DNA from: Tricharina praecox
Lineage: Eukaryota
Reading direction: 5' to 3'
Length of the DNA: 64,000 nt
NCBI RefSeq assembly: GCF_024521635.1
Contig: NW_026250418.1
Location: 558,001-622,000 of the forward strand
Shown: positions 1 to 64,000 of the stretch, in pieces
Layout: each line of letters begins with the position of its first letter
How positions within the stretch are numbered: position 1 is the stretch's first letter
Made by a program: the position numbers and the translations under genes
The notes under the pieces: model-generated
What the model was told of the DNA's origin: nothing
What the model saw: only the letters and a program-made list of their open reading frames with translations
The model's database searches: none

Positions 1-748
1 AACCAGGTGGACCTGCGATCCAGTGCGGATGTACTCTACTCTATCATAGTAGGGTTGTCCAGGAGGTTATATTGCTTTCGATGGAGAAACGTCTTCGCTT
101 AGGTACCTTCATAGTTACCGGCCAGTCCATCTCTATCACATCGACTGCCTGCGGTAGGTAATATCCACCGGCAGAAGTCATAAATGCGCAGCAGATCACA
201 TATATTTATGGCCCGAGTCCGTCCGTGCCATTTCGGTTGTTTCGGTCGTTTCGCTCTGTGCTGCCCGAGAAACAAATTAAGTAGCTAAGACTGAATGCCT
301 GAACTGAACTGGAGGCAATGTCCTGGGTGTGTGCAACATTACCCAAGAGCGCGGTAAATACTCCACCAATGATCGAACTCAGCACTATGTGTGCTATTGC
401 TATGAGGTAGTACACAGCTCGAGTCTGTGACTCTGTGTCAGCCTCTAGGTTTATGATTTATTACAAATTCTGTATCACGGCCGAACCAGGAATCCAACAG
501 CCGGTTCAGTTCACGCATGATCACTCGGCCGTAACCAGATTTGTAACGACCAATATCGTGAAAGCCATGAAATTCCACCGCCATAGACCAGATGGCGTAT
601 GTGAATAGTTAGCAATCAACGTCAAGCCCCGCAGTGAAATTCTGAACCTGAAATTCTGAACCTGAACCCCCCGCCACGCCAAACCAAACCATTACCCACC
701 CGCTATCTCCAGCCCACACCACACAGACGACACAGACGAGACGACCGA

Positions 749-1147
749 CTACCCAGCGCCCGCCGCCTCCACCGCCTCGTCCAGCAGGGCTTCACACTCC
801 TCGAGCTGCGCCTCAAGCAGGTGCATCCAGAGGCCCCAACCCCCATCCCCATTCTTCCCCCCTCCTCCTCCGGCTTTGGACCACTCCTCCACCCACGTCC
901 CCACCCCGCCCACCTCTCGCTGCAACGCGGCGAGCACCGCCTCGAAGCGGTTATAATGCAGCCTGAGCACACGCGTCGGCAGCTGCGGGTAGGCGTGTAG
1001 CAGCTGCGTCGAGAACTGGAGGATCGCGCGGCGCAAAGTCGTCGTGCGCGATAGCAGGCGGGTTAGGTATTTGCTTGTTGGTGATGGTGGGGGTTTGTGG
1101 GGATATGGATAGGGGGGACGGGGTGGGGGACGGGGTGGTTTACGCAT
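749..1147 (-). CDS. Hypothetical protein, 132 aa (Pro-rich N-terminus, helical remainder)
   Basis: ATG-initiated single-exon ORF with GC3-rich codons; no recognisable domain. Confidence 0.45.
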   Translation of the reverse strand: MRKPPRPPPRPPYPYPHKPPPSPTSKYLTRLLSRTTTLRRAILQFSTQLLHAYPQLPTRVLRLHYNRFEAVLAALQREVGGVGTWVEEWSKAGGGGGKNGDGGWGLWMHLLEAQLEECEALLDEAVEAAGAG

Positions 1148-1210
1148 ATTTACGGGGAGAGGCGGGGGAGACGGGGTGGTTTACGCATATTTACGGGGAG
1201 AGGCGGGGGA
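1129..1210. repeat. 41-bp perfect tandem duplication spanning the start codon of ORF 749..1147
   Basis: gacggggtggtttacgcatatttacggggagaggcggggga at 1129-1169 and 1170-1210. Confidence 0.9.
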
Positions 1211-1507
1211 GACGGGGAGACGGGGGAGACGAAGGTGAAGGCGGGAGTATGAACGTGTGCTGATGTGCTGGGAGTGGGGTCATCTCGAAGGTGGAACGTG
1301 GAACTGGAACTGGAACGCGGAACTTGGAAGTTGGAAGTTGGGCGTGGTCACGGGACGGACGGCTTGGTGACAGGTTTCATGTCATCGAGGTTACTGAATC
1401 GCGAGTGATATTCCATCAATCATAAGGCATCCAAAACGTCCACTGTCGTCTATAACAAGTATGCATCTAAATCCAGTTCCATCTACATCATCTTCCCATG
1501 GTATCAC

Positions 1508-3304
1508 TCAAGCCTCGCCCCTGCCCCTCGCCGTCTCCCGCCCCCGTCCATCCTCATCGATAGCATAGAACGAAACTCCACACTCCCTCCTTCTCCCGAC
1601 GATATACCACACACCGGCACCCCACGTCATCAACACACCCACCCAGCTCCACGTCGGCAGCCTGAACCCCATGAGCAGCACTGTCTGGAGCGCGCTTCTC
1701 GGGTACGTCGTGACCACCATAGTGAGCGGGGTGCTAGCACGCACCAGCAAGAACCCGGTAACGAACGTAGCCCACGCAGCCGCGCCGGCGCCCAGCATCA
1801 TCAGCCAGAAGAAAGCGACATCAAGGATGTAGCAATTCCTGCTGATGTCGCGGAGCTCGCCGGAAATGAGCGCGCACGGAAGGAGGAACATGATGCTGAG
1901 GAGGTTGGTGTAGTGTAGGAGTTTCCAGGCTGAGCGGGTGGCGTCTTTGCCGTCGCCGGACATGACGACGCTGCTGTGATCGGTCAAGGAATTGTCGACC
2001 GTGAAGGGGTGCGGGGAGTCGTTGGGTGCGTGACGGTCGGAAAAGGCCTTGTACGTCGACGAGAGGAGGATGGGATATAGCGCTACGAAGAAGGTGGAGA
2101 ATACGCCGGCAATGAAGCCTTCGATTGCGAAGCGCGTTCCTGGGCGTAGGGAAACAACGGCGAGGGAGAGAACCATGGTTATGCAAGAGGAGAGTGTGGT
2201 CACCGAGAGCGATTGGGACCGGTGAAAGAAATGCGTCAGGATAAGGGTCCATAGAAGCGAGGAAACGCGGGAGATTTGGTAGATCTGGACTTGGGTGTAT
2301 CTGCACACGTGTCAGCTTGAGCATTCCGGCGCCAGTTGTAGAGGCGGAGGTGGGAAAACCGCGGAGATGGGGAAACCAACGCAAAGGACAGGTTGCTGAG
2401 CATGATCTTCAGACTGTATACTATCGCGAGCGGCAGCACTAAACAAACCTCCTGCCACTTGATCGAAAAGATTCCATCAGTAGTCTGAGCGCGGAGCTTT
2501 CCGGCGAATTCCCGTAATCCACCACTGCCGTCGGAAGCCCGTCTTTTCCCTTTTGACGGCTTCGGCCTCGGAGCCACGATGCATCCGAGTCCGAGGGAAT
2601 ACAACGAGCGGGAGAACGAGCGAGTGATCGAGGCGGACGCGCAGAGGAAGAATTGAGTGAACAGGAGCTCGACGAGTGTTGTAGTTATCGGATATCCGAA
2701 CCTGCAACCAGATTAGGTCCGTGAACTGAAACATGCAACAGAGAGCCGTACTTGTAAACACCGGCTGGCAAAGATTAGCGATGCTTCGTCAAAATATTTG
2801 GGTATGCCACCTACTCCACAGTATGAATCTGTTCATGATTAACAGCAACAGAGACGTCACCCCGTACAACGCGATCAGAAGGCTGGTGTAGACCATCCAG
2901 CCCCTTTGAGTGTTCCAAAACCATCGCCCAAGCTTCCCTCCCCGAAACCACGAGAGGAATCCTTGCTCTGGCGGCCCTTCGCCTATACGCCAGCTTCCGA
3001 GCACTCCATCATCGTCGTACGCGGAGCCTGGAGAGGACGGGTACGGACTGCGCGTGTCTACGGATAGTAATGGAAGCGATGTCTGGCTTGCACCTTCCCA
3101 CGGTGGTGATACCGATCTACTTCGCGATTTCGACTGAGAACGTGAGTGCCGTGGGCCACCGTTATCTTCCGAATCAGAGTCTATGAGAAGGTTCGGCGTC
3201 GGGAGTGGAGAAGGCGAAGGCGAGTTTCCGCGGGACGAGTGTGCCGAGGCTAGGAGTTCGTGGGGCTTCCGGAAACTTATGTTCCCGAAGGGAGAGCGAT
3301 ACAT
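1508..3304 (-). CDS. Nucleotide-sugar / triose-phosphate transporter family protein (SLC35C-like), about 4 exons
   Basis: Splicing joins MNRFILWTGVYKFGYPITTT ... KIMLSNLSFAYTQVQIYQISR ... LLVRASTPLT; many TM helices; introns near 2765-2814, 2702-2751 and 2301-2381. Confidence 0.75.
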
Positions 3305-3574
3305 TATCCTACTCTTGAGGTTTTTGTTGAGGAAAAGGGTATGGGGGGAGGCAAAACGGTGATGTAACTGGGTAAGGTGTACTCTTGCTGTGGATGCGAC
3401 ACACTCACACGATCTCTCAAGTCCACAGGTCCAGCTGTCCCTGAATTTCGGTAACGTGGAACCCGTATGCAGTGACGTGACTAATGTCTTGGCATTACCT
3501 AGCGTGGCAGTAGCTTCGAGCGGGTCAGAGCCGCAACGCGTCTTCCCGGACACGCGTCTAAAATACTGCCCCAC

Positions 3575-3760
3575 CACTCCTTCCCCACGGCATCACAACT
3601 CACAACTCGCCTCCCTCCTTCCCCCACTACACATCACCACTTCTCATTCGTTACACCTCTCGCCCCCTCCTTCCCCACTACAGATCACCACCTTCCCCAC
3701 TACATTCGTTACATCTCTCTCCCCTCCTTCCCCCACTACACATCACCACACCTCTTAATA
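3575..3760. repeat. Degenerate C/T-rich tandem repeat (ccttccccactaca-type units) in the divergent promoter
   Basis: ccttccccactac motif recurs about 5 times. Confidence 0.6.
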
Positions 3761-3828
3761 TTCCCTTACATCTAATCAACCCTCATTCCATACCCCTCCT
3801 ATACCTACATTTATTCTTCTAATCAATA

Positions 3829-6348
3829 ATGGACAGAGACAGCTTTAATTCAAAGCCGCCTACCATCGGACGTGAGAGCGACGGTTCGTTTCCTGGAAAC
3901 CACGGTGGCGTCCCCCGTTCTCAGTCGAATATCCCCAACCCCCAGGGCTTTCCTTATTCTGGTTTAGCCACCTCTGGGAATGGTGGTCCTTCGAATTTGC
4001 AGAAATCGTCCGACGCACCCCTCAACAGCCTCGACCGGTTGTCCCCCAAATCAAGACTCACGAGCTCCTCCCTCGTTTTGGAAGACGGCAACAGCAGCAG
4101 TAGTGGACCGTCACAGCCTTCCAGGGCCCCTCTTCCTCATGCCAATCCGGTCGAACATGCGTTTACCTCTCTGGGGAATGAAAAATTTGACCTTCCTTTT
4201 ACGACACCCGAAGTTGTTCTTAACAAGACGCAGGTTTCTTCGTGAGTAACACCAGTCAAATTGAAGTCTGTATGAGCTGTCCGCTAATTCATTATAGCTC
4301 GGTGGAGAAAATCGAGAGAATCTTGACTTGTTTGAAGACGTATCTTACGATCGCAGACTGTAAGCCACTTAGACATGCGATGATTGGCATATCAGCAGCC
4401 GACTGACGAGCGTGATGCAGATCATACTTTCGCTTCCTACGACCTTGCCGATGCGCTCCGTGACTATGCCGGGGAGGTCAATAATCGCAAATCGCCTGAC
4501 GCATTGGAGAGAAAGCTCCGCGAAATTGAGGCAAATGACGGCAAGCATTTGCATCGTTCCAAGTGCATATCGGATGCTTCTCACTTCTGGGAGAACAACG
4601 CATTCATGAATGATAGGCTTCGCCTCCTGGTCATGCGCCAGTTCTTTGGCCTCAACATCTCTGCTTTCACTTCCTTTGACCTGCAAGCAAAGGGAGAAAT
4701 GAAAGGAGATATGAAAGCAGAAAAGGACAGCAAGGACAATGGAGAGTCAAATCCTGTTGTCGTGGACGACTTGCCAGGTGTGAGACACGACAATAGCGCC
4801 GTTCCGCAGAATCGGGGAGGGATGGCTGACAGCCGATTACGGGAAGGACTTGGGAAATGTCCGTTTCCTCTTTCGTCCCTCCCTGCCAGCGGCTTTCCAT
4901 CGCCGGATCCGATAACCTATACGAAAACAGTGGCTATCATCAAGGAAGCACTCAGTGCTGCGAACAGTGACGAGAGGGGCAGTCCGTTCGACGAAGAGAA
5001 GAATCAACGCCGTATCGACAGAAGCTTCCGCAATTTTGAGGAGGAGTTTCTGATGGGATTCGTCGTACGCTCTTCTCTCGAAGGTTACGAGCACCTCATG
5101 AATGCTTTCCTGAGCAACAAAGAGAAGGATCTTTTGGACCCAATGAGCTCCAATCCCAAGAGCAGCCCACCTCAGGGTAGCAGAGAGGATCACCGCCCGG
5201 ACCATGGCCACAGCTCTCAAGGCAATGGGAACAATATGGAGGACACCCGCCGAGGTACCAACCGCAGCCCTCCACAAGAGAGGAAAAAATATGCCGGCTC
5301 CGGTACTAATCGCAACCTACCTCAAGGGCGTGATGTGCCCCACCGGGATCGGCTGCCTACTTTGGAGAAGCCGACCGACGCGGATGAGATACTGGCAGAC
5401 CTGATTGGACGAGTTAACAATGTTAAGAGACAGCATGGGTGTTCCGAGTTTGTGCCTTTCCCGGCCTCTATCATGTCGCTCATGAAGTCCAGTGGCCCTT
5501 CGGGTCCAACACAGGGCTACTCTCAGTCCCAGGGTTTGTCCCAATTGCCCACGAGTACTGATCCGACCTCGGGTCCATCACAGGTCTACTCTAAGTCCCA
5601 GGGGTTGTCTCGATTGCCCAAGAGTACTGATCCGACCTCGACTGAAGAGACCCCCAAGACTAAGAAGCGCTCTTACGAGCAGCTCCCACAGAGTGAATTT
5701 GGGAAGCAATGGATAAAGAGCCGGACTGTTTCGATTGTGGATGATACATATCCTAGGAACGTTCCTAACAATGAGGGAGTTTCGACCACTGGAAAAGAGA
5801 TCGGCGTCAATGGGAACGTGGCTGTTGGGGTTCTACCGATTGATAAGATGGACAAGACTGCCGTTGACAAGATGGACAAGACTGCCGTTGATAAGATGGA
5901 CAAGACCGCTTTTGAGAAAGTAATGCCGCTCGTTCAGCCTGGCCAGATGCCTTCCGAGTTGACGAAACTCATGGGTCGAATCGCCGGACTGGGAGCTACC
6001 TGCCATGAAGCGCCTTCTCTGCATAAGTGGCTGGGCTCGTTGCCAAATGAAATGACCGAGCAGGAGGTTCCTTGGCTAACCACCCGCAAGAAAAACATCC
6101 AGAAAGACAACCAGACTGTCGAGAACTCTCCGTTCAACAAGAAGCTGACGAAGGAAGGCTCCATCATGGGTAACTTCCGCACTGGCATCAAGACCGACTC
6201 CGCTGGTACTATTCTCGATGAGACTCACGGATACCCTCGCATGACGGGCAAGATCCCTGGGTCTACTCTCAAGAGGACTGGAAAGTTCTGTGTTGGTGAT
6301 GGAACTGACTACTGGGTCGCCCCTAACATGAAAAAGTATCAGAAATGA
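3829..6348 (+). CDS. Orphan hypothetical protein, about 800 aa, 3 exons, with internal repeats
   Basis: Introns 4242-4297 (GTGAGT..CTAAT..TAG) and 4360-4420 (GTAAGC..CTGAC..CAG) join the 138-aa and 654-aa ORFs in frame; DKMDKTA x3 and a duplicated SQGLS-LP-STDPTS block. Confidence 0.75.
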
Positions 6349-7266
6349 TAGTATAAGAGATAATAGTAAACTTAGTTGCTGTTGCGAATGATGGCTTTTA
6401 CAATGTGATTTCGTGATGGCTTGAGGTGCAGAGTGAAATGAACAGTGTTCCCCATATATATAGTCCAGACGGACTGAACGGGATCAGTCCAGTCCCGTCC
6501 GTTCCTTTTCGAGGACCGGATAAAAGTAGTCCGTCCCGTTCGCCAATTTGCTGGACGGGATTGGACTGCACTCCGGTAGTGCAAAAATGCCCCTCTTTTC
6601 AGCACTTCCCCGACAAAATACGACACTATTTCCCACTATCGTGTGTTGAATTTCGTCCAGTACCAGCAACGCCGCGGTGTCATCTTCATCTAGTGAGCGT
6701 ACTACACTCACACTTGCCTCAGCCACTACAACCACCGATAATACGCCGCGGAGCTTTCTCTCTTGTGATTTATGTCGCCCTGTACCTGTCTTGGCAGTCG
6801 ACTGTAGTCAACTGCAGTCCGTCCCGTCCGGGGTCATGTGCACAGGTATTTTGGCAGCGAAAATGTGGTGATTCGAGCTCGATTGAACAACCTCAAGCCA
6901 CCATAGGCTTCTCCCTCCTATGTACAATACATAGTTTTGGGGCTTTTATGGTGAAATTCTCATCGTTTCTAGTAGGTAGGCGGTCCATGCAATTTCACAC
7001 GACATATACAGATGGGGTTTAGCGTACCAGATTCTGAAGTGGCAGACCAGGAAGTTTGTAGAGTCCGCGCCAGGTATCACCCTGCTTCAGCTCCTGACAT
7101 CGAGCCTGAGCTTCGCTTCTTTCTCTGACAACAGACGACACTCGGACTCGCTTTCCGCTCTACTCTCACTACAACTACTGCCACTATCACCACCACTGCA
7201 CACCCCTACTCCTTTTGCTCCTGCTCGTGGAATCGTCAGCTCGTATATTCTCCCTCTGGAACGACG

Positions 7267-9778
7267 ATGACGGTTCCCTCTAGCAACAGCAACAGGAGCA
7301 GTAGTGCTGGTATGCACACACTGGTGGCCGGGCTCACGCTATCTTCGCCCTCACCGACGACTCCAGCCGCCACACAAACCTCGTTCACCGCCGCTCCGAC
7401 GAGCATCTTCAACAACCCGGGGCACGGGATCTTCTCCACGTCGTCTAGTCCCCGCACGAGCAGCACCCCGAACAAGTTCGCCGGGCGCCGGTTAAGCTAC
7501 GCCGTGGACGCCGGTGGTCGCGGGAATGACTCGGCGGTGAAGGAGGTCGACGACCCGACCAGTACCCTGTCTGCTGACAGAAGCCATGCCAATACCCCCA
7601 GCCGTACGTTGGCTGTAGCTTCCCCACAGAACATATACGGACGATGTGGCAGTTACAGAGGTCCCCCTCTCCCGGTTCCCAGCCCCCCCGGTGGAAAAGC
7701 TAACATCGGCGGCACGGCACAGGCTCCGATTCGCTTGAGGATTTTCTGTATAATAGAGGGTTTCTACAGGGGGCGTGCAGCGACGTAACGATCATCGCAT
7801 TCGGGACACAATACCGACTCCACCGTCTGATCCTCGACCGGTCCTCCTTCTTTTCGTCGTGCTTCAACGGTGGACCCTGGGCCGAGGCCGATTCCTCCGA
7901 AATCACGCTGTCACCCGAGGCGACGGATCCGAATATTGAGAAACATGCATTTGAGCTGGCGCTTGCGAGGCTATATGGACATGTGGACAAGGCGGAAGAG
8001 GATAAACATGCGATGCCGCTGCTGGCGACCGCGAGTTATCTGCGGTTGCAGGATTTGGCGGAATCGTGTGTGGCATCGTTGTTGAGGAGTCTGAAGACAA
8101 GCAATATCGCAGATATTATTCGGTTCGTCACGAACAGCTATTACGGCCCGCTCACGGATCGTCTGTTGGATAGTGCGAAGGCTTTGTTGTATCGAGATGG
8201 GTGGGAGATGCAGCTCTCCGAGTGGGACGGGATCAGCGGCGAAATTGCGGCCGAGATCGTCGGTTACGAGGGATTCTATGTTCCCACAGAGTACCATCGG
8301 TATTGCTTCGTCAAGGGACTTACGGACTGCAGGATAAAGGCCGCATACTTGGCTGATGGGTCTCCAGTCGATGGCTCTTTCCTAAAGATCCCAGAGAACC
8401 CCGACAACGATTACTTGTCAGCGGACATGGCAAGACACCACGACCTCGATGACGGCGTATCTTCACTTGGGGATGACGAAATAGACGCTGATATCCAGCC
8501 TTTACGTGACTTACTGGAAACCGGAATCTACTACATCCACATGTCCTTCGAAGAACTCCAAAAGATTGCAGAGGATGTTGATATACTCGGCCGACCATTT
8601 GTCAGCGAGGCCACTATAAGGGACGCTCTTTGGCAACAGACAATCCTGCGTCAGAAAGTTCTGAATGCACAGAACGATAGCCCTGAGTTGGGTATCTCGA
8701 AGACTGAATATGTGCAATTGAGTGCACCGGTAAAGGGCGGAAAGAGTCCTAATACCCTAGAGGGGAAATCAACAAACACTGTTGGCCTCCTCACGCCCTG
8801 TACTTCCTCATCACAGCTGGATCTTTTCACGACGGGCCGTGGGCAGAAGCCGAAAAGGAAGTACTTCATCCCTACCGAGGACTCCTCCACCACGGTAATC
8901 GGGGATTACCCCGAGCAGACACCCCACGTCAGCGTTTCGGGACGGGGACAGCCTCGTGGTGGCGCTTCGGGAAACAATAATAGCAGTAACAACGACACTA
9001 CAGCCGTCTCCACTTCCGCGGTCGCAAACCCAGACTCTGGCTCCAAAGAGTCCGGTAACGGCGACGAAATCCGATACAGCGACTTCCCACCATTCCGCTT
9101 TTCCGCCGAATTTAAGAATATCCGCTGCTTGAAGGAGCGCAAACGTGTCTACTCAAAAACGGTCTTCTATGCTGGCAGTTGCTGGAACATCTACATACAG
9201 TCGGTCAAGGGCGCTCGGGGCACGCAACTAGGAGTCTACCTGCATCGTGCTAAGGATCGGGAAGGCAGCGGCGCATCCTCAGCCGGAAACCGTGAAAACG
9301 ACCAGCTCATCGGCATGATCGGCTCTCTAAACCAGAACCAGAAATCGGAAGCGGAGGAAGGCGATACTACACTCCACGATGGCGACACTACAGGCACACT
9401 CTCGTCCCGTCCAGGCGCCAACACTTCCGCCAGTCGCGCCACTCCCCCGCCGTCAACAGAGGTCTCTGTTGCGGCTTTAGGCCACTACGTCGACTCTCGC
9501 CCGATCATCCAAACGTACTTTAAGATCTTCTCACCAAGCAGGAAGGGAAAGATGTTGAGTATCTTCTCAAGTCGGCCCGATAGTTTCAATTTCTCGCAGA
9601 GTTGGGGGTGGAAGTCAAGTAGTCTCATACTGGACGAGGGCATGCTGGGCGGTGAAGGGAATGAGAAGGATTCTCGATTGAGGTTTATGGTTGTGCTTGG
9701 TTAGTACCCTGTCCTCCATTCTCCCCGTAAATATCCCACAAGATTCGCTGACTAGTGAGTGACACAGGTAATGTTTAG
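7267..9778 (+). CDS. BTB/POZ-domain protein with a C-terminal MATH-like region
   Basis: FLQGACSDVTIIAFGTQYRLHRLILDRSSFF (BTB); FPPFRFSAEF...FYAGSCWNIYIQ...SQSWGWKS...LRFMVVLGNV; first intron ends 7722 (donor 7604 or 7661), last intron 9700-9767. Confidence 0.8.
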
Positions 9779-10380
9779 GTGTTTCGCGGAAGGGAGGGGC
9801 TTTACTGTTTTTTATAGCGAGTGTGGGTGTGTGAGGGAGTTGCATTTGCTTTTCTGCATACATTACCTGTATGGTACTTTACATACTTCTTTCTATTTCT
9901 ACTTTAATTGTGGATCTGGCGGGATGAGGAGGATTACATGGTGTTTTCGTTTTCTTTACAGTTGGATGGGAGGAGGAGTGATTTATTGGCATAGTGGTGG
10001 TGTTGGTGATGGTGGTGGTGTTGGTGATGGACTGAAGCATTGAATACACGTAATTTGCATTACCTTTCATTGGTCTATTATGAGTCCTGGCAGTGCAGAG
10101 ACCTCAGACAAGATGTTGCTGATGAGTATAATTCTGGATGGATATAAATAACAAAATCGGTAATTAATATGACCATGGATAAGGTTGACCGTTGGACCGT
10201 CCGACCGTGGTTGGCATCTCAAGGCTGGGCAGTGGGCAGGCCCCAGGGATCAAGCCACCCCGCACCCAAAGCCTAGGTAGTTCCCCCACTTCCAGCAACA
10301 GCTTGAGGTCACGCTTCCTCACTGCATCAACTTCGTCATCCCATCCGCCTGGCAACCTCACAACATCAGCGCTGCCCACA

Positions 10381-11678
10381 ATGGTTTCGCCTCCCCCCTT
10401 CTCCCCGCCTTCGCCCTCCCAAGCTGAAATGAAACCTATAGAAAAAACCCTACACTTCAACTACAGTTCTAATCGAGCGCCTCACCTCGGAAGAATACTC
10501 CGAAAATGACTACAGCGGGCTCCCAGAGCTTATCGAATCAATAAAGCTTCAAGACAGCGGCCCCACCGAAGCCTCACGCGCGATCCGCAAAAAACTGTCC
10601 CTCTCTCCATCCCGCCCTCGCCCTCCGCCCATCCGCACTGACACGCAACAGGAAATACGGCAACATCCACCGGCAACTCCGCGCGCTCACTCTCCTTGAC
10701 GCTCTGATCTCCAACGCGGGAGCGCGGTTCCAGCGCACATTCGCTGACGAACCCCTCCTCGAACGGCTGCGCCTCGCCGCAACAGAATCCACTACCGATC
10801 CTGATGTGAAAGCCAAGCTCAAGGAGCTGTTTATCCAGTGGAACAGGGAGTACAAGGATACATCCGGGCTCCAGGGCATAGCGAACCTGCACAAGCAGTT
10901 CCCGAGGAAACAGCGACAGCCGACCACGGTTACGAAGCCCCCGCCGCCTCCACCGGCGCCGAGCTCACCCCCGCCCCCAAGGAGGGGGAGTCCCGAGGGT
11001 GGGAGTAGTGGCGGGGGAGGAGGTATAGGAACTGGCTGGAGAAGCTCCCATAAGAAGTCCGCCTCCAAATCGAAATCCAAGCCCGCACCAGCGTTCAACC
11101 TGGAGAAAGAGAAGCCACTGTTAAACCAGGCGCTCGCGAATTCCACAATCGCGAGCACAAACCTGAAGAACGCCCTGAAGCTGATCAACCGCGAGAAGGA
11201 GCGGCCCAGCGAACAACGGGAGATCGTCACGCACTTGGAGGCGTGCAAGAACCTGCGGCAGGGCGTGTTGCGGTACATCCAACACGTCGAGAGCGACCAG
11301 TGGCTGGGAAGTCTGATCAACGCGCATGAGGAGCTCACGATTGCGATCGAAATGTTTGAGATCTGGGATAAGCCGATTGATCAAGATAGCGATAGCGAGG
11401 ATGATTGGAATAAGGATGATGATGACGACGTGGCGGAGAGGATGGGGGCGCTCAAGGTTACGGGAAATACGAGTCCACCCATGCCACCGCGTCCAACACA
11501 ACTGCCGAAAGGCAAAGATCCGGTCCCCGTCGAGGATGATGATGAGGAGGACCCAGACGATCCGTTCGGAAATCAGTATGAAGTCGTTGAAGATGATGGC
11601 ACGAAATGGTACCTGCACCCCTGCCCTACCTACCTATGCGACACCTGCTTATTGATTGGAAATAGGAGAGTAGTGTGA
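10381..11678 (+). CDS. LSB5: VHS + GAT domain endocytic adaptor (Lsb5-like)
   Basis: M|KKPYTSTTVLIERLTSEEY ... GPTEASRAIRKKLKYGNIHRQLRAL (VHS); GAT-like LRYIQHVESDQWLGSLINAHEEL; introns 10384-10441, 10597-10651 and near 11610-11665. Confidence 0.8.
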
Positions 11679-11849
11679 ACGGACTGGGGGGAGTGCGTTA
11701 GATGTTTGGAATGAGGTTTCGTTGTTCGCGTGTGTTGATTTCCTTGTTTTGTTGCTTGTTTGAGGTGGGGCTGTTTGGTAAAGCGTTTGAAGCGGTGTTT
11801 TTGCGGTAACGATGTGCTTTTGAGGCAGAGAGGTGGCCACAGTTAGATG

Positions 11850-12369
11850 GCGGGCATCGTACATGGTCTGGTGCCCACAATATATGTGTCGAAGACAAAA
11901 GACCGTTCGACTGCTTCATATCGGATGGCCATCGAGTCCTTTCCGACCCTTGGTGTATGGACGGGTTATCTCCTTTAATCACGTACATAAGATCCCCGAA
12001 GAAACGCTTCGACAACGAAGTTGGTCGTTGATACTTCGAATCACACTCCATGATCAACGGCTTTTTATAGATCACGCCGGTGGCCCAGAATCCCAGACCC
12101 CATACAAATACGTGGGGCGCAGGATTGAACTCGCCTCGGTGTTCCTTTCTTCAGGGTTTCCATCCTTCTGCTTACTAGAGTACATACGGGCCGACGTATG
12201 GTGGTGCGGGGTTTAAGGTGATCAAGAAGCGCGGCGGTCGTCGTTCTATACCGCCACCACTACAACAAGTCACATGGCGTATTCTGCGCTTCTGATACGT
12301 AGAGACCCAAGGTAAGGTAAACCGGCAGGGTGAAAGCTCTAGGCTGTAATGACTCTTCACCAGGCGCAA
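11850..12369 (-). mobile_element. Possible highly degenerate Tc1/mariner-type transposase relic
   Basis: One reading frame broken by TAG-TAA (12177-12172) and TGA (12153-12151) contains YVL**AEGWKP, VFVWG and KGDNPSIH, resembling Tc1 VMVWG and QDNAxIH motifs; no SPDLNPIE motif or TIRs seen. Confidence 0.3.
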
Positions 12370-13222
12370 TTATCGTACTTGTCACTACATAGGGGTTACT
12401 GGACGGCGGAGTTGGCAGCTGGCTACGGTATTAATGCTTCTTGTTGGCTAGCTATCATCCTGAAGTTTGAACGTCGTAATTAATTCCGCCATTCCGTTGC
12501 TGCTGCTATGGACGCGTGATATCTCCGTATGTATCTATCCTGCTTGAATACCCTGTATGAAAGTGCTCTAGATAGGTATATCCTCAGAGAGGCAAATAAC
12601 TCCGAGCCCGAAGACAACCTGGACATCACGAACACCACATATGTAGTAAAGTTAGAGAATCGTCTTGGAGCCGGCCGCATACACATATGATGCCGAGATT
12701 CGTCCAGTCGAATTTGCATCCAATGAGCAAGTTAGTGACGGGATACCTATATCGAAGGTGTGCTAAGCCATCTAGTGGAATTAATGGGATTATAGGTATC
12801 GTGAGTTTGAGAAGCCCTGCTGTTGAATGGGAATGGAGAGGACAGGAGGAGGGAGGGGTTAGTTAACTGGAACCCCGCGAACAAACAGCACAATAGCGAG
12901 TTTGGCGAACCGTCGGACATTATGGCAGCAACCTCATTAGTGGGGACCACCTTACCTGACCTGGCCACAAACAGCTATCGCGACTCGACAGCCAGTTAGC
13001 GAGCAATAGTCAAGCTCCCTCCCCTTCTCTCTCCCCCTCCCGCGCGCAGAGATTAATAGCTGAAAAGACGTCTATCTACCATTTCCCATTGCCAAACCAG
13101 ACCTATGAACAAAAAGAACAAAAGAGCAAAGGAAACCCCTCATTTTCCCGACCCGCGCGAGGCTGAAAGTACAAGAACGTAAGTTTTTGTTTTTGATATC
13201 AAAAAACGCCCACGAGCGTGAT

Positions 13223-14185
13223 TTACTGCTTCGGCTTCTGCGCAAACTCTACCCTCAGAACCAAATGGTCGTAGCCGTGACCATCCATCTTGGCGCAGGC
13301 CCTCTCCGCATCCCCACGGTCGGCATACGATACGAACGCAAAGCCCTTGGCCCGACCCGTCTCCCTGTCCTTCGCCAAGAACACTCTGGTGACCCTTCCG
13401 AAGCGCTCGAACATGTCGCGGAGGTCGTCCTCCTCGGCGAACTCGGAGACGTTGGTGACACGGAGGGTAGCGTCGTCCCTGTCGCGGTCACGACCACCAC
13501 CGAAGCCAGATCCACCCGGACCACCCATAGACTCTCCACTGCCACGTCCTTTGCCACGCAGATGGGGCGCGATGTAGGCACTGCCAGCCTTCTGCTCGAA
13601 GTCCGCACCGGTATCCGCACGGTCGGCTCCAGTGTCCGCCGCAGCGTCGTCCATCGGCGGCAGAGTGTCCTTGAACGGACACCTGGCGGTGAAATGGTCA
13701 CCCTTGCAGATACGACAAGCAACCTTCTTGTCGCGCAGCTGCTCGCGGAGGGTATTCTCCGAGGGGTCCTCCTCCTTCGAATTCGCCTTCCAGTTGGCAG
13801 ACGGACGGAAGACGATGTTCTCACCGACCGAAGTGGTGGAAAGATCCGGTCCGGGTGGGTGTCCCTTCTCGTCGCCGAACTTGGCCCATTCCTTGCGTTC
13901 GGCCACGCGCGGGTTGACGTGCTCCTTAACGACGGTGGTGCGGATCTTGCGAGTCGTCTTGATCTTCTTGCCGGCGTCGTTGAGACGGTACGTGATTACC
14001 GACTTGGTGCCGTCCGGGTTGGCGACGATCTGCTGGGGAGGGAGGGCGGTGGCATCGTCGAATTCTTCGTCATCGGCCCAGTTGGCGCGGGGAGGGTTGC
14101 TGCTGTGGCGGGGCTTTGCGTTAGCGGGATCGCCCACAGGCTTAGAGCCACCGAGGCAGCGGGAGCTTGCTTACTCGATAGCCAT
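13223..14185 (-). CDS. TIF35: Eukaryotic translation initiation factor 3 subunit g
   Basis: [18 protein letters not shown], zinc knuckle [15 protein letters not shown]-terminal RRM (TLRVTNVSE...KGFAFVSY); short first exon then a GTAAGC intron. Confidence 0.97.
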
Positions 14186-14478
14186 GATTGCAAGGGAAGG
14201 CGGGGCGAAGAGATGGATAGTATGTGGCGCTATTCTTCTTTGTCGTCGTTCGTGGGTGCTGCTGATGACGATCGTAGATGTAGGTAAGGTGGTTGTAGAT
14301 AAGGTGATGGTTTGGTGGGGTACAAGAAGGTGAGGGTGGTGGCTGTTCAAGGAAAAAGATTTTGTGATCTGTGTGACTATCACTATAACGTTCAGGGTAG
14401 CTAAGCGAGACAGACGAAGCGTGGAGGAAGGAAAGAACCTTTCTAAAATGCGCGAGGAAGCAACACCAACAACTGCCA

Positions 14479-16330
14479 ATGACGACAGCAATGAGGTCCT
14501 CTAAACTCTTCACTCGAGGTCTCCTTTCTCGTGGCCTCTCACTATCCTGTGCTGCCAGAATACTCCTCCGGACACCAAGTCGTAGCGCGCAATTGAGCAC
14601 CGCAGCTGCGCCAGTTCGGAAACTCGGACAGCCCACGCACGAAACACATCCGCACCTGCTGAAAGCCGGCGAAGGTAGGTTAATTCCGCTCCCGTATTCT
14701 CCACTATATTGACAATCCTACCTAGTAACCCCCGGCATAACTGCGATCGAATACGCCCTCCGCCGCTCGCAACTCGCCGCCTCTCTCCCCGAAGGTGGCA
14801 TTGCCGTGATCCCCAGCTCAATCATAAAATACCGGTCCGGACCCGTCTTCTATGAGTTCCATCAGGACCCAGATTTCTTCTACCTCACGGGCTTTCTCGA
14901 GCCCGAGTCCGTCGCCGTGATTGGTTCGTTCCCTGCTACGAAGGAGTGCTGTGGAGAGCTGACGCCGGCAAAGAAAAGACCGGGCCAGAGGGCGAACATA
15001 CATTCCACCTGTTTGTCCGCGGGAAGGAGGCGCATGCCGAGCTATGGGAGGGTTCCAGGACGGGGATCGAAGGGGCTATGGAGGTGTTCAATGCTGATAA
15101 AGTGCGAGCCACCTTGATGTGCAGCCGAGACTGTAAGCTGATAGAAACTCCAGGCCTACGACGTGGACCATCTACAATACCACATCTCTCCAATCATTCA
15201 GGCCGCAAAAACTGTATACGTCGATGTCCCTTCGCAGTCGCAGTCTCAACATACCGTATTCTTTGGCGCGACGAAGGGCACTACGCTCATCTCTGCGTTG
15301 GAAGGGAAACGGACGCAGCCACTGAAGCCGGCGATGCACCGCTTGCGAATCACCAAGTCTGGTGCTGAAGCTACTGTCATGCGGAAGGCAGGAAAGATGT
15401 CCGGGAGAGCGTACAACAAGGCTATGGCACAAGACTTTCTGACGGAGAAGGACCTTGCCTCTTACCTTGAGTATGAGTTTAAGGCCGGCGGTTGTGATGG
15501 GAGCGCTTATGTTCCGGTGGTCGCTGGTGGAGAAGTATATCTTCCGCCATTCATCTCTGTCGGTGTTGTTCTGACGGAACACCTATAGAACGCCTTGACG
15601 ATCCATTACACCAACAACAACAATATCCTTCGGTGTGTTTCCCCTCGCGCTGTCCGTCCACGCCGTCGCGTGCTAACCCTCAAACGACAGTGACGGGGAC
15701 TTAGTTCTAGTCGACGCTGGCGGGGTAAAGTGCGCCATCCCACCCGTTGTTTCCTACCAACTAACACTGTTAGCACTACGGCGGCTACGTAACTGACATC
15801 ACACGGACGTGGCCCGTCTCGGGCCGGTTCACCGCTGCCCAAAAAGACCTCTACAATGCCGTCCTCACCGTCCAACGTAACTGCGTCAAGCTCTGTCGCG
15901 CAGACGCAGGACTGTCACTGGACGAGATCCACCATGTCGCGGAGGACGGACTACGACAGGAGCTGTTGAGGCTTGGGTTCGACCTAAGCGGGAATGCACT
16001 GGGAAATGTTCTGTTTCCGCACCATGTGGGCCACTACGTGGGTGTAGATCTACATGATTGCGGCACGTATGGAAGGAGGGCGCCGTTGACGGCTGGCCAG
16101 GTCATCACGGTTGAACCGTATGTTCCCCTTCCCCATCCATCCAACTCAACTCCGTGCTGACCGGCTTCAGTGGTGTATATGTTCCCAACAATTCCCGCTG
16201 GCCAAAACATTTCCGTGGTATGGGAATCCGTATCGAAGACAGTGTCTACGTCGGCGAGGAGAACCCGATCGTTCTCTCGGTCGAGGCGGTAAAGGAGGTT
16301 GACGATATCGAGGCGCTGCGGGAGGAGTAG
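14479..16330 (+). CDS. ICP55: Mitochondrial Xaa-Pro aminopeptidase (M24; intermediate cleaving peptidase 55), about 8 exons
   Basis: Presequence; GQPTHETHPHLLK; FHQDPDFFYLTGF; LVDAGG-HYGGYVTDITRTWP; FPHHVGHYVGVDLHD; ITVEPGVY; GIRIEDSV. Confidence 0.92.
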
Positions 16331-16551
16331 ACAAAAAAGTATGCATAGTTGCAATTGGACGTGTAAGATATGTAGATACTCTACTACGATTTTGATAGAG
16401 GGGACGAGGCTGAAGTTTTTTGTTTGGTAATCGTAATCAGTGACGCACGCCTAATGCACAGGGTCCTAGGAGCTACCTACCCTGTATTTAACCCACCGCC
16501 TCACCAAGCCACCATCATAGTGGGGGAAGCTCCCACTCTCGAGTCTCCACC

Positions 16552-17187
16552 ATGGCCAGCTACGAAGACGACCACAACCTGCCGCGCACCCCGCGCGTCC
16601 CCCGGCGGCGACCAGCGCCCACCGTCGACCTCGACTCCCTCTTCACATCGTCGCTCCCCAGCGCCGCCTCCGCCTCGGCAGCCTTCCGCGCGCTAGCGTC
16701 AACCTACAGCACGCTCTCGGCGACGCACACGCCGCTCCTGGAGTCGATCCTGGACACTCTCACGCACGACGCGACGTCGGAGGTGCCGGCGTCCGGCGTG
16801 CCAGAGGGCTTTACGGATATGCTCGAGCGCGTGCCGAAGACTCGGTTGAAGGAGGCTGATACCTGTCCCATATGTAATACCCCGTTCCTCGAGGATAAGT
16901 TCCCGCTTGTGGTGAGGTTGCCGTGTCATAGGTTCGTACTCTTCTACCGGATGGCGGAGGGGGAAGGTGGAAGGGGGAGGGCGGGGAGAGGGGGGAGAGG
17001 GAGGATGCAGCTGACGTGCGGAGAGTAACTTAGGGATCATCTGTTCGACCTTGAGTGCATCGCGCCGTGGCTGAAGCTCAAGAGCACGTGTCCGCTGGAT
17101 CGGAAGGACCTGGTCAAGAAGAAGTCGCCGCCGCCGCCGCCACCGCAGGACGAGGACGAGGAGGAGTGGGATGATGCGTATGGTTAA
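16552..17187 (+). CDS. Small RING-H2 finger protein (putative E3 ubiquitin ligase)
   Basis: CPICNTPFLEDKFPLVVRLPCH|RDHLFDLECIAPWLKLKSTCPLDR after an intron near 16932-17033. Confidence 0.9.
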
Positions 17188-17678
17188 GGCTAAGGCTACC
17201 TAGGTGGAGAAGGGTTCGAGATGGATGGATGAGGAAGATGATGATACCTTGCTTGAATGCCTAGATGATAGATGATAGATGAGGATTTCACGGTTAGATC
17301 TGATCTGATGGACGACGACGATGGTGATGGCCCAGTTCGTATAGAGTAGAGTAAACCACTCCGTTCATCAATACATGATACGTACAAATCCATTCGGCTC
17401 ATTAGTTGCGTAAAGAAGTAATTACGATTAAACCTCCAAGCAAGCACACACATCCACATTGGAAAAAAAGAGAGAAACAATATATCCCTCAAAATACATA
17501 CAAAGAAGCCTCCCCAGCCGATCCCCAGCCCATCTATACCATCCGCTTTTTGAGAGACAATAGGAAAAGAAAAAGAAAAAAAAAGAACCATCGTAAATTT
17601 AATAGCATCAAAAACCGCCAAAAACAAAAAAAGAAATGGCAAGATTGGAGGGGGAGGCCCCCGCAGTTAGGACTTAGA

Positions 17679-20600
17679 TCACTCATAGTCGCCACCTCGT
17701 CGTCCACCGTTATTGCCGTTGGAGTCGCCCATCTTGACAGCCTCGAGGATGGCATCCTTAGCCTTCTCGAGACCGGCCTTGTCACCATTGAGGGTGATTG
17801 CCCCGTCGCCGCTACCGCCATTCCGATTGTTGTGTGGCACGGTGATGCGGCATCCGGTCTCGCGGCGGATACGGTCGACGGTAGAACCGCCAGGGCCGAT
17901 GACAAAACGGTATTTCCGTGGGTCGGGGAGGATCAAGAAGCCAGTGTGTGATTGTTTCGCGGCGGCGGCGACAGCCTTCTCGATCTCGGCCTTAGCCTTG
18001 GCGACATTCGCCGGGTTACTCCCACGAAGGACCCATGGATAAGTCTCCTCCTCGCCGGTGGAGGCGGAGTTCTCGACGATCTCCCAGAAGACGCGGTCCT
18101 CGTCGGCTTCGTCGGTGATGAGGGGCATGTCCTGGGCGGTCTTGGGCTTGGGGGCTTCGGGCTTCGTGGGTCGAGGGAGGCCGTTGTGGTCAACGGTCAC
18201 CTTGAACTCCCGCTGGAGCTGCTTGAAGAGGCCACCGTCGGCGATGGCATGATGAAGACGGCGGGGGACCTCCAAAGTCTCACCCTCGGGCTCCTCGGTC
18301 AATTCGAGGATGTGGGCCTTCGCATCCTCGACGGCCGAAGGCTCACCAGTAATGCTGATATCAGGATTCGTTTGGGGCTGTCCTGGGCGCTGGCGGGGAA
18401 TACCGAGGGTGACTGCGAACTTGGCCTCGAGCTCACGGCGGATGATACCCTCACGGCCGATGAGCTTCCTGTGCCTCTCGGGAGCGACCTGTATGACTTC
18501 GGTCACCTGGTTCTCCTTCTCGGCAACGATATTTTCGATGGCCTCGACGATCTTGTCGACGATGTCGGTAGAGCCTTGCACGACGATGTCGTTCGACTCG
18601 GATGCCTGGTTAGGGAAGCGGACCAAGCGAGCCAGAGCAGCGCGGTCATCGGGGCCACCGGCGTTAACGACGATATCCCTCAAAGTCGAACCTGCAACTA
18701 GTCAGCTACCTACACTAGACACCGGAGAAAAAAAGGAGAAGCATACCTCCAGGTCCAATCAGAGACTTGTGGTATTTCTTGTCAACACTAATCGTTCTTG
18801 CGGTGGTGTTCTCCGCATTCTGCGCAATCTTAGAGAGCACGGTCTTCGCATGATCAACATCCTTTTTGGTACCGCGAATTCTGATCTCGACTGTGCTCTC
18901 GGGATCCGAGTTCTTGTCCTCCTGAGGAATGATGATCCTGGCCGAAGTCTCTTCACGAAGGCGCTTAATGTCCTTGCTGGCGTTCTTGAACATGTAGCCA
19001 ACCGATTTGGCGAGCACGGTGATGGTGGCAGTGTGGTTGTTGTCGGCCTCGTACTTCCAGAGCTCGGTGATCTCCTGGCTAGCCTCCTGGGCGCCCTTTT
19101 TGTTTCCACGGATAATAATCTCATCGGGAGCCTGGCGAGGACCGTCCTCCTCCGACTTCTTGGGGAAGTTGATGCGCACGTTGTAACGCTCCTCCAGTCT
19201 CCGAACGGTAGAGCCCTCAGAGCCAACGATGACACCGTGGTACTGCTGGGGAACCTTGATGGTGATGACAGCCTTGTCCTCGAGCTCCTTGAGCTGTGCG
19301 TTCAGCTTCTTGCGTGCAGCATCGACGCAGACCCGGACACCAGTAATTTTACCGTTGCCCTCGTCCAGCCGGATTTCAACACCTAGGTCGTCTCTAAGCT
19401 TATTGATGTTAGATCCCTTGGAACCGATCAAGTTACCCGAGTACTGTCTAGGGTACTCGAATTGCTCCGTGATAACTGCAGGAGCATCCTGGCCCTCGGT
19501 GTCTTTCAAGAACGCATTGATGTTCGCAGCCATAGTGGCGACATTTCCAGGAGGTCCACGCAGGGTGATGGTGTTTTCAACACCCGAATCGGCCGCAGGA
19601 GCAGGCCTTCCAAAGCGTGCCGTAGGAGCACCGAACTGGACAAAGATCGAGGTAGGGTTGAGGGCATTGATGATTGTGTTCCGCTCACCGCGCAACTTGT
19701 CGTGGAGCTCTTGGGGGACTTCCAGAACCTTTTTAACGATCTCGACCTGACCCTTAGTAATCTCACGGATCCCTTCCTTCGCTTTCTCCAACGCTTCGGA
19801 GATCACAGCCTCATCAGTAGATGGACCTTCGTAGACCAAGGCAATCCTGTCATCCTCCGGGTCCTGTGGGAAAAGGATTTCAACAGAGGTTGCCGCAGAA
19901 ATCTTTTTAGGCCCCTTTCCGTCCTTTCCAAGGATGTGCTTGAAGTAGAGCGGCTCAACCTCCATCTCAGATATCCGCTTAGGTGTGTATGCGCCAAAGA
20001 GCTCCATGACAGCCTTTTTGGCTGTATTGACATTTTCCTTAGTCTTGCCAATGATCGTGATGAGGCAGGGCTTGGTCAAGTCGTAGAGAGTTTCTTGAGG
20101 GTAGGTGATGTCAACATCGCAATCTTTCTCAATTACCTTGTCCCGAGATGTTTTCTGGATATGCCGCACGACATCGATGGCATGTACCTTAGCTCCATTC
20201 GGTGCATTCTTGAAAGGAGTGCACAGATCGAGGGTGGCTGTGTTGTATCCCTCCAATTTCCGTAAAATGGCGCTCAAACCATCGGCCACTTTTGATGAAG
20301 GACCGACGATGAAGGCCTTAAAGACATTTGGAGGGGGAAGAATAACAGAACAGCCAGTCTCGGCGAACACCTCCCTGATGATTTGGTAGTTGTTTCTCTT
20401 GAGGAGCTGCGGCTCGTGGGAGTTAATGTCGGTACCACGGACGGGGTAGTCCTCGGCCTCTAGCGAGCTGATCATTTCCTTGATCTGGGCAACAACCTGC
20501 TCAACGGCCGACTTCTCACCGATCACCAGGATGGGACCAGAAGGCTCGCTGAGTTTTGGTGCTGGCGTGGTGGTGTGAAAGTAGTCTGGAACGAGAACTT

Positions 20601-21679
20601 TGTCCACAAGTTCCTCCCATTTCTGGATGTTGCTCTTATCTTGGCCCTGAATGAAAGGGTAGAGCTTCCCGGAGGCAGTGATTGATCGCGTAATCTTAAT
20701 GACCTGTTGGGAATGAAAGTCAGCAACTGCATTCTCGGTGGTTATGGTAGGGGTGAGCCATACCCGCTCCTTGACAATCTTTGTGATCAGCTCGGCGGCC
20801 TTCTCACATCCCTCACTGTCACCCTCAATGAGGACATCGATCATAGCCTCGTCCTCGTGCTCGGCAGCCCCCATGTCAGCGGCATCATACTGGGGAACCT
20901 TGACGTTGGTCAAGGTCTTCTGCTGAAGTTCCTGGATCTTGGACCCACCCTTTCCGATGATGAACGACCGGGTGACAGCAGGAACAGATACTGAACGGGT
21001 CACCTAACCACCAATCATCAGTTACAGCCTCAGATTATTAGTCGGATTTAAAACCAACCGTAGCTGTCAGCTCCCTCCTCAGCTCCCTCTTTGCTCTATC
21101 CCTATCATCTGCGGAGCTTCCCGAAATGACATATGTCGAGCTTCCTCTACTGATATTCGTAGCGACTTCAATCTTGGTCCCCGTCTTCCTCGCAATATCA
21201 CGGACCAGGTCCTGCTGCGACCTCCTCATATCCGCTGGGGCCCTACGGTCTCCCTTGAGGAGTGTAAAGACCGTTTGCTGGCCACCGGCGCTCTTTACCG
21301 CCGGAGACCAATTCGACTCCGCCGGTGCAGACGAAGCCGAAACCAGGACAGGGCCCGCACCGGCACCCCACTTGACGGGTGCGATGCTAGCCTTCGAGGG
21401 ACCTCCGCCGAGCGAGGGAAACGCACTATCCGAAGCAACGTCGATGTGAGTGGCCTCCCTATTCTTCTGGGGGGCTTTGCCGTGGTTCTTGTTCTTCGGA
21501 GCGGCAGCTTCCTCGGCGTCCGCTGCCAGCTGCAGGCGCTGCGCGGGAGTCAGGCTGGCGCTGGCTTCCTCTGTCTCCTCGACGGCGGCAGGGGCAGCAT
21601 CGGCTGGGATGTCAATGATGCTCTCGTCGACGGTAGCGGACACAACTTCGTTGTGCCCGTTGACTACGGATTCGGCCAT
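17679..21679 (-). CDS. SCP160: Vigilin-like multi-KH-domain RNA-binding protein
   Basis: Repeated KH GxxG loops (FIIGKGG, LIGSKGS, LIGPGG, LIGREG, VIGPGG); N-terminal AFPSLG; introns near 21004-21058, 20710-20764 and 18692-18747. Confidence 0.93.
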
Positions 21680-23043
21680 TGTGGATAGCGGCGGGTGGGG
21701 GGGGTGTGCGTCTGAGTGAAAGCCTTTGCGATTACAGACAACCTCTCCTTGCGGAGTGGGGAGGATGGAAAGTGTGTGTGGGTTTGGAGACGAGAGTTTC
21801 GGACTGGAGGGTGGGAGGGATAAGAACCTGAGTTGGTGTGTGCGAGGAAAGTTAGATTCGAGCTCTTCTGCCAAAAGCAATTGGGTTTCCCTCGGAAAAG
21901 GAGGAAGACGGACGTGGAGGACGGATAGAAACCTACACCTGTACGTTGGGACGGCCGTTATATAGGGGAGATTTTTGGAATGGAATGAGTATTGCGAGAG
22001 GAAAGGGAAAGAGAATAAGACGATTATTTGAGAAGAGATGTAGATGTGGAATGTCTCAGTCGCCAAGCAACGGCGCACACCGGCGAGGACACCCTGGCAG
22101 CTTACTGTCTTGTCGCTTGTTCACTCGATTGAGTACTGACAACTGTGGCAATTACCTATTGAGGAATCTGTTCACGCCGCCGTGCCGTAGTCTGCGGCCG
22201 AGAACCGTACTGGATCTCTGTCGATGTGGTCCTAGAAAGCATTTACCTGCCCACTCGAGTGCTCCATATATTTACTCGGATAGTTTTCTCCGGATTGTAT
22301 GTGAAGACATCGAGGGCGGAAACCCGAAACAGCGGGTCACCGCAGGAATTGAGCAAGCCGCAAACTCGGGATTCGGGTATCGATAGTTGCTCAGAATAGA
22401 ATTGCCTCTACTACACTTTAACCAAAAGAAAGCTCGGCGGTCTGTGGGTATTTGCAAAAGTTTGAGAGCTCGGACGCGGGTTTGAATTTAGGGACAGTCA
22501 CCACAGCACAAAACTCACACAGACCCTCACTGCCACCATCGTGAGTGATTTCAGACAATGACTGATCTCTATCCCGCACCGAGCCCCTTATTTACACGAA
22601 CCCCGCCCCCGCCACTGCTCGCCTTACGATCCGCAGACAAACAACACACAAACTAACCTTTGTTCATGAACAAACACGGGCAAGAAGATTTGCAGCAAAA
22701 AAAGCACCCCATCTGCAGATTGCCAGACGTGAGGACAGGTAAAACCCACACCCGGAGGAGACCGAGATCGAGAATGTTCAAAGTCCGTATCGTAAAAAAA
22801 AAAGCAGAGATGCAACTTTCACCCTTCTCCCCACCCACAACCACCCCCCCCCCCAGTGACCCCGACTAGACTGCTGTACAGGAATTGCCAGTGAATGATG
22901 CAGACAACTAAGCAGAAAAACACACGGAAAAGAGAAAACAAAGAAAAAACCCTCAAGTAATGAGGAAAAGGGAATTAATGATTCAAAAAAGAGTCGGAAC
23001 CATACTATTGTCTGTTTTGAGATGGGAGGTGGCTGTATTGCTT

Positions 23044-25356
23044 TCAAAGATAGCGTCTGCTGGGTCCCTTCGTTGGTCGACGGAGTTGCGTGAGAAGATC
23101 GTCGAGATCCTCCCAATTCTTGTTGTTGGTAGCAAACTTGCGATGTTGCCGCGATAGAGTGTGCTATTGAAAATTATGTTAGCCAAACCAAGCGAAATGG
23201 GACGAACCAGGCATCAACAAACCTCTTCGAAATCGTCAAACTTCTCTCGGCAGTTCTCACAGTAACCGGGCTTGGGCTCCGCCTTAGTCTTCTTCTTGAT
23301 TACCGGCGTCTCACGACTGCGCTCCGCCCGTTGATTCGTGCATCCAACATCCTCCTCTACCGGCTTGAGCAATTTCGAGCGTCCATCGACATCCCGTGCC
23401 TTGGCCTCGTTTTCGGCAGCTCTCGCGAGGAGATCGGTCGATCGTCGTGCCATATTGGCAGACTTCGCAGCTGGATTACCCATCAAAACGTTACCAGCTA
23501 CTTTCCTGTGCAGTGCATGGATTTCCTTGCTAGTTCCAGCACGGTGGCCGGGCTGGTCTTGGTGAGAGGAAACCATTTGCGAACGGATAGCAGAAGTAAC
23601 ATTGGATGGCTGCACACCAGATGCGCAAGGTTCAACATTGGAGCGACGGCCAGCTTGGGACGCGGACTCGTTCGTGGCGGTAAAGGCAACAGTGCCCTCG
23701 AGGCGAGTGCCGCGTTTCGGGGCCTCAATGGCGGGGCGGGCAGTGGTAGCCTTGCCATTGGCAGCGTTGAGCTCGGCAAGGATACGCTTGCTCCTGCCGA
23801 CGTAGGTTCGTGGTTTGGCGGGCGATCGTTCCTTGGGAATGGCCGCCTCTTTGATTGATTCGACCTGCTTCTGGCGGTGCGGCTGCTGCTCCGCCACCTT
23901 AGACACAGGCTTAGCCTCCTTTATCAGCTTGATGTCCTTGCGTGCCTCTGCCGTAGCAGCAGCGACCTTCGATCGCTCCTTCTCGGCTGCCTTCGGCTGC
24001 TCGACTTTCTCCCTAACAATGCCTCGTTCCCTATCCCGTCGCTGGTGAACTGCCTCTTCGATGAAAGGGCATTTTCCTCCACTGACACTCCGGAACTGCG
24101 GCCACGTGCCATCCTCCCGTCGCTGCACTTTAGGATACTCCCGCACGATGACAGGACGGTTGATACCAAACATGTCGTGGATGTAGATGTAGGGTCCTTT
24201 CCAGTAGTGCAGATCTTTGGCAGCCACATTAGGGTCACGATCCGTGGGACCGTGGAGTCTCTCATTGCGCAGCAGATGTGAGAGGTCGACATTGGGCTGT
24301 GTCTCCACGTACTTCGAGTGGGTGGGTGCATCCCGACGGCTTGGGGCCGTCAACGAAGGTCTCTCGGCGGGGAATCCGAAAAGCACATTGAGTACGCGGT
24401 CAAGCTTTTCGGTAGCCCAGATCTTCATACCATACTCTCGTGCTTTGAGTAAGATATCGGTTCCACCACCACGTGTACTCTTGCGCTGATCCGCCCTCTG
24501 ATCTATCAACGCCGGATTGACAGTGGTTCGCGAGTTCCATTTAGCAGTCGCAGCGTAGGAGTTGTCGTACGGTAGGGTACGGTTGGTGATCAAATGGGTG
24601 ACTTTTGCCGAAAAATATTTCTCACACGTCTGTTCATCTCAGTTTTAGTCTTCCCCCACATGGGAAAGATGACCATGAAAGCGCTTCAGGACGGCTGGCT
24701 GCACTTACCGCTCCCAAGGTCGAAATCTGCTTCTGTGCCTTCAACAGGACATCCTGCGGAATGCTCTCAAAGAAGAAAACATATGCTGGAAAAGCCTTCC
24801 TATAATGCTTTTGCCAGGCTCTCACATCCAACGTCTGCTGGTCGGCACCGGGTGCTTGAGGTATCTGCTGCACAACAGCCTTTGAAGCCTTACGAGCACG
24901 CTCGGCGTGGGAGGTGGAATCGATTGCGAAGGGAGCATCCGGCTGAACTTTACGCCCACGACCGGCGATATCGACAAAAGGCGGTGGTGCACCCGTAGTA
25001 GTAGCTGGACGCGTAGAGCGAGCGGGTGCCCTCTTGGAAGGGTTGTTAGCTTTTGCAACAGCATTTTCTCCACCACCGGCCCCGGGTTCGGCACGCGAAC
25101 GACGAACAGGCGTACGTAGGATCGCCGGGTTGATGTCGACGGCCTGTTTTTTCGGCGGGGGTTGGCCGAAGGAGGCGTCCTTCTGTGCGCTCTGGGACCG
25201 CGAGCGTTTGGTGGAGGCCGCTGTCATCTGGAACGGAGAGTTGATCGCGTTGGGGTTGTTGGTGAGGGGTGCCCTCCTGGTCGTAGTCGTTGTCGTCGTG
25301 TGCGTCGTCATTGCAGCCGTAGCCTGTGGAATGGACGACACTTGTGTGGCCATCAT
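23044..25356 (-). CDS. DBF4: Cdc7 kinase regulatory subunit Dbf4/Dfp1/NimO
   Basis: WQKHYRKAFP (motif N/BRCT), YIYIHDM...VREYP (motif M), KPGYCENCREKFDDFEE|HTLSRQHRKFA (Dbf4 zinc finger completed by splicing). Confidence 0.93.
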
Positions 25357-26680
25357 CGACCGAGTGACTGCCGAAATTGAAGGAGCGAGTGGGGTGTTGT
25401 GAGCGACGAGAAAGTCCTATCTTCAAAGGCCTCCTCTTTTCTGTTGCGGGTCGAAACGAACTTCACGCGTGAACCATGCTTAGGAGACACGACCACAACA
25501 ACAATCACAACAACAACGCAGGGACGATCCGAGCCACGAATTGGCGATCGTTTTTCTACCGAGAAGGGTGTTTTGTTGTTTTTTTGGGTTTCAATCAATT
25601 AAAGAGAAGAAGCCTGCAGTCCAGAGCAAGCGTATGAGAGAACGGAAGCGAAATAGAATGCGAAGGAGAGGGAGAAGAGAAAAGAAGACGGGAGGGAGAG
25701 GGGTGGTGTCGAAGAGGGTTGGTGATTCCCTTCCGCTGGGGGGGAAGGAAGGGAAGGATGTTTGCGAGTGTTGGTTGGGATGGGGTCGGTTGGGGTCGCG
25801 CGATGGGGTGGCTCTTTTGGTGGTGGAGGTGATTGTCAGAGTGGATGTGTGGTGTGGACACAAGACAGAGGCAGCCAGGACTCTAGAATAAAGATTGGAG
25901 GACGGGCGAACCGGAAATGGAAAGCGGAAAGACTGTAGTGGCTGGGCTTTGGCTGACGGGGGAGAGGGAGGGGGGTTAACTTCTGAGCGTTTGGTTGGCT
26001 GGATGGTTGTCTCGGGGAACGGTTTTGTTTGTTTTCATGTTGAAGAAGAAACGAAACGAACCCGATGAAGAAGGATTGGCGGAGCAGCGCAACAACATAG
26101 CTGGAATCCCGAGTCCGAGTCCGAAGTAGGAGGCTTCGTTCGTCTCCGACACGTAACCGCTCCAGATACGAGACACCGTCTACGTAAAGCGTGAAGTTAT
26201 GTTTTTGCTTCGTTCACGTGACTACGCGCGGCAAATCCTCCTTTCGAAATTTCATTTCACGCACACACACCAAAAAAAACGCGACAGCGGGGCACGGCTG
26301 GGCACAGGTGGCGCGAAGGCTCGGCTCGGCTGTGCTGTGTTCCGGGGCCCAATGCCGAATGACGTATGAGAGCAACGGCTTCTCTCGTCGGCATCTCAAC
26401 AACAACCTCCGAGAAGCCGAGTGAGCAATCCCGAGCCGATGCGGATGGAGTGGTATTCCGTCGCGATCGCCGGCCTGGCCCGAATCGAAACCTAATTTGC
26501 CGCTGATGCTGGTGGGTGGTGATGACGAAATGGATTCCAAATCCCTGTGGCAGTGCCGGTGCATCTGCTCCACCATAAGCCCCACGTTACTCTACGATAC
26601 AAATACTTAGGCAGGCGTACTCAACATCGCACCAAAGGCAGAGAGAGTAACTCCGACTCGAATATATATATCCCACGCCG

Positions 26681-27282
26681 ATGCACTCTTTTGTAACCCG
26701 TCGTCTTCTACACTACCGAAGCATCCGCCCCATCATCACCATCAATACTAGCACTCGCTTCCTTCCTACATCCATGGGCACCAACATGTCCACCTCCGCC
26801 CCCGACACCTCCAGCTTCCCCGTTCAAAAGTCATCGAGCGAATGGCGCGCCATACTCTCTCCCGAGCAGTTCCGGATTCTCCGTGAGAAGGGGACCGAGC
26901 CCCCCGGGAGCGGAGACTACAACCACCACAAAGCTTCCTCCGGAGTCTATAACTGCGCCGGCTGCGACACCCCGCTGTACAAAGTCACCACCAAGTTCTC
27001 GAGTGGATGCGGGTGGCCGGCGTTCTTTGAGGGTATTCCGGGAGCGATCGTGAGGAAGGAGGATGGCATGTACGGGATGAGACGCACAGAGATTATGTGT
27101 GCGAACTGTGGAGGGCATCTTGGGTACGTTTCGTGATGCACCGGTGTGGGAGTATGATGGCTGATCAATACCGCAGACATGTCTTCAAGGGAGAGGGATT
27201 CGATACACCGACGGACGAGAGGCATTGCGTCAACAGTGTCAGCTTGAAGTTTAAGGACGACGGTGGGGAGGGGAAACTTTGA
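26681..27282 (+). CDS. MXR2: Peptide methionine-R-sulfoxide reductase MsrB
   Basis: EWRAILSPEQFRILREKGTE, CAGC, SGCGWPAF, RTEIMCANCGGHLG|HVFKGEG...ERHCVNS; intron 27124-27176. Confidence 0.96.
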
Positions 27283-27848
27283 GATGGGATCACTTGCGGC
27301 GCTTAGACTGTAGTTAGCAGTAGCGGCAACATCGACGGACTCGCGGATCAATACTTATACTTTTGATGGCCAGCAAACTGTGATGCTCCTCTCCTAAACC
27401 CCCACCTCCAATTATCTACATGCTAGGCGTGTCTTCGAACATACATAGCGCCACAAGATGAGTTGCACGGACTCTAGAGTCTACAGCAATTTGTGCTTCT
27501 GCAGGAATAGAGATCGTACATAGCTGGTAATCACTTTAGATTAGCCGCCAGCTTGCCTCGAATTTGTACCTATCCCATACAAGCTCCATCTGTGCTTCTC
27601 GAAGCTCCATTCGGTGTTACAGTTACACGGCACTACTTGATGTTGCTGACCAAGGTGCCAAGAGCTCGACCGAGCGCGTAAAGGCACCCAAGCACCTCGT
27701 GTTTCCAAGGGTGCAGGTGAACTCCCGCGGCCGATCAACACTCACCACCCTCACTCCTCCTCCGAAGAAGTGAAGCTCGAAGAGTTCGGGTTCAGTCGCC
27801 GCTTCTCGGACATTTCAACACACGCATACCACGACTCCGATCGCAATC

Positions 27849-28416
27849 ATGCTCAAAACCAAGCCCCTAACCCAACTGCTCTCGCAATCCATCAGTCCCA
27901 ATGTCTCGTCGGCACTGTGCGTCCTCCTCCTCCGGCCAGCTCCTCCCTCCTCCTCGTCCAATGCTAATCCGTCGCAGACTCTTCACCCCTTCCGGCTCCC
28001 TCCTGGCAACCGGCACCTCCCCCGTCGCCCCCGACGCGAAGAAGGCGCGCACCAACGCCGCGCTAGCCGCCAACATCTGGAGCACGTACTCCTCGACGAC
28101 CGAAGACGACGACGGATTGAAGACGCTCACCCTCGAGTTTGAGGAGTACAACATGCATATAGCGCTTGTTGCGCCACGCGTGCTGCTGTGTCTAATCGGG
28201 CCGACGAAGCCGAATACGCCCCGGTACAGCAGCTCCAGGAGCAGTGCGCACAGCCAAGGGAGTGTCGGCGGGAATGGAACACTGGGGAGTGCTGGGCCTT
28301 CAAGTGTTAAGGCGGGTGTTGGAGGTGGGTTGGGTCTGCTGAAGACGCAGGCACAAGCGTTGGTACAGTACCTCGAGAAGGAGCTGGGCGGGTATGAGCT
28401 ACCGGAAGGCCTTTGA
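27849..28416 (+). CDS. Roadblock/LAMTOR2-like protein (Ragulator subunit)
   Basis: MLKTKPLTQLLSQ...SAL|LFTPSGSLLA...ARTNAALAANIWSTY...GLGLLKTQAQALVQYLE; intron near 27917-27977. Confidence 0.7.
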
Positions 28417-28955
28417 AGACGTGCTTTCGTTTGGAGTTGAGGTGTGGGTTCTGTAATAGCATTCTGTTCTGATGGGGGTCTCCTTTTTTTTGTGTTTATC
28501 TGTCACGTAGACGGCTTTGTTATTTGATTCTGCTTCTTCTGTGCGGTGCGTCTAGACTTTGCTTTGCTGGCGAGTAAGGGTTCTGAACTGGTTTTATGTT
28601 TTGCTTCAAAGCGGGCCGTCAGTGCCGGATAGGCGATCAATCAATCTTCTCGAAATGCCGTGTTGACGAGAGAGGGTGTGTGATCTGGCCGATGTTGTTT
28701 TCCCGCAAGTGATCACTGATGATTGCGCTATCAATTGCTTTAGCTGCTCTTAAGCTCTCTCGGAAAATGAAATCGGTCCGGCTAGACAAGAGGCGGCCCT
28801 CGCACTCCTGTCTAATCCTATTCCTCAAGCCATAGATACGTCCCTAGATTCCTGAGTACTCATCGCAGACGGACAGTTCTGGTTTGTAATTCCGTCGGAA
28901 CTTGCCGCCCACCTAACGTCATCCATCTCGACCCCACATTGCTGAATAGATCGAC

Positions 28956-30352
28956 ATGACCCTTCCACCACTATTCTCACGACTCCGCACCATTCAATCT
29001 CATCTCCGAACTACAATCGTAACCACAACGACAATTGCAAAGATGGCGTACTCAACCAACACCTCGCGTTACAAGCTGAGCCACACGATGTATGCTAAAG
29101 AATAAAGAGATATTATGGGGGGAATGGAGCGCTGACAATGGATGGATGTCAGGCTGCGGGTGAAGGATCCCAAAGTCAGCAGTACGTCCGCCCGCTCGTT
29201 CTTATATCACTGCAATGACGATACTCATTGGGAATATTTGCAGTCAAGTTCTATTCCGAGAACTTCGGTATGAAATTGATCCACAAGTACCACTTCCCAT
29301 GCCCTCGGAGGGGTTAATATGCTTAACTCCGTCGCACCCCAGGCTCCACTTCGACGACGTCAAGTACTCGCTGTACTTCCTCGCCTTCGACAGCCCCAAG
29401 TCCGAGAGCGGCGGCAACCACTGGAACGACCGCGAGTCCGTGCTGGAGCTCACGCACAACCACGGCACGGAGGACGACCCGGACTTCAAAGTCGCCTCGG
29501 GCAACTCGGACCCGGGCCGGGGTTTCGGCCACATCTGCTTCTCCGTCGACAACATCCAGGCGGCGTGCTCCCACCTCGAATCAAACTCCGTCCGCTTCCA
29601 GAAGAAGCTTTCCGACGGCAGGATGAAGGATATCGCCTTCGCCCTGGATCCGGACGGGTACTGGATCGAGCTCATTGGGCAGGCGGGCAGCGACCCTGAG
29701 GCTACCACCACGGATCTCGAGACGTATAGGTTCAACCACACTATGATCCGCGTGAAGGATGTGGATAAATCTCTCAATTTCTACAGGAGCGTCCTGGGAA
29801 TGAGTCTGCTGCGCACGATGGAGAACCCAGACAGCAAGTTCAACCTGTACTTCCTCGGCTACCGTCGGCCAGGCGAGGATGGAGATTTAACGAGGGAGCA
29901 GCTGGCGGGGCGGGAGGGCGTGCGTGAACTATCCATCTCCTAGCACGAGTAGAGTACTGACGTCCACAGCTGCTCGAACTGACTTGGAACTACGGCACGG
30001 AGAACGATCCTAACTTTGCCTACCACAACGGCAACACTAATCCGCAGGGCTTCGGCGTATGCCCCTCTCTCTCCTAGGTAGCTTCGATTCCTCACGCACC
30101 GACTAACACTCAGTAGAATGTGTGCATCTCCGTCGACAACGTCCAAGACGCTTGCGCGCGATTCGAGGATCTTGGTGTCAGCTGGAGGAAGCGCCTCAAT
30201 GAGGGCCGCGTAAACACCGTGGCTTTCATCCTGGATCCAGATAACTACTGGATTGAGTACGTCTTACCCTCAGAAAAGAGAAGGAATGGGCTGACAGTGT
30301 GAATAGGGTCATGCAGAATGGAGCGCTCAAGAAGAGTGATGCCGCGCCGTAA
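28956..30352 (+). CDS. GLO1: Lactoylglutathione lyase (glyoxalase I), two-module fungal type, about 7 exons
   Basis: [66 protein letters not shown]; ATGs at 28956 and 29043. Confidence 0.95.
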
Positions 30353-31211
30353 ATGTTGGCTTGGTCCGTACTTGCACAAAGAGATTCATATGTGTGATGA
30401 TTCTGTATTTCCTTTGGTGCATAGCAGTAAATATCATGTGCCACAAACCCATATGACCGGGACTTGTGGAAACTTTACTCGCGTGCGAATGCTACGCTCT
30501 GGTCACTTCCCCAGTTGATATGGCCACTTCCCCAGTTGATATGGCCATGTTTGACCGGGCCGGCTCTTCCCAACTGCGTAGGTATATCAATCGCACATAT
30601 CATACCATATCCTCCCTGTGATTGGAGTAGAGACGGGGCAGATTCTAAGCTTTCGAGAAGCATTGTGTTCAAGCCTGGATTGCAGGTGATTTGGCCTAGG
30701 GTTCTAGGTAATGGGGCTGCCCACTTACACCTACAGGACGCATTCACCCTGCCATTGAACCATGAAAAAGTGTTCAATCCGTCTACCCACCACGCGCGGA
30801 TTATGGTTCATTCGAGTAAAATTGATACCTTGCTAGACGTTCCCAGCAGCAAACCTCGGTATCGATAAAGCACATTGACCTTGACAGTCAATGAATCGGA
30901 CTTGAAAGCCCGTCGCTCCGTTCCACAAAATGTTGCATCATGTACCCAGCACTCGCACGGTACGTTCGGCACGACCAGAAGTTAGCTAGCTTAGCTGCAT
31001 TGGAGCTTCCGCTTCCCCACACTGTGGATTACCGACATCGCAACCCGCGCGCGGAGCTTCCCCACACCCCACCAAGTGGACTCCCGAGCGGCAGATCAGT
31101 ACCGCTCATCCGCAAAGCCGTAAAATAAAACCCCCCAAGCTCCAACGGCCAGCCAGCTTCCTCCTCCTCTGCAGAAAACAATTCCGCACACAATTCAATT
31201 CCCAACGAACG

Positions 31212-32896
31212 ATGGTACTGTCACGCATAGCAGCTACGGCTCGCACACGGGCTACCAATGCCCTCCGCACCATCCAGTCCCACCCCCCGTCGTGTCCCTG
31301 CCACGGCAATCCCATGCACCCGCACAATTTCGCCCAGGCCGCGAAGACGGCTCAGAGGTTCATGGCGACGCCCGGAATGGACGTCAGCCGGCAGAAGGAG
31401 TATGCGTTTGAGATGGCCGGTAGCTAGCCCTGCTCCCTCCATCCTTCCATGGGATGCTGATTCTGGGGGGGACACAAAGCGTCGAGTATCCGCTTCGGCC
31501 CCGGCTCGACGCGCGAAGTCGGCATGGACTTCAAGAACATGCGGGCGAAGAAGGTGCTGGTGGTGACGGACAAGACGATTGCGCAGCTGCGGCCGATGCG
31601 CGTGGCCATTGAGGCGCTGGAGAGCGAGGGAATACAGTACGAAATCTACGACAAGGTGCATGTCGAGCCGAAGGATTACAGCGTTAAAGATGCGATCGAG
31701 TTTGGCAAGAAACACCCGGTCGACGCGATCCTCGCCGTGGGCGGTGGCAGTGTTATGGATACGGCAAAGATTGTGAACCTGTACACGGCGTACCCGGAGG
31801 CGGATTTCCTTGACTTTGTAGGTAGCTCTGGAAGGGGAGCGATGGGTGGTGCTGATGGAGTGACAGGTTAATGCGCCGCTCGGGAAAGGACTGCCGATTA
31901 CGAAGCAGTTGAAGCCTCTCATCTGTATTCCCACGACAGCTGGAACTGGTAGTGAAACTACGGGAACCGCTATCTTGTCTGTTCCACTCGTACCCAGGCA
32001 AATTTCTACTGCTGACAGAATACAGCGATCTTGTGGATAAGAAGGCCAAGACAGGAATTGCGCATCGTGCACTGAAGCCAACGCTGGGTATATGCGACCC
32101 TTTGAACACTCGCACTATGCCCTCTGCCGTGGCTGCAGCCTCGGGTCTGGATGTGCTCTGCCACGCATTGGAGTCATATACCGCAATCCCCTTCCACGAG
32201 CGGACTCCTCGCCCCACAAACCCCATCCTACGGTTTGATCACTCCTCGCCTCCCTCTGGGTGTTCCAGCTGACATCTATACAGCCCAGCCTACCAAGGTG
32301 CCAACCCCATCAGCGACGTCTTCTCTTTCCGTGCGCTGCAGATGACCATCAAATACCTCCCGCGGGCTGTGCACGACCCCTCCGACGAGGAAGCCCAATC
32401 GCAGATGCTCCTCGGCGCGACGCTCGCCGGCGTAGGCTTCGGCAATGCCGGTGTGCATCTCTGCCACGGCCTATCCTACGGCATCTCCGGCGGCAATCCC
32501 GGCTATAAGCAAGCCGGCTACGCTGTCGACTACCCTCTGATCCCGCACGGAGTCTCTGTGGCTGTTACCGCACCCGCCGTCTTTGCCTTCACCGCCGCTT
32601 CGAATCCGGAGAGACATCTGCAGGCCGCAGAGCTGTTTGGTGTCGATATCTCCAATGCTAGGGCTGAAGACGCCGGCGCGATCCTGAGTGATGCGATCAA
32701 GAAGTTCCTGGCGAAGCTGGGAGATCAGCCCATGGGTATCAAGGGGTTGGGGTATGGAAGTGGCGATATTGAGGGGCTCGTCGAGGCTACGCTGCCGCAG
32801 AGACGAGTACTCATGTTGGCGCCGTCGTTTGAGGAGGAGGTTGATCGGCAGCGGGAGGTGTTGACGGGAATTTTGGAGGATGCGATGGAGTATTAG
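31212..32896 (+). CDS. ADHFE1: Hydroxyacid-oxoacid transhydrogenase (iron-containing ADH family), mitochondrial
   Basis: SCPCH presequence motif, [68 protein letters not shown]. Confidence 0.93.
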
Positions 32897-33316
32897 ATAC
32901 CAGCTGGCGGAGTTGTCTTTGCAGCACGGAATAGAATATCATGCAAGATACCACAACTTTTACATTCCAGAACAGTGCGTACGATTTGTTATTCTTGGGC
33001 AACAGAGTTCGCGCTAGGTATCACAGCCTGGGTTCCGAATCATAAATACAGTTTGAGCTTTCAATCTTGTCGTTATAAATTAAGCCCATGAACGTGCAAG
33101 CAACCGCAGCCGGTCCAAGTATTAAAACGAAACAGCTCTTTACTTTGTTACTCCCACGCGGCAACTTCGGGGTTGAGCTAAAATCAAACCATGCAATTCC
33201 TAACCGGGTACTACCGATGATCGACACGGGAGCAGTCCTTAACTAAACGCCGATGACCATGACATGACCTAGGAACATATCACAACACACGACCACCTCA
33301 CAGCTTCTCTACCAAG

Positions 33317-35163
33317 ATGCCTCACGACGCCGAACGCGAAGCACCGATTGCTTCCGAGGAGTCTCCACTGCTCGGGGATGCGGTCGAAAGTAACACCGCC
33401 GACGACGTTCCAGTTGCGCAGGAGCTTCCCACGGCGAAGCTAGTTGCCGTGTTGCTCTCCGTCTGGGTGTGTTATTCCCTGCTGGGGAAAAAAATCAACA
33501 AGATCTCCACTGACCCTCGCCAACAGATCGGCGTATTCCTCTCCTCGCTCGACACCACAGTAATCAGCACGCTCCTCGCGCCCATCAGCAGCGAATTCAA
33601 CTCCTTCGCCTCGCTTTCGTGGATCACGACCGCGTACCTGATCGCGCAAGCGGCGCTGCAGCCGCTGTTCGGGAAGTTGACGGATATCTATGGGCGGCGT
33701 GGGGGACTGCTCGCCTGCAATACGCTGTTCGCCGTCGGCACCCTCTTGTGTGGGTTCGCTAGGGATGAGTATGGTATGATTGCCGGGAGGATCCTCGCCG
33801 GTGCCGGCGGCGGCGGCATGACCGCTATTTCGTCGATTGTCGCGACGGATTTGGTGCCGTTGAGACGCAGGGGCGTGGTGCAAGGGTTGGTTGGTGCTGT
33901 GGGGAGCTGTGGGAAGCGGTGCGAAGGGTGCTGATGAATGCGTGTTAGCGGTGGTAACTTGGCGTATGGAACTGGCGCGGCGTTGGGTGGGCTCTATGGC
34001 GGTATTGTGAACGACACTATCGGGTGGAGATGGGCGTTCATCCTGCAGGTCAGTTTATGGTATACTAGAATGGAGATGGCCGTCGCTCATTAACGGAGTA
34101 CCCAGATCCCCATAATCGTGGTCTCTAGCATATTCGTCTTCCTCTACGTCAATATTCCAATCAAGAAGATAGAAGGTCCTCGGCACAAGCGTGTCGACTA
34201 CCTTGGAGCCCTCAACCTAGTCATGTTCCTGATGTTGTTTCTGCTCGCACTCAATACTGGTGGAACATTGGTTCCATGGACTCATCCGCTGGTGCTGATC
34301 GCTCTGTCGCTGAGTGTGGTGTTCCTGGCGGGATTCATATACACCGAGAAGTTCATCGCCAAGGAACCGGTGATACCACTGAAGAGTCTGCAGGACCGGA
34401 CGGTTCTGGCATCGTGCTTGACAATGCTGTTCATGGTGATGAGTGTATACTGCGTGGTAAGCCTCTCTTCCTCCATCCCTCTACAAGAACATCGTCTCAC
34501 TGCAGATAGTACTTCTTCATCCCCATCTACTCCATGCTCCGCGGCGCCTCCGCCACCGCAGCAGGAGTGAACCTTATGCCCTTTTCCGTCGGAATCTCGA
34601 TCGGTTCCCTCGGCGCAGGTCTAATCATGAATCGCACGGGGCGCTACTACCGGCTCGGCCTCGCCTCCATGTTCGTGTTCAATCTCGGCACCGGGCTGTT
34701 CTGCACCTTCACGCTGCACACTCCGCGCTGGCCACAGATGCTGTACTTACTCTTCTTTGGCATGGGGTACGGTGCAACGCTCACCGTGGGCCTGCTGTCG
34801 CTCATCGCGGCGGTGAAACACTCGGAGCAGGCGACTACTACCTCCTCGTCGTATCTGTTCCGTGCTACCGGTGGCACCATTGGCGCCGCGGTGGGAAGCG
34901 CGGTGTTTCAGACTTCACTGCGCACTCACCTACTCAAGCAATTGGGGGATGGTGAGGAGGCGGGGGAGGTCATCCGTAGAGTTCTGCAAGACTTTGGTGA
35001 AGTTGCGAAGCTCGTCCAGCCGTGGAAGGGAGAGGTCACGGATGCGTATATGAGCGCCCTGAGGATGGTGTTTACTGTCGGGTTTGCTCTGGGCACACTC
35101 GGACTGCTCACGATCGCCGCGATGAGGGAGAATAAATTGCATAAAACTCTGGATAGAAGATAG
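33317..35163 (+). CDS. MFS transporter, DHA2/Vba-like (about 14 TM), multi-exon
   Basis: EESPLL sorting motif, FLSSLDTTVI, QPLFGKLTDIYGRR, GRILAGAGGGG, DLVPLRRRG, GWRWAFILQ, YLFRATGGTIG. Confidence 0.92.
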
Positions 35164-35441
35164 ATGTAGATGTAGATGGGGGCATAGATTAGAGAGATTA
35201 GAGAGATTGAACGAGATTGAATGAGATGAACGAGATTGATACCAGTCGGCAACAATAGCATGCACTGAACCGAATTGGTCGTCGCCGAGTGATTGTTCCT
35301 CCTTTAAGTTTCCATCACTCAACCACCACACTTCCGCAACCCACTCACTCACACACTCACTCACACACTCACTCACTCGACCAACCAACCACACCAACAA
35401 CCCCACCAGCCAGTCACAATAGCAACTCGAACACCAACACG

Positions 35442-36746
35442 ATGTACGACTCACTAGACGGAATGGAACCCGAAGAGGCCGACTACTATGACGACCTCGA
35501 CATCGACGACTCGGACCTCTTGGAAGCCGCCAACTCTGTCGACCGCGCTGCTGGTGCGAACCAGCACTCGGCGCAGCGGCAGCATCAGCAGCAGCAAAAC
35601 TTGTCCACTGGTTCTGCCGCTCCCTATTCACCCCCGGAAGCCGATGTACCCACCGAAATCGAGCTCGACGAGGATGAATATCCGTTCCCGGAGCTCGACG
35701 AGGTGGATGAATACCCGCTTTCGGAGCTCGACCACGGCTACCCTTCAGAGCTCAACTACGAGTACCCTTCAGAGCTCGACGAGGATGGCATGGATGGCGA
35801 GGATGAATATCCATTCCCAGAACTCGACTCCGAGGCCGACATACTCATCCGCGAGCACTCGCCGGCGCCGTCGCAGCAGCCAGCGCCTTCCGCACCAGCC
35901 GCCCCCATTCCGCACACCGCTCGCTCCCTACTACAGCCTTTCATGCACTCGCCGGCGCCGTCCGAGCAGCCACCGCCTTCCGCACCAGCCGCCCCCATTC
36001 CGCACACCCCTCGCCCCCTACTACCGCCTTTCATGCGCCCACCTCTACCACCTACTCGCGGCACCCCACTCACTCACACTGGTCCCACCACGCCCACCAC
36101 CCCCAGCACCCCGCCCACCCCCAGCACGCCCACCACCCCGCTCACCAGCACCACCAGCACGCCCAGCAGCACCACGCCCACACCCATCTCAACCCTAGCG
36201 CACTACACCCGGCGCTTCCCGACACCAGTACGTCCGCGCAGCGCCGTCGACGGCCTATCCGCGCGAGTCGTGATCCGTACGATCTTCCGGCTCTCACAAC
36301 TACCCTCGCCCCCTCCCTCCCCTTCCGCACCACTACCTTCTCTCCCTCATCCACAGCAGCCACATCCACAGCAGCATCAGCAACATCAGCAACCCGACAT
36401 CCTCATCGAGCTGTACGCGCGCGTCGCGTCCGTGCGGCTGGTCGGCGGGGGTAGGGAGGTATTCGTGTTCACAGACCTATTCACCAACGATGGTATGGAC
36501 GCCAGGGCGGTGGTCGGTGTGTACGAGGGCGTGGGACGCTGCGAGCTGTGGGATACCGATGCCGAGGTGTTCCTGGGTGCGGAGAGGGGCGCGATTGCGA
36601 GGGTCGTTGGGAGGGTTAGGAGGGGTGGAGATGCGGCGGGAAATGTGGCCGGGGTGGGCGTGGAGAGTGTGTACGTTAAGGTACTGGTCGTGTGGGAGGT
36701 CGATGCGAATGAGGTTGCTGTTGTTAGGGCGCTGGTTGGGGTGTGA
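35442..36746 (+). CDS. Hypothetical protein: acidic/Pro-rich repetitive N-terminus plus an OB-fold-like C-terminal domain
   Basis: Long single-exon ORF, first ATG 35442; (D/E)EYPFPELD repeats, 90-bp internal duplication, C-terminal beta-rich IELYARV...FVFTD...ARVVGRV...VLVVWEV. Confidence 0.7.
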   Translation: MYDSLDGMEPEEADYYDDLDIDDSDLLEAANSVDRAAGANQHSAQRQHQQQQNLSTGSAAPYSPPEADVPTEIELDEDEYPFPELDEVDEYPLSELDHGYPSELNYEYPSELDEDGMDGEDEYPFPELDSEADILIREHSPAPSQQPAPSAPAAPIPHTARSLLQPFMHSPAPSEQPPPSAPAAPIPHTPRPLLPPFMRPPLPPTRGTPLTHTGPTTPTTPSTPPTPSTPTTPLTSTTSTPSSTTPTPISTLAHYTRRFPTPVRPRSAVDGLSARVVIRTIFRLSQLPSPPPSPSAPLPSLPHPQQPHPQQHQQHQQPDILIELYARVASVRLVGGGREVFVFTDLFTNDGMDARAVVGVYEGVGRCELWDTDAEVFLGAERGAIARVVGRVRRGGDAAGNVAGVGVESVYVKVLVVWEVDANEVAVVRALVGV

Positions 36747-36824
36747 TAAGGTGGTTGGAGGTGGGGGGACACTTGGGATTGAGGTTGGGCGGATTTGAGG
36801 GTGGGTGTTGGACGGATTTGGTGG

Positions 36825-37330
36825 TGGGCGTTTGCATGATTTGATGGTAGGCGTTGGGTTGGTTGATAGTAGCTGTTTGCATGATTTGAAGGTAGGCGTT
36901 GGGTTGGTTGATGGTTGATGGTAGCTGTTAGCATGACTTGACGATTTGTAGATTTGTAGATTTGTAGCTGTTAGCATGACTTGACGATTTGTAGATTTGT
37001 AGATTTGTAGGTAGTCGTTGGCATGATCCGATGGTAGTTGTTTGCATGATTTGATAGCAGCTATTAGCATGATTTGAGGGTAGCCGTTAGTAAGAGTTGA
37101 TGGTAGCTGTTAGCATGATTGATGTAGCCGTTGGCATAATTTGGTAGTAGCTGTTGGCATGATTTGTAGATTTGTAGGTAGCTGTCTGCATGACTTGATA
37201 GTAGCTATTAGCATGACTTGATAGTAGCCGTTAGCATGATTGATGGTAGTTGTTTGCATGCTTTGATGGTAGTTGTTTGCATGATTTGATTGGCTATTAG
37301 CATGATTGATAGTAGCTATTAGCATGATTT
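36825..37330. repeat. Degenerate minisatellite, 22-23-bp unit (GGTAGCTGTTAGCATGATTTGAT), about 18 copies
   Basis: GCATGA core recurs at 22-23-nt spacing with interspersed GATTTGTA sub-repeats. Confidence 0.9.
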
Positions 37331-37687
37331 TACATCCAGAGGAGAACAATTTCAACTGAGTAGTAATGCCAGTATAGGTAGTAGTTGATCAATGAGATTT
37401 CATTGTATTCAAAATTTCATCCCCAACCCACTCCCCGTCCAGTACCTACTACATATCGAGGGTATCATAGCATAGCATATTTCTCTCCCCCGTCCGCCCA
37501 CCCATCCGTCCATCCATCCGTCCAACAAGCAAGCAAAACGACGGTTAACGCCTCTCCCCACGCACAATACAATGCAAAGTCAAAATGCAACCACCACCGC
37601 CTCACACAGCTCCCCCGGGACAAAAGAAATCACACAGCAACAACCGTCGTCCGACCACCATCCATTGTTCTTCCACACACACACACA

Positions 37688-38425
37688 TTAATTGTAGTAC
37701 GTAGCGCCATGCTGCGCGGAATACTGCTGCTCGGGCTTTCCATCATGATGCGGCGCCGGGGTATACGCAGGTGGGACGGGGTGAGCGCCATAGAGCTGAC
37801 CATGAGCGGGCATGCTTCCTCCACCGCCGCCGCTGTAGGCAGTATCTGCAGTGCGGATATTCGTAGGATTATGCGCAGGCTCGTACTTATGCATTGCCTG
37901 TTTCCTGCGGGCGACGACAGCGACGACGACCATGGCGAGGCACGACAGGGTCGCGATGAAGCTCATGGCGACGAGCGTCTTGAACATGTGGCACACGCGG
38001 ATGCCGTCGGCGTTGCCCCAGTTCGCGGTCGAGCATGATTGCGTCGTCGTGCTGCCCATGGAGCGCACGAGCAGGCCGAAGGAGACCGCCCATACGATGA
38101 ATAGCAGCGTGTCGAAGATTAGGACGTAGAGGGGTGATAGCCCGCAGCAGCAGAGAAGCACGCTGGTTATGAGAAGGTTTAGGAGCGTTGCGGCGGACTA
38201 CATAGCGGGGGATGTCAGTAGAGCTTGCGCGGAATTGCGGGGGGAAAGTACCGCGAAGTCGAGCAGTGAGAACTCGTACGGCGTCGTGTACCCATCCTGC
38301 CACAGGTGGTAGAGGAAATAGGCCAGGATTCCGATCACCGAAACGGCACATATTAGCTGCACCAGGCGCAGCAGGAAAAAGACGAGTTTGGGAAAGCTCG
38401 ACGGCCTTTTCGAGCGGTTGAACAT
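37688..38425 (-). CDS. MARVEL-like four-TM membrane protein with a C-terminal PPAY motif
   Basis: FFLLRLVQLICAVSVIGI...DFA|SAATLLNLLI...IFDTLLFIVWAVSFGLL...CHMFK; intron near 38199-38251. Confidence 0.8.
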
Positions 38426-39677
38426 GATGCTGTGAAATTGAGGTGGAGGCGGTGGAGGTGGTGGTGGAGGGGTCGGTTGTTTGTTCGTATGTGGTGGGTG
38501 GTGGGTGGTGGGTGGTGGGCGGTGGTTAACGTTGAAAGACAGCAGTGGAAGCGGGGCCAGGCAGAACTCGCACTTTAAAGAAGAAACGCTTAAAACGAAG
38601 TAAGCATGGAATGGGCTGAGGCAGGTATGTAGGCACGTTGGCTGGCGATGGTTTCTGATATGTGGTTAGTTAGCGGTGCGGCTGGAGATAGAGGAAGGAA
38701 GGAGGTATGAAGTATGGTAGTTGGGGGGGCTGCAATGTGCATATTACACACTCTTGCTCGAAGGCTGCCTGCGGAGTGTGCTGCACTGCCCACCTCAGCC
38801 CTGCGAATCAGCACAAACTCTCGCACAAATCCGGTGAATGGGCGGCGTCTATTTTTGGACGCTTGGCCATTGGCCAGGCCCGCCAGACTCCAGTTGGCAC
38901 TGGCCAGTGACCGCCACTGACCACTCTTCACCCAAAGGTTTTGCTGATCAACTGAAGGAGGAGCACCTCTACTACTATATAGCTCCAGCGGGAATCTGAA
39001 CATTCATGCCCGTGGAATGCGGGGGATGTAAATACCTACCCAGGGTACCCACATACCCAACTACCCAACTATCTAGGTATCTTCACGCAGAGTCCTTAGT
39101 CAGTGCTCACTGCTCGCGCATCGAGTCTCAGTCGTGCATCTGAAACGTGACAGGATGTGTTCGGTCGGCAAGGGTCTCGGTCAACACTGTGACCAACTAG
39201 TAATTGGTTCTCAGGGCTCGATAGATCACCACGCTTGGAAGTTTGGATCAGTGGCCGTCAGGAGCCCGCTCAGTGTGGATATATGGAGGTCTTACTTTAC
39301 TATATCCCCGATGCCGCTCGGCCATTGATGGCGTGAGAGCCAAGGGCCAAGTGAGTTACCTACCTCCAATAGGTATCTGGTATGAAGTAGGTACCGGTAC
39401 ATATGTAGAATATGTATTGTACATACCGGTAGATATCCTGCTCGCCATTCAGCCTTTGTCTGCGCAGCCGGTGGGCACTGGACACTAGGCACTAGGTACG
39501 CTTGACAACGGTCTCTTTTGAATACGAGCCCATGTAGAGTACCTACTATACACTACACTTTGTAAGTTCACCCGCCCAGGGCTTCCTCGGCCCCCACAGT
39601 TCACAGGCAACTGCTCCACAGCGTGGTAGTTACCGTACCGGTAGCGGTGTCGAATTAAGCGAGAGCCGAGCAGGCCA

Positions 39678-39730
39678 GCTGCCTAAGCCCAGCCCGCTGC
39701 CTAAGCCCAGCCCGCTGCCTAAGCCCAGCC
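39678..39730. repeat. 18-bp tandem repeat x3 (gctgcctaagcccagccc)
   Basis: Directly visible. Confidence 0.9.
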
Positions 39731-41423
39731 ACCCAACAAAGTTCAAAGTTCAAACACATTTCAGTTTCAATCGCGAACCGGGCTCGACCATGGCGGCGGG
39801 TAATTAACTGACTGCTATTCTATGTAGAGTACTCTCCAAGTTTTCCAAGTTCCAATCTGGCAGATTTCTACCCGATGCAAACTGCACCTCTCCAAATAAC
39901 CAGCCAACCAACCACGGTGAGGTTGAATTGCATTATCAATTCCACAAAAGCTACTTTTAAAGCATGCACTTGATGCAGTGCTGTTAGTAAGGCAATTGCC
40001 GATCACTATTCACACCCTGAAAAGCTCTCCAAGACTCCAAGCCTCCAAGCTTCCAAGCATCCAAACCTTCAAGCACCCAACCGAACTGACTCTCCATAGT
40101 TAACTACAACACACGTCGGCGGCCCCCCTGCACTGCCGCCTGACTTGTCCGAATACCGTAGTAGAATAGTAGAGTGGCTGCCTCGTCGGCTACTGCTGAC
40201 CGGCCGGTCAATCAGTGCAGGCCACCGGCGAACAGTGACAGCGACACCGGTATCGACAGCGACAGCGAGACAGCAGCTGCACGAGTGGGCTCGCTCTTGA
40301 TCAACTACTGCGCTACACTGACTGCGTTGGGGAGCAGGAAGGAGACAGGGAAATGGGGAAGGGGGTTGCTTGCGGATATGTATGTACCAAGGTATGTACA
40401 GCGCACGAGTGATGGAATGGTGCAGCACGGTGAGAGCGAGGGTGGAGAAGATCTACAGTTATCAATGTCTTCTATGTACTCGATCCCTGCCCAGCCCTAC
40501 AGAAATTCGGAGCAATCAGTTGTTACCAGTATGTACCAACTAGTATCCCGCTATGTACTGTCCACCGGAGAAATATGTACTCTAGATATCAGGTATGTAC
40601 TCACACAACCTCCCAGCAGCTCGACTCCCGGTCGAAAGGTGTTTCGCTGTTCCTCATATTTATTTCCCACTCGCACGGGGAGGGAGGGGGGACAAAACCA
40701 CATCGACGAACCGCAACGATTCCCGCAAAGGGCACGGTGAGTCGGTGACTTTGCGATCAACCTCGCTCCCGGACAGGGAAGGTGAAGGGGAAGAACTGCG
40801 AACCGGACGCTACAAAAAGATTGTGCAATCCCCCCTGGCAGCTTCGAGTGATCGGCTGAATGCACAGTTGTTGAGCGCACTGTGGGCTTGCTATTAGAGT
40901 CACTCTACTGGCTAGCAACAAAAGTTCAAAGTCTCAGTACCACTGTCGTCAATTGCATATACCGGTAGCTAGTCGGGTCCCTGGGTAGGTATTGAAGAAT
41001 GTGCACTTCCTTGTGATGGTTAAGAGGGGGCGTGGAAATGATGGTTGCTCCTCACTGCCGCCTTTCGACTCGAATGCTGACCCATAACGGCTAGAGTAAC
41101 AGTATTGCAATTGAATATCAACCAGAAAAGATCTTGGTTACATTTGCAGGCTTGAGTCCTGACTTATAATCACCGACCTATCCACCGGCATATCCCACCG
41201 TCTTCCCGAAGCAACACGACCATTTGAGAGGGGGGTATTTATATTCAAACAATCCACAGACGTATGTAGAAACTTGTAAGTTTAAATGCACAACATATAT
41301 ACACGCACCAAAACTTGCAAACGAACCCCCGAACGAAACCCACCATTTGCAAACGAAACCCCGAAGAAAACCAAAGCACACCCAATAAACATACCATACA
41401 ACGACTACCTACTCCAGTCTATT

Positions 41424-42936
41424 CTACCTCCTTCTCGCCGCGCCCTTCACCGCCGCGGCCTCGATCCTCTGCGCCGCAATCCTCGCAGCAGTACGTGGGA
41501 GCCACACCCTGTGGCCCAGGACGATGGATCCCGTGAGCAGCGCGAGGGCGCCCGCCTGATGCGTAGCCGCCAGGTGGGTAGGGACCATATAGATCAGGGT
41601 GCCGATACCCAGCAGGACCTGCAGGGAGGCGAGGTGAACGACGCCCATCATGCCGACCCTAACCTTTTTTGGCATGGCAGCTGCGACGCGCGGATTGAAG
41701 CGGGAGTAGGCAAAGACAGCCATGATGGCGGTGAACGTGCTGAGCGCCATCACACGGTGCTGGAACTGCACGGTCGTGGGGTTCTCCAGAAGGTTGCGCC
41801 ACCAAAGGTCTGAGCCGTCGGCCGTGTGCGAGTAGAACGGGTCCATCATCTCTTTCGTCGGCGGCATGTACCCCGTGCCCATCTTTGGGAACTCGTTGTA
41901 GATGAGGCCCGCGTCGAGGCCAGCGACGAGACCGCCAGTCATGGCGGTGGTGAAGACCATGGCGACAAGGAGCCCGACGAGGCCGCGGAACACACGGATT
42001 TGTGGCGCGCTGAGGGATTTGACGTGCGCTAGTGCGTCGGCAGGGTTCTTGAGGAGGCGGTTTTCACGCAGGATGTCGAGACCGCACCAGAGCATGGCCG
42101 CGTAGACGGTGAATGCGGCGCCTAGGTGCGCGGTGAGACGGTACTGCGAGACGCGGGGGTGCGAACCGGGCTTGGCGAAGAGGTCGTCGCGGAGTCCGGA
42201 TTTGACCATCCACCAGCCGATGAAGCCCTGGAAGCCGATCATGCCCGAGATTCCGAGGAGCTTGAGCGCTGTCTTGAGAGTGACGCGGCGGCGTGCGGTG
42301 AAGTAGATGGCCGGGAGGACAAATGTCAGGCCGATTGCGCGCCCCCACAGCCGGTGGCCCCACTCCATGAAGTAGATGAACTTGTACTCGTCAAGTGTCA
42401 TGTTCGGGTTCAGAATCCGGTATTCGGGGGAGTCTTTGTATTTGTTGAAGTTGTCCATCCAGTCATCGTGCGAGAGGGGTGGCAGCGAGCCTGTTACGGG
42501 CTTCCATTCTGTGATCGAGAGTCTGCGCGGGGAGAAATTAGCAGCTGCGTACAGGTGGAATCATCCAACGGCATACGAACCCTGACTCGGTAAGTCGTGT
42601 AAGACCCCCTAGGACCACAATTCCAAAGACCAATCCGGCCGACCCCACCAACCAGTATCCAACCTTCTTATCGCTGATTTCCGGCCATGATCTATGGATA
42701 GCCTTGGTGGGGCGGGCAAGAGAATCGGCAAGCCCCGGGAGTGGTGATTCCCCAGTCTTAGGAATTGCAACGGTCCGCGGGGTAAACGACTTGTGGAACG
42801 CTCTGAGCCCAGAGGTTTGGAGAGGCGAGAGTGTATTCGGTCTTATTGGCTTTGACTTGAGTGTATAGTTGCGGATCTGGTGGGTGCAGCATTTCGATCG
42901 CAGCAATAGCCTGCTGGGTATTGAGGAGAATGACAT
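41424..42936 (-). CDS. COX15: Heme A synthase
   Basis: GGLTRLTESG|LSITEWKPVTG, FMEWGHRLWGR, VSQYRLTAHLG, VAGLDAGLIYNEFP, VQFQHR, THQAGA; intron 42523-42580. Confidence 0.97.
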
Positions 42937-43498
42937 GGTGGTGGTGGATTGAGGTTGCACTGGACCCGTGGAAAGGTGGAGGATCGGAGTTTTTAACTCA
43001 CTTTACTAGTAGGAGTTATTAATCTTCCAGAACATCGGATGACGATATGCAGGTGTGGGGCGGTCTCCGCGTTAGGTAAGCCTGCACTAGACCTGTCACC
43101 GCCAACGTGAAGGATTGTGGTCTATTACTGATGCCAGAATTCTAGGTTCACGCTGAACCAATGAAAACCATCACCTATGTAATCTTTCCAGCGACGAAGC
43201 CACGGAAGCGCGAAGCGAGAAGCGAAATAAAGAAAAATAGAACGGTTGAATTTCACTCGGCAGTACGGCAGACGGTCCTACCGAGGCCAACCACCTGTAT
43301 CGTCCGCAGCTGCTTCTGATGGTCCCTGTATTCTACAGATGGGTGATATCACGTGTAAATGCACTTCAGGACATCAACAGAGTCAGCTTCTATTCCTGTA
43401 TGCTGAAATGAACAGACTTCGGACTCCTCCCAAGCACATCGTGAGACAAAAGGTAGTTAGAAAGCATAAACTTTTTTCATCTTGGGCAAAAACAGTGT

Positions 43499-45652
43499 CT
43501 ACGACTGCAGTTCACCAGTGCTCTCGGTCCTAAAAAGATGTCAATATTTATCCCGGTTGAGCCGTGGAAAAAGACTTACGGCATGGGCGTGATTCCCACC
43601 ACCTCGGCGGCGGTCTTCTTCTCGGAGTGGTCATCCTTCATGAAGGCTGTTCACAGATATCAGTACCAGATCGAAATAAAAAAAGAGCTTCGGGCGGCTT
43701 ACGGAAAGTCAAAACTTCCTTGATGGAGTAGTTATTGGTAAGGAACATGACAATTCTGTCGATACCCATACCCCAACCACCAGTAGGCGGCAGACCGTAC
43801 TCGAGCGAGGTACAGAAGTTCTCGTCGATGAGCTGTGCCTCGTCGTCACCTTGGTCCTTCTGGTTGGCCTGCTCTTCGAATCGCAGCCGCTGGTCGAAGG
43901 GGTCGTTCAACTCAGTGTAGGCGTTGACGATCTCCTTCTTGCAGACGAAGGCCTCGAAACGCTCGCAAAGACCCACGCGGTCACGGTGGTACTTGGCAAG
44001 GGGAGACATCATCTGGGGGTGGCCGGTGATGAAGGTGGGGTTGATGCATTGCTCCTCGATGAACTCGCCGACGAGCTATGATACGGGTCAGTCTGGGGAA
44101 GAAACGACGCGATATATTGGGTAGAGGAAACCTTGTCAAGCATGCGGGCGTTGGTCTGAGGAGCAGAGCAGTCAATCTTGTGCTTCTTCAAGATCCCCTT
44201 CAAGAACTCGTTGGTCTCCTGAGTGTGGAGCTGGTCTCCCCGCGGGAACTTCTCTCCGGTTATCCTCTCCAATTCCTCCATCATGTCAATCTTCTTCCAT
44301 GGCTTTTCCCAGTTGACCTCGTAAACCTCACCGCTCTGAGTGTTGAACTTGGTCACGTAGCTGCCAGTGATGTGCTTAACCATCTCGGAAACGAGATCCT
44401 CGGTGACGTTGATCAGGTCGTAGTAATCGGCGTATGCCCAGTAGAACTCGCAAGTTGTGAATTCGGGGTTGTGGGTGAGATCGATACCCTCGTTTCTGAA
44501 CTGACGGCCAATCTCGTACACGCGCTCGAGTCCTCCGACAACCAACATCTTGAGGTACAGCTCTGGCGCGACACGCATGAACAGATCCATGTTCAGCTCG
44601 TTGTGGTGAGTGACGAAAGGCTTCGCAGTGGCACCTCCAGCGATAGCGTTCATCATGGGGGTCTCAACCTCCACGAAGTCCTTCTCGTCGAAGTATCTGC
44701 GGATGTACGACACGATCTTGCTCCTGGTGACAAACACATCTCTGCTGGAGTTGTTCATGATCAGGTCGAGGTATCGCTGACGGAATCTCGTCTCCTGGTC
44801 CTTGAGACCGTAGTGCTCGGTCGGCAACATCCTCAAGCAAGGCGTCAACAGCACAACCTCCTTAGCAAAGATCGAGAGTTCACCCGCGTTGTCAGCGGCC
44901 TTGGGGTTGGTCCTTCCGGGGAAACCGACAATTCCGATGATGTCTCCACGGTGAAGGTGCTCGTGCTGGGCAAGGTAGTCGCCAACGGCTTCCTGCGCCT
45001 GCGCCATAACCTGGATCTTGACACCCTCGGCACGAAGGTCGTAGAAGCGCAGCTTGCTGCCGGACGCACGGTACCCGTGAATACGACCTGCAACACGGAC
45101 CTCGACATCGGGCCTTGTCTCGCCCTTCTGGAGGGATGTGTACTTCTCGACGATGTCGGCGAGCTTGTCCTTGACCAAAAACTTGTGAGGGTACGGATTC
45201 GGGCTCTTGGTCTCGCGGAGCTTGTTGATACTCCTGGAGCGGATCTCGAAGTATTGCTAGAGTGCATACACATCAGTCGGTGCATACAGCCGGGGGAGGG
45301 CAGCGCGTAGCGGGTCCATACGTTCGGCGTCAACTCCTCCATATCCTCCACCTTCTGTGCTCCTACCGCAACCTCCGCCTTCTTGGGCTTCGCGGGGGCA
45401 GCGGCAGCCTTCTCAGCCTGCAGAGAAAAACTTAATTTAGCGCGCTGCACACTGCCGATTTTCCCTCTCCATTCCCATCCCCCTTTCAGGTGGGGGTGCG
45501 GTGACGCCGGCTACCTTCTTCCTGTCTGCCTCTCTCTTCTTCTGTCTCTTCTTCAACTCCGACTTGGAGACCATCTCGCCGGTCGCCTCATCGAGCTGGA
45601 GGTTGGGAGCGTTCTCGGCCGCTGGGGCTGGTACTGCCGCGTTGTCCGCCAT
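43499..45652 (-). CDS. KRS1: Cytoplasmic lysyl-tRNA synthetase (class II); last small exon tentative
   Basis: OB anticodon domain, [54 protein letters not shown]; 4-5 introns. Confidence 0.97.
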
Positions 45653-46395
45653 GCTGTCTCTTTTTTCGGAGGAGTTTTGTGTAGGAATTCGGGTCTGAGT
45701 CGAGGCTGCCAATTCGAGCGGAGTGTGTGATGTCGAGAGCATTTCCTATCAAAGACCCAAAGCCAAAAAGAAGAAAGCGGGGGTTGAGTCAAAGTCAGCC
45801 AAGCCTTTTGGCGGGGTCATCATTGGCGGGACCGCTTTGGTTTGAGACAGAACATTTTTCAGCTGGCAAAGTGAAGATAACCAGCCACCTCCGCCACAGA
45901 TGGACAGTCGCACCGGAATTACGCGGTATGAAGTACCTGCAGATTGCCTACATGTAGATCTCTGCTCTGGGTCCTCAATCTAGGCTTAACACCACTCTAT
46001 GTTTTGTTCGCTACCATAGTAAAGCAACCCTCAAACAAGAAGCAAAAACACATGTGCACATACAAGACGCAACACCCCCCAAAACAAATGCCAGTGCGCC
46101 CAACGTCAATCGCGTATCGTACAACAGCTGTCCCCATAAACACCCGTCCGTCCAGTCGAAGCCAGCCAGCTTTACTGGACACTCCCTCCCCCAAGCCCAC
46201 ATGTTCATGTGGTCCACCAACCGATATAGAGTAGAGATGCGTGCCGTACACCCAGTCGTAAGAAAGAAGACGTAACTAACCCATATCCCCAATTTGCCGA
46301 GCCGTAGTAAAAGTCACACCCACACACACAAAGACTATTTTTAAGAAAATTTCATACAATCCGGTCCGATCAAGTGAATGTGAAAAACAGAGGGC

Positions 46396-47229
46396 TTATG
46401 CAGGGAGGGCCCCGACCGTTGAGCTTTCCGACGGCAACTGCGGCGAGAAGAGAGATCCATTAGCATTTTTCGGACCAATGGAAAGGACGGAAGTAGGAGG
46501 GTAGCGTCATACAGGTGGATTCTGCGGCCTGTTGTTTCCCGCCATCATCCGGTTGAGACCGATACCCGCACCCTCAATAATAGCGAGCAAGATACCGCAA
46601 CTAATGGCGGAGTTCCGGGCGGCCTTCCAACCTCCACGGACAGCAAGCGCTCCTCCAGTGAAGAAACCGGCAATGACTTTTCGTAAACGCGGTTAGCCAA
46701 TTCCCCAATACATGTGGGGATGACAGCACATACTAGCATTCCAAGGGTCCTCCTTCGCGCGCACTCCCTTGACGGCACAGTCGAACGTCGAGAAGAGACC
46801 ACCCCAGACACCAAAGTTTCCGGCTAGGACCGGAGCACGGGCCTTGATAGCTGTGAGGGCACCGATTCGTCGTTCACCCTACAAGCAGAGGATCAGTAAC
46901 CTACTCATGATGTTTGTAGCGAAGCGAGTTGTTGTTATCGATTTCGTTGCGGAACATAACATTGTGTTCAGGTGGGAAGAATCGCATCGCGACTTTGGTG
47001 GCGGGGCAAACATCGTAACGACCGGAAGGTGAAAACCTACAGCAGGAGAGTTGCGGAAACCCTTGACACCGTGCCAAACAGCACCACCGACTGCCTAGAA
47101 TGGGTCAGCACACAATCACCAATCGCCGAAACACAACCGGAGCGGGGGCGCGAAACTCACTCCCATAGAGAAAGCACCACCGAAGTCATTGATAATGACC
47201 CAAGGGCAGGGATCGCGGGAGTGATCCAT
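46396..47229 (-). CDS. TIM17: Mitochondrial inner-membrane translocase subunit Tim17 (5 exons; mostly absent from the ORF track)
   Basis: [47 protein letters not shown]...[15 protein letters not shown]...[16 protein letters not shown]. Confidence 0.97.
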
Positions 47230-49825
47230 TGTTGACTGGGGAGAAGGATAGAGTGGTAAGGGAGGAAAGTAGGTGGTGGTGGTCAAGAGGGGCGTGAGGC
47301 GTCGGGGGGGTGCAGTCGTGCCGTGTGGGGGTTGGTTGGTCAGTTGGTGTTGTGGTGTATTCGGCGGTTGATGATGAGATGTCGAAGCTTGCCAAAAGAT
47401 TTTTGCGCTTGATGCCGATTGGTCGGTAACTGGATGGCGGCGAGACTTGGCATCTGCGCAAGACGGCCGACGGGGGGCAGGCCCAGCAAGGTCACACAAC
47501 AACACAACAGCCCAGAACCGTAAATTTGGCTTCTCCGGAACTTAGTTTTTTTGTCGCCACGACTACGGGTGACCAGCAAATAGCACTCCCTGATCGATTG
47601 AAGCTCGGCTATCTACTCTACCCACTGTAAGTGACCATTCAACATCAAAATTCTGATTTACGGATGCCAACGAGAATAGATGCCGAGCATTTGTTTGCGG
47701 CCGGGACATCCGATCCCGACGACCAGGTATGAGGTGCTGCAGTGCCATCTGGTCAACATACTCCGTGAAGCGCATTTACATAGAGTACTGGCACTTTTAC
47801 GAGCCGACGTCTTGCGGTACGGATTTGGCTTGTCCATTTGATGTCCCTCTATCTCGAAGCTGGTCCCATCTAGCGCCAGGCGTGGCCCCACTGGCATCTA
47901 ATGAATCGCACTTCGGAGAGAAACAAGCATATAAGTGCTAAAGTTTGCCGCATTGGTTGTTGTGAAACACGTCCTCACGCAAAGTCACTCGGCGCGCCGC
48001 CACGTTCCGTCCAAGTCAAGAGTCATAGGCGGGCAGCGACCTCCGTGACAACGCGGAGCGGAAAAGCGGCTCTCCGTGCAATGAACTCCGTGCAAAGCTG
48101 ATGTCTCTTTCCCTGGATGATTCTCTCCCACCTTCATTTGGGACGTTGTTATGAATTATGACAGTTTATTATCATCCCAACATCTTTATCTCCAGTCTTG
48201 GGAATACCTACCGCAAACTTAGATTAGCTATATCTCGAATCAGCAATAGTATCGCCATTATACGACTGCCAATGCAGACAGCCTCGTGCCGTGGATCAGT
48301 ATGGCGACTGACCCAGACCCCGTTTCGGGGTGGAGTCGGCACATTTACGCACTAGGCACTCCTTCTTACATACAACCCGTGAATGATACTCCCGCCAGAC
48401 TGGAAACACAGTGAAAAAGCTGCCGACTCACTGGTACCTTGATCACTGGTTCAGTAGACGGATTACGGTTGAGCATTGGTTTCATACGGCAGTTGCGCTG
48501 TTCTCGCAGCGTTTGCGTTGCACATGAGAGAGCACATGGCGACAGAGGGTTCTTTGCATATACTGTCACCAGCCGGAGTTTACCAGCCAGGGTTTGCGCA
48601 CCTACTCTAATTACCAAGTGGGGGACCGCCAAAGCGGATACTCTGCTTCGTCCTAACTCTAATACTCACCACGAGATGCTGTGTCCTCCCGAGGTACTCT
48701 CAAAATAAGAGTTGCACGCGCCTACCTTCCACATCTTTGGCTGGTTATCCTCGACGGAAGCAATGGCTACATCCGGGGACTTTGTGATGAGACGCACCGT
48801 CCAATCATATCTCGAAGGGACAACCTTCAGTCGTCTACCGCACCGGTTATGCTCCTTTCCGCCTGACGCAACGAGGTTTTTTGGCCTGACTGTGGGTATG
48901 CACTGATCTTTATCTAAGAAATATCTGGCAACCTTGATAGCTTCCAGAGCTATGGAGCCTCTGAGCCGGCTGAGTACGTTTCCCCGAATTCCACGCAAGG
49001 TGAGTCAGAGTGTGCTTCGACGCCAGCATGACCAGCTATCAGGCGGTCAACCTTTCAATATTGATATTGGGCAATTGGCGGTACAAATATGACATTATTC
49101 TGAGGCGACTTTCCCATGGTCTAGACCCACTGCATCTAGCGAGTCTATCCACTTCCCCCTTTACCTAACGCTGAGGATTCTCGAGTTGTGATCGGCTGGC
49201 TTTTGACGTGGTGCCAATCATGTCGAAAGCCTTCTTCTCGAACGACGGCTGCAGCCCATCCAGGCCGGCTGAGCCTGTCTCCCGTGTATCTGTAAGGAAG
49301 ATAAACACCATTCGTACGATGCACTCTTCCTTGGCCGCTCCGCTTCGATCTTGTTTTCAAGGAGCCGTCGGTATCCAGAAGTTGATACAGTCGGAGACAT
49401 CGTCCCAACAAAATTGTTGAATGACGGGAGGAATTGGACAGCAGGGTCATTGACCTGGCAGTAGAAGGAGACCACCGTCTGGGATTCTGGATGGAGATGG
49501 CGTGAGTTTTGAAAATTCCAATTCTGTATAAAACCCGAGTTCCTTACTTGAGAGTCTCCCAGCATCAACAATTGAATCGGGTCGAATGGGAGCTTCCTTC
49601 CCCTGAGAATACATACATCTACGTTCTCGTCCTTTTCCCTTTCTTCTGGTCAGTCACTTCCGAGCTCATCTTTCTCCTCGAACTCCAACGAAGCAATCCA
49701 GACAAACGCATCACGAAAAGCCGTCGCTCCCCACTCTTCTTTTTTTCTCTAGAACGCTCTCCGCAAAAGTCCCTCCCTCCACCACTCCTTTATACCACCG
49801 ATCAACCAACCAACCAGCCAACATT

Positions 49826-49993
49826 ATGCCTGGCCCCTGCTCCGCCGACGATTACACACCCATCAAAGTGGCCACAGCCAAATGCGATATGTGCAATAAG
49901 CGAGATAAGCGTACGATGAAACGTTGCAACAAATGCTCGTTCCAAGTTTGCGGGGCCTGTATTACCAGCCTTCCGAACGGCGGCGCGCATTGA
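49826..49993 (+). CDS. 55-aa Cys-rich zinc-finger microprotein (C1-like ligand spacing)
   Basis: MPGPCSADDYTPIKVATAKCDMCNKRDKRTMKRCNKCSFQVCGACITSLPNGGAH*; three CxxC pairs; A at -3; CT-rich leader. Confidence 0.7.
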   Translation: MPGPCSADDYTPIKVATAKCDMCNKRDKRTMKRCNKCSFQVCGACITSLPNGGAH

Positions 49994-51411
49994 GTCGGTC
50001 CAACGCACGCACGCAACCCACTCACCGTGTCTTTCTTTCTGCCTTTTATTACACTGGCTGGTATATCGAAGATAGATAGGGCTGTGAGAAGAGATCGTGG
50101 GCGTGTGTTGTGGTGGTGGTGGGGGTGGTGGGGGAGTGCGTGGTGGAGATGGTGGTGTTTCTTTTCTCTCTGTGTGGTGCTTCCTTTCCTTTCCTTCTGT
50201 TTGCTCTAGACGGGAAGCAAGCCTCCTACGTGGGAGTAGTCACCCATTATCTCTCCACCTTGTCGTTTTGGAAAATGCTGCTGGCAGCCGACCATTTCCT
50301 GTCATATTTTTCTCTGTTTCTTTCCTATCCTTTCTCATTTTTGTTTCCTTGGATGTCTAAGGACCCCCGCCTCATTGGCCTTTTTAGTGTTTAGTCATGC
50401 GAGAAAATCTTTTGGAAGTGCGTATTTCTTGTCCTGACTGTATGTGGAGGATCTTCATATGTCTCTGTATTCCTTTTTGTAGATTGCTCACGGTACCTAC
50501 ACTCTCGTCGTATCTCCAAACGGCTTCTATGTAGTCTGTCTTTTTCTTTCGTCATTCCTTATCTAATGGAGTGTCAGCAATTATTATTCAATAGAATTGA
50601 TGTATTACACAGTGCACACCACCTCATGTATGATTCCGCAATGCAAACTGGCACCTTCAGATTCACTGGTCATCACTCACCCACCGACACTCACTCGGCG
50701 TAATAGTGAGAGGGAGATGCAGTCCTCTTCACAAGTTTAAACCTCTGACTATGTCGTTCATAACCCGAGATTGCCATTCTGTACTTCCCACTTCCGCAGG
50801 CTCTGGTTCCTTGTATATACAAAGATAACCTCCCAGTAAAGATAGCCCCCCGAGTGATTTACTATGAGTAAGAAAGGCCGGCGAGTGCCTCAACACTGCT
50901 CGTACGCTCGACCTCCAGCTAGAGTATCTACTGGATTAACCAAAGCACAGTCGTGGAAGCCATTCTAGGTCTCGAAGTTGGTGTTCTTCGCAGCCAATTG
51001 CAAACTGGCATCTCCCAAACCCCCGCTGCACTCTTGGGTGCCCCGCTCCATGTGCAATCATTATGCTTATATTCTAACCTTTCCTCTGCCTCAAATTTCT
51101 CTCCACCAAAAAGCAACTCACGAAATCCTACATACATAGACGTGAAAACATCGCCTCCGTTTAAAACTTAACGCGGGGGGTCCATGCCAAGAATTCCTAT
51201 TTATGTGTAATTTCCTTGACGCAGCCCCTCCGAACCCTGGCCTGAGCTAAACCAACCTTGTCCATTGGTGGTGGAGGGAGCACAGCAGCCAACACAGACC
51301 ACCAGGTGATCAACGTGCACCCACTATCCAACTCCTCTCATCTCACCAGCTATCCCAAAAACACAAAGAAACGAGCGCTCATCGAACAATAACACCACTC
51401 ACGAAAGCATA

Positions 51412-52853
51412 ATGTCTAACTTCAACAAAGCTATCATCCTCGTACGTATGCGAGGGCTGTACATAGGATTGAGTGGGTTGAAGGCTGAAGCTAATGTGAA
51501 TAACGAATGGATAGGTCGGAGGTCCATCCAGGGGCACCCGGTTCCGCCCTCTTTCGCTCGAGTTCCCCAAGGTGCGCAAATCGTATCTTCTGCCCCCCTC
51601 CATCGCATTCTGTACTGACAAACGGTCATGCAAACAGCCCCTCTTCGAGGTCGCCGGCCACAGCCTGATCTGGCATCCCCTCTGCGCGATTGCGAAGGTC
51701 GCTAGCATCCGTGAGGTTATCTTGATCGGCTACTACGACGAGTCTGTATTCGCACCATCGATTCGTAGCTGGAGCGCCGAGTTCCCTGCGCTGAAGATCA
51801 CGTACCTGCGTGAATACACGGCGCTGGGAACCGCCGGAGGGCTGTACCACTTCCGCGATGCGATCCTGATGGGAAACCCCAAGCGCATTTTTGTCCTCAA
51901 TGCCGACGTGTGCTGCTCGTTCCCGTTGAAGGAGATGCTGGAGGTTTTCGAGGAGAAGGAGGCCGAGGCGGTGCTGCTCGGCACCAGGGTGCAGGGAGAG
52001 GCGGCGCAGAGGTTTGGATGTAGGCCCCCACGCTATATACCCCGCGATTGGATGATGATTGACATGATATGTAGGCATCGTCGCCGACCCTACGACGTCA
52101 AAGGTCCGCCACTACGTCGAGAAGCCCGAGGGCCATATCAGCAACCTGATCAACTGCGGAGTCTACCTCTTTTCGTCCTCCGTCTTCTCCCTGATCCGCA
52201 CCGCCATGGACGCAAAGGCTGACCGCCTCGCCTCCGACCCGAGTGTCGACCCAACCGACGGCGACTCGTCCTCCGTTCTCCGCCTGGAACAAGACATCCT
52301 CGGCCCCCTCTCCGACAGCCGCCGCTTCTTCGTCTACGAAACCCGCGACTTCTGGCGACAGATCAAGACCGCCGGATCCGCCGTGCCCGCCAACGCCCTG
52401 TACCTGCAGAAGGCATGGCAGTCCGGCTCCGAGGAGCTCGCGAAGCCCAGCGCCAACATTGTGCCGCCGGTGTTCATCCACCCCACAGCGACCGTGGACC
52501 CCACCGCAAAGCTCGGCCCGAACGTCTCGATCGGCCCTGGTGCTATCGTCGGCGCAGGTGCTCGCATTAAGGACTCAATCGTGCTCGAGGAGGCGGAAAT
52601 CAAGCATGATGCGTGTGTGCTTTACTCAATCGTGGGCTGGAACTCGAAGGTGGGTGCGTGGTCGCGTGTAGAGGGCACGCCCATGGCGGCGACGGATCAT
52701 GCGACTACCGTGGTCAGGAACGGCGTGAAGGTCCAGAGCGTCAGTATTCTCTCCAGGGAGTGTAAGGTGAACGACGAGGTGCGCGTGTGGAATTGTGTTT
52801 GTCTCCCATACAAGGAGCTGAAGAGGGATGTTGCGAACGAGGTTATCATGTAA
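51412..52853 (+). CDS. GMPPA: Mannose-1-phosphate guanylyltransferase, alpha/regulatory-type (GMPPA/Mpg2-like)
   Basis: KAIIL|VGGPSRGTRFRPLSL...|PLFEVAG, LGTAGGLYHFRD, LNADVCCSFP, YVEKP, WRQIKTAGSA, hexapeptide beta-helix, CLPYKEL. Confidence 0.93.
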
Positions 52854-53064
52854 CTAAGTAGCGTTCCGAGTTGATCACGGGGGGAGTGGGGGCAGGTGGA
52901 TTTGGAATGAAGGAATGAGGTCATGCGATTCGGCAGACAAACTTTACGATTTTAAATGAAGCTCCCACCCTATGGTGCTCCATGCCTCGCGAGCCTCGCC
53001 CAAAGTTAAAACTACAAGCGCTACAAATCATAGTATAGTCCTATGTAGGTATCAAAATCAAAAA

Positions 53065-55226
53065 TCAAACAGTACTCCTCCTAGTCTCGGGTTTACTCCT
53101 CTCCCACTCCTCGAGAAACTTGAGACGGTATTCCCACTCCTCGCCGCGGTCCTCGGCGAGTCGCTGGAGCGCTCTACTATCGCGCCCCATCACTACCGCG
53201 TCCTCGTCTTCACTCCACACTCCGCGCATCGCGGGTAGGCCCTCGCCACGCATGTGCGCGGCTATCACGATCTCCGCCAGGTGCTTGTCCGCCGAGGTGC
53301 GCTTCAGCGCCCACGCAATCCGCGGGCCCGTCAGCCCCGGGAAGCGCGCCTTCATGCGCGTGACAAAGGCGGAGAGGGTTTCGTGTTGGGATTCTAGTTC
53401 GTCTTCTTCTTCTTCGTCGACTTCTTCTTCTCCTTGCAAGGGCGTGGGCGAGGGGGTGGGAGATGCGAGTGGTGGAACCATGAGGTATGCATCTAGCTCA
53501 TCGTCTGGAGTACTAGGTCTCAAGACTGCGAGATTTGGCGAGCTAGGGAGCGAGGGGATTTTCAGGTCCAGGTCCGGGTCGGGTGATGACGAGCGGGGGT
53601 TGTATAGAGGGGAAGAGGCCGGGTTGAATAGCGGCGACGACGGCAGGGGCGGTCTGGTGATGGGGTCGCCGCCCACGCTGTGTGGAGACGATAGGTGAGA
53701 GTCTCCAGAGACTGCCGTTGAGGTGCCTAGTTCTGGCGAGGGTTCACGGCGCCGTTGTTGTTTGTGGCGGTGGCCGCGCTCAGGGGTCGAGGGAATCTCG
53801 GTGGTGAGCGGGAAGCGGGCGGGAATGGGGCGGATGCGCTTGCGTTTACTGGGTTTGGCGGTGTCGGCATCGGCATCGGTGTGTGGCGAGGTCACGGTTG
53901 GGGCATCGGTTGCGGGCACAGATGTCAGACCAGGAGCTTCGGTGTGCCATCGCGATGGGATCTCATGTTTGGAAGAGGAAGAGGCGGCATTCCGCACGCC
54001 AGGCGGGGGTGGTGTTGACCTCACGGGAGAAATTGGCCGCGGCGTCGGCTTCGCGCTGCGTTCGCCGGCGGTGCTTGTCTGTGCCAGGGGATGTGAGCGC
54101 CTGCGAGGACTAGGAAGCCGTGGCGGGCTGGACGGCGGTGGATTCCGAGATATTGAGGTAGACTCTTGTGGGTTCCACTCCTCCCCGCTCCGGACCCGGG
54201 GCAGGATGACAGCGTTGTACCGCTTGCGCCATTTCGACGCTGGATGGTGAGGGTGCTACACGATTTCAGCATTTGCCCCCCTCTTCATGGCCGGAGGATA
54301 ATACCATTTCGCCGAGCTTCTCCCAGGCCTCTAGAGGATCTTCGGCTTTCACGACGGTCGAGTGGTAGGCCATGAGTATATCGTCATCGTGTTGTGTAAA
54401 ATCATCGCCCAAGCTTGGCATGCTCTTCGATTTATTTCGGTTCAGATTCGATTTCGGCACGACTTTTGGCCGCGCTGCAATAACCTCTTTCGTCGGGTTC
54501 ACCGGTTCCTCCTCCTCCTCCTCTCCCTCATGCTCTTCGCCCGGACCATCCTCCTCCTGAACCACACCCTTCCCCTTCTGCCCAGCCAACAGCCTCTTAT
54601 ACCACCACTCAGGATCAGGATTCGTTTTCGAAAAGTGATCCACCCAGCGACCGCGCCAGCTATGCATAGTCCTCGCGGGGTAGTTATACTCCAGTGTCTT
54701 ATAGATTTTGTTACCATTGAGGGCGGTTCCCGGCTGCGAGATAGTGCGCAGCAGGATCAGGTCCTCTTCGGTGGTAAACAGGGTCCTCCTCCGCCCAGCG
54801 TGACTTTGTGTAGCTCTGAATTTCGCCGCCGACCCCGACGCTGCCCCCGTCAATGTTGATTTCTTGGGTCGGATTACACTCGGGTCGATCAAATGCTTCT
54901 CGGGGTCCTCGAGCCGCCCGCGTTTGATCGATTCGAGGACGAACGTGTACGAGTACATCGGCCGGTCGGTCATGACGCTGATACGCGCGTGGTCCCAGAT
55001 GCAGTAGTCCGCGTCCCGCTCGACTTGTGAGACCAGTCCTCCATTGACCTGTAGTTCATTGTCAGCACGGCTCTGGGATAGGTACTACGGCGTATGTGGG
55101 TACCTTGATGTCGGCAATGAGAGTTGCCCGGCACGGGACCATGAGCGATATCCAGAACTTGAGGTCCTGGAAGAGTGCGTTTGAGAGGGGCGCGGAGAGG
55201 TTGCCCTCTTGAGTTATCGTGACCAT
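53065..55226 (-). CDS. RAP1: Telomere protein Rap1 (BRCT, Myb, Myb-like and RCT domains)
   Basis: N-terminal BRCT (LFQDLKFW...YSYTFVLESIKRG), Myb RTLFTTEED...GNKIYK...HSWRGRW, second FTQHDD...WRKRY, C-terminal GVWSEDED...RLKFL; two introns. Confidence 0.85.
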
Positions 55227-55689
55227 CGCGAGAGGTGTTGTGAAGAACGGGGTGGTAGTGTGCAGCTGGTGATGGTGGTTGGGTGTGGTGTAGTGGTGGG
55301 GATAAATGGCTCTGGGGTTGGGTGTGCGACTTGAACGCGCCTAGGCGACGCGATTGCCTGCACCGATGACGCGCCGGAATCTCCAGCGCCAGCCTCAAGG
55401 CCGGCCCATAAGCATAAGCACATGGCCACCAGCTTGGCCTGCTTGGCTAAGGGTACTTCTCCTCGTGTACCTCCAGCCCTGGCTCGTGCACTTCTCCTTC
55501 TTGTCGTCATCTGTCCCATCCCAGCCAGTGTCGATCTCAGACTCACGGATTTCGTAAGTTCCGGAGCCGTGCTGTCTCGCCGAAGACCAACCAGGCTGCA
55601 GCCTTAAGTCCGAGCTCGAGTCCGCGCCAGTCAGTCCTCGATATCACGATACCTAGCATACCTACAAAGATCTGGACACACGCTGGAAG

Positions 55690-56876
55690 ATGGGTCTAAT
55701 ACGGCAACTGGCACTGGGAGTTCTTGCGATCTCCTTCGTCACTTTCGTTGCTCTGTTCGGACAACTCCAACGTTTACGGTTACCTCCTCCTACCCACTCC
55801 GCCAATGTGTCCGTCTTCCAGCTAACACACCATCATCTAGAAAAACACCCATAGGCTACCTTCACCGCCTTCTCCGCCACCGACTCCCCGCATTTCTCCT
55901 ATTACTCGACCACAAACTCACCTCGGGAACGCTCACCCCACTCCTGCAACGATGCGGCAATCACCTCGTCAACGAGAAGCACCCACTGGTGCTGATCTTC
56001 TACGTGCTCCTCGTCACGACCGGCGCCTACATGTTTCTTTCGGCAGGCTGGCGGTACCTCTCCCCCTCCCAGCAACTACTGGTGGCAATAGTCCTCCCGC
56101 TCCCCTACGTGAGCCTCTACCTCTGCGCGCGTAGCGACCCGGGGATCATCACGGCGGGCAACCACGCCTCCGCGATGGGAATGTACCCGTTCGACCACAC
56201 GATCTTCTTCCCATCGCCAGCCACTCCCCCGTGCCGGAGCTGCCGGCTGCCCAAGCCCGCGCGCAGCAAGCACTGCTCGATCTGCCGTGCGTGTGTAGCC
56301 AAACACGACCACCACTGCGTGTGGATCAACAACTGCGTGGGGCTAAACAACACACGGCACTTCCTGTTCTTCCTATCGAGCACGAACTTGCTGCTCGCGG
56401 TGGGCGCCGCGCTGAGCTACAGCATCCTCGAGGAGGTCCTGCGGCGCAGCACGGGGATCGAGCCGCGCGCGCTGCACACCTGGGAGCTGTGGGGAAGGTA
56501 CATGGCCGCCGCAGTGCTGCACGAGGTCTACGTCGGTGCGGTGTTCCTGCTGTGCGCCCTGTGCAGCTTGCTCAGCTTCTCGTTCACCGCGTACCATCTG
56601 TACCTCGTGTGGGCTGGCACGACGACAAATGAGACGGGCAAGTGGGCCGATTGGAGAGATGATATCAACGATGGGCTCATCTTTCGCGCGGATGGAGAGC
56701 TCGATGATGATACCGGAAGGGCGTGTCTGTACAGGATCGAGGCTGGCAGGACTCAGGATCTACCCCGCGGCGCCCTGTGGACGAGGGTGGAGGGATTGCA
56801 TCAGGTCGTGAATGTCTATGATCAAGGCGGTTGGAAGAATTTTTGGGATGTGTTTCGCCCGCAGAAATTGCAGTGA
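55690..56876 (+). CDS. SWF1: DHHC palmitoyltransferase
   Basis: [68 protein letters not shown]; intron 55779-55840. Confidence 0.92.
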
Positions 56877-57142
56877 GGAAAGGAGGGCGTGTACGCTGTG
56901 TATATATGTGGGAGTACTGCCGCGGTGCCGCGATGGTGGGAGTCATAGATCTTCCCGCTCTGGTGGGTCACTGGGTTATGGACATGATGGGTATGGCAGG
57001 GCGCTGTAGATACCCGATGAATGTGATTTACTTATTGTAATTTGTACCTGGGTAATACGAACGGCGATTTTTAGGTTTGGCACCTAGGTATCACGGATGG
57101 AACATGATAGGTGACTCGTTTACTATTCCTTCTACTGGGAGG

Positions 57143-57580
57143 CTCTAAGAAACACAAGCAATGCCGTTCACGTGTCCTAGGGTGTTCATATTCTTCCAAG
57201 TGATTAGAGTGGTTACCTCTTGGGTAAGTACCCGTCGTCAGTGGGAAGTAGGAACGGCGTGGATATCCACCACATAGCCGTGGCTTGTCAGCAGTACTCC
57301 TTGTGTCTATTATCTATCTTTGATTCTTCACTTCAAAGTTGAAAGTTCACAGCTTGCATTCCTCTAAGAAACACAAGCAATGCCGTTCACGTGTCCTAGG
57401 GTGTTCATATTCTTCCAAGTGATTAGAGTGGTTACCTCTTGGGTAAGTACCCGTCGTCAGTGGGAAGTAGGAACGGCGTGGATATCCACCACATAGCCGT
57501 GGCTTGTCAGCAGTACTCCTTGTGTCTATTATCTATCTTTGATTCTTCACTTCAAAGTTGAAAGTTCACAGCTTGCATTC
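57143..57580. repeat. Perfect 219-bp tandem duplication
   Basis: 57143-57361 and 57362-57580 read identical by eye. Confidence 0.95.
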
Positions 57581-59901
57581 TCATCTCCACACCTCGCCTA
57601 TGCCTCTATGGTTATGCAGCCACCACAAGAGTGACGGCTGATGCTATTTCCTCCAGCCAGCGTAGCAGAGGGGAGACCAGGCCTGGCCTTGGCCAACGAG
57701 AGCGCCAACGAAACGAAACGCAAGGGGGTATCAACGTAATCGAGAGGGCTTTTCGGCGTTCGCACTTCGCAGCGTATGCGCGGGGTAGGTAGGAGGCAGG
57801 AGGTAGGAGGTTGGGTATTGTGCATACACGAAACGCCACTTTTATGGAAGTGACTGGCATGATGATGCGCCTCCAAAAGCCAGCGGGAATCGCCGTGAGT
57901 ATCTACCGTATTCACATATTCACGTATGTACTAGCTACCGTAGTTGGTGGTCACGGGTCGTGATGTCGTTTATGTGGGGGGAGAGAGAGATCTTCAATTT
58001 GTTTCGCATGCAGCCTATCTACATAGACTATGGCGAATCGCCACACTCCTTTCCTTCCCACTCTAGCCGGCCGGGGTGGAGACTCTGCTACCGGACAGCA
58101 CGATGTGGCGCCGCTGTTGTTTATGTAGGGGTCTCCTTGGGAGTCGGGACTCGGGACGCAGCGTAGAACTAGGTACTACTAGTAGAGTGTGGTAGAGTGA
58201 TGACGAGTGACGCTGTCTCACTTCCTTCCTTTTAACCGTATCATAAACCAACTCGGATTGAGCGACGGTACTCTACTATGTATACGAACTTACGAAGTGT
58301 GCGTATGATGCCAGGAGGAGAAGCTGGTGAAGTCTCGAAGGATGGGGACGTCGGTGAAGTTGTAGTTGGCGATCGTTTGCGAATCTTCGTTCCATAAGGC
58401 ATCACATTACCTTACATTCCTCTCTCTCTCCCACATGCATATTCCTCACCCCCACTTTCCCACGATGCCCAACCAACGAACGTCTTCAGCTCTCGCGAGT
58501 CGGTCCAGCTTCCGGCTCCCAGCTTCCATCACTGGCATGTCGTTCTCGCTCAGCGTCACAGCACAAATACTAGTATATAGCCACAACGTGCCGAACTCCC
58601 GAGCCATTCCTGATGGGGGTTATAGAGTATCATAGTAACCCACCAGCACCGACGCGTGCAGACTCCGTGGCCGATCATTCGGACATAACATCAGAGCTGC
58701 ATAAGTTGCATACATAAGTTGCATATGCAAGTGTTCTTTTTGGCACCCGGGGATCGCGGGAACTCTGATAAGAGAGTTTTGTTTTTATTTTGCTTTGCAC
58801 GGAGGGGACCTGAGCAGTGAGCACTGAGCAGTGAGGAAGGGTGGGAGTCTGTAAATAAATTGACGCTCGGAGGATGGATGGGATGGGCATGTATGGGAAA
58901 TGTATTATGTCGTGATGCACAGACCGTTGCGACACCGGCCCTTCCTCTCCCTCGGAGGAGGGGGCTCGGAGGGGGCCGGGGGTTCGTATGTAAAACGCAT
59001 GAACGGTCTCAGAGCACACGAGCACGCAACGAAACGCGACACAACACAACGGCACAAACGTTGTGTTGTGGCCCGCCTGCCTGCGCATCGGGGGATCGAG
59101 GGATGGGCGTCTGATATTCCCATTGGCCTTGTTCCCCCTCGCTCCTTCCCACAGCATTCTTTGGAGGCCATCCACCGCACACGTGCAAGTGTTTTCCGCA
59201 GGCTCTCGCGCATTGCAGCCCGAATCGGAAAGCCAGCGACACTTGGATCGCCGCCGCTAGCACTCCCAGGGCCCGGTCAGGGGTCGCAACGTTTCCCTCT
59301 GGAGCGCAAGCTCGAAGCAAGCGGGGACTTCGCTAAGTAAGTAGAGTAAGGTGCATGCAAGGACCCCGATCTTGTTCGCTCGGTCGTTCCACCCACACAA
59401 CCCTTTTGTGGATTGCGGTGGGTACATAGTACTTCTTTCCCGCACCCGCAGCTCGAAGGTGGCTTCTACTTGGTTACTTCTTACCTCTTACTTACTTCTT
59501 ACTCCTTCACACTCTCTTTTCTTCGGCGGCGTCGTCCAATTCCATTCCCTTGACCGTTCTTTTCTGACGTCTGTTGTCTTCTCGTCATGTGCATTGGCTG
59601 AAATAACCCGTTCTCATCGAAACCGATTTGGTGCTCTGTACATACTCGACTCAGTATCTTCCAGGTACTAGTTAATGGCCTTTTCTCGTCGCGAGTGTCA
59701 ATCGAATACTATGATTGATCGAGCATCACTTGATCCATTCCTTTCTTCGCGGACGACGAGACCGGACGGAATTATATCGCAGACGGCCACACCCTTTTAC
59801 TTTTACGGACGGCGGCGGCGGCAGCAGTGTGGGGACTACAGGAGCTGCTTCGAGAGAAATAGAAACTCCTTTCGTCGGTGGCCTTCGCAACAGCCGCGAG
59901 G

Positions 59902-61203
59902 ATGCGATTCGGCGGTACCGCGCAATGCTCCCTGCGACTCTTGATTCGTGCGTTGGTGCTGGTGCTTTGGCTGGGGATTGTGGATGTGGGCGTGGACGCG
60001 GCTGTGACGAGTGGGCGGAATCCTATCACTTCGCCGTTGGAGGGCGTTTACGATGCGGATGTGGCGATTCCGGTTACGTGGAAGGTTTGTTGGTGCTTGG
60101 GATGTGTGTGGTCTTTGCACACTGGCTGACGAGTGATGGCAGCCAACAACGTCCGGAACCGTTTCTCTTATCCTGATGAAGGGGTCTCAGGATGATCTTG
60201 TGGAGGTTGCTCCATTGGCTGGTAATTACTACTACTACTACGCATGGAGTGGCGATGGTTTCGAATGCGAACTGACGCGCATGCTCTAGCTACCCTGGCG
60301 AATACTGGGGAGTACATTTGGAAAGTGGACCACGCCCTCGAAGGACAGGAAACGATGCCTGCGAACGATGTGTACGGCTTGATGATTAAGGATGACCTTA
60401 CCGGCCTCTTCGAATACAGCCCTCCCTTCCGGCTTCGGATCCCCGGCTCGAAATTTGGCAAACGGGATTCAACTGAATCCACTCCGGCGTCTACTAGTGT
60501 CAGCAAAGGGCTCACGCTCGAAACCCGCAAACCAGATCCCACCACGTCCCTCGAACACGAAATGGAAAATGGAGTCAATCTCGAGGCAATTTTCGGCACC
60601 GCCGGTGCTGGTTTAGGTGCCATCATCATCATGATCGTTGGGTTTTCCGTGTGGCGGCGCATCCAGAGCGAAAAGAAACTGGCAGCTTCTCGGAAAGATT
60701 TCCGCCGCCGCCGCGACAGCCTCGAGGACGACGACACCCCTTCCCCCGTCACAGCGCAGTACGCCGCCCACAGACGCATCCTATCCTCCTCCTCGTTCGG
60801 CGATGGCGCCCGTGCCAGCGACCTCTTCGAACGATCGGCGCTCGAACCACCGAAACCACTCTCTCCGATCGCGGACTCCCCGCCGCCCACGCCATTCGCT
60901 GCCCCACCGATGGTATTCCCGCCCTCCGCCTCCCTCCGGCGCACATCCAAAGGGCCCGCCGAGCTCCACCGGCGATCCTCCCTCCTACCCCCATCCGCGC
61001 CCGGCCCCACGCACCAAATCGCCGGCTTCGCATCGACCTCGCCGCCCGAAGGCTTCACGCTCGGCCCCGCCCCCAGCTCCCACAACTTCTCGCACCGCGT
61101 GCCCAAATACTCCGCCTTCAACCCGGACACGCCACCGACGCGGCCGTCCTCCTTCGCCGCAACAGAAACCGACACCGCCATCTGGGACAACCACCCCACA
61201 TGA
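59902..61203 (+). CDS. Single-pass membrane protein: signal peptide, Kre9/Knh1-like N-terminal Ig domain, TM helix, Pro/Ser-rich tail (391 aa)
   Basis: Exons 59902-60084, 60143-60221, 60290-61203; NPITSP...VTWK|PTTSGTVSLILMKG...NTGEYIW...YGLMIKDD...YSPPF; TM GAGLGAIIIMIVGFSVW followed by RR. Confidence 0.85.
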
Positions 61204-61229
61204 CAATCAGGGGTGGCCGCGGCCGCCCC
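61201..61229 (+). promoter_or_regulatory. Candidate stop-codon readthrough signal: TGA-CAATCA plus GC hairpin
   Basis: CAATCA fits CARYYA; GGGGTGGC-CGCG-GCCGCCCC forms an 8-bp stem at 61210-61229. Confidence 0.7.
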
Positions 61230-61593
61230 GAGCCCCTTTGCCGACGCCGCCGCGTACGTGCCGACGCCGTACGGCGCGCTCGCTGCCACAAACTCCAAGC
61301 TTCACCTCGAAGCGCAAGGCAGCAACTGGGACTCGATGCCACTGTCACCCCCGCCCCCCGCGTACTCGGTCGTCGAGCACGAGCGCGAGACCGAGCGGCG
61401 CAAGGAGAAGGAGGCCAGAAGGTACCTGCACCAGCAGTTGATGCGCTCAGATAGCAACGCTAGCTCGGTCTATGGCGCACAGGACGAGTATGGCGGACAG
61501 GAGGATCGAATGTCCATCCTCTCGTTCATTAGCTATTATGAATACTTTAGACCGCCAGAGGAGAAGGTGCCTAGGGATACTTACTATGCTTGA
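61204..61593 (+). CDS. In-frame C-terminal extension (129 codons) of the preceding gene, reachable by readthrough
   Basis: Same frame as exon 3; GC3-rich codons continue; contains SPPPPAY; lacks an early ATG (the ORF track starts at GTG). Confidence 0.65.
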   Translation, partial: QSGVAAAAPSPFADAAAYVPTPYGALAATNSKLHLEAQGSNWDSMPLSPPPPAYSVVEHERETERRKEKEARRYLHQQLMRSDSNASSVYGAQDEYGGQEDRMSILSFISYYEYFRPPEEKVPRDTYYA

Positions 61594-62863
61594 TGCCCGC
61601 TGTGGGTTTTGGGCTGAGACATTTTTTGTTGTGTGTTGTGTGCTGTGTGTGTGCTGTTTTGAGTCTTGCTTTTTTGCGTGCGCGTCTGCGTCTGTCTGTC
61701 TGTCTGTCACTCTTTGCATCTGTTGGCGTTTTTTTTTGTCATTTTTGTCAGCAGTTTTTGCCCTTTCGCTTGCGCGTCCTTTTGTGGTCAATGGTCATTG
61801 GTTTTTGTCGCTTATTGGTCTTTTTGGGGAAATTGGGAGGTTTACTTTTATTCTGCACTTATTCTGCACTTTTGGGCGTGGTGGTGGGAAGTAAGGAGGA
61901 GACGGAGATGGAGGAGAAGCAGGAGGAGGTGGTGGTGGAGGAACAGGTGGAGGATGCACTGGTGATTGGTAGTTTACAATCAATCAATAAAGTATCAGCT
62001 CGACATATCACTACATAATGTGCATTGTGCATTGTGCATGATTTATCACGGTGAGTGCAACTGTTCAAGCTTCAAGCCTCAAGCCTCAAGTGTCAAAAGC
62101 TTGTGTCGAAAGCCTCAGGTGTCGAAACGAAAGCTTGTGTCGAAAGCTTGATTCTGGAGACCAGTGAACATGGTGAACAATCTGTACCACCGAGTGGAGC
62201 GGCGAGGAGTTCTTCAGCCTTTAGTCTTCAGCCATCGTAGGAGTTGTGCAGCCCCATTCAGTCTTCAGCCTTCAGCCATCGGAACTTTCAATTGACGCTG
62301 GGGGGCGGGGGGAGGGGGGACACTGGGCTGCTTGGTGGTTAGTGGGGTAAGTGGGGTAAGTGGTAAGTTAAGGACGGCATCAATTTGTCACCGTCGGATT
62401 AAATAGATCCCGTATGTCATGTATGTCATGTATCACACCGCGTGTCAGTGTGAGCCAAGGAGGTGCCAGCAAGGTTACACGGCAGGTAGCGGACTTTATA
62501 GTTAGGCTAGTATAGTAGTGTCGTGTCATCCCGATTCCTGAAGACTCATCAACTCCGGCGCCTTGTGGTTATTATGTACCAGGTATAGATTTATCGCCTC
62601 GAGGCTCGGACATCCGTTTATCCGCCACATACACATCGCTGCAACTCCGAGTTCCTCACATGGAGGCTGCCTGAGGCGGGCATGAGCTTGCTAGATATTG
62701 TGCGGAGATTAGAGTAGGCACTGGGCAGACAGACAGCTCCTCGTGTGTACCATGCATGGATTGTAGGTGTGTAGTTAGCAGCTATAAAACCGCCAGGGCC
62801 CCGGGGCCATCGCGAAAGAAAAAAAAAAGCTGAAGAACCATCTCGCACAGCCGCACACTTACC

Positions 62864-63676
62864 ATGTCGCCATCGAAACTCGAAACCACCTTGTCCAGCG
62901 CGGCCCTGGCTACGGGCGAGTCGGAACCACTTCTGCCCGCCACCGCCGCTGCCGCTGCCGCCTCCCGTCCGCCATTCACATACACGCTGCGGCCGGCGAC
63001 CCTCGCCGACGTCCCGAGCATGGCCTCCCTCGCCGCATGCGCCTACCTCTCCTCCAGCTTCAGCGACTTCCTGTCCCCGGGGCGGTTCGCATACATCAGC
63101 GAGCACGCGTACGGGTACACGCAGCGGGTACGGTACCGGATGCTGTCTCCACGCTGCGTCTCGATCATAGCCGTGTCCTCCTCCGGGCTGCCGGTGGGGT
63201 ACGCGCAGTTCGTGCGGCACGGCGAGGACGCCGCCGCGAAGGAGGTGCATAGAAACGGCAATACCTGGGCGTTCCAGCTAAAGAGGGCCTGGCTGTATGC
63301 GAGATTCGCGTGGGATTATATCACCTTCACCGATAGGAGTATGGATCAGAAGGCACTGAAGGTCATGATGGCCCATGGAGATATGTGGAAGGGAGAGCAG
63401 CCGAATAGGTGGCATGCCCAGAGCGTCGTCGTTAGTCCTGGACATCAGAGGAGGGGCATTGGAAAGGCGCTCATGCGGGGAATGATGGAGAGGGCGGGGT
63501 CGGAGGGTGTCCCGCTCGGCCTCGAGGCGAGTCCGGACGGGGAGTTGTTGTATACTAAGCTCGGGTTCGAGCTGAAGAGGAGGTTTGAGATTGACTTTGA
63601 GGGCTTGGGGAAGGAGATTGAGGAGGATAGGGGCGGGTTGATGATTTATTACCCGCCTGGGTGCGAGAGGGAATAA
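62864..63676 (+). CDS. GNAT-family N-acetyltransferase
   Basis: LRPATLAD, PVGYAQF, VVVSPGHQRRGIGKALM (motif A), LEASPDGELLYTKLGF (motif B). Confidence 0.92.
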   Translation: MSPSKLETTLSSAALATGESEPLLPATAAAAAASRPPFTYTLRPATLADVPSMASLAACAYLSSSFSDFLSPGRFAYISEHAYGYTQRVRYRMLSPRCVSIIAVSSSGLPVGYAQFVRHGEDAAAKEVHRNGNTWAFQLKRAWLYARFAWDYITFTDRSMDQKALKVMMAHGDMWKGEQPNRWHAQSVVVSPGHQRRGIGKALMRGMMERAGSEGVPLGLEASPDGELLYTKLGFELKRRFEIDFEGLGKEIEEDRGGLMIYYPPGCERE

Positions 63677-64000
63677 GAGGTGTGGGTTGGTGTATGTAGA
63701 GTACATACGATGGCGAAAGGACGTCCGCGAGCTCCGTCAGTTGTCAATGGGTGCTCACGATGGAGGAGGGGAAGGAGGGCTGTATTGAGCATATACGGTA
63801 CCATATTCACATATCGAGTCTCATGGTGGTAGTTTAGTTAATGAATACCAAGAATCCGATCGATATATGCGCACAGTTCATGTTCATGTGGGATCTCGAT
63901 GGCGGGGGGACGGGAGCTGCCGTAGCGCGGCAGGGATCGTGGACACTGGACAGAGCTCAATGCAAGCGCCTGTACCTCATCAACCTCACCTGTAACTGCT

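What the first reader, a model, noticed from the sequence alone, without database searches (positions are those of the whole stretch)
61198..61593. Candidate programmed stop-codon readthrough: TGA-CAATCA, hairpin and 129-codon extension
Seen: the ORF stops at ACA TGA (61201-61203), followed by CAA TCA, then an 8-bp stem GGGGUGGC/GCCGCCCC (61210-61229, one G-U pair, 4-nt loop). The same frame stays open for 129 codons with coding-like GC3 bias, and T-rich UTR-like sequence starts only after 61593. I found no plausible intron that removes the stop in frame. Established: UGA-C is the leakiest stop context, CARYYA is the TMV-type readthrough hexamer that also works in yeast, and 3' stem-loops a few nt downstream stimulate readthrough in viral and animal genes. 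Inference: these independent signals together point to functional recoding in a fungal membrane protein, distinct from the known short TGA-CTA peroxisomal extensions.
Basis: partly seen in the sequence, partly recalled or inferred. Interest (0 to 1): 0.88.

Follow-up and report, generated by a model that had tools for sequence, protein, structure and literature searches.

The report
Conserved leaky stop extends fungal membrane protein
A cup-fungus (Pezizomycete) surface-protein gene carries an in-frame TGA stop that related species also keep, followed by a 129-codon stretch that evolves like real protein, so ribosomes most likely read through the stop to make a second, longer form of the protein.

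Summary
TGA lies at 61201-61203, followed by CAATCA and an 8-bp hairpin (61210-61229). The same frame stays open for 129 codons to a second TGA (61591-61593).

A syntenic locus from a related species (L001) has the same TGA, hexamer and hairpin inside a 32-nt invariant block. It also has a 118-codon extension that differs by in-frame indels only. dN/dS is 0.09 in the extension and 0.22 upstream. The two other frames give 1.5 and 2.0.

Twenty of 23 relatives, including Sphaerosporella and Tuber gene models, end at the same point. In five further lineages the extension appears as a separate start-less ORF. In Pyronema the two parts form one continuous ORF.

No plausible intron spans the stop, and no SECIS was found. 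TGA still terminates the extension. Fungal A-to-I stop editing targets UAG with U at -1, which does not fit here.

Best reading: programmed UGA readthrough (confidence about 0.6). It would give a 521-aa isoform whose extra cytoplasmic tail holds the protein's only PPxY motif.

No RNA or protein data could be obtained, and DNA exists for only two species. This is a new member of a known kind of recoding and is unannotated in public gene models.

The parts
59902..60084 (+). Exon 1 (ATG 59902; signal-peptide-like hydrophobic N-terminus and start of the Kre9/KNH-like domain)
   Evidence: The spliced model has 392 codons with a single stop. It aligns over residues 8-391 with Sphaerosporella brunnea P0024 (47% identity, E 6e-97). 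Hydrophobic segment at about residues 6-37.
60085..60142 (+). Intron 1 (58 nt, GTTTGT...CTGAC...CAG)
   Evidence: splice score 3. Removing it restores the frame.
60143..60221 (+). Exon 2
60222..60289 (+). Intron 2 (68 nt, GTAATT...CTGAC...TAG)
   Evidence: splice score 2. Frame restored.
60290..61200 (+). Exon 3 up to the internal stop: rest of the ectodomain, Ser/Thr-rich linker, transmembrane segment (60586-60654) and about 180 residues of cytoplasmic tail ending ...WDNHPT
   Evidence: hydrophobic segment at residues about 185-210. Omega is 0.216 against L001.
61189..61220 (+). 32-nt block identical in window and L001/L002, spanning the stop (AACCACCCCACA TGA CAATCA GGGGTGGCCGC)
   Evidence: It is the longest identical run in the 1.3-kb codon alignment; the next longest is 23 nt.
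61201..61203 (+). In-frame TGA, proposed leaky stop (UGA-C)
   Evidence: The same TGA is at L001 4958-4960.
61204..61209 (+). CAATCA hexamer, which fits CARYYA and the yeast CARNBA
   Evidence: identical in L001. Motif definitions come from passages of PMC3542737 and PMC4132726.
61210..61229 (+). 8-bp hairpin GGGGUGGC / GCCGCCCC with loop CGCG, starting 6 nt after the stop
   Evidence: minimum-free-energy fold in both species (-18.3 and -17.5 kcal/mol). One pair changes from U-G to U-A; the loop changes from G to U.
61204..61590 (+). 129-codon readthrough extension (weakly constrained linker 61204-61323; strongly constrained part from NWDS onward)
   Evidence: Omega is 0.093 overall, 0.316 for the first 34 aligned codons and 0.043 for the last 84. 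Other-frame controls give 1.55 and 1.99. Homologous to the C-termini of Pyronema P0012 and Geopyxis P0004.
61354..61365 (+). PPAY: the only [LP]PxY motif in the 521-residue product. PPP and Y are invariant in the 8 aligned extension sequences.
61504..61554 (+). Conserved C-terminal motif DRMSILSFISYYEYFRP
   Evidence: 12 of the motif's 17 positions are invariant in 8 of 8 sequences (D101-I109, Y112-Y114).
61591..61593 (+). Second TGA (TGA-T), terminator of the long isoform
   Evidence: L001 has TGA-T at the homologous place. Nucleotide identity drops from 0.78 to 0.56 after it.
61191..61197 (+). CCACCCC, upstream arm of a competing hairpin with 61210-61216 that would hold the UGA in a 12-nt loop
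   Evidence: minimum-free-energy fold of the 71-nt context. The sequence is conserved in L001.
61986..61991 (+). AATAAA within CAATCAATAAA, likely poly(A) signal
   Evidence: The same 11-mer is in L001 at about 5548-5558. Function is inferred.

Best explanation
The gene at 59902-61593 (+) encodes a type-I membrane protein. It has a signal peptide, a Kre9/KNH-like Ig-like ectodomain, a Ser/Thr-rich stalk, one transmembrane helix and a disordered cytoplasmic tail.

Most ribosomes would terminate at UGA 61201-61203 and give a 391-residue protein ending ...NHPT. A fraction would decode the UGA with a near-cognate tRNA (Trp, Cys or Arg by analogy with yeast; recalled) and continue in frame for 129 codons to UGA 61591-61593. 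That gives a 521-residue isoform.

Three features are inferred to stimulate readthrough: the weak UGA-C context, the CAAUCA hexamer (CARYYA/CARNBA class), and an 8-bp G+C-rich hairpin starting 6 nt after the stop, which would sit at the mRNA entrance when the stop is in the A site.

The extension adds the protein's only PPxY motif, a possible docking site for an Rsp5/Nedd4-type ubiquitin ligase (inferred from the motif alone). It also adds an invariant DRMSILSFI-YYEY-RP end. The stop would therefore set the ratio of two isoforms that differ in cytoplasmic signalling or sorting.

Shown: the conserved stop, the conserved context in one relative, the selection on the extension, and the absence of an intron, an AUG or a SECIS. 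Inferred: the decoding event itself, its efficiency, and the role of the hexamer, the hairpin and the PPxY motif.
For: (a) The same in-frame TGA sits in a syntenic locus of a related species. L001 is colinear with window 55714-63693 at 73-77% nucleotide identity. L002 is the same sequence from a second contig. TGA, CAATCA and the stem lie in a 32-nt invariant block, the longest identical run in the gene.

(b) The extension is protein-coding. Omega is 0.093, with dS 1.38, over 118 aligned codons, against 0.216 upstream. Differences by codon position are 18/16/48. Indels are 9, 9 and 15 nt only. The other two frames give omega 1.55 and 1.99. Identity falls to 0.56 after the second stop.

(c) It cannot be translated on its own from an AUG. 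Neither species has an in-frame ATG between the stop and the invariant Trp-42.

(d) The stop position is widely kept. In the whole-library HMMER search, 3 of 19 hits match up to the residue before the stop and end there, and 5 of 19 match only the extension. In alignments, 13 of 15 and 20 of 23 relatives end at the same column. These include annotated Sphaerosporella brunnea, Tuber magnatum, T. melanosporum and T. aestivum models.

(e) In four lineages the upstream ORF and the extension ORF come from contigs of identical length: 9721; 195093 and 163047; 46555 and 9638; 41074. They are taken to be the same contigs.

(f) Pyronema has one continuous ORF carrying both parts. The 837/848-aa models are matched by intron-blind ORF calls of 740-745 aa. 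The extension therefore belongs to this protein.

(g) No intron fits. No in-frame GT/GC-AG pair spanning the stop scores above 1, among 99 pairs in the window and 112 in L001. The real introns score 3 and 2, and the best window donor has no GT in L001.

(h) TGA is still a terminator here, since both extensions end in TGA-T. There was no Rfam hit, and so no SECIS, in 60900-62300.

(i) CARYYA stimulates readthrough of UGA as well as UAG, and CARNBA does so in yeast (passages of PMC3542737 and PMC4132726). The hairpin is the minimum-free-energy and consensus fold in both species, with one pair-preserving change.
Against: DNA is available for only two species, so the stop identity and context in the other lineages are unknown. 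Stem covariation rests on a single one-sided change.

The hairpin is not exceptional for this G+C-rich sequence in the window (z = -1.56; 17 of 200 shuffles fold as well). A competing fold exists.

A run of 10 identical third positions is not rare in an alignment of this length (permutation p = 0.67). The invariant block is therefore suggestive only.

Natural CARYYA cases mostly use UAG in plant viruses, and known stimulatory stems usually start about 8 nt after the stop, not 6.

No extension was found for Tuber, where the stop may be an ordinary terminator.

A-to-I mRNA editing is reported in a Pezizomycete, Pyronema confluens, and stop-loss editing elsewhere in filamentous ascomycetes.

The Geopyxis model is continuous, and I could not see whether that reflects a sense codon or a modelled intron.
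Confidence: 0.6

Rival explanations
1. A-to-I mRNA editing turns UGA into UGG (Trp), probably during sexual development. The long isoform would then be made from edited transcripts rather than by ribosomal readthrough.
For: [quoted passage not shown] Stop-loss and premature-stop-correction editing are frequent and can be conserved and functional in Fusarium and Neurospora, with the stop embedded in a hairpin (PMC11156358 and PMC13123824, passages). In a 71-nt context the minimum-free-energy fold puts this UGA in the loop of a conserved CCACCCC/GGGGUGG hairpin.
Against: Fungal editing strongly favours U at -1, and the described stop edits are UAG to UGG, while UAA to UGA keeps the stop. Here the only A whose editing removes the stop follows a G, and the codon is TGA in both species with DNA. 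A term search for UGA/TGA in the restorative-editing paper PMC10776026 found nothing. The loop would be 12 nt. Pyronema, which has no stop, shows no Trp at the aligned place (...SHPQASPRV...), so there is no sign of a TGG ancestor being restored.
Confidence: 0.12
2. An unrecognised or unconventional splice removes the stop, or joins an upstream donor to an acceptor inside the extension. The long isoform would then come from an alternative mRNA.
For: The annotated Geopyxis carbonaria model (608 aa) is continuous, with a very short junction (..GDNNGY|LKQGSWDS..). This could reflect a modelled intron. AG dinucleotides lie just before the conserved NWDS in both species.
Against: No in-frame GT/GC-AG pair spanning the stop scores above 1 in either species, against 3 and 2 for the gene's real introns. 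The best window donor (GTCCTC at -55) is not GT in L001. Sequence on both sides of the stop is conserved as protein...W(D/G)NHPT before it and QSGVAAA after it. The 34-codon linker still has omega 0.32, with in-frame indels only. ORF calls from two other lineages start inside this linker with matching residues (P0009, P0014).
Confidence: 0.08
3. The extension is translated independently of the upstream ORF, by non-AUG initiation or by reinitiation after termination, as a separate small protein of about 13 kDa.
For: Prokaryote-style gene callers do call it as a separate ORF, starting at GTG or TTG, in several assemblies.
Against: There is no in-frame AUG before the invariant Trp-42 in either species. 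The frame is always that of the upstream ORF in the two species with DNA. In Pyronema the two parts are one ORF. Reinitiation after a 391-codon ORF is not expected in eukaryotes (established knowledge).
Confidence: 0.05
4. The stop is an ordinary terminator and the downstream stretch is not translated. It would be a decaying remnant after an old nonsense mutation, or conserved for an RNA-level reason.
For: Public gene models of Sphaerosporella and Tuber end at the stop. G+C-rich DNA gives long open frames by chance.
Against: Omega is 0.043 over the last 84 codons at dS near 2. Substitutions show three-base periodicity, indels are in frame only, and the other-frame controls are above 1.5. Twenty-eight residues are invariant across the 8 aligned sequences, which represent 6 lineages. 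A remnant would not keep this pattern.
Confidence: 0.03
5. UGA is decoded as selenocysteine, or is reassigned in this organism.
For: The codon is UGA.
Against: There was no SECIS or any other Rfam match at E up to 1 in 60900-62300. The same extension ends in TGA in both species. Ascomycota are not known to have the selenocysteine machinery (recalled).
Confidence: 0.01

Closest known systems
Type I (tobamovirus-type) readthrough: stop followed by CAR-YYA; yeast CARNBA contexts
   Same: The hexamer CAAUCA directly after the stop fits both consensus patterns. CARYYA also works on UGA (passages of PMC3542737 and PMC4132726). The extension is long and functional.
   Different: This is a cellular fungal gene, not a plant-virus replicase. 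The stop is UGA rather than the usual UAG. A compact hairpin follows the hexamer. The activity of the hexamer in this fungus is untested.
Fungal and animal UGA-CU readthrough giving cryptic peroxisomal PTS1 isoforms (Ustilago maydis Pgk1, Art1 and Rpe1; human LDHB and MDH1; PMC4207609)
   Same: A chromosomal fungal gene with a leaky UGA-C and a conserved stop, giving dual isoforms from one mRNA.
   Different: The context here is UGA-CA, not UGA-CU. The extension is 129 codons rather than about a dozen. It ends ...TYYA and so has no PTS1-like tripeptide (PTS1 consensus recalled). The protein is a membrane protein, not a cytosolic enzyme.
Fungal A-to-I stop-loss and premature-stop-correction editing (F. 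graminearum PUK1 and DBF2; PMC11156358, PMC13123824)
   Same: A conserved in-frame stop in a filamentous ascomycete with functional downstream coding sequence. A hairpin can hold the stop. Lineages with and without the stop coexist.
   Different: Those cases use UAG with U at -1. Here the codon is UGA, with G before the only editable A.
Type II viral and Drosophila-type readthrough with a 3' stem-loop (alphaviruses; hdc and kelch recalled)
   Same: UGA-C plus a downstream stem-loop close to the stop, and a long extension.
   Different: The codon after the stop is CAA, not CGG or CUA. The stem is a compact 8 bp starting 6 nt after the stop, rather than an extended structure at about 8 nt.
Yeast PDE2 readthrough (Namy et al. 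2002, seen only in the reference list of PMC4132726; content recalled)
   Same: A fungal cellular gene in which readthrough changes the properties of the protein through a C-terminal extension.
   Different: The PDE2 extension is short and affects stability (recalled). There is no homology with this gene.

Membership tests
Programmed stop-codon readthrough (general) | The in-frame stop is conserved among orthologues rather than replaced by sense codons | tested here: met
   The same TGA is in syntenic L001/L002. Twenty of 23 relatives end at this column, and 3 continue (2 Pyronema, 1 Geopyxis).
Programmed stop-codon readthrough (general) | The downstream in-frame region evolves as protein-coding sequence up to the next stop | tested here: met
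   Omega is 0.093, indels are multiples of 3, and the other-frame controls give 1.55 and 1.99. Identity drops after the second stop.
Programmed stop-codon readthrough (general) | No splicing, editing or independent start accounts for the extension | tested here: inconclusive
   The intron scan and the ATG check were negative. RNA-level editing and splicing could not be checked.
Programmed stop-codon readthrough (general) | An extended protein or ribosome footprints are observed | not testable with these tools
   No expression data could be reached.
Type I readthrough context (CARYYA / yeast CARNBA) | The hexamer directly 3' of the stop matches CAR-YYA | tested here: met
   CAA TCA at 61204-61209, identical in L001. 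Consensus.
Type II readthrough (UGA-CGG/CUA plus extended stem-loop) | UGA followed by CGG or CUA | tested here: not met
   The next codon is CAA.
Type II readthrough (UGA-CGG/CUA plus extended stem-loop) | A conserved 3' stem-loop beginning about 8 nt after the stop | tested here: inconclusive
   An 8-bp stem begins 6 nt after the stop and is kept in both species with one U-G to U-A change. It is compact rather than extended, and only two species were available.
Fungal peroxisomal readthrough isoforms (UGA-CU plus PTS1) | UGA followed by CU | tested here: not met
   UGA is followed by CA. Motif from PMC4207609.
Fungal peroxisomal readthrough isoforms (UGA-CU plus PTS1) | The extension ends in a PTS1 tripeptide | tested here: not met
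   The extension ends ...DTYYA. The PTS1 consensus is recalled and was not scored with a predictor.
Fungal A-to-I stop-loss / premature-stop-correction editing | UAG stop with U at -1 of the edited A | tested here: not met
   The codon is UGA in both species, and the A follows a G. Preference.
Fungal A-to-I stop-loss / premature-stop-correction editing | The edited A lies in a hairpin loop | tested here: inconclusive
   The stop lies in a 12-nt loop in the 71-nt fold, but not in the 47-nt folds.
Fungal A-to-I stop-loss / premature-stop-correction editing | A-to-G change seen in RNA reads | not testable with these tools
Selenoprotein | A SECIS element in the 3' UTR | tested here: not met
   No Rfam match at E up to 1 in 60900-62300.
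Kre9/KNH-like domain proteins (Pfam PF10342) | An N-terminal Kre9_KNH Ig-like domain above the gathering score | tested here: met
   Orthologues P0024 (62.5 bits, cut-off 24.6) and P0012 (56.7 bits) match. The window's spliced model aligns with P0024 over residues 8-391 and with the P0012 N-terminus at 58% identity. The window protein itself was scanned only as single-exon fragments, which gave no hit.

The most novel reading that the evidence does not exclude
The stop could be an ancient, regulated isoform switch kept across Pezizales. Two mutually exclusive conserved hairpins share the GGGGUGG arm. One holds the UGA in its loop, and the other sits 6 nt downstream. Together they would make decoding of the stop conditional, whether by efficient readthrough or by an A-to-I edit of UGA at a G-preceded adenosine, a specificity not described for the fungal editing enzyme. 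The switch would decide whether a Kre9/KNH-type surface protein carries a PPxY-bearing cytoplasmic tail. That the extension is more constrained than the constitutive tail (omega 0.09 against 0.22) suggests the long form is the main functional species rather than a minor by-product.
Probability: 0.15. Interest if true: 0.8.

Novelty: new member of a known kind. Interest (0 to 1): 0.66.

Why it matters
Documented functional readthrough in fungal cellular genes is limited to a few short extensions: peroxisomal PTS1 tags after UGA-CU, and a handful of yeast genes. This would be a long, strongly selected, domain-like extension on a membrane protein. It combines a virus-type hexamer with a hairpin and is kept in several families of cup fungi and truffles.

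It also exposes an annotation gap. The extension is absent from the public models of Sphaerosporella brunnea seen here and from 20 of the 23 relatives examined. In five lineages the same gene is split into two ORF calls.

The case offers a natural comparison. Most lineages have the stop and Pyronema has a continuous ORF, so one could ask what a leaky stop buys over a fixed sense codon. It also sets ribosomal readthrough against A-to-I stop editing within a fungal class where such editing has been reported.

Searches of the held literature found no paper describing this gene or any readthrough case in Pezizomycetes.

Tried and rejected
- Own-genome search: no genome is held for this window.
- More DNA from relatives: the single metagenome scan gave L001 and L002, which are the same species. 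Scans of genome contigs and viral contigs with the extension profile found no relative: 83 and 33 pattern matches, none confirmed.
- Extension profile against longer proteins: only Pyronema and Geopyxis were found.
- ESM Atlas on the extension: best score 0.86, below the 0.9 lead threshold, so nothing usable.
- Rfam: no match.
- AlphaFold2 of the extension with 8 sequences: mean pLDDT 58.8, with only helices at 54-81 and 105-111. This is too weak for a fold search, and none was run.
- Third-position conservation around the stop: a run of 10 identical third positions is not significant (permutation p = 0.67). I do not claim synonymous-site constraint from two species.
- The local-pair alignment misplaces the junction of the three continuous proteins. 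I use it only for the 20 that end. For Pyronema I rely, and the Geopyxis junction stays unresolved.
- Earlier scan notes: nothing on this genome. Only unrelated phage cases came up.
- Pfam on single exons of the window gene gave no hit.
Full report
**1. The observation**

- ACA TGA lies at 61198-61203 and CAA TCA at 61204-61209.
- The stem is GGGGTGGC (61210-61217), the loop CGCG, and the other arm GCCGCCCC (61222-61229), with one U-G pair.
- The frame of the upstream ORF stays open from 61204 to a second TGA at 61591-61593, which is 129 codons.
- GC3 is 0.752 in the extension and 0.723 in exon 3. Overall GC drops to 0.466 after the second stop.

The hairpin is the minimum-free-energy fold of 37-nt and 47-nt contexts, at -18.3 kcal/mol. 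In the window it is not exceptional for such G+C-rich sequence: z = -1.56, and 17 of 200 shuffles fold as well. In a 71-nt context a competing hairpin is preferred. It pairs CCACCCC (61191-61197) with GGGGUGG (61210-61216) and places the stop in a 12-nt loop.

Another frame of the extension is open for 78 codons. The open frame alone therefore proves little.

**2. The gene**

ATG 59902 and two short introns (60085-60142 and 60222-60289) give a 392-codon model. The model aligns over residues 8-391 with the annotated Sphaerosporella brunnea protein P0024, at 47% identity and E 6e-97.

P0024 and the Pyronema orthologue P0012 carry a Kre9_KNH domain, PF10342. The window protein has two hydrophobic segments: an N-terminal one and a single transmembrane segment at residues about 185-210, window 60586-60654. 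The stop and the extension therefore lie in the cytoplasmic tail.

Named relatives are all Pezizomycetes: Sphaerosporella, Pyronema, Geopyxis and Tuber.

**3. A relative with DNA**

One metagenome scan returned two loci with the same sequence, L001 and L002. L001 is colinear with the window from 55714 to 63693, across three genes, at 73-77% nucleotide identity. It is therefore the orthologous locus of a related species.

It has the same in-frame TGA (L001 4958-4960), the same CAATCA and the same 5' stem arm. All of these lie in a 32-nt block identical between the species (window 61189-61220). This is the longest identical run in the 1.3-kb codon alignment; the next longest is 23 nt.
- The 3' arm is GCCACCCC, so the U-G pair becomes U-A.
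- The loop changes from CGCG to CGCU.
- The hairpin is again the minimum-free-energy fold, at -17.5 kcal/mol and z = -3.37, with 0 of 200 shuffles as good.

I do not claim more than 'suggestive' for these cis-signals. A run of 10 identical third positions is common in an alignment of this length (permutation p = 0.67). There is also only one informative stem change.

**4. The extension is translated sequence**

In L001 the frame continues for 118 codons to a TGA at the homologous place. The two extensions differ by indels of 9, 9 and 15 nt only.

Nei-Gojobori estimates:

| Region | Aligned codons | Omega | dS | Differences by codon position |
|---|---|---|---|---|
| Upstream (exon 3) | 302 | 0.216 | 0.74 | 51/35/119 |
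| Extension | 118 | 0.093 | 1.38 | 18/16/48 |

Splitting the extension:
- The first 34 aligned codons, a linker, give omega 0.316.
- The last 84 codons give omega 0.043.
- Reading the same columns in the other two frames gives 1.55 and 1.99.

Nucleotide identity is 0.78 in the extension and 0.56 after the second stop. Neither species has an in-frame ATG between the stop and the invariant Trp-42.

**5. Breadth**

An exhaustive HMMER search with the tail plus extension (X at the stop) found 19 proteins at E up to 0.001.
- Three (P0006, P0007, P0015) match up to the residue before the stop and end exactly there.
- Five (P0009, P0014, P0016, P0019, P0023) match only the extension.

These short proteins start at internal Met, Val or Leu and lack the N-terminal exons. 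I take them to be intron-blind ORF calls on fungal contigs, which is an inference. If so, their ends are real stops in the DNA.

In alignments, 13 of 15 relatives end at the same column, and so do 20 of 23 once the six further hits are added. The endings are ...NHPT...HPL...HAL...LPP...QPP and the like. They include the annotated models of Sphaerosporella brunnea, Tuber magnatum, T. melanosporum and T. aestivum.

Upstream and extension ORFs come from contigs of identical length in four lineages:
- 9721;
- 195093 and 163047;
- 46555 and 9638;
- 41074.

I read these as the same contigs, so the gene is split there as it is in the window.

Three proteins continue past the point. Two are Pyronema proteins of 837 and 848 aa, and intron-blind ORF calls of 740-745 aa are also continuous, so Pyronema has no stop there. 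The third is the Geopyxis model of 608 aa. Their C-termini carry the extension motifs, and a profile of the extension finds only these two genera among longer proteins. The Geopyxis junction could not be resolved without DNA. No extension was seen for Tuber.

**6. What the extension contains**

Eight aligned sequences from six lineages share 28 invariant residues. These include W..(P)L(S)PPP(P)-(A/T)-Y-S, SSVYG-QD and DRMSILSFI-YYEY-RP. PPAY (61354-61365) is the only [LP]PxY motif in the 521-residue product.

The extension has no Pfam family and no useful Atlas neighbour. AlphaFold2 gives a mostly low-confidence chain with a helix at 54-81. A role for the PPxY motif in binding an Rsp5/Nedd4-type ligase is an inference from the motif alone.

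**7. Mechanism**

*Splicing.* Among in-frame GT/GC-AG pairs of 30-300 nt spanning the stop, none scores above 1 on a donor/branch/acceptor score. This covers 99 pairs in the window and 112 in L001. The gene's own introns score 3 and 2, and the best window donor is not GT in L001. Protein-level conservation also runs right up to the stop and resumes right after it.

*Selenocysteine or reassignment.* There is no SECIS or other Rfam match, and TGA terminates both extensions.

*A-to-I editing.* This is the serious rival, because editing occurs in a Pezizomycete (Pyronema confluens) and stop-loss editing can be conserved and functional. However, the passages I read describe a strong preference for U at -1 and edits of UAG to UGG, while UAA to UGA keeps the stop. 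Here the codon is TGA in both species and the critical A follows a G.

*Readthrough.* This fits the known rules.
- UGA-C is a weak terminator (and established knowledge).
- CAAUCA fits CARYYA, which also works on UGA, and fits the yeast CARNBA.
- A stable hairpin follows closely.

I put ribosomal readthrough at about 0.6, editing at 0.12, cryptic splicing at 0.08, independent translation at 0.05, and no translation at 0.03.

**8. Comparison with known systems and novelty**

This is not the fungal UGA-CU/PTS1 class. The context is different, the extension is ten times longer, and it ends in ...YYA. It is not type II either, because CAA follows the stop where type II has CGG or CUA. It works like type I (CARYYA) readthrough with an added compact stem.

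Full-text searches returned no paper on this gene or on readthrough in Pezizomycetes. I read passages only of PMC11156358, PMC13123824, PMC5381528, PMC4207609, PMC3542737, PMC4132726 and PMC4615788. For PMC10776026 I ran a term search with no hits. No supplements were opened.

I rate it a new member of a known kind, with interest 0.66. The evolutionary evidence for recoding is strong, but the decoding event itself is unobserved.

Noticed in passing
window 61191-61216 (and L001 4948-4973): A second conserved hairpin pairs CCACCCC with GGGGUGG and encloses the UGA in a 12-nt loop. It excludes the downstream hairpin because both use the GGGGUGG arm. In L001 the two outer arms are the identical heptamer CCACCCC. 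It may be a conformational switch or a coincidence of Pro/Gly codons.
   Followed up: partly
window 62864-63676 (+): The downstream neighbour is an intron-less 270-aa GNAT acetyltransferase gene (Pfam Acetyltransf_7, Acetyltransf_1 and Acetyltransf_10). It is conserved and colinear in L001 at 7537-8252.
   Followed up: partly
window 59236-59357 versus L001 2958-3083: A 132-nt block about 550-670 nt upstream of the ATG is 74% identical between the two species, while the surrounding non-coding DNA does not align. It may be a promoter or 5'-UTR element.
   Followed up: no
window 61981-61991; L001 about 5548-5558: The 11-mer CAATCAATAAA, which contains AATAAA, occurs in both species downstream of the second stop: 390 nt after it in the window and about 235 nt after it in L001. 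It is a likely poly(A) signal, placed after the extension rather than after the first stop.
   Followed up: partly
window 61620-61700 and 62020-62160: The 3' region holds simple repeats: TG/GTCT runs, GTGCATT x3, CAAGCCT/CAAGCTT repeats and TGTCGAAAGC repeats (read). No function is suggested.
   Followed up: no
public protein models P0024 (Sphaerosporella brunnea) and P0004 (Geopyxis carbonaria): The annotated Sphaerosporella model stops at ...NHPT and omits the conserved extension. The Geopyxis model is continuous, but with a very short junction (..GDNNGY|LKQGSWDS..) that may be a modelled intron hiding a stop. Gene models of this family probably need revision.
   Followed up: partly
window 55714-56876: A region 77% identical to L001 3-1161 indicates a conserved upstream neighbour gene. 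It was not examined.
   Followed up: no
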